From an uncultured Candidatus Bathyarchaeia archaeon (lineage in GTDB: Archaea > Thermoproteota > Bathyarchaeia > Bathyarchaeales > Bathycorpusculaceae), in contig CAZRCD010000004.1 in NCBI GenBank assembly GCA_964598485.1, positions 47,516 to 111,515 on the forward strand: a stretch of 64,000 bases of DNA. The letters are read 5' to 3'. This document shows, in pieces, positions 1 through 64,000 of the stretch; within the stretch, counting starts at the first letter, position 1, and each line of letters begins with the position of its first letter. Position numbers and translations under genes: made by a program. The notes below the pieces were generated by a model. The model was not told the DNA's origin. It ran no database searches and saw only the letters and a list, made by a program, of their open reading frames with translations.

Positions 1-333
1 ATATAGCCTAAAAAGAACCACTGGATAGCCCAGTCGAGATACAGGATAACCTAAGACTCCACCTGTAGCACTACTTAGTTGACGCATTTCAGTATGCCCT
101 TTTGTAGTTGTCCGAGGCATAGCACTTGTTCTTCTCTTCATGTAGAAACCCGCGCTAACTGCCGCAACCACAGCGAAGGACCAACCGAGCAGGAAGAAAA
201 GCCATGCTTCTGGCGATGTGGGAAAAACATCAATATAACTTTGTGAATATCTGTGTGAGAGAACAAAGAAAAGCATGCTAGTGGAAAAACTTGCAATCCA
301 AATTATTTGCAAGGTTCGAGCAGACAACACCAT
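1..333 (-). CDS. Partial CDS for a hypothetical membrane protein, running off the window start so the C-terminus is missing.
   Basis: An open frame of at least 111 codons on the minus strand starts at the ATG at 333..331 and has no stop before position 1. It contains two hydrophobic helices (IIWIASFSTSMLFFVL and WLFFLLGWSFAVVAAV). The ORF track omits it because no stop lies within the window. Confidence 0.3.
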   Translation of the reverse strand, partial: MVLSARTLQIIWIASFSTSMLFFVLSHRYSQSYIDVFPTSPEAWLFFLLGWSFAVVAAVSAGFYMKRRTSAMPRTTTKGHTEMRQLSSATGGVLGYPVSRLGYPVVLFRLY

Positions 334-621
334 CGGTAATATCTCTCATATTAACATAATTGCTTTTTCTTAAAAACGTTCTCAGAACAACAATCTCTTA
401 AGGGCATCGGGTTTTTCTCTACTTTGTTTACAATTTCCAATAACATTTTTATAATTTTGCAATTCAATTTGCTTAAGTTTATCAATAGCTGAAAAAACAG
501 TTTTCCAGAACGGCAGACTATTTTGGTTTTCATTTTTTGTAGAAGGGACTTGAACCCTTTTGGGTGTTAATCCCCTCGGGCCCGCTTTAAGCCTCTAATG
601 ATTTCTAATTTATTCGTAAGA

Positions 622-1113
622 CTATGAATGCGGTTTTACACCTATAACCTTACCAACCACGAGCTTTTCTGAAATCATACCATTCCAAGTCTCATCACCC
701 GCAAAAAAATCTGCGTTCGTACTTCCATCGCCTTTCGTTTTGAAGTATATCGTTCCATTTACTGTTGTTTCATTTATTGCTCTGTGAGCTATTAATATGT
801 CAAAAGAATCTGGTTTATGAAATATTATGATGTCACCATTAGGATAAGGAGCTGCCCAGATTTCAAGTGCATTCTTTATTCTCCTTACAAAAATAATATC
901 ACCGCCTTCAAGGGTGGGCGCCATACTACTCGATTCTACCTCGAAATGTAAAATCTCTACCGGATTATCTGCTGAAATTTCTGATAGAAGATTGCTTAAT
1001 TCAGATTGAAGTCCCAATAACTGCGGTTGATATCTAACATAACTTATTTCATGACCTATCCCAATTCCAATAATTAGAGATAAGGTAACTAAGGCGGTTA
1101 ATTTCCCATTCAT
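622..1113 (-). CDS. Archaeal type I signal peptidase (S26/Sec11-like)
   Basis: An N-terminal TM anchor is followed by the SSSMAPTLEGGD box, which matches the S26 catalytic Ser motif SGSMEP. Size is 163 aa. Confidence 0.7.
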   Translation of the reverse strand: MNGKLTALVTLSLIIGIGIGHEISYVRYQPQLLGLQSELSNLLSEISADNPVEILHFEVESSSMAPTLEGGDIIFVRRIKNALEIWAAPYPNGDIIIFHKPDSFDILIAHRAINETTVNGTIYFKTKGDGSTNADFFAGDETWNGMISEKLVVGKVIGVKPHS

Positions 1114-1304
1114 TTCAGAAACACCTCTTGTAATAGATAGAGTTTGAAGTCTCTTAAATTTTTAATGAAACATTAATGTTTTAAACGCAATATGAAAAAC
1201 GGAAAGTATTAAAGACGGTTAAATCTACAAGATTCTATCAAGTCAAAAAAGACGTTCTAATACTTTTTAATCTGTTCTGTCATATGTTTATTGAGGTTCG
1301 ATGA

Positions 1305-2015
1305 ATGAGTAAATCGAAGCTAAGTATGGAAGATATTCTTGCAGTCCTGTCTAAACCTTATCCTGAATTCGAGGTTGAACGTGGAAAGGCCGCTTTGTTG
1401 CTAATAGACATGCAGAAGATCGTAAAGGCCGAGGTTCTGTTCAAGGAGGCTGTTGAGGCTGGATTGCCTGAGGATGAAGTTAGAGAAGTGTTAAGGAATT
1501 ATGATACGCGAATAAAAAGAGCAGTAGCCAACGCTCAGAATTTACTCGAAGTCTGCAGAGAGAAAAGCTTTGACATTATTCACGTGAAGTTGGAAGCACC
1601 CACTGAAGATCCTCGGCATACTGCAAAGATTAATCGTAAAGTCGGGTTGATAATCCCACCGGGCTCCATGGAAAGCGAGTTTTTTGAAGAGGTTAGACCG
1701 ATTAAAGGGGAACTGGTTTTTACCAAAACAAATGGAGGAGCATTCACAGGAACAAGCATCGACTTTGTTTTAAGAAACATGGGTGTTACTAGCCTTATTG
1801 TTTGCGGTTTCATAACGGATCAATGCGTTCTAGCAACGGTTGTCCAAGCCGCGGATATAGGGTACGATATCATCTTGGTTGATGATGGTTGTACAGCATT
1901 TACACGTGAGGCTCATGAAGCGGTCATTAACTCACTGAAAGATGTGTGTCTAAAAGTCAAAAAAACAAGTGAAGTTCTAAATTTGATCAGAAAGGTTGAA
2001 GCTACTTCACCGTAG
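1305..2015 (+). CDS. Isochorismatase-family (cysteine) hydrolase
   Basis: Has the LLLIDMQ N-terminal motif and the LIVCGFITDQCVLATVVQAADIGYDIILVDD motif, giving the Asp-Lys-Cys triad architecture of isochorismatase-like hydrolases. Confidence 0.7.
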   Translation: MSKSKLSMEDILAVLSKPYPEFEVERGKAALLLIDMQKIVKAEVLFKEAVEAGLPEDEVREVLRNYDTRIKRAVANAQNLLEVCREKSFDIIHVKLEAPTEDPRHTAKINRKVGLIIPPGSMESEFFEEVRPIKGELVFTKTNGGAFTGTSIDFVLRNMGVTSLIVCGFITDQCVLATVVQAADIGYDIILVDDGCTAFTREAHEAVINSLKDVCLKVKKTSEVLNLIRKVEATSP

Positions 2016-2100
2016 CACCATGTCCGACGTAAAACAAGGCCTTTCGTCCGCATCATAGTATAACATAAAAAGGGGGGATAGGAAAGATGTTCTTTAGATG

Positions 2101-4191
2101 CTACTTCAATTTACCTATATTATTCCAGAATCTGCCGAATAGCTTGTTGGCACTGAACTCGTAGTCAACGAAGCCTTCTTCGCTTATGCTGCTAACGATT
2201 AATATCGTGTAGCTGGGTTTCGGGACTCCGATGGTAATGCCCCATTCTGTTTCGTCGCACAGCCATATGTCTACCGGAAGATATACAGTGCATTTATGTG
2301 TTACAAAGGCGTAGACAGCTGTTACCATGAAATCGGCTTCCCAGTCAGGTGGAGGTGGAGTGTACGCAGATAGTTCAATTGGAATACCGCCTACTCTTGC
2401 CTCACTGATGTACCAACCTTCGTACGTAAAGGCCCAATCGGTCATGTAACGGAACCCAATAAGCACTGATTGTCCCTCATATCCTGAAAGGTCAAAGGCG
2501 ATTGTCAGCCAGTCCCCACTCCAGCCGGTAAGTCCTGGGAGGTTAGCAATTATATCTGGATGTGCACTTGGGTCATGGTCATATGTTGTGTATTCATTTT
2601 CAAGGGAAGTCCAAGTTTCTCCATCGTCTGTGGATACTTGTATAAAGCCGAAGTCCCAGTAATCTTCTATGTCCCAGTAGGTGTCTATCTCCAAAGTTGC
2701 GCCCGTATCTACGTATGCGGAACCAAGTAGCAGTGCGTTCAACAGGTCTGCGGCTCCCGAATGCCAGATACCGCTTGGTAGAAGTGTCCATGTCGGCGGC
2801 GGATATTGGGGATCTTGTGCCTTGTCATCTCCGTTAAAGATGATTTTGCCGATTTTTTTCCAATCGTTGAGCATAATGTAGTCTGAGCCGTAGCCTCCTA
2901 TTAGGGATACGCCTGTGTCATAACCCAGAATTGTGATGGTGTTTCCGAATTCCTCTGAGGCTCTTGTCCAGGGAACTGGAAGGCCGCTGATCTCATAGGT
3001 GCGTATGGGATCTGCTTCTGTAATATCAATCGCTTGATAGTTGTACTTGCCACAACCAGGAAAGTCTCTGCGAATTAGGTTTGCAATCCTAAAGTCGTGG
3101 AATACGTCAACAAAGTCTTTTCTAAATCCGAAGTAGTCAAGAGCTGTCTCAATTCCTTCAACTCCGGGGATTCCGGCTTGCACAAAGTGACCAAGAAATT
3201 CAGTTCCATAGTGATCATTTAAGTAGACTGACCAGAGCTGCACTATTCCATAGTCGGCGAGGATGTTGATGCCACCTTGGTCTCCCCAAACAGTGAGCGA
3301 GTTGTCAGGGGTGTACATGTAACTGTTTATTGCGCCCCAGTCAGCTCCGTAACCACATAGCACTTCTGCAAACATTGAGCACGCTTCGTTCATCCATAGG
3401 GGATCGTTTGGATTATAGTCAGCATGTATCAGGTGCTGCCATTCATGAGCAGTCACTCCCTCATATACGAAGGGGCGGTCAACATAGACTCCTGGAATCC
3501 ATTCTGTGCCTTCGGAGCCAACTCTTTTTTCCCAAGCGTAGCAGTCGATGTTAATGATGTTTCTGTCAAAGTAGCCCTCGAAGCTTCCACTGTAGAATCC
3601 TGCAATGTAGTATGGATAATCTGTGTAGTAGTTATCGTCTCTAATGTTTGACACAAGTATCACGTTTCTTCCAGTTGGCTCTTCCCAATAGTCTGAAGAC
3701 AAACCAACCATGTCGTCAAGCACAGCGGAAGAACCATCGTGAAAATCGTTCATTCCGAAGTAGTCAGTGTCTGTTGGCCAGATGTGAGTTTCGAATTGTT
3801 CGACTATGTAGTCTATTTGCGCATCGAGAATTATTGGGTATGGTCTGTCAGGGTCGTGTGGATCAGGATCGGGCCAACTCAGGTCTTCTTGCACCCAAAG
3901 CTCAGCGGTTGTTCCAATTTTCCTCAGCTGGAACCAATCAAGATAATAAGCGCCGGCGTAGTCATCAAGAAAGAGCCAGATTGCAAAGTCGCCTTCTTCC
4001 CAATATGAGTGATGTTCGCTGAATTCAATTGATCCCTCGACCACGACATCATACTTTGCGTTCCGCAGTTCTGGTGGAGCCCTCATTGCCTCGACTTGTA
4101 TTGGCGAAGATGCTGACGGTCTAACTATGATTGACATCATGCTCATCAAGAACACTGCAGTCAATAATATAGAAACAAGTCTCTTTTTCAT
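2101..4191 (-). CDS. Secreted zinc metalloprotease-like protein (HExxH)
   Basis: Signal peptide, a 696 aa Asp/Tyr/Trp-rich extracellular protein and an HEWQH zinc-binding motif (TAHEWQHLIHADYN). The family assignment, possibly M6/InhA-like, is not certain. Confidence 0.5.
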   Translation of the reverse strand: MKKRLVSILLTAVFLMSMMSIIVRPSASSPIQVEAMRAPPELRNAKYDVVVEGSIEFSEHHSYWEEGDFAIWLFLDDYAGAYYLDWFQLRKIGTTAELWVQEDLSWPDPDPHDPDRPYPIILDAQIDYIVEQFETHIWPTDTDYFGMNDFHDGSSAVLDDMVGLSSDYWEEPTGRNVILVSNIRDDNYYTDYPYYIAGFYSGSFEGYFDRNIINIDCYAWEKRVGSEGTEWIPGVYVDRPFVYEGVTAHEWQHLIHADYNPNDPLWMNEACSMFAEVLCGYGADWGAINSYMYTPDNSLTVWGDQGGINILADYGIVQLWSVYLNDHYGTEFLGHFVQAGIPGVEGIETALDYFGFRKDFVDVFHDFRIANLIRRDFPGCGKYNYQAIDITEADPIRTYEISGLPVPWTRASEEFGNTITILGYDTGVSLIGGYGSDYIMLNDWKKIGKIIFNGDDKAQDPQYPPPTWTLLPSGIWHSGAADLLNALLLGSAYVDTGATLEIDTYWDIEDYWDFGFIQVSTDDGETWTSLENEYTTYDHDPSAHPDIIANLPGLTGWSGDWLTIAFDLSGYEGQSVLIGFRYMTDWAFTYEGWYISEARVGGIPIELSAYTPPPPDWEADFMVTAVYAFVTHKCTVYLPVDIWLCDETEWGITIGVPKPSYTILIVSSISEEGFVDYEFSANKLFGRFWNNIGKLK

Positions 4192-4426
4192 TGTTTCACT
4201 TCCTTTTTCTCCTTTCTCACAATTTCTCTACAAAAATACTAATATATGCAGTTTGTGCTTTTGAATTTTGTGGAATCTTCTTCTATAACCTTTGAAATTA
4301 AGTTTGACATGTGAAAAGCCATGACTTACTTTTAGATTTGTAAAGCTGAAGGGGAAAGAATAATAGCTTGCAAGGATAATTTTTTAAGGAGGGACAACTC
4401 AACAAAACTTAGGAGAAAGGGAATAG

Positions 4427-4864
4427 ATGAAAAAGATAATTTTGGCTATAACCGCAACCACACTTATTCTATCTATCATGATTTCAGCTTGTTTAATATC
4501 ACATACCCAATCAATCAATGTTGTGCATGAAACATCCGAGATTTCAGATGAAAACCAGCAAGCCACAAGCTTGGAAACAACAGAAAATGACGAAAAACCC
4601 CAAGACAGTGGAGAAACAAGTACATCACACAACCAAGATTGTAACCTTAATGACACAGAAGAGACTGAAAACATGCAAGGCGCCGCTTTAAATGATTCTT
4701 CTGAAAGTCCTACAAGCATCAGCCAAGACGAAAATGCATGGACAGACACGCCTCCTCCAGACGGCCGTGTCTACTGGACGCCAGAACCCCCATACGCGTA
4801 CATTCCCACATACACACCAAAAGAACGGACTAGAATACCAATCATACCTATAGAACCAAACTAG
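4427..4864 (+). CDS. Hypothetical secreted or membrane-anchored protein with an acidic low-complexity region and a Pro/Tyr-rich C-terminus
   Basis: An N-terminal hydrophobic segment is followed by a Ser/Thr/Glu/Asp-rich region and the C-terminal YWTPEPPYAYIPTYTP stretch. It has no recognisable domain. Confidence 0.35.
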   Translation: MKKIILAITATTLILSIMISACLISHTQSINVVHETSEISDENQQATSLETTENDEKPQDSGETSTSHNQDCNLNDTEETENMQGAALNDSSESPTSISQDENAWTDTPPPDGRVYWTPEPPYAYIPTYTPKERTRIPIIPIEPN

Positions 4865-5128
4865 AACCAGCATGCACCATGTTGTAGGCCAAAACTTTCG
4901 TTTCAACTCTTTGCATCTTAAATTTATATTAACTGCACAGTTTAATGAAGCAAGCATTCGATCATTTTTCCACATGTTAAGCATTCTTCTGGAGCGCGCG
5001 CTACTCGAGAAAAAACTCTAAACACAGACAATTTCTCTCTCTCCCTCTGCAACAAGGTTTCTATGTTGAGAGTATATATAAGGGGGGTCTATCGCTTTCT
5101 ACTCACACGAAAGTTTCGCAAATGTTTT

Positions 5129-5692
5129 CTATAGTCCTATTTCTGCAGCGTATTCTTTGAGTCCATCAAGAGCAATCTCAAAAAATCTTTCTTTTGGAAC
5201 ATCAATTTTTTCGCAGAAGAGAATTCTTTCTCTGTTTGCTCCTCTTGCAAAGTCTTTATCCTTAAACTTCTTCTTCACTGTTTTAACTTTCACTTCAGCC
5301 AGCTTCTTCGAAGGCATAACCAAACCACAAGCCACCAACAAACCTGAAATAGCATCACAACAAATCAAAGCCTTCTCCATCCTACTTTCGGGAGCAACGC
5401 CAGTACGCTCAAAATTATGAGCCTTAATAGCTCTCTTAACCTCTTCAGAAACCATATCCTTCAAAATCTCACCAGCCAAAACACCATGCTTCTCCCAAGC
5501 ATCACCTATCTTCTCATAATCAATGTCATGAAGCAAACCAGTCAACCCCCACAAATCCTCATCCTCACCAAAATGTTTCGCCAACGCCCTCATAATGGCT
5601 TCAACAGCAACCATATGATAGACAATATTCCTTTTAGAAACATTTTTCTTAACCAAACTGAGAGCTTCTTCCCTCGTTAACATTGACGCCAC
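5129..5692 (-). CDS. HD-domain phosphohydrolase
   Basis: The H…HD…D metal-binding pattern is present (HMVAVEAIMRAL…GLLHDIDYEK…). Size is 187 aa. Confidence 0.65.
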   Translation of the reverse strand: MASMLTREEALSLVKKNVSKRNIVYHMVAVEAIMRALAKHFGEDEDLWGLTGLLHDIDYEKIGDAWEKHGVLAGEILKDMVSEEVKRAIKAHNFERTGVAPESRMEKALICCDAISGLLVACGLVMPSKKLAEVKVKTVKKKFKDKDFARGANRERILFCEKIDVPKERFFEIALDGLKEYAAEIGL

Positions 5693-5750
5693 CTGAAACC
5701 CCTGACGTTAGTTTATTCTTTTATAACTTTCTTTGTTTGCTTAGGAACTC

Positions 5751-6650
5751 TTATTCAAACTCTCCATACATCACGTTTGGACCTAATATTTCAGGATATC
5801 TCTTCCGTAACAAACAACGCGCAGCATAACACAAGTGACAAGCATCCGCATAAAATTCATCGTGCGACAAACCAAACTTCTCAACCAAAGCCACTGGACC
5901 GCCACGAACTAAAGGCTCAAGAATCGGGTTCTCATAAGGATTAAAGTCTTCAACTATTTTTGAGAAGGGCTTCTGCCAAGCATTCCCAATCGAAATACCT
6001 TGACAAACGTGAACATACCCTAGAGGGCCAATATGAATCCTTTCCGGATCAACAAGCTCTTCACAAGAACATTCTGTAAATTCACGCCAAGATTTTTTGT
6101 CTGCTTCCTCTGCCAATTTAGAAGCAGCCCTTCCCTTGTACATAAGGTCATACAAACCCACTTTTGCCCCTTCAATGTCGCTTGGACACGGAGCCTTCGC
6201 CTTAGGATATTTAATGGCAAGAATCTCCACTTTCATGTTTAACCCCTTTGCAGCCTTCACCGCATTCTTCACTTCTTCAATCTGCCAGCTTTCCCCATGA
6301 TAAAAGTCACTGCTTAAACTCAACTCAACATTTTCAGCCATCGGAAGAAGCCACACCTTAGCATCTTCTGGGCAACTAGCCCAATAACAATTCGAAAGAA
6401 CCTCCACACGAAAACCAAGCTTCACAGCCTCCTCAACAGCCCTAACCATGATAGGATAATAGAGAAAAGGCTCCCCGCCCTCCAATGAAATGGAATCCAC
6501 AGTTCCCAGCTTCTTAGCTTCCACCAGTATATCCTTTATCTGTTCAATCGTGAACACACCTCTAGCCTTTGGACTACCCCAAACAAAACAATGATCACAT
6601 TCCAAGTCACATCTATAAGTCAGGAGGAAATGAACACCCGTCAATTTCAA
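5751..6650 (-). CDS. Radical SAM protein
   Basis: The CxxxCxxC motif appears near the N-terminus (YRCDLECDHCFVW). Additional Cys residues further on suggest a possible auxiliary cluster. Confidence 0.7.
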   Translation of the reverse strand: MKLTGVHFLLTYRCDLECDHCFVWGSPKARGVFTIEQIKDILVEAKKLGTVDSISLEGGEPFLYYPIMVRAVEEAVKLGFRVEVLSNCYWASCPEDAKVWLLPMAENVELSLSSDFYHGESWQIEEVKNAVKAAKGLNMKVEILAIKYPKAKAPCPSDIEGAKVGLYDLMYKGRAASKLAEEADKKSWREFTECSCEELVDPERIHIGPLGYVHVCQGISIGNAWQKPFSKIVEDFNPYENPILEPLVRGGPVALVEKFGLSHDEFYADACHLCYAARCLLRKRYPEILGPNVMYGEFE

Positions 6651-6801
6651 TCAACATCACCCTTTCCAAACTACACGTTTAGTCGTAGTTAAATCTTCAG
6701 ATATAGAAGAAGACCTGATTTGCGCGCGAGATCGTCGAGTAGAAGAAAAGTCAAGTAACATTTTTAAAAAACTTATTTCTAACTTAATTGAAGGCGCTGG
6801 G

Positions 6802-7500
6802 ATGACGAAAAAGAAGAAAAAGGAAAGCTGGAAAGAAAAAAGACGTCAAGCAGCCATAAAACATCAGAAGGCATTAGAAGCTGAACGCTTAAAAAGAGAA
6901 AGAGAACCCGAAAAAAGCAAAGGATGGTCCCGAAGGAAAGCTCTAGCCGTTCTATTCGTGTTTCTAATATGTCTGCCTATAGGAGTCTACGCTGTCTGGC
7001 AGATGAACGGCACGGTTGATGAAGGCAGTTCAAGTTCAAACATAGTTTTGCTTAAAACAAATATGGGAAACATAAAAATCGAGTTGTATGATGATATGCC
7101 TATCACAACAGGCAATTTTAAAAAACTTGTCCAACAGGGAATATATGATGGTACTATTTTTCACAGAGTAATTGATGGTTTTATGATTCAGGGAGGAGAC
7201 CCTACCGAAACAGGATATGGAGATCCGTCAATACCCGCGATACCAGATGAATTTACAGACCATAATAGAAATGATAGGGGAACAATAGCTATGGCAAACG
7301 CAGGTCCAAACACAGGAAGCAGTCAATTCTTCATCAACCTCGTTGACAACGACTCTCTAAATGATAAACACCCAGTTTTCGGGGAGGTAATAGAAGGAAT
7401 GGATGTTGTTGACAGAATTGGAAAAGTAGAGATAGACCCAAATAACAACAACAGGCCTTTGCTAGACGTGGAGATAATAAAAGCAGAACTTATCGAATGA
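6802..7500 (+). CDS. Cyclophilin-type peptidyl-prolyl cis-trans isomerase, membrane-anchored
   Basis: A Lys-rich N-terminus and a TM helix precede the cyclophilin motifs FHRVIDGFMIQGGDPT, MANAGPNTGSSQFFINL and HPVFGEVIEGMDVVDRI. Confidence 0.85.
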   Translation: MTKKKKKESWKEKRRQAAIKHQKALEAERLKREREPEKSKGWSRRKALAVLFVFLICLPIGVYAVWQMNGTVDEGSSSSNIVLLKTNMGNIKIELYDDMPITTGNFKKLVQQGIYDGTIFHRVIDGFMIQGGDPTETGYGDPSIPAIPDEFTDHNRNDRGTIAMANAGPNTGSSQFFINLVDNDSLNDKHPVFGEVIEGMDVVDRIGKVEIDPNNNNRPLLDVEIIKAELIE

Positions 7501-7752
7501 CGCTTGCATGGCAAGGAAAAATATATTAGTTATACCAAAGGCTTTTGCTTTCATTGTTAGGTGTAGCCGAGGATGGCTTTAAGGAAGCTTCAAATCACGT
7601 GGAAAACCATTCTGTTACCAGCTTTGGGTTTGCTGGCCTTCTTTTTATACCTGTAACCATCTCAAGCGCAAACATTGAATTATTCACGTCGGAAACGAAG
7701 AAAACCTAAATCTTAGTCTTCCTTAAACTCGAGAAAGGGATGATTCCTTAAA

Positions 7753-8205
7753 ATGCTGGCGAAGATAGAAAAAGCTTCAATCGAACATCTGGACAGACTA
7801 TGTGAAATTGAGATGAAATGTTTCGAAACAGAAGCCTTCACAAAACAGCAAATAGCTTACCTGATAACTGATTCTAATTCTGTGATTTTAGTTTCGAGAG
7901 TGAAAGGTGAAATTGTGGGCTTTATCATAGGCAAAACATACATGGATAAGAAACCAGCGACTGGACAAATACTGACAATAGATGTTTCACCAAAGCACCG
8001 TCGAAAGGGAATTGGACAAAGGCTTCTGCACGAAATCGAAAAAACATTAAAAGACAAAGGCGTCAAAATATGCTATTTGGAAGTGCGGGAGAACAACTTT
8101 GTAGCGTTAAGTCTCTACCAAAAACTTGGATACAAAAGGGTTGGAAGACTTGAGAATTATTACGGTAATGCTCATGGAATACGTCTTAGAAAAGCCCTAA
8201 CCTAA
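7753..8205 (+). CDS. GNAT N-acetyltransferase (RimI-like)
   Basis: Has the acetyl-CoA-binding motif RRKGIGQRLL and is 150 aa. Confidence 0.7.
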   Translation: MLAKIEKASIEHLDRLCEIEMKCFETEAFTKQQIAYLITDSNSVILVSRVKGEIVGFIIGKTYMDKKPATGQILTIDVSPKHRRKGIGQRLLHEIEKTLKDKGVKICYLEVRENNFVALSLYQKLGYKRVGRLENYYGNAHGIRLRKALT

Positions 8206-8622
8206 CTTCCATAAGTTTAGACTTGTTTTTTCGTCAAACGCTCTCAGCAAATTCACTCCAACCCCTTCGATTATTACTAGTTCTGCTGTTGCGCCGACAA
8301 TGGAGCCTTTCATTAAATGACCTCCAAAGGCTTCACCTTTCTCGTTTGCGACAACGATGTGAGAATGAATCATAATTTCGCCTTTCTCATCAACTGTTAT
8401 GTTCCCCATGCATGAAGCAATTTCCAATGGACCATCCAATTCTATGGGCATGTATTGTCCTTCCTTGTAATATCCTATAATCACATTTTTCAAGCTTCCA
8501 ATCAAGATGAAAACCCCCGCTTTTACTCCACTTTCCTCAACCCTTTTCTTGACAGCTTCAGCCAAATCTTCACCTTCAAACATACGGGAAAAACAAATTC
8601 TTCCAATCTGTCCCTCCAACAT
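8197..8622 (-). CDS. PPC/DUF296-domain protein
   Basis: A 141 aa beta-rich protein matching the PPC domain pattern (…GSLKNVIIGYYKEG…EIASCMGNITVDEKGEIMIHSHIVVANEKGEAFGGHL…). Confidence 0.5.
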   Translation of the reverse strand: MLEGQIGRICFSRMFEGEDLAEAVKKRVEESGVKAGVFILIGSLKNVIIGYYKEGQYMPIELDGPLEIASCMGNITVDEKGEIMIHSHIVVANEKGEAFGGHLMKGSIVGATAELVIIEGVGVNLLRAFDEKTSLNLWKLG

Positions 8623-8705
8623 TTTTTTATCTCCAACTCATCTTTTAACATGACTTTCCATTTAAACTTTAGTAGTTCCAATCATTTGGAGACGTAAACT
8701 CTAAA

Positions 8706-9011
8706 TTGTTGGATAACAAACTGTTAAGTAGTGGAGAAATCTTGACTGGCAAGAAAACTAGTGAAACACAAGGGCTTATCAGAGCAATTGTAGTTCTTAT
8801 CCGCAATACTACATGGAAATGTGGAAAATTGGAACGGTCAATAGTGGGCCATCTCAACAGGAGAACCAAGGGATTCGGGAAACCTCAAATGACCGTAAAT
8901 GATATGATTCACAATTTCAAGGTAACTGGCAAAAAGAAGAATGAATTCTTGGATGCTCTAAGAAGGCTGGAAAGAAGGAAAATAGTAAGAATCTTAAGCG
9001 TGCAAATCTGA
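8706..9011 (+). CDS. Hypothetical protein
   Basis: A 101 aa ORF with a basic C-terminus and no recognisable motif. Confidence 0.25.
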   Translation: MLDNKLLSSGEILTGKKTSETQGLIRAIVVLIRNTTWKCGKLERSIVGHLNRRTKGFGKPQMTVNDMIHNFKVTGKKKNEFLDALRRLERRKIVRILSVQI

Positions 9012-9033
9012 ACTTCTAGTGAAGCGAGGCTTT

Positions 9034-9477
9034 CTAAGATTTTTCAGCAAGCTTCTCTGCGTTTCCAATCCATTTTTCAGTGATTTTCGGGGAAATCTTC
9101 AATTCACTAGCTAATTCCTTGGCTGAAGCCTTAGCTAAGTCTTCTATAGTGTTGATGCCTAAGCCTTTGAGTTGTTCCGCCCGCCTTTCTCCTATGCCTT
9201 TAACCTCTGTAAGCGGCGCCACAGCCGATGTAGCCTCTGTTGCAGTTTCTTCTTTCGTAATCGTTATTGGGGTGGTTGGAGCTGGCGTGGGTAGCGACTC
9301 AACTCTTGTGATTTTTGGTCTTTGGGAATAGCCTAGTCCAATGAAGAGGAGCCCTAGAACAGCTGTTGTTATAACTCCCAGGTTTCTTTCAAACTCTGTT
9401 AGTTCCAAAACGGAGACTGTTCCTGTTATTATGAAGAATATTATTGCCACCGTGTAGAGGGCATAATCTGAACGCAT
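9034..9477 (-). CDS. Membrane protein with a C-terminal helix-hairpin-helix motif
   Basis: Two N-terminal TM helices and a Thr/Pro linker are followed by an HhH-like motif (VKGIGERRAEQLKGLGINTIEDLAKA). Confidence 0.45.
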   Translation of the reverse strand: MRSDYALYTVAIIFFIITGTVSVLELTEFERNLGVITTAVLGLLFIGLGYSQRPKITRVESLPTPAPTTPITITKEETATEATSAVAPLTEVKGIGERRAEQLKGLGINTIEDLAKASAKELASELKISPKITEKWIGNAEKLAEKS

Positions 9478-9596
9478 ATCGTTTTTCTCCTTAACTCCAT
9501 CTATTGTTCTATGGAAGAGTTTAAATAATTTTCTGAACTTTATCTGATAAAAACGCGGAAATTTGGCATTTTTGAGGTTATTCCCCTTCGATCTGA

Positions 9597-11030
9597 TTAT
9601 TTCTTTAGCAGTTCTTCCTCTGGCGGCGGCTGCTTTACTAGTCCTTCCTTCATCAACAGTTTCACAGATTCTCTAGCGTTTTTTATCATTGCTACAGCCC
9701 TTTCGTACAGCTCTTGTCTGCTTGGTTTCATTCTTGCCACGCCTTGCTCTATAGATTTTAGTGCGCATGCCACTGCTTCACGTGGATAGACCTCCCATTC
9801 CTCCATTCTCGGTAGAATATCGTTCTCGTTCATTCCCCTTTCTTCTGCAAACTTCGCTAGTTCTTGGGCTGCTGCTATACACATGTCGTCTGTCACGGTT
9901 TTCGCTCTAACATCCAAGACACCACGAAAGATCGCTGGAAACCCTAGACTGTTATTAACTTGGTTTGGGAAGTCGCTTCTGCCTGTAGCTATAATGCGCG
10001 CTCCAGCTTCTTTTGCCTCCCATGGCCATATTTCTGGGATTGGGTTTGCACAAGCGAAAATTATGGAGTCGTCTGCCATCGTGGCTACCCATTCTTTCCG
10101 TATTGTGCCTGGTCCTGGCTTGGATGCTGCTACTACTGCGTCCACGCCTTTGAAGGCTTCTGCTATGGTGCCCGTTCTTCCTTCTGCGTTTGTTTTTTGA
10201 GCTAGGTCATATTTCCACGGATTTTCTTCTTTTTCTATGTCTGTTCTGCCTGGATGTAGTATGCCCTTTGAATCAACCATTATCATGTTGCCTGGTTTTA
10301 TTCCCCATCTCATTAGGACGTAGGCTGTTCTTGTGTTTGCTCCACCCACACCCACTAGGGTTATTAGGCTTTCCTTCGGGTTTTTGCCGACTAGTTTGAA
10401 AGCGTTCATCAAACCTGCCAATATTACCGTGGCTGTTCCCTGCTGGTCGTCGTGCCAGACTGGAATCTGCAACTTTTCTCTTGTTTTTTCCAGCACGTGG
10501 AAGCATTTTGGCTTGGCTATGTCTTCTAGGTTTATTCCTCCGAAGGATGGTTGAATGAGTTCGCATGTTCTGATTATTTCTTCGGGGTCTTTTGTTTTTA
10601 GGCATATTGGGAAAGCGTCAACTCCGCCTAAATATTTGAATAGTAAGGCTTTTCCTTCCATTACTGGCATGGCTGCTTCTGGACCTATGTCTCCTAAGCC
10701 TAAAACACGCGTGCCATCTGACACTACTGCTACGTAATTCCAGCGATTTGTAAGTTCGAACGATTTGTCTGGGTCTGCTTGGATTTCTCTGCATGGAGTC
10801 GCTACGCCTGGTGTGTACCATATTGCAAAATCATCTGCGCTTTTGATTGAGCATTTCGGCATTGTTTGAACTTTTCCTTCATAAAATCTGTGTAATGGTG
10901 AAGCCAACTGTGCTGGTTTTTTAGCTTTGGCTAATAACTCTTCTACTGTTGGTTTTCTTTCTTCTTGTGAGCCTGTCATGTTATTTATTCTCCTGTTAAC
11001 ATGGTGAATTGTTATTGTTTGCGCGTACAA
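9597..11030 (-). CDS. NAD(P)-dependent malic enzyme (oxaloacetate-decarboxylating malate dehydrogenase)
   Basis: Has the malic enzyme signatures VVSDGTRVLGLGDIGPEAAMPVMEGKALLFK and an NAD-binding Rossmann fold (LVGVGGANT). The true start is probably the internal Met at about 10979 (MTGSQEER…). Confidence 0.85.
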   Translation of the reverse strand: MYAQTITIHHVNRRINNMTGSQEERKPTVEELLAKAKKPAQLASPLHRFYEGKVQTMPKCSIKSADDFAIWYTPGVATPCREIQADPDKSFELTNRWNYVAVVSDGTRVLGLGDIGPEAAMPVMEGKALLFKYLGGVDAFPICLKTKDPEEIIRTCELIQPSFGGINLEDIAKPKCFHVLEKTREKLQIPVWHDDQQGTATVILAGLMNAFKLVGKNPKESLITLVGVGGANTRTAYVLMRWGIKPGNMIMVDSKGILHPGRTDIEKEENPWKYDLAQKTNAEGRTGTIAEAFKGVDAVVAASKPGPGTIRKEWVATMADDSIIFACANPIPEIWPWEAKEAGARIIATGRSDFPNQVNNSLGFPAIFRGVLDVRAKTVTDDMCIAAAQELAKFAEERGMNENDILPRMEEWEVYPREAVACALKSIEQGVARMKPSRQELYERAVAMIKNARESVKLLMKEGLVKQPPPEEELLKK

Positions 11031-11317
11031 GTTTTAAAAGTTGCGATAAGATTTTGGAAAAAACGATGTAGATTGCTAATAGGGAATAAAGGAAAGATGC
11101 TTGACTTGTGCAAAGTTGAAGTCATAGAAAAAGGGGAAAATAAAGGTTTTCTTGAAACAGAGGAAACGGGCGAAATCAATTTTGCATATGTATTTCTAGA
11201 ACTGATGTAATAACTTCGGCTTAAAGCGACCACTAGAAAAAAGAGCGAAACTGAATAGACCTATAATCTTGTTTAGAAGAAAATAGTTGGAAACCCTTTC
11301 CGGCAGTTAGATAGTGA

Positions 11318-11788
11318 TTAGTATCTTCTTCCGTATCCGCCTGTTCTTCTTCCGTATCCGCCTGTTCTTCTTTCCCTGTTGTACGGTCTTCTCTCCGGCT
11401 CAAACACCTTAGTTGACATGTTATTCTCAGTGTTTACTTCACCTTCTAAGGGTTGTTCTGCAATCTCCATTGTGCCGTATCTACCGATGTTTAAGCGCAT
11501 GTTGCCTCGGAACAGGTTTATGTAGCCGTTTTTTACGCTGACTGTGTCGTCTTCGTTTACTTTTTCGATGTTGTCGTCCCACAAGGTTAGGTATATGCAG
11601 CCTGTTTCGTCGGCTACTAATGCGTCGCATACGCGGTGTGGTGCTCCGTCTCTTCCAGCTGCGATGCTTCGGACTTCGCTTTTTGATATTGTTTTTGCTA
11701 TGACGTTTACGGCTCTAGAGGTGGGGGTTAATTCTCCTACTTTCGCGTCTACTGGTTCTCTACGTCTCGAAAAACCTTCAACAGCCAA
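11318..11788 (-). CDS. ssb: Single-stranded DNA-binding protein with an OB fold (crenarchaeal/thaumarchaeal type) and a C-terminal RGG/YGRR repeat tail
   Basis: The VADETGCIYLTLWDD core parallels VGDETGRVKLTLWGK of Sulfolobus SSB. Size is about 150 aa. The flexible tail RRTGGYGRRTGGYGRRY is encoded by a tandem 21-bp DNA repeat. Confidence 0.7.
   Translation of the reverse strand: MAVEGFSRRREPVDAKVGELTPTSRAVNVIAKTISKSEVRSIAAGRDGAPHRVCDALVADETGCIYLTLWDDNIEKVNEDDTVSVKNGYINLFRGNMRLNIGRYGTMEIAEQPLEGEVNTENNMSTKVFEPERRPYNRERRTGGYGRRTGGYGRRY
11327..11368. repeat. Perfect tandem 21-bp repeat x2, with a partial third copy
   Basis: The unit tcttccgtatccgcctgttct occurs at 11327-11347 and 11348-11368. 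It lies in frame inside the SSB C-terminal tail, and each unit codes 7 aa. Confidence 0.9.
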
Positions 11789-12028
11789 ACTAATTCAACA
11801 CCTTATATATGTTAACAACACAGATAATATTGCCATACACTTAAGCCTTTTGGTTATAAATCCTAACGTTTAAGTGCTATATCTTCGAGCTGACACATTC
11901 CTTTGGCTTCTTTTCACTTTCACTGATAGCAGAATACCGAACTCTAAGGCAAGGAAGTGTCTTTCAGAGGTTTTTGGTTATCACATACATAACCTAAGCA
12001 TTCGCACACACAAAGTAAAGACGCCAAG

Positions 12029-12349
12029 TTAATGTTTTTTCTGTTGTTCTTTATTCACCATCTCGTTAATCTGTTTTTCCATCATGTGCCCACGACAATA
12101 AACTAAGGCTTTCTTAATATCAGCAACCTGTAGAGCCGCGTTCTTAACATCTATAGCCAACTTGAAAGCAATAGGACAGAAAGGACTTGAAGGAACAAAA
12201 TACACCTTAACAACACCAGCCTCTTCTTCTTTAACATTAGAAATCATGCGCATCTCAGCAAAACTCAAACCAGTTTCAGGGTCAACAACCTTGCCAACGG
12301 CTTCACGCACCTTATCCTCTAATTCTGTCAAACCTTTTTCCACGTCCAC
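12029..12349 (-). CDS. DUF59/MIP18-family Fe-S cluster assembly protein (SufT-like)
   Basis: A DPETGLSF…VKVYFVPSSPFCPIA pattern with a conserved Cys, typical of DUF59. Confidence 0.65.
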   Translation of the reverse strand: MDVEKGLTELEDKVREAVGKVVDPETGLSFAEMRMISNVKEEEAGVVKVYFVPSSPFCPIAFKLAIDVKNAALQVADIKKALVYCRGHMMEKQINEMVNKEQQKKH

Positions 12350-12399
12350 TTGTTTTTCAATGAATAAAAGCGATGCGCCATATAAACTGTCACATAAAG

Positions 12400-13941
12400 C
12401 TACAAATTCTGCTCAGTTTTCTTCAGATACATTCGCCAACTCAAAGCCATAGTTCTCGGATGCGAAGCCTTCACCTCATCCAGCCTTGAAACAGCAGTGT
12501 TATGCGGCGCCTTCAGAACCACTTCTGGGTTTGTGTACGCTTCTTTACAGATTTCCCGCATAGCCTCAACGAAACGGTCAAGCTCTTCCTTCTCAAACGT
12601 TTCCGTAGGCTCAATCATCAACGCTTCATCAACGATGAGCGGAAAATAAATCGTTGGTGCATGCAACCCATAATCGAGCAGACGCTTAGCAACATTCAAA
12701 GCTGAAACACCAGTTTCACCCTTTAAAGGCTTGGCACTTAAAACACACTCATGCTTCCTCGGTTTTTCACCGCCATAAGGAAGCGTCAATCCCTTAATTC
12801 CCTCAAGCTTCTTAGCCAAATAGTTCGCGTTCAAAACAGAAACTTCCGCCACTTCCTTCAACCCTTCAAAACCCAAACTCAAAATGTAAGCATAAGCCTT
12901 CAACAAAACAGCCACATTCCCATAAAAACTCCTCATCTTACCAATAGTGTGAGGCATATCATAGTCTAAGTGATAGCGTTCTCCATCGAAAACTATGCGT
13001 GGAACAGGCAAAAACTTAGCCAAATCCTCGGAAACACCAACAGGACCAGCTCCTGGACCTCCTCCACCATGAGGAGTGCCAAACGTTTTATGAATGTTCA
13101 TGTGAACTATGTCGAACCCCATGTCACCGGGCCTAGCCTTACCAAGTATAGCATTCAAGTTCGCCCCATCATAGTAGAGCAGTCCACCAGCCTCATGAAC
13201 AATTCTGGCTATTTCCTCAATGTTTTTCTCAAAGATTCCAAGAGTGTTAGGGTTTGTAAGCATCAGGCCTGCTGTGCATTCAGAAACAGCAGCCTTCAAC
13301 GCTTCAATACTCACGCAGCCATCCTCATCTGATGGAACAACCACAACGTTAAATCCAGCCATAGCCGCACTTGCAGGATTGGTGCCGTGAGCAGAATCTG
13401 GCACAATAATTTCCCTCCTCTTTTCAATTTCCCCATTCAACTTATGATGAGCACGCATAAGTGATGTACCCAAGAATTCACCGTGGGCGCCTGCGGCAGG
13501 CTGCAGACAAACCTCGTGAGTGCCAGTGATTTCTGCAAGCCATCTCTCGAGCCTGTAAAGAATTCCCAATATGCCCTGCACAGTGCCTTCATCCTGATAC
13601 GGATGCACCATGTTTATCGCTGGCAGGTTCGCAAGCAACTCGTTTATTTTCGGATTATACTTCATGGTGCAGCTTCCAAGCGGATACAAGCCAGAATCAA
13701 CACCATAATTCATTTGAGATAAGCGTGTGAAATGCCTTACAGCCTCAACCTCTGAAAGCTCCGGAAGCTTAGGCTGACTTTTACGCTGCATGTTCTCTGG
13801 AATAAGCATGTTCACATCGCCAACAATTCGTTTAATTTTTTCTTCGACTTTCGGAGAAACGTGTCCTCTCCGTCCCTTCCTTCCAAGACTGAAGATCAAC
13901 CGCTCATTCCAGTTTGCCTGCTTAAACATAACGCTTTTCAC
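12400..13941 (-). CDS. gcvPB: Glycine dehydrogenase (decarboxylating) subunit 2, P-protein C-terminal half
   Basis: A 513 aa PLP-dependent protein with the HMNIHKTFGTPHGGGGPGAGPV motif. It overlaps the upstream gcvPA by 20 nt. Confidence 0.9.
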   Translation of the reverse strand: MKSVMFKQANWNERLIFSLGRKGRRGHVSPKVEEKIKRIVGDVNMLIPENMQRKSQPKLPELSEVEAVRHFTRLSQMNYGVDSGLYPLGSCTMKYNPKINELLANLPAINMVHPYQDEGTVQGILGILYRLERWLAEITGTHEVCLQPAAGAHGEFLGTSLMRAHHKLNGEIEKRREIIVPDSAHGTNPASAAMAGFNVVVVPSDEDGCVSIEALKAAVSECTAGLMLTNPNTLGIFEKNIEEIARIVHEAGGLLYYDGANLNAILGKARPGDMGFDIVHMNIHKTFGTPHGGGGPGAGPVGVSEDLAKFLPVPRIVFDGERYHLDYDMPHTIGKMRSFYGNVAVLLKAYAYILSLGFEGLKEVAEVSVLNANYLAKKLEGIKGLTLPYGGEKPRKHECVLSAKPLKGETGVSALNVAKRLLDYGLHAPTIYFPLIVDEALMIEPTETFEKEELDRFVEAMREICKEAYTNPEVVLKAPHNTAVSRLDEVKASHPRTMALSWRMYLKKTEQNL

Positions 13942-15388
13942 CTCCAGCCAAAATCTCCTCTAAAACTGTTGCCAGACGTTCAATCTCCTCTTCAGAATGG
14001 ATTTCAGTCACACAGTAGAGGGCTGTTTTGCCTAGCTCTGGAAACTCCTTTGAAAGGTCTTTGCCACCGTGAATCCCACGCTCTAAAAGTTTTTTATGCA
14101 AATCTTTAACGCTTAGACCTGTTCCGTCAAAGTTTACAGTGAATTCCTTGAAATGGGTTGATTTGAAAGCTGGAGCTTTAACCCCATCGATTTTCGAAAG
14201 CAAATGAATAGCATAATTTGCCTTGCGCATTATTGTCTCGCCGAGTTCTCGTAATCCTTCGGGTCCAAGCAGAGCCATGTAAACAGCTGATGCTACAGCA
14301 CATAAAGCTTCGTTTGTGCACACGTTTGATGTTGCTTTTTCACGCCTAATATGTTGTTCACGGGTTTGTAAAGCCATGCAAAAACCTTGTCTATTACCAT
14401 CCAATGTTGTAGTCATCCCGATTATGCGTCCAGGCATTTGCCTAATCACCCTTAAATCATCACGACAAGCAAAAATCCCCAAAAGAGGCCCGCCGAAATT
14501 CATTGCGTTGCCAAGAGGTTGAGCCTCGCCAACCACAATATCTGCATCATAATCACCCGGAGGTTTCAAAATTCCAAGGGAAGTTGGGTCAACGCCAACA
14601 ATGAAAAGTGCTCCATGCGCATGTGCCCCTCTACTTATTTCATCAACTTGTGTTTCAACAAAGCCTAAATACGATGGATTTTCAATGTAGACCGCTGCTG
14701 TTCTGTCTGAAATCTTATTCCTGAAATCCTCTGCGTTTATTTGCCCAGTCTCCTTGTTGTAGGCCACTTGTTTGATTGATATTCCGGCTGGTTCAGCATA
14801 AACCCGTAATGTAGCCAATCTTTCAGGGTGAACAATTTTAGGAACCAAAATTTCGTTCCGCCTTGTTAATCTAGCTGCCATGCGAGAGGCTTCACCTAAG
14901 GCTGAAGCCCAATCATACAAGGAGCAATTGGCAACTTCCATACCTGTTAACTCGCAAATCATGCTCTGATATTCAAAAAGGGCTTGAAGCATACCCTGCG
15001 AAATTTCAGGCTGATAAGGCGTGTAAGAAGTAAGCAGCTCACTGCGTTGAACGATTTCCTTTACAACCGCCGGAACATAATGAGGCCAGCAACTTGCACC
15101 CAAAAACACTGGCATGTCACTGCATGTCTTGTTTTTTGAAAGCAAACCCTCCACATGCTTCTTAACCTCAAACTCTGACAAAGCTTCTGGAAGTTTTAAC
15201 GGCTTTTTTAAACGATATTTCTCTGGAATATCCGCGTACAATTCATCGATGCTTTCTGTGCCTATTTCTCGCATCATTTCTTTCTTGATTTCTGGCAGAG
15301 AATTTGGAATGTATGGATGACTGCGTTTGATCAAGAGATTCACCGTTAGAATTAACACTAAATCAGCACTGACTTTAAGCTTTTTCAA
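13922..15388 (-). CDS. gcvPA: Glycine dehydrogenase (decarboxylating) subunit 1, P-protein N-terminal half
   Basis: Has HPYIPNS… near the N-terminus and the overall P-protein alpha architecture. The annotated start adds a hydrophobic extension of about 22 aa (MKKLKVSADLVLILTVNLLIKRS), so the start is uncertain. Confidence 0.85.
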   Translation of the reverse strand: MKKLKVSADLVLILTVNLLIKRSHPYIPNSLPEIKKEMMREIGTESIDELYADIPEKYRLKKPLKLPEALSEFEVKKHVEGLLSKNKTCSDMPVFLGASCWPHYVPAVVKEIVQRSELLTSYTPYQPEISQGMLQALFEYQSMICELTGMEVANCSLYDWASALGEASRMAARLTRRNEILVPKIVHPERLATLRVYAEPAGISIKQVAYNKETGQINAEDFRNKISDRTAAVYIENPSYLGFVETQVDEISRGAHAHGALFIVGVDPTSLGILKPPGDYDADIVVGEAQPLGNAMNFGGPLLGIFACRDDLRVIRQMPGRIIGMTTTLDGNRQGFCMALQTREQHIRREKATSNVCTNEALCAVASAVYMALLGPEGLRELGETIMRKANYAIHLLSKIDGVKAPAFKSTHFKEFTVNFDGTGLSVKDLHKKLLERGIHGGKDLSKEFPELGKTALYCVTEIHSEEEIERLATVLEEILAGGEKRYV

Positions 15389-16170
15389 ACATTATTGAAT
15401 TCTGGGGCTTCAGAAAGAGCCTCTAGGACAGCTTCTAGAAGAATTCTTGCGTTTTCCCTAACCTGCTGGTGTCCGAAGGCTTGCAGCCATCCAGTTTCGC
15501 TTAAAACGTCTGAAACAACTTGTGCCGAAGCTGCCTCAACATTCCTATATTTGGCAACTGCAAAAATCGCTGAAGTTTCCATATTCACAGCCAAAACACC
15601 GCTGTCCCTAAACTTGAAGAATTTTTTGCGCGTTTCTCTATAAACTCCGTCAGTAGACCAGACAGAACCAACGAAATGCTTGATTTTCCCTTCATTCAAA
15701 CGCTTAATCAGCTTGCTTCTCAATTTTGGAGAAGACTCAACCTTCACGTTTGGTGGAAGGTAATGGTGAGAGGTTCCTTCGTCACGAATCGCCTCTGTTA
15801 CAACAATTATGTTGCTTGGTTGAAGGAAAGTCTGCAAACCTCCAGACGCGCCAACTTCAAGAATTGTTTTTGCACCGCACGCAATTAGTTCTTCCAATGT
15901 CATAACAGCCGCTGGTGCGCCTACCCAGAAGCGTCCAAGCCCAATTTCCACATGGTTGAATCGTCCGATGCAAAATGGTTGGCTTTCGCCATACATCCAC
16001 CAGTCAACGGACTTGCCATCAATTAGCTTCTTCCCATATTCATACGTACGTCTCTGATAAGTGATCAAAAGGCGTTGAGGAACTTTTATGGTGTCCACTG
16101 GAACTTTTCTGTTTTCAGCTACATAGCGGACAAAATCGAGTGGTGTGAATATGGCTTCGTCTTCGCTCAC
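15385..16170 (-). CDS. Nucleoside phosphorylase family I (PNP/UDP/MTAP-like)
   Basis: The VNMETSA motif and the GASGGL phosphate loop characteristic of PNP_UDP_1. It overlaps gcvPA by 4 nt. Confidence 0.65.
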   Translation of the reverse strand: MSEDEAIFTPLDFVRYVAENRKVPVDTIKVPQRLLITYQRRTYEYGKKLIDGKSVDWWMYGESQPFCIGRFNHVEIGLGRFWVGAPAAVMTLEELIACGAKTILEVGASGGLQTFLQPSNIIVVTEAIRDEGTSHHYLPPNVKVESSPKLRSKLIKRLNEGKIKHFVGSVWSTDGVYRETRKKFFKFRDSGVLAVNMETSAIFAVAKYRNVEAASAQVVSDVLSETGWLQAFGHQQVRENARILLEAVLEALSEAPEFNNV

Positions 16171-16188
16171 GGTTTTCCCTCATTAACG

Positions 16189-16719
16189 TTAATATTGTAT
16201 TCCTCTTGTTGTAACCATTTCTTTCGGACACTTGATAGCTATAATCTCATTCACAAACTCTGCACGCTTTACAAGTTCTTTTGGGGCAAATCTACCTGTC
16301 AAGACAACATCAGTTTTTTTTGGCATTTTATCTAGGAATTTCAGAACTTCTTTCACGGTCAAAAGCTTGCAGTGTAAAACCAAATTAACTTCGTCCAGAA
16401 CTAGCAGATGCGGTTTCTTTTCCTTAACGATTTTTTCAGCGAATCTTAGGGCCTTATGGGCTAGTTCTTTATCTTCTTCACCTAAATTGCTTAGTCCGTG
16501 CCATCCTTTACGGCCGAACTGGTGTATTTCATAGTAAGGCACAAGGAGTTTTCGAATTTTATATTCACCTGTGTTTTTCCACCATTTCAAAAACTGGATT
16601 ATAACAACTTTATGTTTGTGTCCAACAGAGCGTAATGCTAAGCCTAGAGCGTTTGTTGTTTTTCCAGCTCCCATTCCAGTATAAAGATAGACGTAACCCA
16701 TTTGAAACCCTCTTTTCAC
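16189..16719 (-). CDS. cobO: Cob(I)yrinic acid a,c-diamide / corrinoid adenosyltransferase (CobO/BtuR type)
   Basis: P-loop YTGMGAGKTTNALGLALR and a 176 aa length typical of CobA/CobO. Confidence 0.75.
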   Translation of the reverse strand: MKRGFQMGYVYLYTGMGAGKTTNALGLALRSVGHKHKVVIIQFLKWWKNTGEYKIRKLLVPYYEIHQFGRKGWHGLSNLGEEDKELAHKALRFAEKIVKEKKPHLLVLDEVNLVLHCKLLTVKEVLKFLDKMPKKTDVVLTGRFAPKELVKRAEFVNEIIAIKCPKEMVTTRGIQY

Positions 16720-16772
16720 GCCATTTGATTGTTGACTTGGCTGTTATAAGTTTTAAATAGGATCATGTTGTC

Positions 16773-17207
16773 ATGTTAATCATGGAGCATCAACGAATGG
16801 AATACGATTACGAAGAGTTGCTGAAGAGAGCGCGTTCACAAATCCCCGAGGTAGCCTCAAAACGTGAACGTCTAGAGGTTCCCAGAATAGTTCATTCAGT
16901 CATAGGTATGCGCACGATAATCCACAATTTTAAAGAAATCGCTGAAGCTTTGAATCGTGACCCGAGGCATCTGCTGAAGTTTTTGACAAGGGAAATGGCT
17001 ACAGCTGCAACCATGCAAGAGTCAAGGATAATTTTTCAAGGAAAGTTTTCGCGGGTAACATTTGAAAGGCTTCTACAGAGATACATGGAACAGTTTGTCA
17101 CGTGTCCAGTTTGCAAGCGTCCAGACACAAAAATTGTAAAGGAAAAACGCCTATCATTCCTAGTTTGCGAAGCTTGCGGAGCAAAATCATCTATTAGGCA
17201 ACTGTAA
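16773..17207 (+). CDS. eif2b: Translation initiation factor 2 subunit beta (aIF2-beta)
   Basis: A C-terminal C4 zinc ribbon (CPVCKRPDTKIV…LVCEACGA) and a conserved helical core. Confidence 0.9.
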   Translation: MLIMEHQRMEYDYEELLKRARSQIPEVASKRERLEVPRIVHSVIGMRTIIHNFKEIAEALNRDPRHLLKFLTREMATAATMQESRIIFQGKFSRVTFERLLQRYMEQFVTCPVCKRPDTKIVKEKRLSFLVCEACGAKSSIRQL

Positions 17208-17220
17208 GAGCGTCTGAAAA

Positions 17221-17517
17221 TTGAAAGTCTACATGAATCTAAAGAAAATCGGAAACAACGTTCTTTTAGCCATGTGCGACGCTGAAATACTGGGCAAAAC
17301 ACTGCGAAAGGGAAAAATAGTTTTTCATGTAAAAGAAGAATTCTACAAAGGCGCAAAAGTCAACATTGAAGAAGCTATGGCAATGATAGAAAACTCAACA
17401 ACAGTGAACATGATAGGCAAAAACATTGTTCAAAAAGCCATAGAAAAAGGTCATGTGCACCCTGAAGCAGTAATAAGCATAGAGGGCATACCACACGCAC
17501 AAATAGTAAAGCTTTGA
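17221..17517 (+). CDS. DUF424-family protein
   Basis: A 98 aa ORF immediately downstream of aIF2-beta, which is the conserved archaeal arrangement. It matches the DUF424 pattern. Confidence 0.5.
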   Translation: MKVYMNLKKIGNNVLLAMCDAEILGKTLRKGKIVFHVKEEFYKGAKVNIEEAMAMIENSTTVNMIGKNIVQKAIEKGHVHPEAVISIEGIPHAQIVKL

Positions 17518-17709
17518 TGTTGCTTTTGGACAAATAGTAAAAACTTCGCTGAGGTCGCGCTTTCTGCTTATGAAAAAAATCTGGAATAAAGATGAGTTGC
17601 TGAGTAGAGATGAGCATATAAAAAAAATTGAAGCAGTCAAAAGCGAGTTACTTCCAATACGACACAGACTGACCAAAACAGCAAAATAGAGCGTGCATTA
17701 GGAAAAAAA

Positions 17710-17736
17710 GGGGATTGTGCGGGAGACATCTCCATC
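17710..17736 (+). repeat. GC-rich intergenic motif, copy A (GGGGATTGTGCGGGAGACATCTCCATC)
   Basis: A member of a four-copy motif family with consensus (A)nGGGGRWTTGCGGGAGAnATCGCC. It is preceded by an A-run. Confidence 0.6.
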
Positions 17737-17795
17737 AACTTATTTGAAACTTATCAGTAAATTTTTTTGCGAAGTCTTTTATAAGGGAGAAAAAA

Positions 17796-17822
17796 GGGGG
17801 GAATGCGGGAGAGATCGCCACC
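17796..17822 (+). repeat. GC-rich intergenic motif, copy B (GGGGGGAATGCGGGAGAGATCGCCACC)
   Basis: Lies 86 bp downstream of copy A in the same orientation, within a 706-bp ORF-free region. Confidence 0.6.
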
Positions 17823-18223
17823 GACATTAATAATAGCAATAACCCCATAGTTTTTCCATTATCTACATATTACTTGCGTTTCCTAAAGTAATCAGGTTGT
17901 CTTTCTGGCATACATGATCAGAAAAAAAGCATTTGAAACTATAAGTGATAGTCGTGCGCCAATCTTTTAAACTTAGGATACACCAATATCAACATATGCT
18001 TGAGGTTTAGTTGTGTCGGAAAAGCGGAAGGGTGCAATATTCTGTAGTCAGGACGGTGAATGGAAAGATGAACTTGAAAATCGTGGATTTCAAAATGTGA
18101 AAAGAGAGTTTATGCTTGCCGGGCACATATTACCCTCAGAAATCGTATCTGGAGACAAACCCCGAATCCACGAATAAACATTAATTTTTGTCCCGAAATA
18201 TCTTGCAGGAATAAGAAATCTTT

Positions 18224-18991
18224 ATGGAGGTAAGTAAAATGGGAAAAATGGCTGATATTGATGAACTGATGTATTCTTGCGGTTTAGAAATTCTTCATCC
18301 TGGCGGAATTGAAAGAACTGATGAGATGGCAAGGATGTGCGAAATAGGGAAGGGCAAGAAAGTTTTAGACATAGGCTCTGGAAAGGGTGTAACAGCTTGC
18401 TATCTGGCTCAAAAACATGAGTGCGAAGTTGTTGGAGTGGATTTGTCAAAAAGAATGGTTGAACATGCAAAGGAAATGGCAAAGAAAAAAGGATTAGATG
18501 AAAGGGTTAGCTTTAGAAGAGCGGATGCACACAATTTGCCATTTGAAGATGAAAGTTTCGATATTGTTCTGGCTGAATGCACTACCGTGCTTCTGGATAA
18601 AGAAAAGGCTTTTTCAGAATTTCTTCGAGTAGCAAAGCATGGTGGATACATTGGCGACTTAGAGATGACTTGGCAAAAACCACCACCAAAAGAATTGGTG
18701 GATAAAGTCTACGATGTTTGGGAAGGCTTTGAAACAATGACACTCGAAGAATGGAAAGAGTTCTATGAAAGAATGGGAATGGCTGACGTCAAAACCGTAG
18801 ATTTTTCCGAAAAAATACCTGACATGGAAAAAGCAATGAAGAAAGAACTTGGCCTCAAAGGTATGATAAAAATGGGGTTCAAGCTTTTGTTACGCCCTGA
18901 CCTACGCAAGGCAATGAAGGAATATAGAAAAATTTTCAAAGAACACAGTGATTACGTGGGGTATGGTTATGTGGTTGGGAGGAAAAAATAA
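18224..18991 (+). CDS. Class I SAM-dependent methyltransferase
   Basis: Motif I VLDIGSGKG, motif II (DLSKRMV) and motif post-II ADAHNLPFEDESFDIV, typical of Methyltransf_11/25. Confidence 0.8.
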   Translation: MEVSKMGKMADIDELMYSCGLEILHPGGIERTDEMARMCEIGKGKKVLDIGSGKGVTACYLAQKHECEVVGVDLSKRMVEHAKEMAKKKGLDERVSFRRADAHNLPFEDESFDIVLAECTTVLLDKEKAFSEFLRVAKHGGYIGDLEMTWQKPPPKELVDKVYDVWEGFETMTLEEWKEFYERMGMADVKTVDFSEKIPDMEKAMKKELGLKGMIKMGFKLLLRPDLRKAMKEYRKIFKEHSDYVGYGYVVGRKK

Positions 18992-19106
18992 GCGGGCTTC
19001 GGGCAAGACTAAGAAAGAAATATTGAGAGTTAGAGGGACTATCAAAGAAACCTATGGAAAGGCCTGATGCTGGAATGCTTCTTTATGAAGCCAAATACTT
19101 GTCTAC

Positions 19107-19319
19107 CTATCCGGCAGCGAGCCCCACAAAACACTCAGGCATTTCTTTAGCGTTAGATGCTGACAGGCTTGTGATGATCGCTAGAACATAGCTCATTGGT
19201 GGTTTGCTTCCGACAAAAACAATGCTCTCTTTGACTTTCCGAGTCCGCGGGGCTTTTCCGGGCTTCTCCTCTTTAACAGTTTCTTCTGTCAGTTTCTTTT
19301 CTTCTTTTTCTTCTGCCAT
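19107..19319 (-). CDS. Alba-like N-terminal fragment with a Lys/Glu-rich leader (truncated, possible pseudogene)
   Basis: Residues IVFVGSKPPMSYVLAIITSLSASNAKE parallel Alba [26 protein letters not shown]. The ORF then stops after 11 unrelated residues. No Alba continuation exists in any frame, and the downstream DNA overlaps the methyltransferase gene. Confidence 0.4.
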   Translation of the reverse strand: MAEEKEEKKLTEETVKEEKPGKAPRTRKVKESIVFVGSKPPMSYVLAIITSLSASNAKEMPECFVGLAAG

Positions 19320-19339
19320 TTTGTTCTCCCTCCTTCAAT

Positions 19340-19483
19340 TTACTTTGCAAATTTACTTCGATTCCTTTTGAACTTCTTCTTACATCTCATACTACAGAAA
19401 TAATATGTTTCTCCATCATGCTTGATCTTGAACTTGGCTGTCTTCTCGTCCAGAACGGCGCCACAAACGGGATCTCTAGGCAT
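19340..19483 (-). CDS. YHS-domain small metal-binding protein (47 aa)
   Basis: Sequence MPRDPVCGAVLDEKTAKFKIKHDGETYYFCSMRCKKKF matches the YHS consensus DPVCGM…G.TYYFCS..C. It is not in the ORF track because it is under 60 aa. Confidence 0.6.
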   Translation of the reverse strand: MPRDPVCGAVLDEKTAKFKIKHDGETYYFCSMRCKKKFKRNRSKFAK

Positions 19484-19583
19484 TATTTTTTATCCCATGA
19501 AAGAGTGTGGGTTCTACTTACTATAACTGTTGATAAAAAAGAAAAAAGTGCGTAAAGCGGACCGAAGATTTTAGCTAATAAGC

Positions 19584-19706
19584 TTAATATCTTCTCGGGG
19601 GTCTTCGTTTAGAATAGCATTCTCGGCAGTATACGGGTTTGCTTCCGTCAGGTTTGAAGGGAACCTCACATTCTTTACCACAATCGGCGCATACGGCCTT
19701 GTGCAT
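19584..19706 (-). CDS. Small zinc-ribbon protein (40 aa)
   Basis: Sequence MHKAVCADCGKECEVPFKPDGSKPVYCRECYSKRRPPRRY has a CxxC…CxxC ribbon with a conserved-looking VPFKP…PVYC core. It is not in the ORF track. Confidence 0.45.
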   Translation of the reverse strand: MHKAVCADCGKECEVPFKPDGSKPVYCRECYSKRRPPRRY

Positions 19707-19930
19707 TTCTCGGTTTTCTCTATACGACAATCGAATTACACCTCCATCTAATAGTCAACGAAAAACTAGCATTCTCATGGAATTCTAATTCTTGCGTGTC
19801 TAATCAGTTGACATATTGATCTATTTAAACTTATGTATGCGATGAGTTTCTCTTCTGCATCTCTGTTCCCTCAGTCTCTGCGCGAGCGTTTTACCATAGG
19901 ATGATACGTAACTGCTTTGACTTAGAAAAT

Positions 19931-19965
19931 GGGGAGTTTGCGGGAGACGTTAGAGACATCGCCAG
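19931..19965 (+). repeat. GC-rich intergenic motif, copy C (GGGGAGTTTGCGGGAGACGTTAGAGACATCGCCAG), followed by a T6 run
   Basis: Same family as copies A and B, with a 9-nt internal duplication. It is followed directly by GTTTTTTG, a terminator-like run, and points toward the 3' end of the convergent topo IB gene. Confidence 0.6.
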
Positions 19966-20035
19966 TTTTTTGTTAAACGCACAAATAGTAGAACTTTAAA
20001 ATCAATAACATACTGGATGTGAGAACGCACGTTTT

Positions 20036-21829
20036 CTAGCTTTTTTCTGGAGGCGTCTCATCATTCTCGATCCAGCTGAACTTCCTCTGGAGGGCTTTCG
20101 AGTAGTACTGTTTCCAGTCGTAGTCCACTTGTTTTCCCCATTTATAGTAGATTCGGGGGTCAATGTAGCTCTTCAGAGACGTCCCAAGGTTGTAGTCGCG
20201 GGTTTCCTTCTGAGCCTCTATCCTAAGCTTCAGCTTAGCTATCGCCGCTTTGTCACGTTGCATCCGACTCTCCAGCCTCTGCCCTAACTTTTTCATTCGC
20301 TCTTCATACTTGAGCTTCAGCAGCTTGAGGCGTTGCTTTTGCCGAGTCACTGCCTTTCGATCAAAGCTAATACGTCTCTTCAAAGCGCGTGCGGATTTAC
20401 CTTGTTGTTTCTCCTCGGCGAGTTGTTGTCGATGAGCATCCAGCTTTGCCTGCATATCCTTCAGTCTTTCCTCTTGCTCCCGCAGTCTCTCACTATCTTT
20501 CTCTTTCCAATAGTCGATTTTCTGCCTCAACTTATCTTCAGCATCCTTCGCTCGATTCTTCAAAGCCTTGAGGCGATCCTTCTTCCTTTCTAAAGATGAT
20601 TTCCAAGTCTTACGGATGGTACGCCTGTGATTGCAGACTTTTGCAGCCTCAAGGTTTGCCATCGTAGCAGTGTGTTTCTTCACATATTCAGGGTCTTCAA
20701 GTTTGACAGGAGCCTTTTCCAAGTTCGTCTCGACAGTTTCGGACGCATAGCAAGTACGAAAAACCTTTGCCGACAGCCCAGCCATCACCTCATCAAGGAA
20801 TTCGCTAACATGCTGTGAGCGGACGCCATCAAAAAGGGTGGACCTCGCGTTCGCTGCGAACTCCTTAAGGTTTCTAGTGACATTATTTGGGAGTTCAACC
20901 TTGAAGACATGAGGCACAGAATCCTTCCCGAGGAAGTTGAACGTTACACTCTCATCACTGTTGAAATGGATATGCTTCGGTCGGAGGGTTGAGGCGCCAA
21001 CTGTGTCCGCCTCGTCAGGATCCTTCTCGTCGCCAACCCTGATTTTCAACCTATCAATAAGGAAACAAACGGTCGCCGTTTTCCTCCGTCTCAGATCATC
21101 AGCGTTAAGGTTCTCCCAGATGTGCTTCCGTACCCCTGCAAGGTTCCGTCGAAGCTTCCTAGCTTTTTCAAACTTCTCAATATCCTTCCTCTGCTTCACG
21201 ATGCTGGAGTCGGAAAACCAGACGTATTTCGTCTTGCCCGTAAGTTTATCCCGCCATCGTGCAATCCACATGGAGTCAGGCTGCCAGACAATCTTCCAGT
21301 TGCCCCGCGGCCTAGGCGCATCCGGCGAGAGGTTGAGTTCGACATCCTCCTCGCAAGCCCCCTCCTTCCAGCATCCCCTCAACGGGTGTTTGCCTCGACC
21401 TATGAAGATGGAACTAGGTTCGACGGCGTAGTTGGCCACCTCCACCCGGGCACCGTCAACCCAAGCAAATCCGTAGCGATCCTTGTTCGCAGCTCTCTGA
21501 GCTTTCCTCTGAGCCGTCAGTTGCTTTCTCTCCTTTCTAGAGAGGTTTGCTTTCCAAGCCCGCTCCTTTTCGATTGTAGAGAGAACATCGGAGTAGTCAA
21601 CATCGCCGGGCTTGACATTGATACCGAGTTTTTTTGAGAAGTCCCGGTGAAAGTTCTTGGCGAAGACAGGGTCCTCGACGTAAGGGGTTCCAACTTTTTT
21701 AGCCCAAGCGAAAGCCATTTCCTCCTGCATTGGTGTCAGCTTAATCTTCTTCCCCTTCACCTGTATAGTGAAACCTTTTCCTTCGTATCGATGTGGAATT
21801 AGGACGCCGTTGTGGTGTAGCTGCTTCAT
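20036..21829 (-). CDS. top1: Eukaryotic-type DNA topoisomerase IB
   Basis: A core VFRTCYASETV (compare eukaryotic KVFRTYNAS), ADTVGASTLRPKHI (compare TVGCCSLRVEHI), a long coiled-coil linker, and the C-terminal catalytic-Tyr motif LGTSLKSYIDPRI (compare LGTSKLNYLDPRI). Confidence 0.9.
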   Translation of the reverse strand: MKQLHHNGVLIPHRYEGKGFTIQVKGKKIKLTPMQEEMAFAWAKKVGTPYVEDPVFAKNFHRDFSKKLGINVKPGDVDYSDVLSTIEKERAWKANLSRKERKQLTAQRKAQRAANKDRYGFAWVDGARVEVANYAVEPSSIFIGRGKHPLRGCWKEGACEEDVELNLSPDAPRPRGNWKIVWQPDSMWIARWRDKLTGKTKYVWFSDSSIVKQRKDIEKFEKARKLRRNLAGVRKHIWENLNADDLRRRKTATVCFLIDRLKIRVGDEKDPDEADTVGASTLRPKHIHFNSDESVTFNFLGKDSVPHVFKVELPNNVTRNLKEFAANARSTLFDGVRSQHVSEFLDEVMAGLSAKVFRTCYASETVETNLEKAPVKLEDPEYVKKHTATMANLEAAKVCNHRRTIRKTWKSSLERKKDRLKALKNRAKDAEDKLRQKIDYWKEKDSERLREQEERLKDMQAKLDAHRQQLAEEKQQGKSARALKRRISFDRKAVTRQKQRLKLLKLKYEERMKKLGQRLESRMQRDKAAIAKLKLRIEAQKETRDYNLGTSLKSYIDPRIYYKWGKQVDYDWKQYYSKALQRKFSWIENDETPPEKS

Positions 21830-22070
21830 TCGGGTTCTCCACCTGATTGAATTCTTATACGTGGAAAGGAGAGGACTTAAATCTTGCTTCTTATGGGGTT
21901 CACGTTATTAAGTTTGTAGTTGTATAAAAACATCTTGATACCCTTGAAATGTGTCGAGTTACTCGATTTTGAGGGTGAAAGTGGCGAATTTAATTATTGG
22001 TCGTGTAATGGAATAAACATGCTTTTAAGGAAGATCTCCCCTTTTTCAAAGGAATGATTGAGGTGGCTAA

Positions 22071-22376
22071 TTGGGTAAGAAGAAGGTCTTAAGTGAGGAT
22101 GAATTAAGTGAGATGGTGCTTCCATCTGCAAACGATGTTTTAGGATTAGCTGTTAAATTGCTTGGTTTTGACCGTGTTTTGGTTAAGTGTCAAGATGGTC
22201 ATGAGCGTTTATGTCGTATACGTGGTAAGATGAAGAGGCGGGTTTGGATACGCCAAGGAGACGTTGTTTTGGTTTCTCCTTGGGATTTTCAATCTGACAA
22301 GCGTGGAGATATTTTTTGGCGTTATAAGCGTTCTCAAGCAGAATGGCTTCGTAGGAAAGGGTATTTGACCATCTGA
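22071..22376 (+). CDS. eif1a: Translation initiation factor 1A (aIF-1A)
   Basis: An S1-like OB fold with the VLPSANDVLGLAVKLLGFDRVLVKCQDGHERLCRIRGKMK pattern. It has a TTG start. Confidence 0.9.
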   Translation: MGKKKVLSEDELSEMVLPSANDVLGLAVKLLGFDRVLVKCQDGHERLCRIRGKMKRRVWIRQGDVVLVSPWDFQSDKRGDIFWRYKRSQAEWLRRKGYLTI

Positions 22377-22400
22377 TTGATTATGGATGGAGAAAAGTAA

Positions 22401-23198
22401 GTGTCTTTTAGGAAACACGTTGAAAAAAGGCTCAGTAGAAAAGAAAAGGCTTACGAAACTGAGCGGTTGATGAAGGAGAAGCGAAGTGAAGAATACGAAG
22501 TTTTGGAAGAGGTTTTTGACCGTTCAACATTGATGGTGATTTACGACTTTTTAAATAAAGGAGTTATAGACGAGATTCATGGTGTTGTTAAGGCAGGAAA
22601 AGAATCACGCGTTTATTGGGGAAAAGACAAGCAGGGAAATGAGTTAGCAATAAAAATATACTTAACTGTTTCAGCTGAATTCCGCAAGGGCATGCTCAAA
22701 TACATCGAAGGAGATCCAAGGTTCAAAGGAGTAAGACGTGACACGCGCTCGCTTGTTTTTGCATGGGCTCAGAAAGAATTCAGGAATCTGCAGCAGGCAG
22801 TAGCTGCAAAAGTTAGGGTTCCGAAACCAATTGCTGTGAAAAAAAATGTGCTCATAATGGAGTTTATTGGGAAAAAGGGTGTTGGTGCTCCTTCTATGAA
22901 GGAGCAGTCACCAGAGAACCCTGAAAAAGCTTATAAAACTCTTTTAGCCTATTTGAGACTGCTTTACCGTAAAGCTGAGCTTGTCCACGGAGACTTAAGC
23001 GAATACAATGTCATGATTTGGAGAGGTCACCTAGTGCTGTTTGATGTTTCGCAGGCTGTTCCGCTTTCTCATCCTCTAGCAAACTCGCTTCTGCTTAGAG
23101 ATTTGGAAAACATGAACAGATATTTTAGTCGGTTAGGTGTTGAAGTGGTTTCAGTTGACAAATGCTATAGGAAGGTTACAGGTCATGGCAGAAGCTAG
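22401..23198 (+). CDS. rio1: RIO-type serine/threonine protein kinase (Rio1-like)
   Basis: The RIO catalytic loop LVHGDLSEYNVMI, an ATP-binding Lys region, and conserved synteny after eIF1A. Confidence 0.85.
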   Translation: MSFRKHVEKRLSRKEKAYETERLMKEKRSEEYEVLEEVFDRSTLMVIYDFLNKGVIDEIHGVVKAGKESRVYWGKDKQGNELAIKIYLTVSAEFRKGMLKYIEGDPRFKGVRRDTRSLVFAWAQKEFRNLQQAVAAKVRVPKPIAVKKNVLIMEFIGKKGVGAPSMKEQSPENPEKAYKTLLAYLRLLYRKAELVHGDLSEYNVMIWRGHLVLFDVSQAVPLSHPLANSLLLRDLENMNRYFSRLGVEVVSVDKCYRKVTGHGRS

Positions 23199-23763
23199 CT
23201 CATTTCTTAAGATTCCAAGGGAGCGGATAGGGGTCTTGATAGGACTAAATGGAGAGATCAAAAAATACATTGAAAGGACGCTTTTGGTCAAGCTTGAAAT
23301 AGAAAGTGAAACAGGCGGCGTCAAAATAGTCTTAGCTGAAAATGTTGAAGATCCATCTTTGCTTTTCAAGGCTAAAGATGTTGTGAATGCTATTGGAAGG
23401 GGTTTTTCTCCGGAACTTGCTTTCCGCTTGATCCGTGATGAAGAAGCTTTTCTGGACGTAATTGACTTGCGGGCTATTTTCGGTAAGTCTGAGTCAGATA
23501 TAAGGCGTGTTAAAGGGCGGATAATAGGGATGGAGGGCAAGACTAGAAGGATAATTGAGGAGTTGACGGAAACTAACGTGTGTGTTTACGGGTATACTGT
23601 TGGCTTAATTGGAGACATTGAACAGGTTCAGGCTGCAAGAGAAGCTATTCAACTGTTGATTAGAGGAAGCCTACACAGCACGGTTTACAGGTTTCTACAC
23701 AGAAAACGAAGAGAGCTTAAGAAAAGAAAGCTTGAGCTTTGGGAAAAACCAGAAGAAAAATAG
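23185..23763 (+). CDS. KH-domain RNA-binding protein (Dim2/Krr1-like, two KH modules)
   Basis: The GxxG KH loops IGLNGEIKK and IGMEGKTRR. This is the third gene of the conserved aIF1A–Rio–KH cluster. The start was chosen at the internal Met; the track frame opens at 23137. Confidence 0.7.
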   Translation: MAEASSFLKIPRERIGVLIGLNGEIKKYIERTLLVKLEIESETGGVKIVLAENVEDPSLLFKAKDVVNAIGRGFSPELAFRLIRDEEAFLDVIDLRAIFGKSESDIRRVKGRIIGMEGKTRRIIEELTETNVCVYGYTVGLIGDIEQVQAAREAIQLLIRGSLHSTVYRFLHRKRRELKKRKLELWEKPEEK

Positions 23764-24015
23764 TAGGCGGGCTCTCCGCACTCAAGATCTCAATCATTTT
23801 GGTTTCAGCGGGGCCAGAGTCGTCATTGCCCACCATGCAAATTAAATGTTGGACTCGAATAAAAAGTTATAGGCAATGTAACATCTAGGCACATGAATGG
23901 AAGTTTTGTCCGATAAAGAAATTTTCGGTGTTAGGCATTTGTGTTAGCCTTTAGTGGGCTAGCTCGTACTCCAACTAATTGTAGTCTTTCAAATGCACTG
24001 AGGTTGAGTGCGTTG

Positions 24016-24071
24016 ATTACCTTATGGTAATGCTTATATATTACTCAGTGGTAATTACTTTTTGGTAATAA
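24016..24071. promoter_or_regulatory. Palindromic GGTAAT/ATTACC operator array overlapping a TATA-like box, upstream of the ArsR-like and Hsp20 operon
   Basis: ATTACCttatGGTAAT is a perfect 6-bp inverted repeat with a 4-bp spacer. It is followed by TTATATATT (a TATA-like box), a second palindrome GGTAATTAC and a further GGTAAT at 24064-24069. The array ends about 15 nt before the ATG at 24085. Confidence 0.5.
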
Positions 24072-24084
24072 GAGGCGAAGCTGA

Positions 24085-24498
24085 ATGAAGTTGAAAATTC
24101 AGTTAGTGCGGGACGGAGAGATACTCTTCGAAATACCACTTTCGCCTATGGATTGGTCGCGGGAGCGTCTAAAGAACGAGTTTAACGCTATCGAAGATGA
24201 TTTTCAAAGGTTCTCCAAGATTTTTGACGCTTTAGCCCATGAAACTCGCTTGCGAATGATGAAACGGGTTATGGAGGAAGAAGATCACACGATAAGCTTC
24301 TCAGATTTCATGCGAGACTTGGATTTGAACCCCAAGCTTGTGTGGGAGAACGCCAGAAAATTGAAGGAAGGAGGATTATTGGAGAAAGTTGGGCGAGGCA
24401 GATATCATTGTTCAGCTTTCGGAGAAAGCGGCTTCATGATGATGAGCTTCGCATTGAAACGGCTTAGAAAAGCCCTAGAAGAACTGGAAGAACTTTAG
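24085..24498 (+). CDS. Winged-helix (ArsR-like) transcriptional regulator
   Basis: A helix-turn-helix region FDALAHETRLRMMKRVMEEEDHTISFSDFMRDLDLNPKLVWENARKLKEGGLLEKV. It is 137 aa and lies immediately upstream of hsp20. Confidence 0.5.
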   Translation: MKLKIQLVRDGEILFEIPLSPMDWSRERLKNEFNAIEDDFQRFSKIFDALAHETRLRMMKRVMEEEDHTISFSDFMRDLDLNPKLVWENARKLKEGGLLEKVGRGRYHCSAFGESGFMMMSFALKRLRKALEELEEL

Positions 24499-24515
24499 GG
24501 AGGTGAAAACTCGAG

Positions 24516-25064
24516 ATGACAACATTCTTTGATATTGACGAATTTTTCGGAGACTTCGGGTTTAACGGTGATTTCATGAAAAGCATGCTGAGAGAGTTCA
24601 ATGACATTGAGAAGATGGTAAAAAGTGGAAAACTCAAAGGCAAATGGGACATCCAAAAAATTGACGAACCTGAAAGGAAGGGATTTGTCATTCAAGGACA
24701 CTTTTGGTCAGCTCAACCAGTTGAGCCTTTTGAACCGTTTAAGCCTTGGAGAAGACGACCGATGCCGAAGAGACCTTTTGAAGTTCCAGAGAAAGCTTTG
24801 AAGGAGATCCGTGAACCCTTAACTGATATTTTCGAGGAAGATAAGACAGTGAAAATCTACGTTGAGTTGCCAGGTGAAGAAGAAGATGACATACAGCTAA
24901 ACGTTACAGAGGGTAAAGTTGAGGTCAAGGCTAAGAAGTTTCACAAGATGATAGAGGTGCCAACAAGCAACGTTGACATCGAAAAAGCATCATCGAAATA
25001 CAAGAACGGAGTGCTAGAGATTACAATTCCAAAGAAAGACAAGTCTCCTGTAAAAATTGACTAA
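24516..25064 (+). CDS. hsp20: Small heat-shock protein (Hsp20/alpha-crystallin family)
   Basis: An alpha-crystallin domain (KTVKIYVELPG…GVLEITIPKK) with a C-terminal I-x-I-like motif. Confidence 0.75.
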   Translation: MTTFFDIDEFFGDFGFNGDFMKSMLREFNDIEKMVKSGKLKGKWDIQKIDEPERKGFVIQGHFWSAQPVEPFEPFKPWRRRPMPKRPFEVPEKALKEIREPLTDIFEEDKTVKIYVELPGEEEDDIQLNVTEGKVEVKAKKFHKMIEVPTSNVDIEKASSKYKNGVLEITIPKKDKSPVKID

Positions 25065-25296
25065 CCAACCGAACAGCACGCGACTAGCGTTCTCTGGCGG
25101 GCTACATATTTCTATACAATACGTTAACAACATACCACCATCATTTTTGCACCAAATGCTAATGCGCACCAAGGGTTAGTTTGCTCTGTCCTAATCTGCG
25201 AATTTTCGGCGCAAACAAAAATATAGCCCCCTATAATTTTCAACATAGAAATCTTTAGTGTAATTTGACTATCGGCCTTGATGATATTGTTAAGTT

Positions 25297-25318
25297 TGAA
25301 ATAACCTCTATAATAATT
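25297..25318 (+). promoter_or_regulatory. Conserved 22-nt promoter-proximal motif tgaaataacctctataataatt, copy 1
   Basis: Identical to 36454-36475 upstream of lon. It contains a TATA-like CTATAATAA and sits 25 nt upstream of the zinc-ribbon ORF start at 25343. Confidence 0.5.
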
Positions 25319-25342
25319 CTTAACCATATTTCTCTTGTTTAG

Positions 25343-25558
25343 GTGTTGAAGATGGTTAACTGTCCAAAATGCGGAGACCCATTAGTAAAAAGAATTAAAT
25401 CTAAATATTTCTGTGAAAACGAAAGTTGCCCCGTCATATTTGTGCAATGTCCCCATGAACCCGCTAGAATGAGAGTAGCCTTCACAGCATCAGCAAGAGA
25501 ACGAACTATTGGGAAAATCGAAGAGACTGTTGCAGAAAGCAGAAGTCATGTTTTTTGA
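25343..25558 (+). CDS. Small zinc-ribbon protein
   Basis: Has CPKCGDPL…C…C in a 71 aa ORF. Confidence 0.35.
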   Translation: MLKMVNCPKCGDPLVKRIKSKYFCENESCPVIFVQCPHEPARMRVAFTASARERTIGKIEETVAESRSHVF

Positions 25559-25756
25559 ACAGATAGAGCATAACCTCTAAAACATTTGAAATACCATACA
25601 ATCAACTTGTCAACGGTCAACTAAGCCAATAGCGTGCTTTGGTGTTTCTTATTTTTCTGATTTTTTCTTGTCACGGTGAAAGAAGCCTTTGAGTAGGCGT
25701 GGAACCTCTGTCGCTATAACGAAAAAGAAATCCTAAAGTCCTAGAGAATTGTATAT

Positions 25757-26755
25757 GTGTTGAATATTATGCTGAAACATATCAACCTAGTTCCCTTGGC
25801 TGCTGAAAGCCTCGGTGTAAGATCAATGTGCACCTACGTTCAAACCCCAGACCTGAAGATACTTTTGGATGCCGGAGTTTCTCTTGGTCCAAGTCGTTTC
25901 GGTTTACCTCCTCACCCAGAAGAATTCAAAGCCATAGACCTTTGTCGCAGAAAAATTGCAGAAGCCACTGAAAAAGCCGAAATTGTAACATTAAGCCACT
26001 ATCATTTCGACCATCACACGCCTTCTTATGAAGATTGGTTATGCAATTGGACAGAAGCAACAGAAACTGCGAGACAAGTTTACGACGGAAAAACGGTCTT
26101 GATTAAAAATCCGAGAGAAAAAATCAACTTTAGCCAAAGGCGAAGAGGATGGATGTTTCAGAAGACGGGTTGGGAGTTTGCGAAAGAACTTGAAGTTGCA
26201 GATGGAAAATCCTTCACTTTCGGAACGTCCACAAAAGTTAGATTTTCAGAACCAGTCTTCCATGGATCAGAAAACTCCATCTTGGGCTGGGTTTTAATGA
26301 CAACTATTCAATATCAAGACGAGAAATTTTTGTTCGCACCTGACGTTCAAGGTCCTATATGTTTTTATACACTTGAACTGATCCTAAAGGAAAAACCGCA
26401 AATAATAATGATAGGTGGTCCACCGCTTTATTTAGCTGGATTCAGAGTTAAAGAAGAAGAAATCCAAAAAGGATTAAAAAATCTGGGAAAAATTGTTGAA
26501 ACTATGCCTCTCACAATTTTAGAGCATCACATTTTGAGAGACAAGGATTGGCGAGAAAAAACAAAAAACGTCTTCGAGAAAGCACATAAACGCGGACACA
26601 AAGTTTTGACGGCAGCTGAATTCTTAGGAGAAAAAAACGTTTTCTTAGAAGCTGTGAGAAAAGGACTGTTTATTGAGAAACCGCCGTCAACTGAGTTTCA
26701 AAAATGGATGCGAAAAGACAGAACGACGAAAAGGCATGTTAAACCTCCGATCTAG
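25757..26755 (+). CDS. Metallo-beta-lactamase-fold hydrolase-like protein
   Basis: Carries the HxHxDH motif (SHYHFDHH) in a 332 aa protein. The subfamily is unclear. Confidence 0.45.
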   Translation: MLNIMLKHINLVPLAAESLGVRSMCTYVQTPDLKILLDAGVSLGPSRFGLPPHPEEFKAIDLCRRKIAEATEKAEIVTLSHYHFDHHTPSYEDWLCNWTEATETARQVYDGKTVLIKNPREKINFSQRRRGWMFQKTGWEFAKELEVADGKSFTFGTSTKVRFSEPVFHGSENSILGWVLMTTIQYQDEKFLFAPDVQGPICFYTLELILKEKPQIIMIGGPPLYLAGFRVKEEEIQKGLKNLGKIVETMPLTILEHHILRDKDWREKTKNVFEKAHKRGHKVLTAAEFLGEKNVFLEAVRKGLFIEKPPSTEFQKWMRKDRTTKRHVKPPI

Positions 26756-27294
26756 TCCTTGAGTAGTTTTTCTATGTTAGCCAAATCTTCTGACAACCAT
26801 TCATATCGTATTCCATAAAATGGTATTGAACTTTCTCTTTCTTTCAACGCGAAACGCAGTTCCTCTATTAGAATGCCAGAGTCCTTGACTTTCCCATTCT
26901 TTGACAGGTTTTTGCAAGGTTTCCCCTTTGAAGTTTCGCTCACACCGCAGCTTGGGCTTCCATCAACACCTATGACTATTTCCGTGCTTATTCCGCATTT
27001 TGCATAATCTTGTATTTGATCGACAATTTCATCAGCGATTTTTCTGCAATGACTCCTAAACATGATAGTGTCATATTGATCTTTAGTTTGAGGCTTTCTT
27101 AACACGCCAGCATAAGTTAGTTCGGGACACGGCATTTGGAGGATGCCTATCTTTTTACGCCAAAAAAATTCTACAATTTCAGTTATCATACTTGATCTTT
27201 CTGCTAAGCCTAAAACACGAGAATTCTGATTTAGGATGCAGTGAGCAACTATGGCTATTCTTCCACTTCTCTTATCCTTAAACAATTTTTTCAC
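26752..27294 (-). CDS. DUF523-like (TudS-type) Cys-containing protein
   Basis: The IAIVAHCILNQN…MPCPELTYAG pattern resembles the DUF523 C…CPE motifs. It overlaps the upstream gene by 4 nt. Confidence 0.35.
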   Translation of the reverse strand: MKKLFKDKRSGRIAIVAHCILNQNSRVLGLAERSSMITEIVEFFWRKKIGILQMPCPELTYAGVLRKPQTKDQYDTIMFRSHCRKIADEIVDQIQDYAKCGISTEIVIGVDGSPSCGVSETSKGKPCKNLSKNGKVKDSGILIEELRFALKERESSIPFYGIRYEWLSEDLANIEKLLKD

Positions 27295-27301
27295 GTCATC
27301 T

Positions 27302-29725
27302 TCAGAAGTCTCTTGTAATTATTGTATAGCTTGACAATTTTTCATGAACTATATCTCTCTGATCTTCCCTAATCCGCTCAATCATGTTTTCAACCATCTC
27401 AGCTCTTTTTGTCAATATACCAATAGAGTGGTGGCTTCCATTCGTAATTGAAGCCATGACCTCCGTGACAGTGCGACCGTATGTTTCGCGACCGTACATG
27501 TGAGGATTTATGTTTACAACAATTGTATGTATTCTCTCACGCTTAATCATTTTAGAAGCGGACATTACATCCTTCACTGTCATGTCTTCATATTCTCTAA
27601 CAATCACCCGAACCTCTTCTATTTGCCGAACCTCACCAGTCTCAAGGCTTCTCTTCAAGGGAACATTCGCACTCCCGTCAGTTATTATGACCATAACTGG
27701 CACGGTTGAAGGGTTTCTCCTTTTTGCCTCCTTCAAAACTTCTCGCGCCTTCAGCATTCCAGCGGCAAGAGGAGTGAAACCACTTACATGTAGATTTACG
27801 AGTTTGTTAGCTACAACTCTCAGGTTTGTTATCGGATGTTGAACGACAACAGCCCCTAGATTCTTTAGAGCTACTATTCCGACGCGATCTCTACATCTGT
27901 ATGCGTCGCTATGGAGCTTAAGCAACACTTCTTTCACAGCCTCTAGATTGAAAAGCATAGAACCACTTAGATCAATCACAAAAATCATTGTCAAAGGAGC
28001 CTTGTATGCCCTTAACTTTTCACGCACATCCTCGAGACAAAATTTTAACGCTGTCTCTAAGGGTTTTTCACGGTATTTCTGTTTTCTAGCTGCTTCTCGG
28101 ATAGTTGCTGGGATGTGAATGTCAGCGGGTTTTCCATGTGGAAACTTCCATCCGTAAGGTTTACCCTTATGGAGAGCCGTTATTGCCTGAGCGTGTCTGC
28201 CAGCATAAACACTCCGTTTCCTAGTTTTGATTTTTCCCATTTTTAGAAAAAATTTTGACGGAGAAACAATTCCCTTTTCTAAACTGCCAAAAATTGGAAA
28301 GCCTTGAGAAACTTTCAGCGATCCAGCAGCGTCACTGACTGTGGGAATTCCCTTTAACTTGCCTTTTTTGCTTTTAACCCTTTCTTGATAAGTTTCTCCA
28401 CGAAGCTTTTTTGAGCCTATTTGGAGGCTATCAGTTGAAGGGGCGTTTTTTGGTGTTCTTTTCAACTTCTTTCCAATTCCGAAAAGGACGCCACCAAGCA
28501 ACCGGTTGATTAGGAACATCAATCTAAGCTGTTGTTTTCGGAGTTTTTTCATAAGATTCTTTTTTTTTGCTTTTTCTTCCTCCTCTTTTGAAGCGTCTTT
28601 CTTAGCCCAGAAAATGGCCTTTCCTTTTAGGAATCCCCTTTTTTTCATTTCCTTCTTTGTTATTTCTCCCGTTTTTTCGAATTGAAAAACTTTTTTCACT
28701 GTTGTTCTGAAAGCTTCTATTATTTCCTGCGGCGTTGCTGGTTCAAGGAATCCCCCCTCCCTCGTTCTGTGGCTTAATGCAAGTTCAGCCGCGACCAAAA
28801 CGTCGTCTAATTCTACTTCTTTTCTGTTTTCAAATGCTGCTAACGTTGAGGCTGCTTTTGCAATGATTATGTCTGGGCGTAAGCCGTCAACCTTCAAGTT
28901 TGAACATGTTTTGCAGATGGCTTCGAGGAGATTTTCTGGAATAATAACATTTTCTAACAGTTTTCTTGCTAGAGCTATCCTTTTACGCAACTCATCTTGT
29001 GAAGTCTTGCTTTTTTTATAGAATTTTTCAGGGTTCCCCTCGAACTCCATGTTTCTCCTAACTACTTCCATCCGGTCCTTAACAGAGTCTATTCTCTCAA
29101 CAGTGACTGATAACGGAAAACGGTCAAGAAGCTGCGGTCTTAATTCCCCTTCTTCCGGGTTCATTGTTCCAATAAATATGAAGCGGGAAGGATGATTTAC
29201 GGATATTCCTTCTCTTTCAACGATGTTCCATCCCATGGCTGCAGCGTCTAGCAAATCGTCTGCAATGTGATCTGCCAAAAGATTGACTTCATCTACGTAG
29301 AGAATGTTTTGGTTTGCCTCAGCTAGAATTCCCGGTTCCAGCGCTTCTATTCCCTGTTTTATCGCTTTTTCTACATCAAGACTTCCAACGACTCTATCTT
29401 CTGTTGCGCCAAGGGGTAAGTCAACAACAACCATTTCTCTCTCTTCTACTGGTAGCTTTTCCACTTTTTTGTAGGTTTCACTGCATTTGGGACACATGTT
29501 AGATGGGTCGTGAGGGTTACAGTTGAACGGACAATTTTCAACAACTTCTATTTTTGGAAGAATGTCAGCCAAGGCGCGGACAATCGTGCTTTTCCCTGAA
29601 CCCTTCGGTCCCTTTATTAGCAAACCGCCAATTTTCGGATTAATTGCATTGATCAAAATGGCTAGTTTAAGCTTGTCTAAGCCTACAATTGCAGAGAAAG
29701 GAAAAACCAGCCTTTTCCTTTGCAT
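27302..29725 (-). CDS. Mg-chelatase-family AAA+ ATPase fused to a VWA domain (ChlI/ChlD-like)
   Basis: An N-terminal ChlI-like AAA+ domain ([17 protein letters not shown]…[10 protein letters not shown], a Cys-rich insert [17 protein letters not shown] and sensor motifs). This is followed by a Lys-rich linker and a C-terminal VWA domain with the MIDAS motif [10 protein letters not shown]. Confidence 0.8.
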
Positions 29726-29804
29726 TATGTTATTAACCTTCTATTCTAGTAAAAAGCAAGTTTCAACCTATTAGTTTTTAGTTGACTACGTGAGGGCCGA
29801 GGCC

Positions 29805-29878
29805 GGGATTTGAACCCGGGCGCCGGGCTCCACAGGCCTGTAGGCTACCATGCTACCTCACCTCGGCCACTTTTTCAC
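29805..29878 (-). tRNA. tRNA-His (anticodon GUG) with a genomically encoded G-1
   Basis: A manual cloverleaf gives acceptor GCCGAGG/CCTCGGC, U8, D-stem AGGT/GCCT with a 9-nt GG-containing loop, and anticodon stem CAGGC/GCCCG with one A:C mismatch. The loop CTGTGGA gives GTG. The T-arm is CCGGG-TTCAAAT-CCCGG, the discriminator is C, and an extra 5' G pairs with it. Confidence 0.85.
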
Positions 29879-30595
29879 TGATTTCAACTACTTTTTCAGA
29901 GATGTCTGTTGATGCTTATTTACGTTTTCTGAAGAGTTTGGCATCTTCCATTTCGCATACTTATTCGACCTCAGTTTTGACTAGGCTGTTTGCCTCGTCA
30001 ACTGTTTCAACCATTTTGCGGATGCGAGACTTGTGCTTCCATTACTGCTTCTCTCGTTAAATTTACGAGCCTTCTTATTTTCCTAAAAGCCAAACATGCA
30101 ACAGTTTTGAGAAAACTCGAACTTAACCGAACCTTATAAAACCATAAGAACTGGAAAACATGACGAGATTTCTCATATGTTAAAACCGAAAAGTTAGGTA
30201 GCAAACGTGCATCCAGAAAAAGAGAGACTTGAACAATGTTTTTTGATCGCTTCTCTTTGGTGCTATTACGGCTCTTTTCACGAGTTACATTGTCCTATTT
30301 CACGAACTATGTAGCTGTTTTCCAACCGGAAGCAATCCGAAAACAACAATTTTGACAACAAAACCTAAAATTCGAGGGATCCTAGACTGGAAAAAAGCTT
30401 GAAGCTTTTAAATTTATTCACAAGAATGGTCGCATAAATGTAAGGAAAAGCCGAAGAGCTTCCGCCTAGATGTATTCATGTGAACTCTTCTAGAATGGAC
30501 GATGGTAGTTGAGAAGCTCTACAATAATCAGCCTTAACGCGTGAGATGAACAAGTTTTTATCTTTGCACGTATGTTGTGAAAAGGGCGGATTAAG

Positions 30596-31015
30596 GTGAA
30601 GCAGCCTGAAAAGGCGTTGGTTGGAGCGCGCGGTGGCTACTGTGGAGGCTGTACTGATTATCTGGCGTACATCAACAATGATGAGAAACTGAAGAGGAAA
30701 CTTGCTGAAGAATTTTCCAAGCAATTTGACATGGACATTAGACCTGAAGACATTGGATGTTTTGGGTGTCACGGTTCAATACACAAACCTTGGTGTGCAA
30801 GCTGTTCTATCCGACAATGCACTGAAGAAAAGGGGATTCTAACCTGTACATTTTGTGACGAATTTCCATGTGAGAAATTGGAAAAATATTATGAGAAGGA
30901 TAAATGTGGGGATAAATTCAGAGCGCACATGCTTAGGCAAAAAGAGATAGGGTTGGAAAGGTGGTTGGAAGAGATGAAGCAAAAAATCAGATTACAAGAG
31001 CTTAGTGACTGCTGA
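30596..31015 (+). CDS. Cys-rich putative metal-binding protein
   Basis: Twelve or more Cys residues arranged in CxxC/CxxxC pairs (GGYCGGCTDY…CFGCHG…CASCSIRQC…CTFCDEFPC). It resembles DUF3795-type proteins, but this is uncertain. Confidence 0.4.
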   Translation: MKQPEKALVGARGGYCGGCTDYLAYINNDEKLKRKLAEEFSKQFDMDIRPEDIGCFGCHGSIHKPWCASCSIRQCTEEKGILTCTFCDEFPCEKLEKYYEKDKCGDKFRAHMLRQKEIGLERWLEEMKQKIRLQELSDC

Positions 31016-31174
31016 AACTGCAGAGGAAACGGAAATAAACCTCAGGGGTATGTAACTCGGAATCGCATGTCTAATACTTGAATTATGACTGTTGTTGATA
31101 AGCAATATTAAAATAATCAGTTACGTATAGCCTTTAAGGCGGAAAGAGAACAAGTCGATAGGAGGGAGGTTGAA

Positions 31175-31306
31175 ATGAAAATAACTGAAAAGCCTTTACA
31201 TGGTTGTCCAGTGTCGCCAGGAACCTATTACATCTACTGCATAGCCTATGGAAAAGTCGCTAAACCGTTCAACCTCACCGTAGCCTCCATTCCATGGACA
31301 AAATAA
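31175..31306 (+). CDS. Small hypothetical protein (43 aa)
   Basis: A GGAGGGAGG Shine-Dalgarno-like sequence lies 6 nt upstream of the ATG. Its 5' region is duplicated at 32952-33040, and it lies just upstream of the flotillin gene. Confidence 0.3.
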   Translation: MKITEKPLHGCPVSPGTYYIYCIAYGKVAKPFNLTVASIPWTK

Positions 31307-31318
31307 AAAGGGGAAAAG

Positions 31319-32677
31319 ATGAAAATGTTTGAATATCTGATGCCTTGGCTATTATACGCAATAATCCTTATTGTTGCAATCATTGTTTTGATCCTCAGCC
31401 CAAGATACACTGTGGTTCCTGTACATCAGGCTCATGTGGTTGTCAGAAGGAAAGGAAGGACAGTCTATTGCTCAAGAAAAACATTTGCTAGTAGCTACTG
31501 GTTCATGCCTTTGTTACAGAGACGAGCAATTCTCCCATTGGAGAACATTAAACTTGATATTGAGGATATTCCTTTACGAGATAAGGACATGGCAAAATTC
31601 ATTGGAGATGTCAGATGTTGGATTAGTATAGAAGACCCTGGTCTTGCAGCAGAAAAGTTGGGCAAAGTTGAGGCTGAACAGAAGGCAAGAGGCTTTGAGG
31701 CAATAGAGGCAGATGTCAAAGATCTTATACAGGCAATAACAAGGAACTCGTCAATGAAAATGGATGTATTTGCCATAATGAAGGAGAGAGAAAAATTCAG
31801 CAATGAAGTTCAGAAAGAAGTTGCTCCTATTCTAAAGGATGAATGGGGCATCAAAGTTGCAGACCTAGAAGTTATCCACTTCATTGACACTGAGGGATAC
31901 CATGTTATCAAAGATTTGGAAAAGAGACAGGCGAAAGTGATCGAAGCAGAAACAAGAAAGCAGGTAGCAATGCAGGAGAAAGATGCAGCCATGAGTGAAG
32001 CTGTTGCAGAGCAAGAGAAAGAAACCAAAAAGGCTGAAGCAGAAGAGTCTTACAGGAAGAGGCAGATTGAGAAGGATGAAAAGCTAGGAATAGCAACACA
32101 GGATAAGAATCTAAAAATTTCTAAGGCTGAAAAAGAGGCCAACATACAGGCTGTTGAGGCAAAGAGGAAAATGGAAGTCGGGACTGCAGAAGTTGAAAAA
32201 GAAGCTAGAATTGAAAATGCAAAGGGAGAAGCAGAATCCATCAAATTAAAAGGTTTCGCTGAAGCAGATGTCTCTAAGCAGAAATTGTTTGCAGAGGCAG
32301 AGGGAACAGAGAAGAAAGCTGTGGCTCTCAAGCAGTACACTGATGCGGGCTTATCCTTGGAAGTAATCAAAGCTAACATAGAGATTAAGAAGGCTCAGTT
32401 TGGTGCTCTAGCTGAAGGACTCAAAGTAGCAAAAATCAACTTAGTTACAAGTGGAGAAAGCAACATCTTAGGCATCCCAATAAGTGCAGAGACAGGAGCA
32501 GACCTTGGAGCCATGTTGGTAGCTTTGCAAAATCAGGGAATAGACATCAAAGCTCTTCTTGAAAAGCTGCCAATTTCAGAAGCAGCAAAATTAGCTATAG
32601 CTGCAAAAGCAGGAGTCGAAGTAGTTAAAGAAGCAGATGCACAGCAAGCAAAAAAGGCAAGGAAGCAAACTAAATGA
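31319..32677 (+). CDS. SPFH/Band-7 (flotillin-like) membrane protein
   Basis: An N-terminal TM helix and an SPFH domain, followed by long Glu/Ala/Lys-rich coiled-coil repeats (EA repeats) typical of flotillins. Confidence 0.7.
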   Translation: MKMFEYLMPWLLYAIILIVAIIVLILSPRYTVVPVHQAHVVVRRKGRTVYCSRKTFASSYWFMPLLQRRAILPLENIKLDIEDIPLRDKDMAKFIGDVRCWISIEDPGLAAEKLGKVEAEQKARGFEAIEADVKDLIQAITRNSSMKMDVFAIMKEREKFSNEVQKEVAPILKDEWGIKVADLEVIHFIDTEGYHVIKDLEKRQAKVIEAETRKQVAMQEKDAAMSEAVAEQEKETKKAEAEESYRKRQIEKDEKLGIATQDKNLKISKAEKEANIQAVEAKRKMEVGTAEVEKEARIENAKGEAESIKLKGFAEADVSKQKLFAEAEGTEKKAVALKQYTDAGLSLEVIKANIEIKKAQFGALAEGLKVAKINLVTSGESNILGIPISAETGADLGAMLVALQNQGIDIKALLEKLPISEAAKLAIAAKAGVEVVKEADAQQAKKARKQTK

Positions 32678-32934
32678 ACAAAATAGAACTTGACAAAATA
32701 AGCCCGAAAGCCCAAGAGTTGCTCAATATCTTTGCTAAAACAAGTGGAGTTGAGAACTTGGAGAGAGTCATCGAGGACATGACCTTTTCAGTGTATGAGT
32801 TGTTGGAGCTGATTGATACAACAAGAGACCCAAAAATCTATCCACAGGATGCAATAATAGTCATGAACACAGTGAGAGCTGTATTAGCGAAATTTACAAG
32901 GTTTGGCTCTCCATCTAAGGACATTCATCCATAA
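32674..32934 (+). CDS. Hypothetical protein co-transcribed with the flotillin gene
   Basis: A 4-nt start/stop overlap with the flotillin gene. It is an 86 aa helical protein with no recognisable motif. Confidence 0.35.
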   Translation: MNKIELDKISPKAQELLNIFAKTSGVENLERVIEDMTFSVYELLELIDTTRDPKIYPQDAIIVMNTVRAVLAKFTRFGSPSKDIHP

Positions 32935-33391
32935 CTTTCTTCCCTTTTTCTCTGTTGTTTATCAACAATGCTAGAATAATCAGTTACGCATAGTTTTAAG
33001 GGCAGAAAGAGTACAAAAGGAAAGGAGAAATTTGAGACAACGGAAAAACCAAAGAGAAGCAAAGCCAAACACGTCGCAGGCGTTATCACCACAGCAATTG
33101 TCGGCGCCTTTTATATCATAGGTTACCACCCTGCAACAAGGCAACCGCACATTGAACTATTAAATGCAAGTGGAGAAATTACCGATTCCAAAATTAAAGT
33201 GACAGCGACACTACAAAACTCTGACAACACACCTGGAATCGCAACAATAAGGTATAAGACATACTACAGCGACACAACATTCGAGACTCAAAGAAAAGAA
33301 GTTTTCATTCCAGCTCCATGGAACGCGTGAATCCACAAGCACCAACCTTTTCAGAGGGTTCACAGAAGTCTTTTGTCGAATTGTAAATGTT

Positions 33392-33808
33392 CTAGGTTGT
33401 TCCCATTACTGTGCAGATAACCTTTCTTTTCCTAGGATAGACATCTGTTTCCACGAAAATTAGGGATTGCCACGTGCCAAATTGCACATGACCATCAATC
33501 ACCGGCAGGGTCTTGTCTGGAGGCAAAAGCATCGATCTCAAATGGGAGTGAGCATTAGAGGGATGCCTGTAACGCTCACGTTTAGGAATTACTTTTTCAA
33601 GAAAAACCTTGATGTCGTTTAGCAGGCCGTATTCCTTCTCGGTTAAGATTAGAACTCCTGTGGCGTGAGGAGCAAAAACGTGAACCAAACCATTTCTGAC
33701 ACCAGACTTGGAGACTGCTTCTTGAACTTTGTCTGTCAAGTCTGTGAAGTCTATCTCACCCTTTGTTGAAAAAGAAAATCTTGTGTTGAAAACTTTAAAG
33801 TCTGCCAT
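33392..33808 (-). CDS. YjbQ/UPF0047-family protein (secondary thiamine-phosphate synthase-like)
   Basis: A conserved YjbQ core (…GLVHVFAPHATGVLILTE…HSHLRSMLL…) in a 138 aa protein. Confidence 0.75.
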   Translation of the reverse strand: MADFKVFNTRFSFSTKGEIDFTDLTDKVQEAVSKSGVRNGLVHVFAPHATGVLILTEKEYGLLNDIKVFLEKVIPKRERYRHPSNAHSHLRSMLLPPDKTLPVIDGHVQFGTWQSLIFVETDVYPRKRKVICTVMGTT

Positions 33809-33962
33809 ATTCTTTTTTACTCCAGCACTTTTGTCGCTGTCATTTCATCTATATACTTGCTGCCTTTGAAAAACTTTTTCACGATCTCCTAGTCAACACT
33901 AACACAGCGTGGTTTCAAACACTTCCAATTCCACAGTACTATTGCGTTACAAAGGGAACTGT

Positions 33963-34238
33963 GTTGATGCTTTCGTATACGCGGCAGGTCTGGTGAACAC
34001 TGGTGAAGCATCATTTTGAACGTAATATGGAGACCACTAAAGTCACCAAACAGTGAAGATCACACCTAAACAAGAGGAAAAGATCAACCGTTTAGCCTAC
34101 GTAAACAAGACAACATTTGTGTGCTCATGGGAAATAAGAAAGAAAAACCGTTTTTGAACAGCTAAATCTTGACATCTAAACGCTGGTGAAATCTCTCAGA
34201 TTGAATATGGCATGCAAGGCGTATACGAAAGCATCAAC
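33963..34238. mobile_element. MITE-like element of about 276 bp bounded by a 20-bp perfect inverted repeat
   Basis: Left arm gttgatgctttcgtatacgc (33963-33982) and right arm gcgtatacgaaagcatcaac (34219-34238). There is no internal ORF. It lies inside a 1.1-kb ORF-poor region. Confidence 0.4.
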
Positions 34239-34536
34239 CAAATCCCAGTTTTTCATCGAACAGAAAGGTGGAGTTGGATGTGTTAGCTTTTTTGAATTGA
34301 TGACCAGTTTCACGTTTTCGTTTATTTGATACATTTGTTTTTTCTCTACTGTTTCTGCAATTTTTCAGAGTTTTTGGTGAAATTGTGATAATTTGCAGAA
34401 AATGGTTTAGTCCTGTTTTTTTGGTGGTTTTTGTGCCAAGTCCATAGATTTTCGTAGGTTCTTCTAAGAGGCTACGATGTTCTTTCGGAAAAACATAAAT
34501 GTGCAGTATAATGCATAATAGTTATGCGTGGTTCAT

Positions 34537-34707
34537 ATGAGTGATGAAGATAAATACACAAGCATCAGAGTTAAGCGTTCTACAGTAGACGAATTGAAAA
34601 GCATAGGCCGTAAAGGCGAAACATACAACAATATTATCCTTTGGCTCTTAGCCCATAGACCTAAACGTAGGATCGCCAAGAAAGACGATAAAAAAATATG
34701 GAAATAG
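34537..34707 (+). CDS. Small hypothetical protein (56 aa), possibly a ribbon-helix-helix-like DNA binder
   Basis: Sequence MSDEDKYTSIRVKRSTVDELKSIGRKGETYNNIILWLLAHRPKRRIAKKDDKKIWK. It is preceded by an AT-rich TATA-like sequence and is not in the ORF track. Confidence 0.25.
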   Translation: MSDEDKYTSIRVKRSTVDELKSIGRKGETYNNIILWLLAHRPKRRIAKKDDKKIWK

Positions 34708-34894
34708 GTTTTGCTCTCCGAGCACTACCAGCTTTTCACTCTCGCAAATTATAGCCTTTGCTGTTTGCTAAGTGGATTCTGAAATGCTGTTGATGTCTAG
34801 ACTTCACCAACATCGAGAAGTGACCTTTTTACACAAGTTAGGGTTGGGGTAAACTGTTAAAAAATATCTACTTGCTAAGAATTCTATAAACGCA

Positions 34895-36307
34895 TCAGCC
34901 ACAATTTAGGTATTGTAACAGCAATTCTTCAATTTTCTCTGGATTGCTAGCCAGTTTCTTCTGCAAGTTCCCATCTTTGTAAGATTCCAGCTTGCTTATT
35001 ATTCCATCTGTCACTCTTTTTGGAAAAACGTCGTCTACCTCGTAGTAACTTCTGTCTCTCTTGAGACTTTTTGCGGATTCAATGCAAGATAATGGAAGAA
35101 CCTTGTACTTCCTGTTTCTCTTAACAATTTTTTCAGCGTTCAAGTCTTCAGCAATTTTCATAGCCTTTTCTGGATTTTTCAATCCATATTCCACGGCTAA
35201 TGCGATTCCAGCCAGCAGCAGATAGGTATTTGCTGATGGGTCTGGGGCTCTGAACTCGAAAGTCCGCGCATGACTTCCTGTTCCTTTGATGTCTTTTCTG
35301 AAGCTCCACCATAATGGTATTCGGATTAAAGCCAAACGGTTTCTTGTTCCCCAGCAAATATACGCTGGTGATTCTTTGCGGGAAATAAACCGCAAATATG
35401 AAACGGGTGTAGTGTTTCCGAAGGCTGTTAGGCTTGGGGCAAACTCAAGAATTCCCCCAATCATCTGTTTTGCTTCAACCGTCAAGTTTCCCTTGAAATC
35501 TGTAATTATGTTCCTGTCCTTTTTCAATCCGTAAAGGTGGACGTGCATTCCATTTCCAGCGTGCTTCAAAGCTGGTTTAGGGGAAAAAGAAACGTAGACT
35601 CCGTGTCTTGTGCAAGTGTTTCTGATGATCCATTTGGCAATGGTTACGGTTTCCGCCATCTTACTCAGGTTTTGTGGTAGAAACTCTATTTCATGCTGTT
35701 CCATTATGTAACCAGTTTTGGAGTGAAAACTGCCAACTTCTGCATGCCCATATTTTGTAGCTATGCCTACGTCTGCAAGGGTGACTAAAACTTCATTTCT
35801 TAAGTTTTCAAACTTAGTAAAGGGCATGGACTCGTGGTAGTTTCTTTCAGGAACTTCTTGGAAAACGGTTTCTTCCTGTTTATGAATTATGTAGAATTCC
35901 AGTTCAGCTAAAGCTTTAAGAGTTATGCCAGTGGAAGAACGCAGCTTTTCTTCCGCTCTCAAAAGGATGTTTTCGGGGGCGATGTCCAAGGGTTTTCCGT
36001 TTTCATCAAGGTATTTGCATAAAATGTTTAGTGTTGGTATCGAGTTGAATGGATTGGTAAAGGCAGTTTCTGTTTTGGGCATTATGTATATGTCGCTGTT
36101 GTTCGGATTAATGTAGGAGAATAAGCTTGAACCGTCAACTCTTTCTCCGAATTCTAAAATTTCTTGAAGTCTCTCCTTATTTTTAACCGTGAAACTTAGG
36201 GTTTTAAGGCGGCAGTCTTCAGGGATGTGACAAAGGTTTAGGATTTTTATGTCTTCTTTCTGAACCAGTTTGAGAATGTCTTCTTTGATAGAGCCTTGCG
36301 TTTTCAT
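34895..36307 (-). CDS. glnA: Glutamine synthetase
   Basis: GS catalytic motifs (…KYGHAEVGSFHSKTGYIMEQHEIEF…, NGMHVHLYG) in a 470 aa protein. Confidence 0.8.
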   Translation of the reverse strand: MKTQGSIKEDILKLVQKEDIKILNLCHIPEDCRLKTLSFTVKNKERLQEILEFGERVDGSSLFSYINPNNSDIYIMPKTETAFTNPFNSIPTLNILCKYLDENGKPLDIAPENILLRAEEKLRSSTGITLKALAELEFYIIHKQEETVFQEVPERNYHESMPFTKFENLRNEVLVTLADVGIATKYGHAEVGSFHSKTGYIMEQHEIEFLPQNLSKMAETVTIAKWIIRNTCTRHGVYVSFSPKPALKHAGNGMHVHLYGLKKDRNIITDFKGNLTVEAKQMIGGILEFAPSLTAFGNTTPVSYLRFISRKESPAYICWGTRNRLALIRIPLWWSFRKDIKGTGSHARTFEFRAPDPSANTYLLLAGIALAVEYGLKNPEKAMKIAEDLNAEKIVKRNRKYKVLPLSCIESAKSLKRDRSYYEVDDVFPKRVTDGIISKLESYKDGNLQKKLASNPEKIEELLLQYLNCG

Positions 36308-36453
36308 TTGGAAACATCCTTTAAGACAATAAATTGGAGGAATATATTATGTCAAGTTTCTCTTATTTTAACTCTCTCAAAACGAGACTTCTGCACTGAG
36401 CAGTTTACCCGTTACAGGTTGTTTTGTTATCCATTTCTATCATATTATCAACT

Positions 36454-36475
36454 CTGAAATAACCTCTATAATAAT
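36454..36475 (+). promoter_or_regulatory. Conserved 22-nt promoter-proximal motif tgaaataacctctataataatt, copy 2, upstream of lon
   Basis: Identical to 25297-25318. It sits about 65 nt upstream of the lon start codon. Confidence 0.5.
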
Positions 36476-36538
36476 TGTAAGACATGTTCTATTTTGAGAA
36501 AGGTTTGCTGACGGTTCATAAGGTAAAGGTGTCTAAAT

Positions 36539-38782
36539 TTGCAATCTAACTACTTTGGAAACGAAGTTGAAACAATAGAACGAAAAGTTAAGGGAAGAAC
36601 TGTTGGAATAAACTGGGATTGGGCGAACTTTAAAGACACCAAAGGTTTTCCAGTGGATGACAACCTTATAAACTGGGTCATCGGACAGGATCAAGCGTTA
36701 AACGAATGTTTCTTATGTCTGGACGAATTGGTGCACAAACTGAAGTATCTTGAAAAAACAAAATGGTATGAAAGCTGGAGCAGCCCAGAAAATCCGAAGC
36801 CCGTAGCTAAAACTATGATAAGTCCAGGACCATATTTAATGCTGTTGGGTGATCCTGGAACAGGAAAGTCATTAATTGGAAGGGCTTTAGCTGAAAAACT
36901 CACGCAAATATACGAGGAAAACGGCACAAAGCTGTTTGATCTTTTATGTTGGAAAAACCCTGTTTTGCCGAGCCAGCCTAAAATTTCAATTCATAAGGCT
37001 GGTGAAGGAAAAAAGATTCAGCGAAAAGAGCAGCTTAAGGAGCTTAAAAGCAAATTCATTACGAAAGTAGGCTTAAAAGCATTGCAAATGTTTCTGATAC
37101 TGACAGGACTGCTTCTCTTATCTTTGGGCTTTTACTTCATGCTTCAGGCTTGGCAGACGTGGAACGCAAATGCGATGTTTCTGGGAGAACCACTTCAGGA
37201 ATATTACAATGGCAACTTTTTGGATTACCTTGCTGGAAGGTTTGTTGGTTTAGTGCCGTTAACGTTCATTCCTGGTGGGAGCCTGATTTTCTTCGGTGTT
37301 TTTATATGGTGGTTCTCAAGATTAGGCGGTTTAGGAGGCCTTAAGGGCATTGGGGGAGCGCAGCAATCGGACGTTCCGAAACTGATTGTGGATAGCAGTT
37401 CTGGGCATGCACCTTTTGTTGATGCGACAGGGCATAGAAGTTCTCAGCTTTTCGGTTCAATAGCTTGGGATCCCTATCAGACTGGTGGTTTGGGAACACC
37501 TGAACATCAGAGGGTTACCGCTGGAGATGCGCATAGGGCGTCTCTTGGCATACTGTACATTGATGAGATAAAGAATCTCGATCCAGAAGAGGCTGTAACA
37601 CTTTTAACAGTGCTTGAGGACGGACAGCTTCCAATAACTGTGAGAGATCGGTTTCATGGTGGAGGCACAGCTGCTATGGCAGTGTCAACGGAGCCTGTGC
37701 CTGCTATAACGTTTCTGGTTGGGGCTGGGAACTTCGACAGCATAAGCAAGATTCATCCAGCCTTGATGGATCGTATTTATGGTTATGGCAAAGTTGTGAG
37801 AATGAATAATGACATGCCTAACACGTTGGAGAATAGGCGTAAATACGTGCAGTACATAGTGCAGGAAGTTAAACGTTTTAACCTTGCGCCATTCAGTAGG
37901 GAAGCGTGCAAGGAGATTGTGGAAGAGGGTAGGCGAAGAAGTAACAAGAAAGATGCTTTGACGACGAAGTTTAGACCTTTGATTTCGATTATTAAGACTG
38001 CTGCAACGCTGGCGATGAATGAGGATTGCAAAGTTGTTGAAAGAAGGCATGTTCGGGATGCTATAGAAAATCACTGTAAGACAATTCAGAGGCAGATATT
38101 GGAGCATGAAATTAACGAGAGAGGCAAGCTTTTGGAAATTAAGCCTGAAGGAGTTAAACCTGGCCAGATACACGGTTTGGCTGTTGTTAGAGATCCGTAC
38201 AGCGGAGAAATGACTGGCAGTGTCTTGTGCGTTAAGGCTAACATGGCTAAGATAAGTGAGCTTCCAAGAAATTATTCATTTAAGGGTTATTATAATGTGA
38301 CTGGGGTGGCTAAGGGTCAGAGTTTCATTGCGGATAGTATAGTGAAAGTTAGAAGTGTGATTCTGCAGAAATATGGGGTTGATATAGCGCAGGACTTTTT
38401 GACGCATATTGATTTCGCTCAGTCTTATGGTGTGGATGGTCCTTCGGCTGGTGTGACGATGGCTGTGTTGCTTTGTTCGCTTATTGAGGGGAAGATGATA
38501 AGGCAGGATGTGGCTGTTACTGGAGAGATAAATCTTGGTGTTGGAGATTCTATTCAAATAACCGCTGTTGGTGGGGTTTACGAGAAGATTAAGGCTGCTG
38601 AGGCTTGGGGTTTCAAGAGGGTGGTTGTTCCTAAAAAGAATTATGAACATTCGATTGATGTTAAGGATTATAAAATTAAGGTTGTGCCAGCAGCCACATT
38701 AGATGACTACTTAAGAGAATGCTTGGTTGAAAAGCCAACGCTCAAAATTCCAATTCAAACTTACAAGCGCAAGAAACACTAA
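36539..38782 (+). CDS. lon: Archaeal membrane-bound Lon protease (LonB)
   Basis: AAA+ Walker A (GDPGTGKS), a membrane hairpin inserted into the AAA module, and a C-terminal S16 protease domain with the catalytic Ser in DGPSAGVTMAVLL. It has a TTG start. Confidence 0.9.
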   Translation: MQSNYFGNEVETIERKVKGRTVGINWDWANFKDTKGFPVDDNLINWVIGQDQALNECFLCLDELVHKLKYLEKTKWYESWSSPENPKPVAKTMISPGPYLMLLGDPGTGKSLIGRALAEKLTQIYEENGTKLFDLLCWKNPVLPSQPKISIHKAGEGKKIQRKEQLKELKSKFITKVGLKALQMFLILTGLLLLSLGFYFMLQAWQTWNANAMFLGEPLQEYYNGNFLDYLAGRFVGLVPLTFIPGGSLIFFGVFIWWFSRLGGLGGLKGIGGAQQSDVPKLIVDSSSGHAPFVDATGHRSSQLFGSIAWDPYQTGGLGTPEHQRVTAGDAHRASLGILYIDEIKNLDPEEAVTLLTVLEDGQLPITVRDRFHGGGTAAMAVSTEPVPAITFLVGAGNFDSISKIHPALMDRIYGYGKVVRMNNDMPNTLENRRKYVQYIVQEVKRFNLAPFSREACKEIVEEGRRRSNKKDALTTKFRPLISIIKTAATLAMNEDCKVVERRHVRDAIENHCKTIQRQILEHEINERGKLLEIKPEGVKPGQIHGLAVVRDPYSGEMTGSVLCVKANMAKISELPRNYSFKGYYNVTGVAKGQSFIADSIVKVRSVILQKYGVDIAQDFLTHIDFAQSYGVDGPSAGVTMAVLLCSLIEGKMIRQDVAVTGEINLGVGDSIQITAVGGVYEKIKAAEAWGFKRVVVPKKNYEHSIDVKDYKIKVVPAATLDDYLRECLVEKPTLKIPIQTYKRKKH

Positions 38783-38784
38783 GA

Positions 38785-38807
38785 GGCGATATCTCCCGCA
38801 AATCCCC
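38785..38807 (-). repeat. GC-rich intergenic motif, copy D (GGGGATTTGCGGGAGATATCGCC on the minus strand)
   Basis: Same family as copies A-C. It lies 3 nt beyond the lon stop codon in antisense orientation and is preceded by a purine run. Confidence 0.6.
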
Positions 38808-39198
38808 TCCTTTTCTGAAAGCAGAGTTACCGAGTTCCAATCCCAGATCTATTTTGTTCCAAATATCGGTGAATGTTAAAAAAATATAGGGGTAATCATT
38901 TTATGTGTTGGAAAGAAGTTTAAATTGCTTACGATTGCGTGATTTTCTAATATGGTTGGTGGCCTATGCTTGAGGACTTTTTCCTTTTATCATTTGTCGC
39001 ATTTCCACCAAACTGGTGTTCTTGTTGAATCTTTCAACGTGCAGAAAGAGCAATGCTTCACTTTCTTCATTGGGCTGCAGGCTCTAAAAAGATCGACGAG
39101 ATCAAAGGCATTTATATCTCCAGAAAATTCAAGAGATTTGGGTCTTACAGGGTCTAGTTATATTTTTATAAGTATAGGTAACTGTAAGATTTCTAGGC

Positions 39199-39705
39199 TT
39201 GAAGGAAAACCTAGTTAAAAATTGGATTCTAGAATTCTTCAGCGTGGAGAGTTCATTAATGGTTAGGGAAGTTGATAAGGCTGAAATTCGCAGATGGCGC
39301 AGAAGAGGCTTCTACAGCGAAACAGTCCTCGTAAAACTTCTACAAAAAAACGGATACAACGCCGTTCGAATCCCAGTCAGCAACCCAAGCCTCAGCCCCC
39401 TACCAGACGTCATAGCCAGAAAAAACCTACACGTCTACGCTTTTGAGGTTAAAAACGCCAAGTACTACGCTTATTTCCCAAGAAAACAAATTGAAAAACT
39501 CTTCAGATTCCTAGACGAACTAATCCCAAGACCAAACCAATACAAACACGCAGTGCTTGCAGCACACTTGGGCAAAAAATGGATTTTCAGACAAATACAA
39601 TGGAAAGACTGGGAAGAAGACAAACTGCCAGAAAAAGAAAGAATCATAAAGCGAGACAGAGGAAACTTCAAAATAGAAAACGGAGGCAAAAATGAACATG
39701 AATAA
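39199..39705 (+). CDS. hjc: Holliday-junction resolvase Hjc-like PD-(D/E)xK nuclease with a C-terminal extension
   Basis: The E…PD…EVK catalytic pattern (YSETVLV…LPDVIARKN…YAFEVKNAK) parallels Hjc. The likely true start is the internal MVREVD. The roughly 45 aa Lys/Glu-rich tail is atypical. Confidence 0.6.
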
Positions 39706-40381
39706 AACTGTAGTCTCAGCATCTTCTTTGTGCAAGACTTACCAAATCGGCAACGTCAACATTGAAGCCTTAAAAGACATAAACCTTAAAGTTGAAAAAG
39801 GCAAATTCATAGCCATCAGCGGTCCCTCAGGTGCCGGAAAAACAACACTACTAAACATCATCGGCGGCATCGACAAGCCCACAACCGGAAAAATCATTGT
39901 TTTTAAACACGATCTAACCATTGAAAACGAAGATTCCTTAGCAGATTTCCGATGCAACAACGTAGGCTTCGTCTTCCAATCCTACAATCTCATATCCACA
40001 TTGACTGTTGCTGAAAACATCGCTTTTCCAATGGAGTGGGCTCGCAAACCAGACGATCACATAAAAAACCATGTCGGAGAACTGTTGGAAATTGTAAACT
40101 TAGAGCACAGAACTGAACATTTCCCGTTTCAATTAAGCGGCGGTGAACAACAGCGTGTTGCCTTTGCCCGTGCGCTCGCAAATGACCCACCATTACTTCT
40201 CGTCGATGAACCTACTGGAAATTTGGATACAAAAACAGGCTTAAAAATCGTGGAATTACTTCAGAAATTAAAAGACAAAGGCAAAACGATTATTGTTGCA
40301 ACCCATGACGAGCGAATAATCCAAATTGCAGACAATAAATTGCTTTTGGAAGGTGGAAAGCTGGTAAGTTTAGATGAGTGA
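39692..40381 (+). CDS. ABC transporter ATP-binding protein (MacB/LolD-like)
   Basis: Walker [10 protein letters not shown], signature [15 protein letters not shown], Walker B LLLVDEPT and an H-loop ATHD. Confidence 0.9.
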
Positions 40382-42236
40382 AACATCTTTTCCGATAAAC
40401 GATCTGCTACGAAGAAAACTTCAAACAGGCCTAACTATCGCCAGCTTAACTTTGTGCGTTGCATTAACGGTTTATCTTCTTCTTTTCGGAGAAAACATAG
40501 GCTTTGAAATTTCACAAGTAGCAGAAGGTAAGCTGACAGCAGGTTTATCAGTGGTCTTTTCCCAGTTCATACTTTTCATTGCACTATTAATCGTAGTCAC
40601 TGGAGCAGTAATTGTTTCTTTCATGATTTTTGTGATGATGTCCCAGCGAACCAAAGATATCGGGCTAATGAGAGCCTCTGGATGCCCAAACGATTTGATT
40701 TTCGGCTATTTCATGACAGAACTTCTCATAATCACATCTGTTAGCTGCTTTCTCGGCGTGATCTTTGGAATACTAGCAGACTACGCTTCAATCGGCTTGT
40801 TCAACTTCCTTGGTTTTCAAATCTTGCAGAAACCAATCAATTTTTGGCTAGTTCTCTTTGTTTTCGTGCTTTTCTTTGTGCTCACTATAATCTTTGGAGT
40901 AAAACCGATTCTGGACGTAACTAAGGTTGAACCAGCTAAGGCGATTTCGCCAACCTACCATTTTGGATTGAGCAAAGAACCAGGATTTAAGGTTATTTCA
41001 AAGTCAAGTTTCACTTTTAAAATTGCTCTAAGAAGTTTGTTTCGCAGAAAATCAGCAACCATAAGAATTGTTTTGTGCTTGGCAACAGTCTTCACGTTAA
41101 TTACCGTAGCCGTTGCAGGAGGGATAATTGCTGATCAAACCACTAAAAGCTGGGTTGAGAAAGCCGTAGGCAGAGACATAATTTTGATAGCCCATCAAGA
41201 CATGTGCAACCAATACAAAAGTCTACTGTCAAGATTTCACGAAGCAGGTGAGAGTTCACAATTCAACTACACAGAGGAGGAGTACTTAGTATCAGAAAAC
41301 CTTCTAAACCAGCTGAACGCAATGTCGGACATACACATTGATGCACGTTTAGTCATAGAAGCTCATGTGAAGGAAGTTCCAGGTGTAATCATTGATCCTG
41401 AGACTGCGACTACGAGTTCTGTTGGCGATAAGCGTGAGGGCGAATCCCTGATTGTCGGCGTTGAACCTGAAAACGTGTTAGGCGAATGGTTTATTGAAGG
41501 TGAATTTCTGGAAAAGAATAAGGAGTGGGAAGTGATGATAGGAGATTCCTTAGCTCAGAAAATGTTTTCGAAGCCCTTAAATCAAAGCATATTATTCTAC
41601 GGAAGAATTTTTGACGTGGCTGGCGTTTGTCTAGACCCTATTAACAACGGAAATGTTACTTATACGTCTCTTGAAGTCTTGCAAAATGCAATAGATGTAT
41701 CAAAACCCAACATCGTTATGGTTAGAGTTGACTCAACTAATCGTACAGAAATGTTAGACCAAATAGAAAAAACTATCGAGGATGTAAATCCAGATTTTAC
41801 GGTTTTTGAGCTTAATGAAGTATTGGAAGAAAATCTCAGTTTTCTTGGGCACATCTGGTCTATCATAATGTTTTTGCCTTTATTCTCTCTAATAGCAGCA
41901 TCTCTGTGCTTGATAGGCTATGTTGTACTTGCCATAGCTGAGCAACGCCGAGAACTAGGCGTCTTAAGGGCGTTGGGGATAAAGCCTAAAACGGTCACAA
42001 AAATCGTTTCGGAACAGAGTTTCATAATTTTGCTTTCAAGTTTCGGCGCAGGAGTTCCAATAGGGATAATCCTCACTTTGCTAATTTTAGTTCCCGAACC
42101 AATAATCACAAGTTACACAGTTCTTGAGATAGCTGGATGGCTACTGATCTCCTTGCTTGTGATGTTTGTTTCAAGCCTGTATCCAACCCTAAAATTTGCG
42201 AGAAAGTCAATTCTAGAAATCATGAATCAGCCTTGA
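40374..42236 (+). CDS. ABC transporter permease, FtsX/MacB-like, with a large extracytoplasmic domain
   Basis: A 620 aa protein with two 4-TM FtsX-like modules flanking a hydrophilic domain of about 250 aa. It overlaps the ATPase gene by 8 nt. Confidence 0.8.
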   Translation: MSETSFPINDLLRRKLQTGLTIASLTLCVALTVYLLLFGENIGFEISQVAEGKLTAGLSVVFSQFILFIALLIVVTGAVIVSFMIFVMMSQRTKDIGLMRASGCPNDLIFGYFMTELLIITSVSCFLGVIFGILADYASIGLFNFLGFQILQKPINFWLVLFVFVLFFVLTIIFGVKPILDVTKVEPAKAISPTYHFGLSKEPGFKVISKSSFTFKIALRSLFRRKSATIRIVLCLATVFTLITVAVAGGIIADQTTKSWVEKAVGRDIILIAHQDMCNQYKSLLSRFHEAGESSQFNYTEEEYLVSENLLNQLNAMSDIHIDARLVIEAHVKEVPGVIIDPETATTSSVGDKREGESLIVGVEPENVLGEWFIEGEFLEKNKEWEVMIGDSLAQKMFSKPLNQSILFYGRIFDVAGVCLDPINNGNVTYTSLEVLQNAIDVSKPNIVMVRVDSTNRTEMLDQIEKTIEDVNPDFTVFELNEVLEENLSFLGHIWSIIMFLPLFSLIAASLCLIGYVVLAIAEQRRELGVLRALGIKPKTVTKIVSEQSFIILLSSFGAGVPIGIILTLLILVPEPIITSYTVLEIAGWLLISLLVMFVSSLYPTLKFARKSILEIMNQP

Positions 42237-42304
42237 AGGGCTGAAGCGAAACGAATTTAAGGTTTTAGTGTATCTTGTAAAGGTACTTCCACAGGTGAAA
42301 ACAC

Positions 42305-42574
42305 ATGGCTCAAACGATTCAAGGAATAATAGTGAATTATCGAGTAGGTCCAGGAACTCAGAGGTCAAAAGAGTGTATAATCAGGTTTGCACACGTAACT
42401 TTAAGTTCTGAAGCAGGCAGGCTTATTGGGCGAAAGGTTGCTTGGAAGGTTGGAAAGAAGAAGATCGTTGGGAAAATTGTGGCTTTGCACGGTGATAAAG
42501 GCTTGGTCCGAGCAAGATTTAGAAAGGGTGTGCCAGGTCAGGCTTTAGGTACAACCGTTGAGTTAGTTGGCTAA
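42305..42574 (+). CDS. rpl35ae: 50S ribosomal protein L35Ae
   Basis: Matches the L35Ae family pattern (GIIVNYRVGPGTQRSKECIIRF…GRKVAWKVGKKKIVGKIVALHG). Confidence 0.8.
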   Translation: MAQTIQGIIVNYRVGPGTQRSKECIIRFAHVTLSSEAGRLIGRKVAWKVGKKKIVGKIVALHGDKGLVRARFRKGVPGQALGTTVELVG

Positions 42575-43254
42575 GCGTTTTGAAAAATGTTTAAGCGAGT
42601 CTGCGTAGCTGGTAGTTGGTTTAGAAAATCTTGTAGCTGAAGCACGGGAACGATGGGAACTTTATTGTAGAATTTTGATCTGACAGTGGTAAGGGATAAG
42701 ATGGCTGGGATAAGTTTGAATCTATTCCATGAGGCACAGTCGATTTTTTCGGTTAGTTTTGGCATTGATTCAGCTAGGGCAGATGTTCTTTCAACTTGTT
42801 CCTCAACGATTCTTTTTATTGCGGATGGGTACATTCCATGATGCCAATGCTTACAATCAGCACATGCCACTATTGGTTTTCTACATGCCATTATGTCCAT
42901 TTCCCATCTTCTTCCAGCATGCTTAAACCTTAAATTTCTCGCGACGCTGTAGCCGTTCCGCTCAAAAGCAATAGCAGCAATGTTCTCAAACTCTTTCCAA
43001 TCAAGAACACCACTTACACGCTCAACATCACCACCCAACTCGATGGCATGAACAGCTAATTTCAGACGTTTTAAACTGTTCACCTCTATAAGTTTATTCT
43101 GCAAATAAAGTAGCCCATCATTTTGCAACTTTTTGATCAAATCTTCAGCAATCGCGGACGGAATTTTTGCGTCTTCCCTTACTAATTCAATTCCGATAGG
43201 CCCGTTCTTGGTGAGTTTTAAAATAGAAATAATCAACTCTCTTTCAATATCCAT
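42571..43254 (-). CDS. wHTH plus restriction-endonuclease-like (PD-(D/E)xK, Mrr-cat-like) protein
   Basis: An N-terminal winged-helix region and a C-terminal region with an E…D…CKHW motif arrangement. The assignment is tentative. Confidence 0.35.
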   Translation of the reverse strand: MDIERELIISILKLTKNGPIGIELVREDAKIPSAIAEDLIKKLQNDGLLYLQNKLIEVNSLKRLKLAVHAIELGGDVERVSGVLDWKEFENIAAIAFERNGYSVARNLRFKHAGRRWEMDIMACRKPIVACADCKHWHHGMYPSAIKRIVEEQVERTSALAESMPKLTEKIDCASWNRFKLIPAILSLTTVRSKFYNKVPIVPVLQLQDFLNQLPATQTRLNIFQNA

Positions 43255-43809
43255 TTAATCCTCTCCGAAGATTCTACACAATAATGCCTAAAAAAATCCG
43301 TTTTTGCTTATTGCTTAAAAGCTTTTCCATAAGATATTTTCCGCTCAGATTCCGAATAAGCAATAAATCTTTTTTTAAGATACGTTCAAAATTGTACACG
43401 CGGGTTTTCACCTTCCAGCTTTGGTTTCTTCCCTACCTCCAAGCTCTAGGGGGAAAGAAAAGCCCGTACTTTTTTTGTTGTTTTTGCATCTGCCTATAGT
43501 CAACCTTTTACTGTGAAAAACTCCGGAATAATTTAGTGGGAGACGCATACACCGTTTTCTTTTTGAAAGTTAAATATGGTAAAAAAATGTTTTGAGTTGA
43601 CACCCATTTACAATTTGGTGAACACTCAAACTGCTAAGAAAATCGCGAAAAGAAGACATAGCGAAACGAAGGTTTTTTTGTCTGTCTTAAAAAGAGAACT
43701 TTCTGTAACAGATTTAGCCATTAGCTGAAGTTTATGCTGAAACCAACGAAAAAAGTCAAAAAGAAGCTTAAGTAATTTAAATGTTAAACAAACACTAGAT
43801 AAACGTAAA

Positions 43810-45123
43810 ATGGAAGTGTTATCCAGCATGTTTGATTCATATATTTCCAAAACTCGAAAATCCAAGGAACTATATGAAAGAGCAAAAAGTGTTCTTCCAG
43901 CCGGGGTTTCTTATGCAATAAGGCATTTTGAGCCCTATCCATTCTACACTGCTAGAGCGAAGGGAAGCAAGCTTTTCGATGTTGATGGAAACGAGTACGT
44001 TGACTTTTGGCTGGGGCACACAGCCCTTATTCTCGGTCACAGCCCACCAGCAGTTGTAGAAGCAGTTAAGAAACAACTTGAAAACGGCACCCATTACGGA
44101 ACATCCCACGAACTAGAAATCAAGTTAACCGAGCAAATTGTCAAAATTGTAGCAAGCGCGGAAATGGTACGTTTCACCAATTCAGGAACAGAAGCAAACA
44201 TGTATGCCACACGCTTAGCCCGTGCATACACCGACAGAAGCAAAATCGCTAAATTCGAAGGCGGATGGCACGGAGGATACGATGCACTTCATACAAGCGT
44301 CAAATACCCGTTCGATATTCCAGAATCCGCCGGCTTAACAACTGGAGCCCTGCAAGACACTATAGTTTTACCTTTCAACGATCTTGAAGGAGTTAAAGAA
44401 AGGTTGAAAAACAAAGAAGTTGCCTCCGTTGTAATTGAACCCGTCCTCGGAGCTGGCGGAGGCATCCCAGCGGAAAAAGAATTTCTAAAAGGGCTAAGGG
44501 AACTTTGCGATGACAAAGGTATTCTGTTAATTTTCGATGAGGTAATCACTGGTTTCAGGTTAGCTCCTGGAGGAGGACAACAATATTATGGCGCAACACC
44601 GGACATAACAGTTTTCGGAAAAATATTGGGAGGAGGCTTTCCAATAGGCGCCTTTTGTGGACGCAGAGAAATCATGGAAAGAATAGATACGCTTGCTTAT
44701 GAACGTCCACACTACTCTTTTCACGGTGGAACCTTCGCAGCAAATCCCATATCAATGACAGCTGGTTTGGCAACACTGAAAATTCTCGCAGACGGGCAAC
44801 TAATAAACGAGCTGAATAATGTTGGAGGAAAGATCAGAGAAAAGCTAAGAGAAATCTTCGAAGCAGATGGCGTGGACGTGCAAGTTACGGGAGCAGGCTC
44901 CCTCTTCAACACACACTTCACAAAAGAAGAAGTGAAAGATGCCCGTGCAGCCTCTAAAGCCGATAGGAAGAAACAGGTTGATTATCATCTAAACTTGATT
45001 GCAAATGGAGTCTTCGTCCTACCAACACACACTGGAGCCCTAAGCACTGCACACTCTGAAACCGACATAAAAAAGTTGCTTTTGGAAACAGAGAAATATG
45101 CGAGACAATGTGAAAGAATGTAG
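43810..45123 (+). CDS. hemL: Glutamate-1-semialdehyde 2,1-aminomutase-like class III aminotransferase
   Basis: The PLP fold-type I class III pattern and a HemL-like N-terminus (SKELYERAKSVLPAGVSYAIRHF…). It is 437 aa. Confidence 0.75.
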   Translation: MEVLSSMFDSYISKTRKSKELYERAKSVLPAGVSYAIRHFEPYPFYTARAKGSKLFDVDGNEYVDFWLGHTALILGHSPPAVVEAVKKQLENGTHYGTSHELEIKLTEQIVKIVASAEMVRFTNSGTEANMYATRLARAYTDRSKIAKFEGGWHGGYDALHTSVKYPFDIPESAGLTTGALQDTIVLPFNDLEGVKERLKNKEVASVVIEPVLGAGGGIPAEKEFLKGLRELCDDKGILLIFDEVITGFRLAPGGGQQYYGATPDITVFGKILGGGFPIGAFCGRREIMERIDTLAYERPHYSFHGGTFAANPISMTAGLATLKILADGQLINELNNVGGKIREKLREIFEADGVDVQVTGAGSLFNTHFTKEEVKDARAASKADRKKQVDYHLNLIANGVFVLPTHTGALSTAHSETDIKKLLLETEKYARQCERM

Positions 45124-45150
45124 AAAGAACTCACCATACTACCCCAAATT

Positions 45151-45774
45151 TCATTTTTTCAGTTGCCTAAGCATGAATTCAGCCCTTCTCAAATCCAAAG
45201 GAGTATTAACATTAAAAAATGTTCTAAGCTTTGGGTCTAATTGCCGTAGCACAAGCGTGGAAATGTAACGTACACCTCGCAACTCATCCACCATGGAATG
45301 CATATCCGATTTTCCAACATTTAAAGCTTTTTTTGCAGCTTCTACTGCTGGTTTTGTGCAATAGACCGCTTGCAACGGTTCTATGTAACCGTTCGGCCAA
45401 CGCGGAATAACCGCATTTTTGCCTATGCATAATTCATGCAAAAGCAAGAGAATGTCCCTTGAAACCAGAGGGGTGTCGCATGGAAGGAGAAGTGAATGCT
45501 TTCCGTTTGCGTTTCCAAAACCAGTTAATGCGCCTATGAGTGGACTTTGCATGTCATTTGCGTCAATAACAATACGTACGTTTGAACCAGTTACTTTCGC
45601 AAAATTTTCAGCTTGAACTTTTGAACTAACAACAATGATTGTTTCGTCAATGATACCCTGAAGCACGTTTAGAACATGTTTTATGAGAGGCTTACCTGCC
45701 AAAAGCATCAATCCTTTGTTCTGTCCAAATCTATTGGAGAAGCCTCCTGCAAGAATTACTGCTGATTTATCCAA
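45151..45774 (-). CDS. mobA: Molybdenum cofactor guanylyltransferase (MobA-like)
   Basis: The nucleotide-binding motif AVILAGGFSNRFGQNKGL in a 207 aa protein. Confidence 0.7.
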   Translation of the reverse strand: MDKSAVILAGGFSNRFGQNKGLMLLAGKPLIKHVLNVLQGIIDETIIVVSSKVQAENFAKVTGSNVRIVIDANDMQSPLIGALTGFGNANGKHSLLLPCDTPLVSRDILLLLHELCIGKNAVIPRWPNGYIEPLQAVYCTKPAVEAAKKALNVGKSDMHSMVDELRGVRYISTLVLRQLDPKLRTFFNVNTPLDLRRAEFMLRQLKK

Positions 45775-46030
45775 TAATTGATTGTCCCCACTGCTGTTGT
45801 GAATTTACGTGTTGAGTGTTTTTGTTGCTCTATAAATTTTTAGTTTAAGCAATATTGCGAAAGCGGAATAAGAGTATATTATCACAAACACTCAAATCAT
45901 CATGTGAAAGAGATGAACGCTGAAATTAAAGAATTAAATCGCATGATATGTAAAAACTGTGATGCGAAGGACTATACTGAATGTAAGAAATGCAAAATCT
46001 ATCAGTTAATAAACCAAATAGCGCAGTAAC

Positions 46031-46822
46031 TCACACCGAATTGTTTCTTTCTATCTTGTCCGCCATTTCATCCACAATTTTGCTGAAGAGATGTTCCGGC
46101 TTTTCTTGAACGAAGATGATGGCTCCTTCAGCCTTTGCAACATCACAGAAACAAGGTATCATGCCTAAAACTGGAGTTTGATACATGTCTTCAATCTTTT
46201 TTCCCAAACTGTTTTTTCCAGATTTTGAAGAAATGTCGTATAAAACTCTGTTCATGACTATCTCGGTTTTTTTCTCGAACAAGTCATAAAGCTCATCCAG
46301 CATACGTTTTGTTCCTTCAACATCAGACCTGTCGAAGGTCGTCGCCACAATCACTAGGTCCGCGCTTACTATAGCGTTTATAGATGAGTATTGTAGTCCC
46401 GGGCTTGTGTCAAAAATGAGGTAGTCAAAAGCTTTGTCATTTAGGAGTGAATTTCTAAGGGCCAAAAGTCTTCCTAAAGCCCTCATCTCCCACTTTCTGT
46501 CCTTTGCAGACATTTCTCTAATGGCTTCTGTTGACGGATTAGCCAACACGACAGACAGTTTACCTCCACCATTGATTCTGTTGCTTATGTCTATCAAAGC
46601 CTTGTCAATTTTGCACGTTCCATTTAAATAATCGTTCAACCAGCATTCCACTTCTTTAGAACTGAAAAACGTGGCAAGGCTTGGAGCTCGGAAGTCAAGA
46701 TCCATCAAGCATACTTTTTTGCCGTGTTTTGCGAAGGATGTAGCTAAATTTATAGAAATATGAGTTTTTCCGGTTCCACCCTTGTATGAGTGCACAGCTA
46801 TTATCTTGTCCAAGATAATCAC
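46031..46822 (-). CDS. ParA/MinD-family P-loop ATPase
   Basis: The deviant Walker A motif KGGTGKT and Walker B DLDF… in a 263 aa protein. Confidence 0.75.
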   Translation of the reverse strand: MIILDKIIAVHSYKGGTGKTHISINLATSFAKHGKKVCLMDLDFRAPSLATFFSSKEVECWLNDYLNGTCKIDKALIDISNRINGGGKLSVVLANPSTEAIREMSAKDRKWEMRALGRLLALRNSLLNDKAFDYLIFDTSPGLQYSSINAIVSADLVIVATTFDRSDVEGTKRMLDELYDLFEKKTEIVMNRVLYDISSKSGKNSLGKKIEDMYQTPVLGMIPCFCDVAKAEGAIIFVQEKPEHLFSKIVDEMADKIERNNSV

Positions 46823-47226
46823 TCTTGATCTTCTTTTTCCACATAGAAGTAAGCTTTTCTGCCTACTCTCTCTTTTTTTAAGTGACTCATAATCACAAGT
46901 TGGTTCAAATAGCCACTTTCCACAGCTCTTGCTCTACGTGTTTGCTGAGCTACCTCATCCGCTGTGGCTCTTCCAAGTCTGCATACGGTCATTGCTGTTT
47001 TTCTGAGGTGGTCAGGCATAGAAAGCAAGGTCATAACGTCTAGCGGAGCGTCGGGAAGAGGTTGGACACCCTTTCTGCCGCGTTTTTGCAGCTCTATTAT
47101 AATTTCCATTTTTTCATTTAGTTTCTCAAGGTTTTCCTTGATTTTTTCCAATATTTTTAGAGGTTTTCTCCCCAGAACTTCTTGTTTTGTCACGCTGGCT
47201 CCCCGTAGTGTTTTACATATGTACAA
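46819..47226 (-). CDS. Winged-helix DNA-binding protein partner of the ParA-like ATPase
   Basis: A 4-nt overlap with the downstream ParA gene. It has a C-terminal wHTH (TADEVAQQTRRARAVESGYLNQLVIMSHLKKERVGRKAYFYV). Confidence 0.5.
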   Translation of the reverse strand: MYICKTLRGASVTKQEVLGRKPLKILEKIKENLEKLNEKMEIIIELQKRGRKGVQPLPDAPLDVMTLLSMPDHLRKTAMTVCRLGRATADEVAQQTRRARAVESGYLNQLVIMSHLKKERVGRKAYFYVEKEDQE

Positions 47227-47524
47227 ATGGTAGTGGAAGGTTGTGTTTATTAAGTCTTACGAAACACATGTAATGATTTACAAAATAAACGCTTGTTTAG
47301 GAAAACAACTACTTCTTACAAAGTCGTTTCTAACCTAACAGTACCAAAAAGTCTCGTGAATAATATTGTGAGAATGAGTAAAGCTACTGCGAATCTTGAA
47401 GCGGGTATTGTATTTTGCTCAAATATCCTAATTGTTTAACGCAAGAAAAGCTTGGGACAAAAGGAGTGCTTCAGAATCGAAAATGTTACAAAAAGTGGAA
47501 GCATGCCTTAAAGCCGAGAATGGT

Positions 47525-47818
47525 TTAGTAGGGTATTGGTATCCTGTTTCTTTGTTCTTCTATTATTGGCAGTACTTGTTTTAGTTCTCTGAAGTGTTTG
47601 AGTACTGTGATTCCTCTTTGGGTTATTGCGTAAACAACCCTGCGTTTACCAACTGTTCTTTCTTCGGCTAGATTTTGCTTTATTAGAAAGTCAAGGTATT
47701 GCTTCAGAACGCTGCAGTTTACGTTAGCTTTGTACATTATGTGAGTTAGCTTTAGTGGGCCGCGATGGGCTAACACTTTTAGTATGTCTATATACATTTC
47801 GAGTTTGGAACGTCTCAT
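47525..47818 (-). CDS. Winged-helix transcriptional regulator
   Basis: A 97 aa protein with a wHTH pattern (LTHIMYKANVNCSVLKQYLDFLIKQNLAEERTVGKRRVVYAITQRG). Confidence 0.45.
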   Translation of the reverse strand: MRRSKLEMYIDILKVLAHRGPLKLTHIMYKANVNCSVLKQYLDFLIKQNLAEERTVGKRRVVYAITQRGITVLKHFRELKQVLPIIEEQRNRIPIPY

Positions 47819-48334
47819 TATTCAATCCTCTTGGGCATTATCTCAGCTTTTTTGTATAAAGCTTTTATGGATTCAAACTACGTCTTGTTCTTATTTAGTC
47901 TACGTTAGTAGCTTCTTTTCTCTTGTGCTCGAATTAACACGTTTATTCTATTTTGGAAAGCCGTGACCATGTCGTCTACCAATATTTTTTGCAATTCCGT
48001 TGACAGCACGTTAATATTTTCCTTGAAAACCTTAGCCATTTTCCCTTCCATTTCTTTTCTTCGTTTAAGCGTCATGTTTTGATTCAAGAGTTTTCCTCCA
48101 TTTCTAAGGATGAAATGAGTGTGAGTACTTAACTAATTTATGAACCTGAAATATGAATTTCAAATACACATTTGCTACAAGAAGAACATTTTTATTTTCA
48201 GTTATGCTATTGTTTCTTTGCCGGATGATGAGAAGGCATTAGCTTGACACATGGATGAAATCTCAGAGTTACTCGGACGGCATTTATTTCATGTGTCTAC
48301 AGTTGTTTAACCATTGTGAATTAAGACTTTTATA

Positions 48335-48829
48335 ATGTTTATGCTTAAAGAAGTATTCGGCGGTTTTATGTCGAAGTTCTCTCGCGAATTTGACTTAGCT
48401 TTCTTAGAGTCGGAGCTTAAGGGAAAAACCCTTCTTGTTTACTGGCATTTGCTTAAGTCTCCAGATTTAAAGGTTGGTGTGCGTGAGGTTCAGCGGAAAC
48501 TGGGTTTCTCAAGCCCAAGCGTCGCGGTCTATCATCTGGATAAGTTGATGTCATTAGGACTTGTTGAAAAGACTATGACGAGTGACTATGTGCTTGTCAG
48601 CGAAGTCAAAACAGGTTTATTACGTTTTTTCACGAGACTTGGACGTTTCCTCATCCCACGTTACCTGTTCTATTCCGTGTGGTTCACCACCATGCTGATA
48701 AGCTACATAATATTCTATGTGCCACAAACCTTCAGCATCCACAGCATCGCTGCGTTACTTTTCGGATTTGCTGCATCAAGTATTCTGTGGTTTGAAACTG
48801 TAAGAATATGGAGGGAAAAACCCTTTTGA
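48335..48829 (+). CDS. Membrane-anchored winged-helix protein
   Basis: An N-terminal wHTH (VGVREVQRKLGFSSPSVAVYHLDKLMSLGLVE) is followed by two or three TM helices. Confidence 0.4.
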   Translation: MFMLKEVFGGFMSKFSREFDLAFLESELKGKTLLVYWHLLKSPDLKVGVREVQRKLGFSSPSVAVYHLDKLMSLGLVEKTMTSDYVLVSEVKTGLLRFFTRLGRFLIPRYLFYSVWFTTMLISYIIFYVPQTFSIHSIAALLFGFAASSILWFETVRIWREKPF

Positions 48830-48872
48830 CGACGGTGTTCTAAAGTGTAGAATTAAAAGCCTTTAAGTTAAC

Positions 48873-49151
48873 ATGTTAGGTGGGAGAGCATTGAGGAAGA
48901 ATCTGTTTGCGATAATTTTGGCTGTTTTCTGCGGAATCCTAGCTATGCTTATACCTTTATGCGTGTGGCATCAGGTTAACTTTTCATATACTCCCTTTAC
49001 GCTCTTTAACATAAGAAAAGAAGCAATAGAAAGTTTAGAGGCTTATAGGATGTCACTGGAGGATTTGTCGATGGCTCCTTTCTACGTAACCTTAATACTG
49101 AGCTTCATAGCCTCTATGGGTGTTTATGTTTTCTTCAAAAGACGAGTTTAA
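48873..49151 (+). CDS. Small membrane protein
   Basis: Two hydrophobic helices. It lies on the same strand and close to the flanking genes. Confidence 0.3.
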   Translation: MLGGRALRKNLFAIILAVFCGILAMLIPLCVWHQVNFSYTPFTLFNIRKEAIESLEAYRMSLEDLSMAPFYVTLILSFIASMGVYVFFKRRV

Positions 49152-49220
49152 GATTTGTTCTATTATTAGAACACTTTGTTCGAAAGTATAGCATTATAAA
49201 AAAGGAATCCCCAATACTTT

Positions 49221-49931
49221 TTGGTGGAAAAAGTGCGGATAAAGAAAAAAGAAATATGCTTGGCAGCTATGTTGAGCATTCTCATGGTTATCTTTGTGGT
49301 TTATTCAAACGTAAAAAACGCTGAGGAATATTATCCATCTGTAAATTTTCTGGCAGAGGAAACACAATCCAGAAGTTATGGAAGCTCTTCCAGCACCGAG
49401 GGTCAACAATATTCCAAAGTGATTTCGGAAACAATCAAAGGTAAATTGAATAGGGGAGCATTTGAGGGCGTAATAAGTGAGCTTGAGATTCTGACAGAGG
49501 AAATGGAAGGTTACGTTAAGTCGCTACGTATGACATACGCAGACAGAGTCTGGAGTGGCACAATGATCTGTAAAGTGCCGCCAACAAATGTAACATCTTT
49601 CACGTTCAGCGCAAGGGCGATAATCGAAGCCAACGGGACAGTCACTTACATAAACATCAGCGTAGAAAACGTAAATGCATCACAGCAAAACCAAGAAGAC
49701 GTGTACTCAACAATTAACCTATATTTAACAGAGATTAAACCAGAAAATGGGAAAAACGAAATTTTATCTTCGATTATGTCGGCTTTGCCGATTTTGACCA
49801 CAAGTTTGGTGTGGATTGCCGAGGGATTAGTCATAGGTGTACCATTATGCTTTGCGTCTCTTGGCATAGTAATACTCGTTAACAGAGGCATAGTCCCTTT
49901 ATGGAAAAACATGCTAAAAAAACCAAAATAA
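49221..49931 (+). CDS. Hypothetical secreted or membrane protein
   Basis: An N-terminal signal/anchor and a C-terminal TM helix, with no recognisable domain. Confidence 0.35.
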   Translation: MVEKVRIKKKEICLAAMLSILMVIFVVYSNVKNAEEYYPSVNFLAEETQSRSYGSSSSTEGQQYSKVISETIKGKLNRGAFEGVISELEILTEEMEGYVKSLRMTYADRVWSGTMICKVPPTNVTSFTFSARAIIEANGTVTYINISVENVNASQQNQEDVYSTINLYLTEIKPENGKNEILSSIMSALPILTTSLVWIAEGLVIGVPLCFASLGIVILVNRGIVPLWKNMLKKPK

Positions 49932-50467
49932 CCTTATCAAGCAAGGAGATTTTTCTCTTGGATAAATGGAAACTGCTGATGTCCTTCGCAACCATAGTAT
50001 ACGTGATAGCCTTCTTCACGCCGTGGGTTTGGGAACATTATGTCTTCAATGTTATGCAGCCTGAGATTTATCCTTCTCCCGGCGTTCCACGTGAAGGCTG
50101 GTTTTTGTCTTTCCTAGCTATTATTCGCACTACAAGAAACGATTATAGAATTTCGTTATTCCGGGACTACTGGTTTGATGTAAGCAGTATACCTTTTCAT
50201 GGATGGTACTCTGGATGGATCGGAATTTTCATATTCCAGTTTTTAACCGTACTTATGGCTTTAATCACTGTCCGTCGAAAAAATAGGGATAAGCGGTTGG
50301 GTACAGTAATGACGGCTGTTTTATCCATCATAGCACCAATTTTATGTATTTATCAACAGCCCCTGCAATTGTCATATAGCGTGGTTAGCTCTCAGTTTTT
50401 CATTGGGTTTTGGCTAGCCCTCATTTCATCTATTTTATTCTTTGTTTCATGTAAGTTTGCAAAATAG
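49901..50467 (+). CDS. Polytopic membrane protein
   Basis: Four or five predicted TM helices. It overlaps the upstream gene. Confidence 0.35.
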   Translation: MEKHAKKTKITLSSKEIFLLDKWKLLMSFATIVYVIAFFTPWVWEHYVFNVMQPEIYPSPGVPREGWFLSFLAIIRTTRNDYRISLFRDYWFDVSSIPFHGWYSGWIGIFIFQFLTVLMALITVRRKNRDKRLGTVMTAVLSIIAPILCIYQQPLQLSYSVVSSQFFIGFWLALISSILFFVSCKFAK

Positions 50468-50471
50468 ACTG

Positions 50472-51713
50472 TTAACCGATGGTTAACGCGTCTAAGTCTC
50501 TCGGATAGTACGTGATGATTTCTGCGCCGTCTTCGGTTATTAAAACAGTGTCAGAGTGGCGGAACCCTGCAAATCCAGTCTCATAAATGCCGGGTTCGCA
50601 GCTTACGATCATTCCTGCACGTAGAGGCTCTTCGTTGCCTATGTCTAACCATGGAGGTTCATGTCCTTCGAGGCCCAAGCCATGTCCAGTGTGATGCTTT
50701 ACCAAGTGCTTTAAGCCAGCCTTCTTGAACACTTTGATTGTTGCTTTGTCAATGTCGCTGCATTTGGCTCCTGGCTTAAACGTTTCGAATGCGGCTTCTT
50801 GGGCTTTGACCATCACGTTGAAATAGCGTTTCTGTTTAGCTGTTGGTTTCCCGACGATCATTGTTCTTTCCAGTTCACAGCTGTAGCCGCCTACGTCTGC
50901 GCCAGCACCCGTAACAACAACATCGCCTTTTCTTATCATGCGCTTCGTCGCAATAGAATGTGGTATGGCACTCATTTCACCTATTTGACCTCTAAAGCCA
51001 GCGCCTACTGGAGAACTTCTACGCATGGGTTCATAATCGGGTCCAAGAGCTTTCTTCATGATAATAGATGCTTCATTCGAAGCTGCTAGTGCAACCTCAA
51101 CATCCCATAACCCTTCAGCTGTATACTCTTGCAGCAGGTTATGTGCCAGGTTTGCCCATTTGGCACTTTCTTTCATTAGAGTGATTTCCTCTTCAGATTT
51201 GATGAGACGCATAGAAGGCACGAAATCCTTCACGTCCACAAACTTTGCTTCGCGCAGTTTTTTCGTGATCGGTGGACCTTTGTAACCCCATATTCCGGAA
51301 GCTCCAGCCTTGTTGTCGGTGCCTATGCGTTTTTTAGCCAACCTCATCTCCTTCAAGAACTCAGCGAAATGTTCAATTGGATGCTTTTCTCCAGGATAAT
51401 CCACGTAGGTCTTCACGTCTTCGATGATTCTCGTCTTCAACGGGATATGATCTTTTTCCAAAAGGGGACCCATAAAGGTGATTTTTCCGTCAACTGGTAT
51501 GATTAGCGCTGCTGGTCGCTCGGTGGAAATGAATGAGTAACCTGTTAGGTAGAACATGCTTGTACCATTTGTCAGGTATGATGCGTCAAGCTTCCGTTTC
51601 CTCAAGTACTCTCTAACTTTTTCTATGCGACCTCTATGTTCACTTTCACTTATCGCAAATTTCATTACCGTATTTCTCCAAAGATTTTGTAAAACAGTTA
51701 TAACAGAAAACAC
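50472..51713 (-). CDS. M24-family Xaa-Pro aminopeptidase/dipeptidase
   Basis: The pita-bread fold metal ligands (…HHTGHGLGLEGHEPPWL…, …DVGGYSCELERT…). Confidence 0.8.
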   Translation of the reverse strand: MFSVITVLQNLWRNTVMKFAISESEHRGRIEKVREYLRKRKLDASYLTNGTSMFYLTGYSFISTERPAALIIPVDGKITFMGPLLEKDHIPLKTRIIEDVKTYVDYPGEKHPIEHFAEFLKEMRLAKKRIGTDNKAGASGIWGYKGPPITKKLREAKFVDVKDFVPSMRLIKSEEEITLMKESAKWANLAHNLLQEYTAEGLWDVEVALAASNEASIIMKKALGPDYEPMRRSSPVGAGFRGQIGEMSAIPHSIATKRMIRKGDVVVTGAGADVGGYSCELERTMIVGKPTAKQKRYFNVMVKAQEAAFETFKPGAKCSDIDKATIKVFKKAGLKHLVKHHTGHGLGLEGHEPPWLDIGNEEPLRAGMIVSCEPGIYETGFAGFRHSDTVLITEDGAEIITYYPRDLDALTIG

Positions 51714-51760
51714 ATAAATGCTTTTAACAGTATAGCAACAGAAACTTTTGGGATGCTGTT

Positions 51761-52624
51761 ATGGAACATTTTTCCATTCGCCCATTCAAAGATGAAGATA
51801 TCGATTTTGCGTACAGACTGGACGTGATTGAGCAATGGGACGACACAAGAAATGACATTAAACGAATGCTCAATTATGAACCAAATGGCTGTTTCATCGC
51901 AGAGATAAACAGTAAACCTGTGGGCCATGTTTTCTCCATCAGCTATGGAAGACTCGGATGGATAGGATTGCTGATTGTTAAGGCTGAGTATCGAAGGAGA
52001 GGCATAGGCACTCTTTTAACAAAAAGGGCAATGAATTATCTGTTGAGCTGCAAAGTAGAAGCAATAAAGCTGGAAGCAGTATCTGCAATAGCAGATTTGT
52101 ATCGAAAACTGGGATTTGTAGATGAATATGACTCCTTAAGGTTCATAGGGGTTAGTGGAAAAATCACGCCTTTATCAAGTCATTGCGTGAATTCTTTGAA
52201 AAAGGAAGAAATAACGAAACTTGCAAAATTTGATGGTGAATATTTTGGAGCGAACAGAATCAAGATTTTAACGAGACTTTGTTATGCTCATCCAAAGCTC
52301 TGTTTTGTTTCATATGAAGAGGCTAAAATTGTAGGCTACATTATATGTCGTGAAACACAAACAGGATATAGGATAGGACCTTGGGTGTGTAACCCTAAAA
52401 ATCCACAAACTGCGCAAGAGCTTTTAACCAAATGTATGACAACTATGAGACGGGATGAAAAACTTTTCGTCGGTGTTCCAGCTGTGAACATGGCAGCCGT
52501 TGAGATTTTGCAGGACTTTGATTTCAAGCAATATTCCAAGAGTATTCGTATGTATTTCGGAGAAAAGCTTGAAACTGAACGCGTAGATGGTGTTTTTGCC
52601 ATTGGTGGTCCAGAGAAGGGATAG
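51761..52624 (+). CDS. GNAT-family acetyltransferase (tandem GNAT-like halves)
   Basis: The YRRRGIGTLLT acetyl-CoA motif in the first half and a second GNAT-like repeat in the C-terminal half. Confidence 0.6.
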   Translation: MEHFSIRPFKDEDIDFAYRLDVIEQWDDTRNDIKRMLNYEPNGCFIAEINSKPVGHVFSISYGRLGWIGLLIVKAEYRRRGIGTLLTKRAMNYLLSCKVEAIKLEAVSAIADLYRKLGFVDEYDSLRFIGVSGKITPLSSHCVNSLKKEEITKLAKFDGEYFGANRIKILTRLCYAHPKLCFVSYEEAKIVGYIICRETQTGYRIGPWVCNPKNPQTAQELLTKCMTTMRRDEKLFVGVPAVNMAAVEILQDFDFKQYSKSIRMYFGEKLETERVDGVFAIGGPEKG

Positions 52625-52625
52625 A

Positions 52626-53411
52626 TCAGGCTTTAGGCTTTGTTGCCTTGCGTGCAAACGTTATGTAGCCAGTATGCCCAGTCATCAAAGTGTGAGGGCG
52701 TGTTCTTCCTCTTTCAGTTTGCATTCCACGCATTAGGCATTCAATGGTTTCGATGTCTACAAAGCTGTTGTCTTTCAAGGCTTCAACTGTTTTCACAATC
52801 TGGTCCATTGTTGGACTGAACGAAACTATTGTTCCGCAAGGCTTCAGGGCGGAGTAAGCGTGTGGAACAACAAGCCAAGGAGTTGCTAAATCCAATATAA
52901 TTGCGTCAACGTCACTTTCGTCTATGCCAACTGTCACGTCCTTATTCTTCAATACGACAAAATCAATTAAGCCTGCACGCTTCAGGTTTTTCTTTGCAGT
53001 CTCAAGGAATTCTTCCCTTAATTCGTAGCTGTAGACTCTGCCATCCGGCTTAATATAATGAGCTAGAGCTGTTGTTAGCGCACCCGTGCCTGTTCCAGCT
53101 TCTACCAAGCAACTTCCTGGACCTATTCCGCTGAACATAATCATTAGAGCCACGTCCTTCGGGTAGGTTATCTGAGTTTTACGCGTAGATTTGAAAATGT
53201 AATCACGCAGTAAAGGTTTTAACGCTACGAACTCGATTCCTAAGTTGCTTAAAACTCTGACGCCGTATTCTTTTCCGATTATGTCGTCGAATTTTATGAA
53301 GCCTTTATGTGTGTGGAAGGTTTTGCCCTTTTCAACTTTAACGAGGTACGTTTTCCGTCGGCTTAAGTGAAGGAGCACATAGTCGCCTTCCGTTATTTTT
53401 TGAGTTGCCAA
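52626..53411 (-). CDS. trmI: tRNA (adenine57/58-N1)-methyltransferase TrmI
   Basis: GCD14/TrmI architecture with an N-terminal beta-barrel and a SAM-binding motif (VEAGTGTGALTTALA), followed by DLATPW. Confidence 0.75.
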   Translation of the reverse strand: MATQKITEGDYVLLHLSRRKTYLVKVEKGKTFHTHKGFIKFDDIIGKEYGVRVLSNLGIEFVALKPLLRDYIFKSTRKTQITYPKDVALMIMFSGIGPGSCLVEAGTGTGALTTALAHYIKPDGRVYSYELREEFLETAKKNLKRAGLIDFVVLKNKDVTVGIDESDVDAIILDLATPWLVVPHAYSALKPCGTIVSFSPTMDQIVKTVEALKDNSFVDIETIECLMRGMQTERGRTRPHTLMTGHTGYITFARKATKPKA

Positions 53412-53420
53412 CTTCAGTCA

Positions 53421-54899
53421 CTAAGGTGTGTATTTGAACGGGTGTTTTGACCTATCCTTGTTCTCTATTAATTCGTCTATTGTAGGTCTTCCTTCTATTG
53501 CCCTGCGGATGGCGTGGCGCATAGCTTTGTAATTGTTTATGTATACTCTTTGTCTGTCAACTGCCGTTGGATGAACGAACACGTTAGTGATGATTATCAG
53601 ATCTTCAGCAGCCTCTTTAGGAATCATTCCATCTGCAACGCTGTCAATGATTGCCTTTGCCACTGCTGTTTGTGCAGGACCATAAACCATGCTTGCTTGG
53701 CGCATACTCCTAATCGTAACCGTTGGAACTATCAAGGTTACAGGTTTAACCGCTAGATTTGGTTCCAAAATGGCTAGTAATGGTTCATGTCCAGATGTCG
53801 GTGTAGATTTAGCCTTTGCGAAGGCTTCGCCCAGAGGTCCATCTTTCTTCCCGATAAGCAAGTCTATGTGGGCTACTTCTGCACCTTGTCCCGCTAGGGC
53901 TTCCCCTACACGCAAGTTGAAGTCTCGTATGATTTCCGGTGTTACGTCAATTGCTTTGAAACGTTCTTCTACGGGTTTTTCGCCGATTTCAAATGTTATG
54001 GTTTTTGGCTTTATCTTCCCTGTCTTCTCTAGTTCTATTCGCAGTTCCTCCCTCGCCTCGTATGTTAGTTCTCCGCCTACGCTCAGCGGCCTTCTAACTG
54101 GTCCAACTTTGATTTTCATCATGTTTAGGGCTGCCTTGGTTCCTACGGCTCCGCTTCCAGCGATGATGCGAGCCATTTTCTGAATTTTATATTGCAGTTC
54201 ACGGGCTTTCTGCAGTTCCCCATTCTTCACGTGATTATAAATTTGAACCCAAATGTCTGGTATCACATTCGCACTTGCAAGAATTGCTCCTGAGCATCCA
54301 GCAGCTAGTGCTGCAACAACGACTTCGTCGTGTCCACACATGACGTTGATTTTGTCGCGTACCTTCTCCAAGACGGCAAGAATGTAACTTAGTTGTCCGC
54401 TGCTGTCTTTCAAACCGACAATGTTTGGGATTTGAGCCAAGTCTTCAACCATCTGCCAAGAAAGTTGAACGCCTGTGCATTGTGGGATATTGTAAAGAAT
54501 TATCGGCAAGTCCACTTCACTTGCAATCGTATGGTAGTGTTGGTAAATGCCACGGTCTTTAGGTTTTAAGTAAAAAGGTGTAACAATTAAGGCTGCATCT
54601 GCACCTGCATCCTTCGCGTATTTCGTCATTTCCAAAGCTTGATCTGTTCCACTAGCCCCTGTACCTACCACCACTGAAACTTTGCCGTTGACTTCGTCCA
54701 TAACTACGTCAATAACCTTTTTTTTCTCTTCTGTTGTCAAGTTCACAAACTCGCCCGTTGTGCCGCATGGAACAACCCCGTAAACGCCTAACTCGATGCA
54801 ATGGCTAACCAAAGCTCGCAGTCTTTCCTCATCTACCGCCTTTCCGTCGTCCGTGAAAGGAGTAACCAAAGCTGGCAAAATTCCCTCAGGTTTAAACAT
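53421..54899 (-). CDS. Fusion protein with an N-terminal dihydrodipicolinate-synthase-family class I aldolase and a C-terminal formaldehyde-activating-enzyme (Fae) domain
   Basis: The N-terminal roughly 300 aa carry the DHDPS-family signatures GTTGEF, TPFYLKP and the Schiff-base Lys motif GLKDSSG. The C-terminal roughly 170 aa align with Fae (VGEALAGQGAEVAHIDLLIG…LLAILEPNLAVKPVTLIVP…MVYGPAQTAVAKAIIDSVADGMIP…HPFKY). Confidence 0.7.
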   Translation of the reverse strand: MFKPEGILPALVTPFTDDGKAVDEERLRALVSHCIELGVYGVVPCGTTGEFVNLTTEEKKKVIDVVMDEVNGKVSVVVGTGASGTDQALEMTKYAKDAGADAALIVTPFYLKPKDRGIYQHYHTIASEVDLPIILYNIPQCTGVQLSWQMVEDLAQIPNIVGLKDSSGQLSYILAVLEKVRDKINVMCGHDEVVVAALAAGCSGAILASANVIPDIWVQIYNHVKNGELQKARELQYKIQKMARIIAGSGAVGTKAALNMMKIKVGPVRRPLSVGGELTYEAREELRIELEKTGKIKPKTITFEIGEKPVEERFKAIDVTPEIIRDFNLRVGEALAGQGAEVAHIDLLIGKKDGPLGEAFAKAKSTPTSGHEPLLAILEPNLAVKPVTLIVPTVTIRSMRQASMVYGPAQTAVAKAIIDSVADGMIPKEAAEDLIIITNVFVHPTAVDRQRVYINNYKAMRHAIRRAIEGRPTIDELIENKDRSKHPFKYTP

Positions 54900-55368
54900 G
54901 CTTTTCCCGCCTTTTAGTTAACCATATCTCTTGTATCATTTAAGTTTTGATTTCGAAAATTTCACGGAGGACTAGAATGGTTTGCCAATTCGGGTTGTTC
55001 TGGCTGTCTTCAAGGTGGAGGAATGCCAACTTGCTAAGTTAGGAATTGTTGTATAAAAAAGGGTTTGAAAAACTGTTATTTTTGCAAAGATTTTCTGAAC
55101 TGTGAAAAACTCAGTTATCAAAAAGAAACCTACAGAATTGATGAAAATTACAGAAGGATAAAACAGATTGGCTATGAGAACTGGCTGGAAGAACAAGAAG
55201 AAAAGCGGAGACAAAATTTTGACAACATCCACTTCTTGAAAAATAGGAAAATCGTCCGTTAGCTATGCTGTTTCCCAAATTGAGTGAGCATCATCTGAAC
55301 TTCTTAAATTTCTGAAAAACGCTTAAATCACCTAACACTCCAATACAAATATCCGGGAGGACAGTTTA

Positions 55369-56661
55369 GTGAGTGCCGTTAGAGAAAGATTAAGAATCAA
55401 AGAGGAAAATCTGAAGCAGATCAATAATTTTCTTCTGAGAGAAGATAACCCTCTTATAAATGGCTTACTAGAAATCGTTGAGAAATATGGCGGCGTTGAC
55501 GAGATCAACCGCAAAGCCAGAGAAGCCCGTAAACTCGAAAACCTCATGGAAAGACTTAGGAGAAACAATTCACCTTATGTGAAGGATCTTGAATGGCTGA
55601 TTGAACAAAGGGATAATGGAGCGTTTATCAACATCCTAGAATATCGCAGAAAAATTTTGGGATATAAGGCTAGTTCCATGAAGTTTGATGATTCTTTTGC
55701 GGTAACTCTTGAAATTAGTGCATGTAACTTCTTCCCGTGGCTTATCGAAGAGGCGAAAAAAACCATTGAACAGCAGAATCTTATGCCCGCCCGTTACATT
55801 CGAGTCCGATCTATGAAAGAACAAGTTGAAGACGATCACATTCTCGCTTTTGCAGCAGCCATGCAGATCATAGGTGCTTCCTACGTGGAAACGTTAGATA
55901 CAAAAGGAACAATGCCTGGACCTGATGGTCAGCCCATTAACGTTCATTTGGGCGGACCAGAAACCATCACGGGTTATTTCGGAGGAGTAGGAGTGCCGAA
56001 CGAATACGCTTTGAAGTGGGTTGACGAATTCCTTTATTACTATACTGAATATGGCATTCGACAAGTTTTGAATGTGAACATAGGTACTGTGATGCTTGGG
56101 TATTGGCTTCACAAACTTGGAATTGACTTGGAATTTAAGATTTCAGTTTATCTTGGTAATGACAATCCTTATGCGTGTTTTTGGACATTGATGACTGCGA
56201 AACTCTTTAGCCGAGATGATGGGACAACACCTCTCATAGGCTTTAACCTCTCAAATGCCGTCAACAATGAGACCATTGAGTTGTCAGCTTATATACGGAA
56301 AGACTTTGGCTTCGAAGACATTGTACGCATCGAACATCACATCGTGGAAACCTACAAGAGCATTGTGAGACAACCATACAACAGACTCGACGAACTTGTG
56401 GAAATAGCAGACCATGTGAAAAACGTCAGTGCTAAACATGAAGGTGCTTTCCCAGAGATTGAGGCAACTCGAGAGCATCCTTCGGATATTTTGGAATACT
56501 TCATTCCAAAAAAAGACATAGTTGCACAAGGATTGATGCCAAAGCTCCTAATCAACTACCTTGATAAACATGATTCGGTGAACAGAACAGCCAGAGCCCT
56601 CACGGAACGAGGCTTAACCTTTATTGCAGCTCAGAACTTGCACAGAAATAGTACTTTTTAG
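55369..56661 (+). CDS. Hypothetical conserved-looking 430 aa protein
   Basis: A long ORF with uniform composition and no motif recognised here. It is divergently oriented to the DHDPS-Fae fusion gene. Confidence 0.4.
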   Translation: MSAVRERLRIKEENLKQINNFLLREDNPLINGLLEIVEKYGGVDEINRKAREARKLENLMERLRRNNSPYVKDLEWLIEQRDNGAFINILEYRRKILGYKASSMKFDDSFAVTLEISACNFFPWLIEEAKKTIEQQNLMPARYIRVRSMKEQVEDDHILAFAAAMQIIGASYVETLDTKGTMPGPDGQPINVHLGGPETITGYFGGVGVPNEYALKWVDEFLYYYTEYGIRQVLNVNIGTVMLGYWLHKLGIDLEFKISVYLGNDNPYACFWTLMTAKLFSRDDGTTPLIGFNLSNAVNNETIELSAYIRKDFGFEDIVRIEHHIVETYKSIVRQPYNRLDELVEIADHVKNVSAKHEGAFPEIEATREHPSDILEYFIPKKDIVAQGLMPKLLINYLDKHDSVNRTARALTERGLTFIAAQNLHRNSTF

Positions 56662-56709
56662 ATGTTATAAGTCAAGCATCAAAAAAGAGAATAAAGGGGA
56701 AATAACGAG

Positions 56710-57534
56710 CTACCAATATTGTTTAGGTTTCCGCATCATCAGGTAGATTGTTGTAGCTACAAAGCAAACAGTTGTTATCGCTAGAACAATCGCCACGTTT
56801 GTCGTAGTGTCAAGTCCGCCTATACTGCCTTTAAGATCCCAGTAAGTTTGATTCAGGGAAGTGTAGTTTTGATGAAGCTCCCAGAAAGTCTGGTTTAAGA
56901 GAACAAAGTTTTCTGCGGTGAGGTTCATTTGGAAACTTTCCCAAAAAGCTTGGTAAAGCTGCTCAAAAGTGCTGTTTAATCCCCAATAAGTGTTATTTAA
57001 CTGTTGATAGCTTTCGTTCAAATTTTTAAGTGTGTTTTCAAGTTCTTCCAAATAGACATTTCTAACGATGGTAATCGAGAAATTCGGGTTATATTCAAAA
57101 GGCGAGTCTACAATGGCATATCGGAGATGTAGTTCAGCGTAGGTTGCATCCCAAACATCATTGGGTATGTGCACCGTACAGTTATATGGGTATGTATGAT
57201 TGAAGACTAGGGGAATGTTTTCCATTACATATGTAGAATGCAGCGGAGGTTCAGTCTTTTCTTGACCACATCTGAAACCGTAAACTTTGAGGGTGAGGTA
57301 ATCCATGTTAACACCGTCGGCTGTACAATTAATCCACAAATTAATTGTTATATTTTCGCCGGGCGTCGTCTCTTGTGTAGCACTGAATTTGATTGAAATC
57401 CCAGCATAGCTTTTGGAGAAGAAGGTTTGCATCTCGTCCGAAGTTGGTGCTGTGGCGTTTTGAATAAGTGCTAGTGTAAGAATTAGCATAACGGAAATTG
57501 TTGTTAGAGTTTTTAATTTCTTCAATACTTTCAC
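56710..57534 (-). CDS. Membrane-anchored extracellular glycoprotein candidate with tandem N-glycosylation-sequon heptad repeats
   Basis: A signal peptide and a C-terminal TM anchor. There are 14 or more NxS/T sequons, and the C-terminal region consists of roughly 7-residue repeats: NESYQQL, NNTYWGL, NSTFEQL, NQTFWEL, NYTSL and NQTYWDL. Confidence 0.5.
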   Translation of the reverse strand: MKVLKKLKTLTTISVMLILTLALIQNATAPTSDEMQTFFSKSYAGISIKFSATQETTPGENITINLWINCTADGVNMDYLTLKVYGFRCGQEKTEPPLHSTYVMENIPLVFNHTYPYNCTVHIPNDVWDATYAELHLRYAIVDSPFEYNPNFSITIVRNVYLEELENTLKNLNESYQQLNNTYWGLNSTFEQLYQAFWESFQMNLTAENFVLLNQTFWELHQNYTSLNQTYWDLKGSIGGLDTTTNVAIVLAITTVCFVATTIYLMMRKPKQYW

Positions 57535-57717
57535 CGTTTTGAGAGAATTATTGATTGTGTTTTGTGCAGATCTAGTTTATTTAATTTATGCAGAAGATGG
57601 AATGCTTAACTCAGAGATACCAATTGAGTCGCAAAAATTGTTTAAAGCAGCTTCATTCTCGTTTACTATTCAACCGCTTTCCAAAAAAAGTTTTCGAATT
57701 TTGATGCGTGAAAACGG

Positions 57718-57987
57718 TTATTTGATTGAGCGGATGAAGCGTTGGTACATGTAGATGAAGTATATGAGGGCGAAGGCAGTTAAGCCGATTTCGAATGTCA
57801 AGATGGCTGGATTGTTTTCGACAGCCATGAAATATCCATGTTGCAATATGTCAGTGAAGACTAGGATCTGGAGGAATATTGCTCCGCCTAGACAGCTTAA
57901 GCCTAAGCTGTGAAGCAGCAATCGTATTCGGCGGTCATGCGTTGTAGTTTTCATTATTATCGTGAATAGCAAGATGCAATACGTCAA
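57718..57987 (-). CDS. Small membrane protein
   Basis: Three hydrophobic helices in 89 aa. Confidence 0.3.
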   Translation of the reverse strand: MTYCILLFTIIMKTTTHDRRIRLLLHSLGLSCLGGAIFLQILVFTDILQHGYFMAVENNPAILTFEIGLTAFALIYFIYMYQRFIRSIK

Positions 57988-58138
57988 CTTATATGTTATG
58001 AATCATCACACACGACAAAACCTAATTATTACACTTTCTGATTTACAGTTATACTTCTAAAACATGACATATTCAAACTAGTTTCAACATGAGAACTATA
58101 AAGGCGTCTAGTTTTTCTTCGTGTAAATTTTGCAGCAG

Positions 58139-59498
58139 CTATACTCCAACCATATATCCCTTATCTTTCTCAACAAGCACGGTTTCGCTTTTCAAATCTT
58201 CCATGAACTTGGCGAATAAATCTGCATGTTCCGTATGAACAGGAAAAACCTTACGTGCGTTGATCTCTCCTAAAATATTTTTCAGTTGAAGCGGCATTAT
58301 ATGTCCAGAAACGTGCACATGATACTGCGGCAACCCATAATGCCTAAGCCAATTAACCAGCCTCTCAAAGTCAATCTCCATCTCCTCATTGAACGGCTCA
58401 GAAGCAGACAAAACATAGCAGCTGCCCGCTTTCGGGTTGATTTCCACAAGCTCCTCCAAATCGTAAAAAGACATGGCTAAAACTATTTCCCGTTGTCGCT
58501 TCGAAACTTCGAACACATCAACAATTTTGTCTGAATACTCCTCTATAATTTGTTTTTCCCATTTGCGATATTTTTTCTTCGATTTTCGAAATATTAATAA
58601 ACTTTCATCACCCAAGCTTGGAACCTTCAAGTGTTTATCCTTGCGCAACGCTTTCAATATGTAAGCCTGTCTAAGTGAAACAGCAAGACGTCGCCCATTC
58701 TTCTTGGCTGTTCGATAAAAAGAATTCAACCTGTCAACATCAGCATAAGCAAAATCAGCAAGCACCAAACCGCTTGTCTGCCCAACAATAATACTTAACT
58801 TGTTTTTGACTTCTGCTTCGGAAGAAATTGATGCACCAGTCATGTTCGTAGCTTCGGTGACAACCGCAACTGGGTCTGCTTCTTTTGCCTTTTCAACAAA
58901 ATCAGACGTCATCTCAGGCTTCGTTCCATGAGCCCTAAAATCTCCAGTATAAACAACAGCGCCATTAGAAGTATGAATAATGAAGCCATAGGCTCCTGGA
59001 ACAGAATGATCAACATGAACTAGCTCAATCTCTAAACCATCCACAGTAATCGAGTCTCCTGTTCTAAAAGACGTAAACAATACGTCTTTAACGTCAAACT
59101 CCAACGCGGTAGCACGCATTTCACCGCGCCTGCAAAATAATCTTCGTTGTCTCTCCACAGTACACTGGAATTTCACGGTTTATGAAAGATATGTAAGCTG
59201 AGTGATCCATATGGGCGTGCGAAAGGAAAACAGCATCAACTTCTGCAGTCTTATCATCAAACCTGTAAAAGCCTTCAAGTTTCGGCAGAATTCCAAGCTC
59301 TTGCAAGCTTTTTTCGCTTCTAGGCGAAAGGAAAGGCAACGAATAATACTGCTTTTTCAAAGCAAAGGACATGCCAAAATCCAAGAAGATTTTTGTGCCT
59401 CTGTCTTGCAGTAGAATTTTGTTTCCGCCAATCTCATCTACTCCACCATAAAACGTCAACGAAGTGTTTAGCTTCACCAATTCATACACCAACGACAA
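58139..59498 (-). pseudogene. Beta-CASP/metallo-beta-lactamase RNase (RNase J / aCPSF-like) interrupted by a frameshift
   Basis: The N-terminal ORF (59498→59121) carries the MBL motif HAHMDHS. The C-terminal ORF (59176→58139, GTG start) carries the beta-CASP region. The two overlap by 56 nt in different frames around the A-rich tract tgcaaaataatc. Confidence 0.6.
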
Positions 59499-59602
59499 AG
59501 AAACTTTCTGTGTCGTCTATCCTGAATAGGCTTTTTGAACACATAGCGCATGCTAACAATTATTTGAAGATAGTAATATTTTTTAGTAAGTACCATGTGG
59601 TT

Positions 59603-59761
59603 ATGCCATACAATGGAGGTCAAAACGTGGCTAGAAGAAGCAAAAAAGACAAAGCTGCAGGTCGGGAAAAACATAAACAATTAAAAAAAGCTAAGAAGAT
59701 GCAGAAGAAACAGAAAAAGAAAGTTGAGCTTCCTACAAGACATAAAAAAGGAAAAAGATAG
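59603..59761 (+). CDS. Small, very basic Lys-rich protein (52 aa), uncertain
   Basis: Sequence MPYNGGQNVARRSKKDKAAGREKHKQLKKAKKMQKKQKKKVELPTRHKKGKR. The longer track ORF 59393-59761 overlaps the RNase N-terminus antisense, so only this 3' portion is plausible. Confidence 0.2.
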   Translation: MPYNGGQNVARRSKKDKAAGREKHKQLKKAKKMQKKQKKKVELPTRHKKGKR

Positions 59762-59773
59762 TATTAATCGCAC

Positions 59774-61480
59774 TCATTCCTTCAGCTTACCCATCTGTCT
59801 ACAAATGCTTGAAATAGCGAAAATTACACTTGGAAAAGTGAATATACTGAAAACCTTCGTGTACTTCGGATTCCCAACCTTTCTAACAAGTTTAACATCC
59901 CCTCCAGCCTCTAAATAACCTTCAACAAATGCTTTTGTAATGAGCTCTGCTGGGCGCGTTCCCACAAGAGGTGGAAGGTAATGCCCCGTGAAATACAGAA
60001 ATTCGGCAATATCCCAAACCTTGTCACCTTTCCTGGATCCTTGCTCCAGATCGAGCAGGCAGATTTCACCATTTTTTTCTCTAACCATAATATTCTCAGG
60101 TTTTGTATCTCCTAAAGCTATGCTCAGAGCGTGCACCTTTGCGAATTTTTCGCCGACCCTGCTTATGATGCCCAATTCATTTTTCAAACTTTCATCCGTT
60201 TGTGATTTCACGATCCTTTTTATTGTTTTATCGAGTTTTTCTCCTTCAACGTATTCCATGAAAATTAAGCGTTCACCATGGCTTACATGCAGAATCTTAG
60301 GAACATCAAAACCCATACTGTTCAACTGCTGATTTATAGCACATTCCCTTTCAAGCCTCAAGCGTCCCAAAACAGCAAAAGTTCTTGTCCCCAGAGTCCA
60401 TAGATTGAGAGGGAACCATTTAAAACTTGACCAGTCCTTAAACCTTTTAACGACAACTTTCTCTCTGTCATTATTTACAGAAGCACTAACTAAATAGACA
60501 TCGTTGAAAACACCACCAATCTTCTCAATCTCGATTTCAGCTGCCTCGCCCCTTGAAAGCACTCTCCTTGCAAAAGCTTCTATGTCCATTTTAGCTGACA
60601 AAGGAACAAGCCCACGAGCCGTAGGAATACACAGATATTTCAGGGGATCCTCAAGTTGATGGATAGATTTCGAGTTTTCTCTAACATCCCACTGAAAGCT
60701 ATTCATTCCTCTGTTTTGCGACAGAAAACCTAAAGTCTTTGAAAAAGTGCCCAGCAAAGAATTGAATAAAGCCCTTTCGGCAGTCTTGAAAACATTGATA
60801 AAACGAATTTTCTTGCTTTCAACCTTCTCCACAAATTTTTTAGAAATTTTTACGTACCCATCTGAAAAAGTAATTACATCTTCTTCCTCTAATTCCCTTA
60901 ACGCCTCCAAATATCCGCGCATAACCAATTTGACATTCTCTTTTTTAGCATCGTTTTGCATGAAGTTTAACACGGTATAAATCATCGGCGGGAAAAGCCT
61001 AGCTCTGCTCATCATGGTTTCATACATAAAATACTCTGGTTTTATGTGAAAATTGTAGGATAATTCCGGAAAATCCAAAACGAGATTTTCGAAGAGTTCA
61101 AGAATTAAACGCTTTTTCAATTTAACCTCTTGAAGATGCAAGTAATCCTCGTTTTTTAGGGCAACATATGGAAAGATTATTCCTTCAGCCAACGCCTCGC
61201 CTAAAAATCCTCTATCCACATCCCTCTCAAAAACCCATTCGTCAACAGCAAAAACAATAACACTTCTATCATCCAAAACTTTAACATAACTCATCAACCT
61301 AGGCTGAAAACCGCGAATTACAAGCAATACTTCAAGAACTGTTTTCGCATCAGTCAGTCCCAAGGCATAATCACCAACTATACATGCTGTCGTAATTTGG
61401 CACGAACCAGCAATACGCCTGCAAAAACTGACAATTTGCCTTTTCAATTTTCCATCCGGATGCTTCAATTGCCTAGACAA
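59774..61480 (-). CDS. Two-domain protein with an N-terminal uncharacterised, possibly nucleotidyltransferase-like, domain and a C-terminal atypical protein kinase (RIO/Bud32/Kdo-kinase-like)
   Basis: The C-terminus has a Gly-rich loop region (IEKIGGVFNDVYLV), the VAIK-like Lys (VVVKRF), a hinge FMEYVEG, the catalytic loop HALSIALGDTKPENIMV and a DFG-like LLDLEQG. The N-terminal roughly 330 aa has a GDYALGLTDAKT segment weakly reminiscent of Pol-beta NTases. Confidence 0.5.
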   Translation of the reverse strand: MSRQLKHPDGKLKRQIVSFCRRIAGSCQITTACIVGDYALGLTDAKTVLEVLLVIRGFQPRLMSYVKVLDDRSVIVFAVDEWVFERDVDRGFLGEALAEGIIFPYVALKNEDYLHLQEVKLKKRLILELFENLVLDFPELSYNFHIKPEYFMYETMMSRARLFPPMIYTVLNFMQNDAKKENVKLVMRGYLEALRELEEEDVITFSDGYVKISKKFVEKVESKKIRFINVFKTAERALFNSLLGTFSKTLGFLSQNRGMNSFQWDVRENSKSIHQLEDPLKYLCIPTARGLVPLSAKMDIEAFARRVLSRGEAAEIEIEKIGGVFNDVYLVSASVNNDREKVVVKRFKDWSSFKWFPLNLWTLGTRTFAVLGRLRLERECAINQQLNSMGFDVPKILHVSHGERLIFMEYVEGEKLDKTIKRIVKSQTDESLKNELGIISRVGEKFAKVHALSIALGDTKPENIMVREKNGEICLLDLEQGSRKGDKVWDIAEFLYFTGHYLPPLVGTRPAELITKAFVEGYLEAGGDVKLVRKVGNPKYTKVFSIFTFPSVIFAISSICRQMGKLKE

Positions 61481-61536
61481 ACTTCCACCTGAAGCGACAT
61501 AATCATAAACAAAATCTGTAACTCTTCAAGATATAG

Positions 61537-62910
61537 TTAATGCTTTTCAAGAATTTTGCCATAAGTTCTCAAAAACCTCAATGCCATGACTGCCTTTTCA
61601 GGTAAATTATACAGGGGTACGCTAGTCTTCCCTAAGACATTATATACGAGTGCGAAGTCCTCCCCGCCTGCTGGCACGTCAACAACTGGTTTATTTGGAT
61701 ATTTTGCTGCCACGTCTTTAATCACTTTGGCATCTTTCGGTTCAAAGAAGCAAGATTTAAGCATGTTTATCACTAGGACGCCGTCCACGTTTTTGTCAGC
61801 GAGCACTAACTCCAAAACCTTGGAGTATCTTTCAGCTCTAGCGTCAGCTATCATATCTATAGGGTTTGTTGCATCCACGCCCGGGTAGAGGCTTTCAATC
61901 TTCTTCTTGGTGTGCTCAGACAAAGCTGCAAGCTTCAGATTGTTTCTTGCAACAGCATCTGCAGCCAGTATTGCTGGTCCACCCACATTGCTTATAACTG
62001 CCACATTATCTCCGCGCATTGGAGGCTGTTTCGAAAATGCTATGGCTGCGTTCATCAATTCTTCAATGTCTTCAACCCTTATTATTCCAGCTTTTTTGAA
62101 GGCTGCATCAAAGATTTCGTCCGATCCTGCAATTGAAGCTGTATGTGATTTTGCTCTTTTTGCTGATTGCTGTGTTATTCCGCCTTTTAGAGCTAGAATA
62201 GGCTTTTTCTTCACTATTTTTCTCGCTTCTTCTATGAATTTCCTTCCTTCTTTTACTCCTTCCATGTATAGGCAAATGACCTGTGTTTTTCTGTCGTTTC
62301 CATAATACCGTAGCAAATCAACGTCATCAACATCTATTTTGTCTCCTACGAAAGCGAATTTGCTTATGCCAACATTATAAAAGCATGCCCAGTCAAGAAG
62401 ACAAGCGCCGACTCCGCCACTCTGGGATATGACGGCAATACTTCCCTTTCTAGGCATGACGTTTCTTTCAAAGGTTGTGTTTAATCCATTGGCAGTGTTT
62501 ATGACGCCCATAATCGTGTTTGGTCCTAAAATTCTAACGTCATGCTCTTCTTTAATCTTGAGCAGCTGCTGACGCTGTTCATCTTTGAACCCACCAGTAA
62601 TCATTACAAGAGCTTTCACGCCCATTTTCGCGCATTTTTCTGCGTGTTCAACCGATTGTTTTGGCGGAAGCATTATAACCGCAAGTTCAGGAGTTTCTGG
62701 CAACTTACTTAGCTTGTTGTAACCATGTTTTCCATCCGCATCTAAAACGTAAGTTTTTTCACGAAAGAATTTTCTCATATTGTAAATGACGCTTTTGAAA
62801 AGCTGGGGAGAAGCCATTCCAACTCTTTCTCGGATCTTACTTGAACCTACTAGAAGAACCCTTTGCGGTTCAAAGATAGCCTTCACTCCATTCATAGATT
62901 TAGCCTTCAA
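61537..62910 (-). CDS. Acetyl-CoA synthetase (ADP-forming) alpha-subunit-like CoA-binding protein
   Basis: A succinyl-CoA-synthetase-like CoA-binding fold and a ligase-CoA domain (…VMITGGF…, AVISQSGGVGACLLDW, catalytic His region) in a 457 aa protein. Confidence 0.7.
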   Translation of the reverse strand: MKAKSMNGVKAIFEPQRVLLVGSSKIRERVGMASPQLFKSVIYNMRKFFREKTYVLDADGKHGYNKLSKLPETPELAVIMLPPKQSVEHAEKCAKMGVKALVMITGGFKDEQRQQLLKIKEEHDVRILGPNTIMGVINTANGLNTTFERNVMPRKGSIAVISQSGGVGACLLDWACFYNVGISKFAFVGDKIDVDDVDLLRYYGNDRKTQVICLYMEGVKEGRKFIEEARKIVKKKPILALKGGITQQSAKRAKSHTASIAGSDEIFDAAFKKAGIIRVEDIEELMNAAIAFSKQPPMRGDNVAVISNVGGPAILAADAVARNNLKLAALSEHTKKKIESLYPGVDATNPIDMIADARAERYSKVLELVLADKNVDGVLVINMLKSCFFEPKDAKVIKDVAAKYPNKPVVDVPAGGEDFALVYNVLGKTSVPLYNLPEKAVMALRFLRTYGKILEKH

Positions 62911-62991
62911 ACCAAACTTGTTGAGGAAGGAAAAAGATGGCGTTTCAGGTTCATAAATTTAACCGTAGAAAGACTTGAAAAACCAGAGGAT

Positions 62992-64000
62992 TTACCGTGC
63001 TAACAGATCGAACGCTGTTTTTTCAGCCCTTTCCATAACAGCTTGCTCATCTAAAGTTTTCACGTGCCGATTCTCCATCACAATCTTTCCGTCAACAATA
63101 ACCGTGTCCACATCACTTCCATGCGCAGAATAAACGATGTTTGCGTAAATGTCATGTAAGGGTTTTAAATGAGGCTTTGAAAGGTCAACCAAGATTACGT
63201 CAGCTTTTTTGCCAACCTCAAGTGAACCAATGCTTTTCCAAAGTCTCAAGGCTTTAGCCCCATTTACTGTCGCCATCCTCAAAACTTCATACACTGGTAA
63301 AATCTTGGGATTCAAATAGACGAGCTTCTGAAGCAAAGTGGCGATTTTCACTGTTTCGAACATGTCAAGTGTATTGTTGCTGGCTGGGCCATCTGTTCCC
63401 AGACTGACATTAACATCTAAATCAGTCAAATCTTTTACTTTTGCTGCACCTACACCGAGTTTCATGTTAGCGACGGGAACATGAGCTACATTGACGCCAC
63501 GTTTGGACAAAATCTGCATGCCCTTTCTTGACAGATTTGTGCAGTGAGCAGCAAGAACGTGACCGCTAAAAAAGCCTATCTTTTCCAAAAATTCAACTTC
63601 ACTAGAACTATATCTCTTCTCGAACTCCCTGAACATTTCTTTCGACTCAGCTAAATGAATATGAACGCCAACGTTTAATTCCAAGGATTTGTTCTTGATT
63701 TTGGTGAGAAGCTCAGGGCTGCAACTGTTAGCCGCGTGGGGCCCTAAAAAAGTGGTTACTCTGCCATTGGCGTATCCACGGAATTTTTCGGCAAAATTTA
63801 TACTTTCGTTCAGCATTTTTTCGCCTAGTGCCTTGTTTCCAGCTTCAATTATGCCTTCCGCCAAAACACCTCTCAATCCGCTTTTCTCCACAACCTTTGC
63901 AACCATGTCCTCATGGAAATACATGTCAGCAAAACAAGTTGTTCCATTTTTTATCATTTCTAAGCAGCCTAAGAGGGTTCCAACATGAACATCTTCTGAT
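62992..64000 (-). CDS. mtaD: Amidohydrolase of the MtaD/SsnA family (5'-methylthioadenosine/S-adenosylhomocysteine deaminase-like), N-terminus beyond the window end
   Basis: Metal-dependent amidohydrolase motifs (…VGVHIHLAES…, HGxxL/D region). The reading frame stays open to position 64000. Confidence 0.7.
   Translation of the reverse strand, partial: SEDVHVGTLLGCLEMIKNGTTCFADMYFHEDMVAKVVEKSGLRGVLAEGIIEAGNKALGEKMLNESINFAEKFRGYANGRVTTFLGPHAANSCSPELLTKIKNKSLELNVGVHIHLAESKEMFREFEKRYSSSEVEFLEKIGFFSGHVLAAHCTNLSRKGMQILSKRGVNVAHVPVANMKLGVGAAKVKDLTDLDVNVSLGTDGPASNNTLDMFETVKIATLLQKLVYLNPKILPVYEVLRMATVNGAKALRLWKSIGSLEVGKKADVILVDLSKPHLKPLHDIYANIVYSAHGSDVDTVIVDGKIVMENRHVKTLDEQAVMERAEKTAFDLLAR

Follow-up and report, generated by a model that had tools for sequence, protein, structure and literature searches.

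A sequence of about 33 nt that occurs four times in the window (the whole stretch of 64,000 nt of DNA from an uncultured Candidatus Bathyarchaeia archaeon that was analysed here) is very likely the conserved element-side arm of the att site of a family of integrative elements that is widespread in Bathyarchaeia and moved by Xer-like tyrosine integrases. The evidence consists of the geometry of the sites, empty sites in relatives, duplicated cores, the coupling of the motif to integrase genes, and strain-level differences in the cassettes between motif copies. In the pathway proposed here, the circular form of an element would carry, in this order, an integrase gene (int) that reads toward the core, the core itself, the reverse complement (rc) of the motif, an oligo-T run and the cargo; the core would be a 20-50 nt copy of target sequence, either part of a tRNA gene or the final codons of a protein gene. 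The element would enter the chromosome by recombination of this core with its target, in the order core, rc motif with its T-run, cargo, integrase gene and second core. The target gene would be rebuilt from the element's copy, the displaced original fragment would be left as an orphan, and of the two junctions one would carry the motif, the other the integrase gene. Later, integrase genes would decay, elements would be stacked at one site, and cassettes would be lost or gained via recombination between motif copies. According to this scheme, copies A, B and C in the window would be traces of decayed elements stacked over 2.5 kb at the DUF424 3' end, and copy D would be the trace of a 0.4 kb element remnant at the lon 3' end.

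Copy A (17702-17736, + strand; nhmmer E = 2e-7) is composed of an A-run, GGGG, TGCGGGAGA, CATCTCC and a final A, and its counterpart in the sister strain L150 is located at 17851-17884. Copy B (17789-17822, + strand; E = 4e-5; counterpart in L150 at 17764-17796) has the same orientation as A. Copy C (19925-19965, + strand) carries a 9-nt insertion and is located 11 nt upstream of an orphaned 3' end of DUF424. Copy D (38785-38816, - strand; E = 5e-8), which reads GGCGATATCTCCCGCAAATCCCCTCCTTTTCT on the + strand, begins 2 nt past the lon stop codon and is the left end of a decayed element of about 0.4 kb. The neighbouring genes in the window encode aIF2-beta, DUF424, a methyltransferase, a eukaryote-type topoisomerase IB (topoIB), LonB and Hjc. 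All four copies listed in the earlier note are present, and they are not random: a 16-mer core with up to three mismatches has six matches in the window against 0.82 expected, a number reached by none of 100 shuffles. The two surplus matches, at 8077 and 26172, are within long ORFs and look like chance occurrences, and a profile HMM built from relatives matches A, B, C and D only. As had been described, every copy is intergenic and preceded by a run of A or purines, A and B start 86 nt apart in the gene-free interval 17518-18223, and a T6 run follows copy C. The rc motif is followed by T7 in A, T6 in B and T4 in C and D, and the corresponding A-run is conserved in relatives; in A and B, the motif is followed by about 31-33 nt and then by a T-run. 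The supposed 9-nt internal duplication in C is indeed nine extra nucleotides, but these are an insertion, which is also present in the matching copy of sister strains, and the conserved unit extends further than first described, from the A-run to a conserved A after the CC, about 33 nt in all. The motif is not a CRISPR repeat, which the earlier note had already said it does not resemble: the start-to-start spacings of A, B and C are irregular (86 and 2135 nt), D is about 19 kb away on the other strand, and most loci have a single copy. The earlier note was also right that C and D are directed toward the 3' ends of convergent genes, an orientation that would follow from integration of elements into the DUF424 and lon 3' ends.

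Position-wise conservation delimits the full unit as RRAAAAARR-GGGG-N3-4-TGCGGGAGA-Y-ATC-K-CC-A, a block of about 33 nt with sharp edges on both sides; by the same measure, there is no conservation outside the 33 nt, downstream included, and no fixed TATA-like element upstream of the motif. A scan of one genome per species with the exact pattern GGGG-N3-4-TGCGGGAGA-N-ATC-N-CC found at least 117 DNA stretches, of which, among the matches listed, about three-quarters are from Bathyarchaeia MAGs and the rest are from high-GC bacteria, the bacterial matches being roughly as numerous as expected by chance. The motif is a feature of the class Bathyarchaeia. The scan places it mostly in Bathyarchaeia MAGs, where it is intergenic and sharply bounded. 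Among the matches listed, 88 of 91 archaeal sites are intergenic and outside long ORFs, the orientation of these 91 sites toward either neighbour gene is unbiased, most loci have a single motif copy, and clustering of the ORFs within 3 kb of 94 sites yielded no dominant protein family. A variant of the motif with one extra base (GATATCATCC) is found about 170 nt upstream of topoIB, at the same position in five contigs (L152-L155 and L190) of a more distant lineage that has 70% topoIB identity.

Eighty loci encoding topoIB relatives were compared with the DUF424/topoIB region of the window. In the empty site L120 (93% identity), the stop codons of topoIB and DUF424 are 43 nt apart, and in L125, L184, L128 and L134 the gap between the two genes is about 170 nt and contains no motif; the two stop codons are separated by 2.5 kb in the window, by 4.2 kb in L126 and L127, and by 6.3 kb in L150. 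The inserted DNA of the window (17518-19976), which is absent from L120 and from the four loci with the gap of about 170 nt, is a decayed element or cassette array that holds A, B and C, small ORFs and a methyltransferase gene (18224-18991). Comparison with L120 identifies a copy of the att core at each end of the insert. The restored 3' end of DUF424 (t1, 17495-17517, + strand, acgcacaaatagtaaagctttga) differs from the ancestral sequence in the final codons and the stop codon of the gene, and the DNA downstream of it differs as well. The orphaned original 3' end (t3, 19977-19999, + strand, acgcacaaatagtagaactttaa) is followed by a 37-nt spacer to the topoIB stop codon, the same as in the empty site. 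Because an orphaned end with its ancestral spacer is found beside C while the working end is altered, the locus bears the signature of an element that integrated into a gene 3' end and supplied a replacement end. A partial copy of the core (t2, 17528-17546, + strand) is located 10 nt past the DUF424 stop codon and is also present in L126, between an integrase fragment and DUF424. Another integration event at this site may have left it behind, or it may belong to the att site. The cores adjoining A and B match none of the identified targets.

Sister strains have different cassettes between the motif copies of this array. The window and L150 differ by 3.74 kb located exactly between two motif copies, a cassette that contains genes for an aldehyde ferredoxin oxidoreductase and a ferredoxin along with small ORFs. 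The two alignments of L150 with the window overlap within TTGCGGGAGAC, which implies that C is a hybrid of the two L150 motif copies that flank the cassette; its 9-nt insertion is inherited from the outer L150 copy and is also found in L126 and L121, with a variant in L119. At the place of the 3.74 kb cassette, L126 has a cassette of 1.2 kb, and a C-terminal fragment of a tyrosine integrase occupies the position in L126 that corresponds to A and B of the window. Gain and loss of cassettes between motif copies could be a matter of ordinary homologous recombination or slippage. Homologs of the methyltransferase in the insert adjoin the motif in the unrelated loci L016, L074, L088 and L106, and the enzyme seems to be a recurrent cargo of these elements. 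In L119, a cassette at the same hot spot (7976-8833) encodes a pair consisting of a UPF0175 antitoxin and a PIN-like toxin.

The second insertion separates lon from hjc. These genes are 55-73 nt apart in the empty sites L203, L206 and L207, which belong to relatives with 87-91% Lon identity, but 416 nt apart in the window and 2.7 kb apart in a relative with 97% Lon identity. Against the empty sites, the 3' end of lon in the window (38760-38784, + strand) is recognized as a copy of the att core that directly abuts the rc motif of D. The remnant of the element body (38817-39165) lies between D and a degenerate orphan lon 3' end (39166-39189, + strand, tttataagtataggtaactgtaaga), after which the ancestral lon-hjc spacer (tttctaggc...) begins. 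A stretch of this remnant (39077-39133, + strand, KIDEIKGIYISRKFK) bears a weak and non-significant likeness to the C-terminal tail of an integrase (HMM E = 4.6), and on that score an integrase remnant beside D was rejected. Inserts flanked by direct repeats of the core from the target end are found at DUF424, at lon (where the orphan is the degenerate one) and at seven related loci.

A first jackhmmer search, for which the L111 integrase was the seed, found three loci only, but with fragments from L126 and L062 as queries, genes or gene fragments of a Xer-like tyrosine integrase are found in more than 20 of the motif loci. The Xer-like family matches PF00589, scores below the cut-off of the XerA equivalog, has a C-terminal tail of the form ..GFEYV..DG.KLFRKRK, and includes some members with an N-terminal IS1-type zinc ribbon. 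Of 30 motif-integrase pairs, 28 have the integrase gene and the rc motif on the same strand, and 23 have the gene on the oligo-T side. The core on the motif side is repeated just past the integrase stop codon in 7 of 16 tested loci (scoring 40-56, where shuffled sequences reach at most 20-26). Within 30-110 nt of the stop codon, a tRNA gene or the end of the target gene follows. In L036, L090, L150, L010, L012 and L097, the integrase gene, the core and the rc motif are contiguous in that order, which is the order expected for attP. In one viral contig (L200) the order is similar, 431 nt separating the end of the integrase from the rc motif downstream of it; another viral contig, with a gene for an HK97-type capsid, ends 14 nt past the motif. 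In a second family of integrases (L111 type), which is only distantly related to the Xer-like family (24% identity across the catalytic region), the rc motif precedes the start codon by 15-40 nt and has the same polarity. The same integrase and motif are joined to different cores in L010, L015, L110 and L111, and in L019, L029, L069 and L117 one and the same downstream gene follows different upstream sequences; these junctions place a breakpoint at the edge of the motif.

No surviving integrase gene is found beside any of the four copies in the window. Elsewhere in the window, 29916-30041 (- strand) is a clear remnant of the tail of a Xer-like integrase (VETVDEANSLVKTEVE and VCEMEDAKLFRKRK, each followed by a stop). 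It ends 48 nt upstream of the 5' end of tRNA-His (29794-29867, - strand), the same layout as that of the intact integrase and tRNA-His in L121, and thus points to a third decayed element in the window; neither a motif belonging to this remnant nor an orphan 5' part of tRNA-His was found in the window. In the interval beyond tRNA-His (29868-31015), about 700 nt of gene-free DNA are followed by a DUF3795 gene (30596-31015), which may be element cargo, since DUF3795 proteins adjoin the motif in other Bathyarchaeia loci. Two copies of a 76-nt direct repeat with 78% identity (31089-31164 and 32952-33027), at a distance of 1863 nt from each other, enclose the SPFH/Band 7 gene at 31319-32677, and the pair could represent further element junctions or a duplicated regulatory region.

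On its CCA side, the motif very often adjoins a piece of a target gene, and the tRNA-derived cores of this kind were the main clue to its nature. Among the matches listed, and with 28 reference tRNAs for comparison, the DNA on the CCA side is a fragment of a tRNA in at least 25 of 114 cores. Twenty-one of these 25 are 3' parts in sense orientation, four are 5' parts in antisense orientation, and none has either of the two other configurations, the anticodon (interior) side of the tRNA always facing the motif. The sense cores consist of the T arm, the 3' strand of the acceptor and sometimes CCA, and start about 8 nt past the motif; at a few sites, on the other strand, the 5' part of a tRNA runs into the rc motif. 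The register of about 8 nt between the motif and the T stem is fixed across tRNAs for Leu, Gly, Thr, Arg, Asn, Cys and Ile. Neither part includes the anticodon, since the 3' parts start at about position 41-44 and the 5' parts stop at about 31-35, and ARAGORN detected no complete tRNA at the fragments that adjoin the motif. L062 contains, in this order, an intact tRNA-Asn, a 5.5 kb insert, the motif and an orphan 3' part of tRNA-Asn; in L094, an intact tRNA-Cys is followed by 0.4 kb of inserted DNA with a single small ORF, then by the motif and an orphan 3' part of tRNA-Cys. The motif and integration together account for such orphan tRNA halves, which could otherwise pass for split tRNA genes or for small RNAs.

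Hairpin-like cores next to the motif in L009, L017, L018 and L057, such as GGTCGAGGCTACCTCACCCCGGCCGC, resembled small RNAs at first, but on the opposite strand they are like truncated 5' parts of tRNA-His (the tRNA-His of the window being GTGGCCGAGGTGAGGTAGC), and for this reason the true share of tRNA-derived cores is probably greater than 25/114. On the strand opposite the integrase gene and after its stop codon, tRNA genes that ARAGORN did not call are located in L114 (about 5760-5870), with an apparent insertion or intron of about 30 nt, and in L040 (about 6110-6200).

The crossovers of primary integration, as mapped in the DUF424 and lon comparisons, are in the core, and the motif is therefore not itself the site of exchange. 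Its 33 nt most likely serve as a binding site for the integrase on the element side, beside the crossover, with or without a host accessory factor. Integrases that use tRNA genes, as Williams is said to have described in 2002, usually cross over at the internal end of the block of tRNA identity, and the motif abuts this end in a fixed register, which fits an element-side site for a recombinase or an accessory factor; the motif would then probably be a protein-binding site forming part of the att arm, in line with the second option of the earlier note. That it is common to two divergent integrase families fits a site for a host factor, or a role outside recombination, at least as well as it does an arm specific to the integrase. 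A more far-reaching version, which is speculative and should be held as doubtful, is that the 33 nt are a universal docking module by which integration would be programmable: a recombinase or host factor would read the constant motif only, an adjacent swappable core of 20-50 nt, taken over from whatever gene end, would pick the target by homology, and exchange between one motif and another would in addition build integron-like arrays of cassettes at hot spots.

The oligo-T on the opposite strand may stop transcription that enters from the host gene. If this were the main function, the motif would be a transcription insulator or terminator module that is carried by the elements and has no direct part in recombination, its C-rich block and T4-T7, as read on the strand that is entered from the host side, blocking read-through from host genes and orphan tRNA promoters and, in the circle, ending the int transcript. 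The oligo-T is indeed always on the element side of the rc motif, D is only 2 nt past the lon stop codon, C comes after the 3' end of topoIB on the strand of topoIB, and a terminator could well be shared by two distantly related families of integrase. Intrinsic termination in archaea, however, requires only an oligo-T run, of at least 4-5 T where the transcript ends, which leaves 25 nearly invariant GC-rich bases unexplained; the run is just T4 at C and D; and a fixed register to tRNA cores is expected of a recombination site and not of a terminator. A role confined to termination is on balance unlikely.

It is decidedly improbable that the motif is an integron-like site of cassette recombination, at which crossover between one motif and another would build arrays of promoterless cassettes at fixed platforms. 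The comparison suggests itself from the arrays of motifs in the same orientation between accessory genes (A, B and C in the window; L060, L100, L056 and L114), from the whole motif-bounded cassettes by which sister strains differ, with a junction inside TTGCGGGAGAC, and from cargo genes that have typical accessory functions; integron attC arrays likewise have same-orientation repeats between accessory cassettes at a fixed platform and whole-cassette differences between strains (PMC9668308). Whereas an attC site is an imperfect palindrome of 55-140 nt (R''-L''...L'-R') that forms a single-stranded hairpin, the motif unit is about 33 nt, its consensus has no GTTRRRY/RYYYAAC (R and L) boxes, and it has no attC-type hairpin, folding no better than shuffled sequence, with DNA folding z-scores of +0.08 to -1.78. 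Cassette genes have no bias of orientation relative to the motif, and it was on the lack of both hairpin and orientation bias that attC was rejected. Primary insertions duplicate 20-50 nt of the target, unlike integron insertion, no IntI-type integrase was identified, and the archaeal integrons in print carry canonical attC sites (PMC9668308).

The proposal in the earlier note of a small-RNA gene family found no support. The motif would have been the 5' part or the promoter of such genes, with the A-run in the role of a TATA-like box, 28 bp ahead of the step from the last C to the final A; the spacing from the A-run to the conserved CA would fit the distance from TATA box to start in archaea, and about 31-33 nt and then a T-run come after A and B. 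Over the whole window, however, the sole match to Rfam is tRNA-His, and even a relaxed threshold (E <= 1) yields no match for 17400-20100; a stable or conserved structure is not evident, the motif folding no better than shuffled sequence; and with nothing conserved beyond the 33 nt, the variable downstream RNA that this proposal calls for is in fact made up of fragments of target genes, in fixed polarity. The orientation of the motif is, moreover, coupled to integrase genes kilobases away, and a small-RNA function is very improbable. Nearest to the mark in the earlier note was its third suggestion, a tiny repeated element of which the motif would be the conserved end: it was right as to a conserved end, but the elements are not tiny, measuring between about 0.4 kb and over 5 kb. 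A MITE or a transposon with terminal inverted repeats was rejected, as there is no inverted partner within 8 kb and motif copies have no similarity outside the 33 nt; L060 alone carries two exact matches, both on one strand. The dyad and G-string of the motif presumably resemble an origin-recognition box, and this candidate too was rejected, the order of the parts being mirrored and the copies being dispersed at element junctions. Scarcely credible is a first reading of the motif as leader and trailer of split tRNA genes of the Nanoarchaeum type, pairing with its complement to join the halves in trans: as in Nanoarchaeum equitans, tRNA halves adjoin a GC-rich sequence and its complement (the motif directly before 3' parts, the complement directly after 5' parts), and ARAGORN finds no whole tRNA there, but, unlike in N. 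equitans, intact genes for the same tRNA are present in the same locus (Asn in L062, Cys in L094), the anticodon is missing from both parts, 3' parts outnumber 5' parts by 21 to 4, protein-gene ends also abut the motif and act as cores, and sites are present or absent among close strains.

As the probable element-side arm of an att site, the motif belongs to sequences that behave like known integrative elements of tRNA genes and gene 3' ends, and a class-wide constant arm is the added feature. Archaeal elements of this kind, with tandem stacking and loss of the integrase, have been reviewed (PMC8371274, PMC6563490). The likeness to tyrosine-integrase elements with attP, attL and attR (lambda/P4-type logic) extends to a core direct repeat that is derived from the target and flanks the insert, a target gene that would be rebuilt from the element's copy, an integrase gene at one junction, tandem stacking at one site, loss of the integrase after integration, and an internal end of the tRNA identity block (the expected crossover) that abuts element-specific DNA. 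Unlike in those elements, one nearly invariant 33-nt sequence is found beside many cores (several tRNAs, DUF424 and lon), and this arm spans an archaeal class and at least two distantly related integrase families. SSV-type ('suicidal') integrases resemble those described here in that archaeal tRNA genes are targeted and integrase fragments are found at element ends, but their attP is inside the int gene (PMC7253208), whereas here the core is outside the int ORF, 16-110 nt past the stop codon, or the motif is upstream of the start codon. Since the core is outside the ORF, the integrase fragments found here would be products of decay and not of partition by integration. In the literature searched, coverage of which was limited, no description of a class-wide arm motif was found, and nothing relevant was found on the motif, split tRNAs or integrons in Bathyarchaeota.

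Bathyarchaeia are abundant uncultured archaea of sediments that have no genetic system, and their mobile DNA is poorly mapped. The 33-nt tag is a simple means of finding integrated elements, their cargo, hot spots of integration and attP/attB pairs in MAGs, and the pairs of integrase and att site found at the motif are a possible basis for integration tools. If the layout of a constant arm with a variable core is mechanistically meaningful, site-specific integration would here be retargeted in an unusual manner, and if the 33 nt were indeed a docking module, integration by a constant arm and a swappable core would be common to unrelated integrases across an archaeal class.

Follow-up and report, generated by a model that had tools for sequence, protein, structure and literature searches.

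A conserved archaeal fusion of a DapA-like aldolase to a formaldehyde-activating enzyme: a probable undescribed link of one-carbon metabolism to 2-oxo acids

The 64,000-nucleotide stretch of DNA analysed here (the window), from an uncultured Candidatus Bathyarchaeia archaeon, encodes a single polypeptide in which a class I aldolase of the DHDPS family is joined to a formaldehyde-activating enzyme (Fae). The fusion is probably the sign of a connection, so far undescribed, between the metabolism of one-carbon units and that of 2-oxo acids. From its observed architecture, residue pattern, conservation and gene linkage we propose a reaction, and with it a substrate, a direction and channelling: the fusion would be a bifunctional enzyme that catalyzes 2-oxo acid + methylene-H4MPT + H2O ⇌ 4-hydroxy-2-oxo acid + H4MPT, a reading to which we give close to, though not quite, an even chance. 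No publication on a DHDPS/DapA-Fae fusion came up in literature searches, and to our knowledge it is the second natural type of Fae-aldolase fusion, after Fae-Hps.

The fused gene occupies positions 53421..54899 on the minus strand. As the initial annotation had claimed, it is a single uninterrupted reading frame, running from ATG to TAG and encoding 492 aa, and all of the motifs quoted there (GTTGEF, TPFYLKP, GLKDSSG, AHIDLLIG, PNLAVKPVTL, GPAQTAVAKAI and HPFKY) were found in the translation. The two domains named from these motifs were both recovered by profile searches, each with one Pfam and one NCBIfam model above cut-off. The DHDPS/NAL-family class I aldolase domain spans aa 4-289 (54033..54890, minus strand; Pfam PF00701, E 1.9e-81, 273 bits versus a cut-off of 22.1, profile positions 2-285 of 289), and the Fae domain spans aa 331-488 (53436..53909, minus strand; Pfam PF08714, E 5.1e-64, 215.5 bits versus 27, profile positions 1-158 of 159). 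The gap between the two Pfam envelopes is taken up by a linker (aa 290-330, about 40 aa; 53910..54032, minus strand), within which alignment revealed a segment, ...(I/T)P..I..F.L..GE, that is kept across lineages. A PA-domain Pfam match contained no passing stretch and was set aside.

The phyletic distribution indicates a genuine and conserved fusion, with relatives in 178 species-representative genomes. Identity is 78-98% for the 80 best of these, nearly all from Bathyarchaeia, which are full length except for two cut by contig ends; this level of identity among species representatives indicates that the fusion is under strong purifying selection. The fused architecture was recovered in more than 120 independent clusters at 90% identity, drawn from assemblies held at JGI, ENA, NCBI and Logan, and about 15 divergent fused clusters include records labelled Loki-, Hod-, Heimdall-, Thor- and Korarchaeota. 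Closed genomes that contain the fusion include OY970072.1, CP070679.1 and CP070754.1. Bathyarchaeia and Asgard fusions are 56% identical. Judging from these sequences, the fusion is older than the split between Bathyarchaeia and Asgard and has been retained since. Databases everywhere annotate it as plain DapA or Fae.

Alignment of the aldolase half to E. coli DapA, with which it shares 31% identity, placed T47, T48, Y110, Y136, K164 and G189 at T44, T45, Y107, Y133, K161 and G186 of the E. coli enzyme. All six residues are retained and are invariant in Bathyarchaeia homologues, and they include the pyruvate and Schiff-base residues T47, T48, Y136 and K164; the GTTGE motif is that for the pyruvate carboxylate, and the Schiff-base lysine had been named in the initial annotation. 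This predicted Schiff-base lysine is the invariant Lys164 (codon at 54408..54410, minus strand), aligned to K161 of E. coli DapA. T47, T48, Y136 and K164, together with Y110, are likewise retained in nearly all of the divergent fused proteins; the lineage L088, considered below, is an exception. The N-terminal domain would be a 2-oxo-acid aldolase of class I (lysine Schiff-base) that derives from DapA, and in it pyruvate or a similar small 2-oxo acid would still be bound and activated as an enamine on Lys164.

The Fae half scored 223.9 bits against the NCBIfam model one_C_fae (TIGR03126), with a cut-off of 118.05, and aligned to residues 6-166 of 169 of the Methylobacterium extorquens Fae (1y5y) with 43% identity. 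It retains EVAHIDL (H344, D346), the EPNL loop, GPAQ and the C-terminal HPF tail; we take the AHIDL (His22/Asp24 of M. extorquens Fae), PNL, GPAQ and HPF motifs to be parts of the active site, and from this sequence comparison the half looks catalytically intact. Fae is a homopentamer in which the H4MPT site lies between adjacent subunits, and the Fae entries 1y5y and 1y60 contain five chains each. The C-terminal domain of the fusion would interconvert free formaldehyde and H4MPT with methylene-H4MPT; an H4MPT Wood-Ljungdahl pathway has been inferred for most Bathyarchaeia in published work.

In the proposed bifunctional enzyme, formaldehyde would be handed between the two sites instead of accumulating, in a logic like that of Fae-Hps and chemically like that of ketopantoate hydroxymethyltransferase (PanB). 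Simple channelling is not guaranteed, since the oligomeric symmetries of the two families differ, Fae being a pentamer and DHDPS enzymes dimers or tetramers; our guess for the homo-oligomer is a decamer in which five tight DHDPS dimers link two Fae rings of five. Fae-Hps, correctly named in the initial annotation as the known archaeal Fae fusion, provides a natural precedent for Fae joined to a formaldehyde-releasing aldolase (NF009833) and counts in favor of the proposal. In both proteins Fae is covalently joined to an aldolase with formaldehyde as product or substrate (in the fusion described here, on the proposed reading), both come from archaea known or inferred to use H4MPT (methanogens for Fae-Hps), and the presumed logic is that toxic formaldehyde is held on H4MPT. 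In contrast with Fae-Hps, the domain order is reversed in the query, where Fae is C-terminal; its aldolase is a class I lysine Schiff-base TIM barrel of the DHDPS family, whereas Hps is metal-dependent and belongs to the OMP-decarboxylase family; and a 2-oxo acid would take the place of ribulose 5-phosphate as co-substrate. The query scored 188.5 bits against the Fae-Hps model NF009833, below the cut-off of 274, with the Fae half matching only positions 2-161 of 392 and no Hps domain present, and a search of the window and of 95 loci (1.3 Mb) yielded no Hps.

PanB (EC 2.1.2.11) adds the formaldehyde unit of a methylene-pterin to a 2-oxo-acid carbanion to give a 4-hydroxy-2-oxo acid, and its net chemistry would equal that of the proposed reaction. 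The two enzymes are unrelated in sequence: PanB has a single domain, depends on metal and uses methylene-tetrahydrofolate and 2-oxoisovalerate, whereas the query combines a Schiff-base aldolase with a separate H4MPT domain. With pyruvate, the product of the fusion would be 4-hydroxy-2-oxobutanoate (HOB). Condensation of pyruvate with formaldehyde to HOB, the simplest reaction that the fusion could catalyze, is carried out by the promiscuous E. coli enzyme RhmA/YfaU in the synthetic homoserine cycle (PMC8879981), although RhmA is a class II enzyme that acts on free formaldehyde within an engineered pathway. The homoserine-cycle review describes no natural dedicated H4MPT-linked HOB enzyme, and HOB itself is described as a non-native metabolite, known only from the synthetic pathway (PMC8879981), which counts against the proposed reaction.

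Among called neighbours in the lineages examined, the sole recurrent partner of the fusion is a gene encoding a 430-aa protein. As the initial annotation had stated, it lies at 55369..56661 on the plus strand, divergent from the fused gene, and its suggested role as a partner is now strongly supported by linkage in three distinct gene arrangements: it adjoins the fusion in 71 of the 80 Bathyarchaeia loci, it is directly upstream of the fusion on the same strand in Asgard contigs, and it forms a single co-directional cluster with the fused genes in lineage L089. The family is highly conserved, with 64-69% identity between Bathyarchaeia and Asgard. AlphaFold2 predicted a TIM barrel with an N-terminal helical domain (pLDDT 77) when Asgard sequences were added to the alignment; a model from a shallow, Bathyarchaeia-only alignment (pLDDT 49) was discarded. 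No match to the family was found in PDB sequences or NCBIfam, or in Pfam at E up to 5 with 77 members searched. In the proposed scheme the 430-aa protein would probably make or consume the 4-hydroxy-2-oxo acid.

The two divergent genes are separated by an intergenic region (54900..55368) whose ends are conserved among close relatives and whose middle is variable. It contains a TTAAAT-like box upstream of the fused gene, and an ATTTAAG box and GGAGG upstream of the 430-aa gene; we infer that the two boxes are promoters. A gene encoding a TrmI/GCD14-type tRNA m1A methyltransferase (52626..53411, minus strand; Pfam PF08704 and PF14801) starts 9 nt downstream of the fusion on the same strand and is probably co-transcribed with it. 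This gene is found downstream in 75 of the 80 Bathyarchaeia loci and not in Asgard or other lineages, and it was rejected as a functional partner because its linkage is confined to Bathyarchaeia and is treated here as lineage synteny. A GHMP kinase beside the gene pair of lineage L093 was considered as a homoserine or pantoate kinase and rejected, as it is a mevalonate kinase.

The alternative that survives best, though we regard it as unlikely, is that Fae is the sole function that matters, trapping formaldehyde released, for example, by reverse-RuMP pentose synthesis or by methoxy-aromatic breakdown, while the DapA-like domain serves chiefly as a scaffold for oligomerisation or regulation, or as a module that binds a ligand. 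The canonical Fae half is consistent with this view, and Bathyarchaeia papers count the gene as 'fae' and assign it to formaldehyde detoxification. Duplicated genes also bear on it. Tandem pairs of the fusion occur in six lineages, in the fixed order B then A, with the two genes overlapping by as much as 22 nt or lying up to 18 nt apart; apart from such pairs, no second copy of DHDPS or Fae was found in the window or in 1.3 Mb of loci. The type A Fae domains (7 of 7) carry only AH(I/V)DL and the HPF tail, and 8 of the 9 type B Fae domains carry EPNL and lack both AH(I/V)DL and the HPF tail, a pattern which implies that A and B would form a hetero-oligomer, predicted to bring the AHIDL/HPF face of A against the EPNL/GPxQ face of B. 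The loss of Fae motifs is complementary, and therefore conservation acts on the inter-subunit Fae site itself, which we count in favor of the bifunctional enzyme; the pairs offer a clean natural case of subfunctionalisation of an inter-subunit active site. In L088, both paralogues lack the Schiff-base Lys and the Thr-Thr pair (Lys161 and Thr44/45 of E. coli DapA) and keep the complementary Fae half-sites, which favors a function of Fae alone and counts against the bifunctional enzyme. Aldolase chemistry is therefore dispensable in this lineage and not needed everywhere. Outside L088, however, T44, T45, Y133, K161 and G186 are kept in every lineage examined, including their invariance in Bathyarchaeia, which would be unexpected for a scaffold, and the conservation of the aldolase domain equals that of the Fae domain.

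Less probable still, and in our judgement improbable by a good margin, is that the N-terminal half is a genuine DapA, functioning in lysine synthesis and incidentally fused to Fae with no chemical coupling. Fold family and the Thr-Thr, Tyr133, Lys161 and Tyr107 set are shared with DapA (EC 4.3.3.7), and overall similarity points in the same direction. The query passed the equivalog cut-off of the NCBIfam model dapA (TIGR00674) with 251.2 bits versus 206.15, its nearest solved relative is the M. jannaschii DapA (2yxg, E 1e-57), all of the top solved relatives are DapAs, and database annotations read DapA; this closeness to genuine DapAs also counts against the bifunctional enzyme. Arg138 of E. 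coli DapA, however, which we take to bind the carboxylate of aspartate semialdehyde, to be essential by mutagenesis and to be conserved in DapAs, has given way to C, V, L, T, A or Y in all of the fused proteins examined, whereas the solved DapAs aligned have Arg. In the query this position is Cys141 (54477..54479, minus strand), within YNIPQCTG as compared with YNVPsRTg in solved DapAs. Other DapA positions have changed as well (Asp187 to His, Asn248 to Gly and Ser-Val-Thr 204-206 to Leu-Ala-Ser, in E. coli numbering), and GHDE stands where DapA has GDD or GND. Because Arg138 is lost in every fused protein examined, the aldolase half is probably not DapA despite its annotation. In none of the lineages examined did the called neighbours within 6-10 kb include dapB, asd, lysA or any other DAP-pathway gene, the C-terminal Fae sets the query apart from DapA, and the long-term retention of the fusion together with the complementary A/B pairs argues for a coupled function.

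In the bifunctional enzyme that we favor, the aldehyde pocket would have been rebuilt through the changes of Arg138 to Cys, Asp187 to His and Asn248 to Gly. A role for Cys141 as a catalytic or formaldehyde-relay residue was considered and rejected: position 141 varies among lineages (C, V, L, T, A, Y) and, not being invariant, is therefore not catalytic. Other members of the query's family, N-acetylneuraminate lyase, KD(P)G aldolase and the HpaI-like TIGR02313, likewise lack Arg138, and they cleave 4-hydroxy-2-oxo acids to pyruvate and an aldehyde. The query scored below the NCBIfam cut-offs of nanA (172.6 versus 382), NF003164 (189 versus 281), Arch_KDGaldase (133.6 versus 390) and TIGR02313 (220.7 versus 396.7), and the nanA, Arch_KDGaldase and TIGR02313 models, unlike the query, include no Fae domain.

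Gene neighbourhoods raise a further alternative, one we consider very unlikely, in which the module works not on formaldehyde but on a pterin or a molecule related to H4MPT, for example in the synthesis or repair of a methanopterin-type cofactor, with the Fae-like domain serving as a pterin binder. In L089, the TIM-barrel gene and the fused pair are separated by a NUDIX gene whose only NCBIfam match is to dihydroneopterin-triphosphate diphosphatase; in L088, an archaeal riboflavin pyrimidine reductase gene lies 20 nt upstream on the same strand. The NUDIX match, however, reached only 58 bits versus a cut-off of 103, and each association was seen once only. The Fae domain moreover scores as an equivalog-level Fae, and DHDPS-family chemistry requires a 2-oxo acid, whereas we know of no methanopterin step that involves one. 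Finally, that two genes were joined by a sequencing or assembly error has next to no probability: nothing was found in its favor, the frame is continuous with no stop or frameshift near aa 300, where the initial annotation had placed such a possible error, and an artefact is excluded because the 492-aa architecture recurs, with full-length relatives, in hundreds of independent assemblies from several archaeal phyla.

Few subsurface microbes are more abundant than Bathyarchaeia and Asgard archaea, whose carbon metabolism has been inferred almost entirely from annotation. Metabolic reconstructions read the gene either as DapA, for lysine synthesis, or as a free-standing fae, for formaldehyde detoxification; DapA is probably a misreading, and fae covers only part of the protein. 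Neither Pfam nor NCBIfam has a model for the 430-aa family, which also lacks a solved relative, and the linkage of this family to the fusion provides the first functional handle on it. If the two halves of the fusion are chemically coupled, the protein would form a new junction, as entry or exit, of H4MPT-bound C1 units with 2-oxo acids. More tentatively, and with the balance of probability clearly against it, the fusion and its TIM-barrel partner may together form a natural H4MPT-dependent 2-oxo-acid hydroxymethyltransferase system that joins the methyl branch of the archaeal Wood-Ljungdahl pathway directly to C3/C5 2-oxo acids. If so, pyruvate and methylene-H4MPT could yield 4-hydroxy-2-oxobutanoate and from it homoserine, threonine or methionine, so that nature would have its own version of the synthetic homoserine cycle; or 2-oxoisovalerate could be converted to ketopantoate, the system standing in for PanB in CoA synthesis with H4MPT-type chemistry. 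Each would be a central reaction, previously unrecognised, in Bathyarchaeia and Asgard, which are among the most abundant archaea of sediments.

The fused gene (53421-54899, minus strand) is an uninterrupted ORF of 492 aa with an ATG start and a TAG stop, in which a DHDPS domain (PF00701, aa 4-289, E 1.9e-81) precedes a Fae domain (PF08714, aa 331-488, E 5.1e-64); both matches run across nearly the entire Pfam profile. The protein also exceeds the NCBIfam cut-offs for dapA (TIGR00674, 251 bits versus 206) and one_C_fae (TIGR03126, 224 bits versus 118). The claim of the initial annotation that a single ORF carries both domains therefore stands, and all the motifs it quoted are found in the translation. 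A pyruvate-type Schiff-base aldolase without the DapA arginine is covalently joined to a canonical Fae, the joining is conserved, and the gene is linked to one encoding a predicted TIM barrel; we favor, tentatively and at a little under even probability, the reading that the two halves catalyze coupled reactions.

At 43% identity, the alignment of the Fae half with M. extorquens Fae (1y5y, 169 residues) spans residues 6-166 of the latter. The half retains EVAHIDL with its His and Asp, GPAQ, the EPNL loop and an HPF motif at the C-terminus, all of which we take to belong to the active site. The Fae-Hps model was matched in its Fae part only, and neither the window nor 1.3 Mb of related loci yielded an Hps-like sequence. 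Tandem fused pairs occur in six lineages (L084/85, L084:8528-11479; L086/87, labeled Korarchaeota, L086:8715-11398; L088:8544-11449; L089:2061-3727; L093:6589-9485; and L094, labeled Thorarchaeota, L094:8001-10876), always with type B upstream and type A downstream, the two overlapping by up to 22 nt or lying up to 18 nt apart. Type A retains AH(I/V)DL and a C-terminal RHPFRY-P tail and lacks EPNL and GPxQ (7/7); type B retains EPNL (8/9) and GPxQ (6/9) and lacks AHIDL and the tail (9/9). Six of the seven single-copy genes scored (Bathyarchaeia and most Asgard) carry all four motifs, the exception being L080, where the motif scan missed AH(I/V)DL. In a rough neighbor-joining sketch, type B forms one clade, and type A and the single-copy genes another. 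Because the H4MPT site of Fae presumably sits where neighboring subunits of a pentamer meet, with which the five chains in each Fae PDB entry are compatible, we infer that types A and B join in a hetero-interface rebuilding one complete Fae site; selection would therefore be preserving Fae catalysis. Both L088 paralogues are also without the Schiff-base Lys and the Thr-Thr pair and, judged by these residues, have given up aldolase chemistry. This pair backs an alternative that we consider unlikely, namely that Fae is the sole essential activity and the aldolase domain a scaffold, but the aldolase catalytic residues, invariant in the other lineages examined, speak against it.

The closest solved structures of the aldolase half are all DapAs, led by that of M. 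jannaschii (2yxg, E 1e-57). Using the E. coli DapA sequence, confirmed identical to 1dhp, as a residue ruler, T44, T45, Y107, Y133, K161 and G186 are retained as T47, T48, Y110, Y136, K164 and G189, none of which varies in an alignment of Bathyarchaeia homologues. Arg138, which we take to bind the aspartate-semialdehyde carboxylate and to be conserved in DapAs, is Cys141 here, and all fused proteins examined have C, V, L, T, A or Y in its place. Asp187 has become His ('GHDE'), Asn248 Gly, and Ser-Val-Thr 204-206 Leu-Ala-Ser. The half falls far under the NCBIfam cut-offs for N-acetylneuraminate lyase, KD(P)G aldolase and the HpaI-like group. On our reading of these residues, it is a DapA-derived pyruvate-type Schiff-base aldolase whose aldehyde pocket appears to have been rebuilt, and it is probably not a DapA, although it lies above the DapA HMM threshold. 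That a true DapA was fused to Fae merely by chance is improbable. Neither dapB, asd nor lysA is among the called neighbors of the fusion, taken within 6-10 kb, in any lineage examined.

The conserved gene order in Bathyarchaeia is the tRNA m1A methyltransferase gene TrmI (52626-53411, minus strand), the fusion, and then the divergent 430-aa gene (55369-56661, plus strand), followed by genes for proteins of 274 and 89 aa; of 80 Bathyarchaeia loci, 75 have TrmI, 71 the 430-aa gene, and 55 each of the last two. TrmI adjoins the fusion in no other lineage examined, and we thus regard its linkage as synteny. In five Asgard contigs (L082:8683-9966, 67% identical over 425 residues; L083; L090:8001-9287; L091:8001-9284; L095:6001-7287), a homologue of the 430-aa gene precedes the fused gene on its strand, with a gap of 18-35 nt in four and two intervening genes in L091. 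In L089, a homologue (L089:1-1275, 80% identical), a NUDIX gene, the type-B fusion and the beginning of its type-A neighbor share one strand. The 430-aa gene had been proposed as a candidate partner, which is supported by its link to the fusion, kept between phyla and through changed orientations; no other evidence argues as strongly that the two genes act together. NUDIX and RibD-type neighbors, each found once, hint at a role related to pterins or cofactors, which seems very improbable.

Several further features of these regions were recorded. The divergent intergenic region (54900-55368) measures 470-600 nt in the closest relatives of the window (e.g. L001:1180-1779, L002:4361-4933) but spans only ~80-170 nt in many of the remaining Bathyarchaeia loci; it is conserved only in ~100 nt at each end, with a variable middle in which insertions distinguish close relatives. 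In Asgard contigs, the pair of 430-aa gene and fusion is flanked by UDP-glucose 6-dehydrogenase and peroxiredoxin genes, and lies ~2-8 kb from formylmethanofuran-dehydrogenase-like subunit genes (Molybdopterin, Molydop_binding, polyferredoxin; L082:1-6873, L083, L090:1-6360) and, likewise, from a 2-oxoacid:ferredoxin oxidoreductase pair. Two MAGs, JAVZNC01 (L013 and L028) and JAVZLM01 (L007 and L034), each hold two TrmI/fusion/430-aa/274-aa/89-aa blocks on different contigs, ~86-88% identical to the query, which resemble two co-binned strains more than true paralogues. The fast-diverging 274-aa protein (56710-57534, minus; 23-67% identity across 55/80 loci) has a signal/anchor-like N-terminus and a transmembrane helix at the C-terminus, repeats N-x-S/T sequons in series (LNxTYW-like), and weakly matches the C-terminal part of the S-layer protein SlaB (E 1e-4). 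It adjoins a predicted 89-aa membrane protein without a family (57718-57987, minus; 63-94% identity in 55/80 Bathyarchaeia loci). An RNase J-like beta-CASP/metallo-beta-lactamase protein of 345 aa (58139-59176, minus) matches only from model position 117 of 546, and its called start may be wrong or the protein N-terminally short. Elsewhere in the window, the glycine-cleavage P protein is encoded as two subunits (12400-15388, minus; GcvPB-like 12400-13941, GcvPA-like 13922-15388), a further C1-generating system, followed by a purine/uridine phosphorylase-family gene (15385-16170), and 20036-21829 (minus) encodes, in archaeal DNA, a DNA topoisomerase IB of eukaryotic type (Topoisom_I_N, Topoisom_I, Topo_C_assoc, E as low as 2e-61).

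The 430-aa protein matched no Pfam or NCBIfam model and had no relative among PDB sequences. Its family is large (8000 of 8000 candidates scored significant in each search), always annotated as hypothetical, yet extremely well conserved, with 64-69% identity between Bathyarchaeia and Asgard members. AlphaFold2 with a combined alignment (pLDDT 77, pTM 0.83) predicts an N-terminal helical domain, then a TIM-barrel-like fold, with a Gly-rich, low-confidence yet highly conserved loop at 178-210 (DTKGTxPGPDGxPxNVHLGGPxTITGYFGG). The invariant residues E115, R145, D177, H193, K257, E322-H323-H324 and K356-H357-E358 fall at or near predicted strand ends, and from this model the protein would be an enzyme, possibly metal-dependent.

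Among 5.8 billion proteins clustered at 90% identity, more than 120 separate clusters from JGI, ENA, NCBI and Logan assemblies are 87-98% identical to the query, all with both Pfam domains and, where named, called '4-hydroxy-tetrahydrodipicolinate synthase [Candidatus Bathyarchaeota/Bathyarchaeia]'. When one genome per prokaryotic species was scanned, 178 of these representatives held relatives; the best 80 are 78-98% identical, full length except for two cut at contig ends, and nearly all from Bathyarchaeia MAGs, which places the window in a Bathyarchaeia genome. Searching 1.84 billion 50%-identity representatives exhaustively with HMMER added ~15 fused clusters at 36-56% identity, labeled Lokiarchaeota/Promethearchaeota, Thorarchaeota and Korarchaeota/Thermoproteota, with one 'Anaerolineae bacterium' label to be taken with caution. 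Bacterial labels on some fusion or partner records (L075, L080; protein clusters P0124/P0287 and P0544), namely Acidiferrales, Krumholzibacteriaceae, Anaerolineae and Nanopelagicaceae, are probably binning errors, since L075 and L080 keep a Bathyarchaeia-like gene order. This full-length recurrence excludes a frameshift or two genes joined in assembly, leaving an artefact a negligible chance.

Full-text literature searches returned no description of a DHDPS/DapA-Fae architecture, and Bathyarchaeia papers count the fused gene simply as 'fae', for formaldehyde detoxification. Both domains are of known kinds and Fae-aldolase fusion has precedent; the partner family is genuinely uncharacterised. 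In Fae-Hps, formaldehyde released by the aldolase is trapped by Fae, while PanB transfers the hydroxymethyl group of a methylene-pterin to a 2-oxo acid. The coupled reaction that we favor would parallel the former in coupling Fae to an aldolase that releases or uses formaldehyde, and the latter in moving a methylene-pterin C1 unit onto a 2-oxo acid. Formaldehyde would be the aldehyde partner of the aldolase half, giving as the overall reaction 2-oxo acid + methylene-H4MPT + H2O ⇌ 4-hydroxy-2-oxo acid + H4MPT. With pyruvate as the 2-oxo acid, the product would be 4-hydroxy-2-oxobutanoate, so far only a 'non-native metabolite' of promiscuous RhmA in a synthetic homoserine cycle (PMC8879981).
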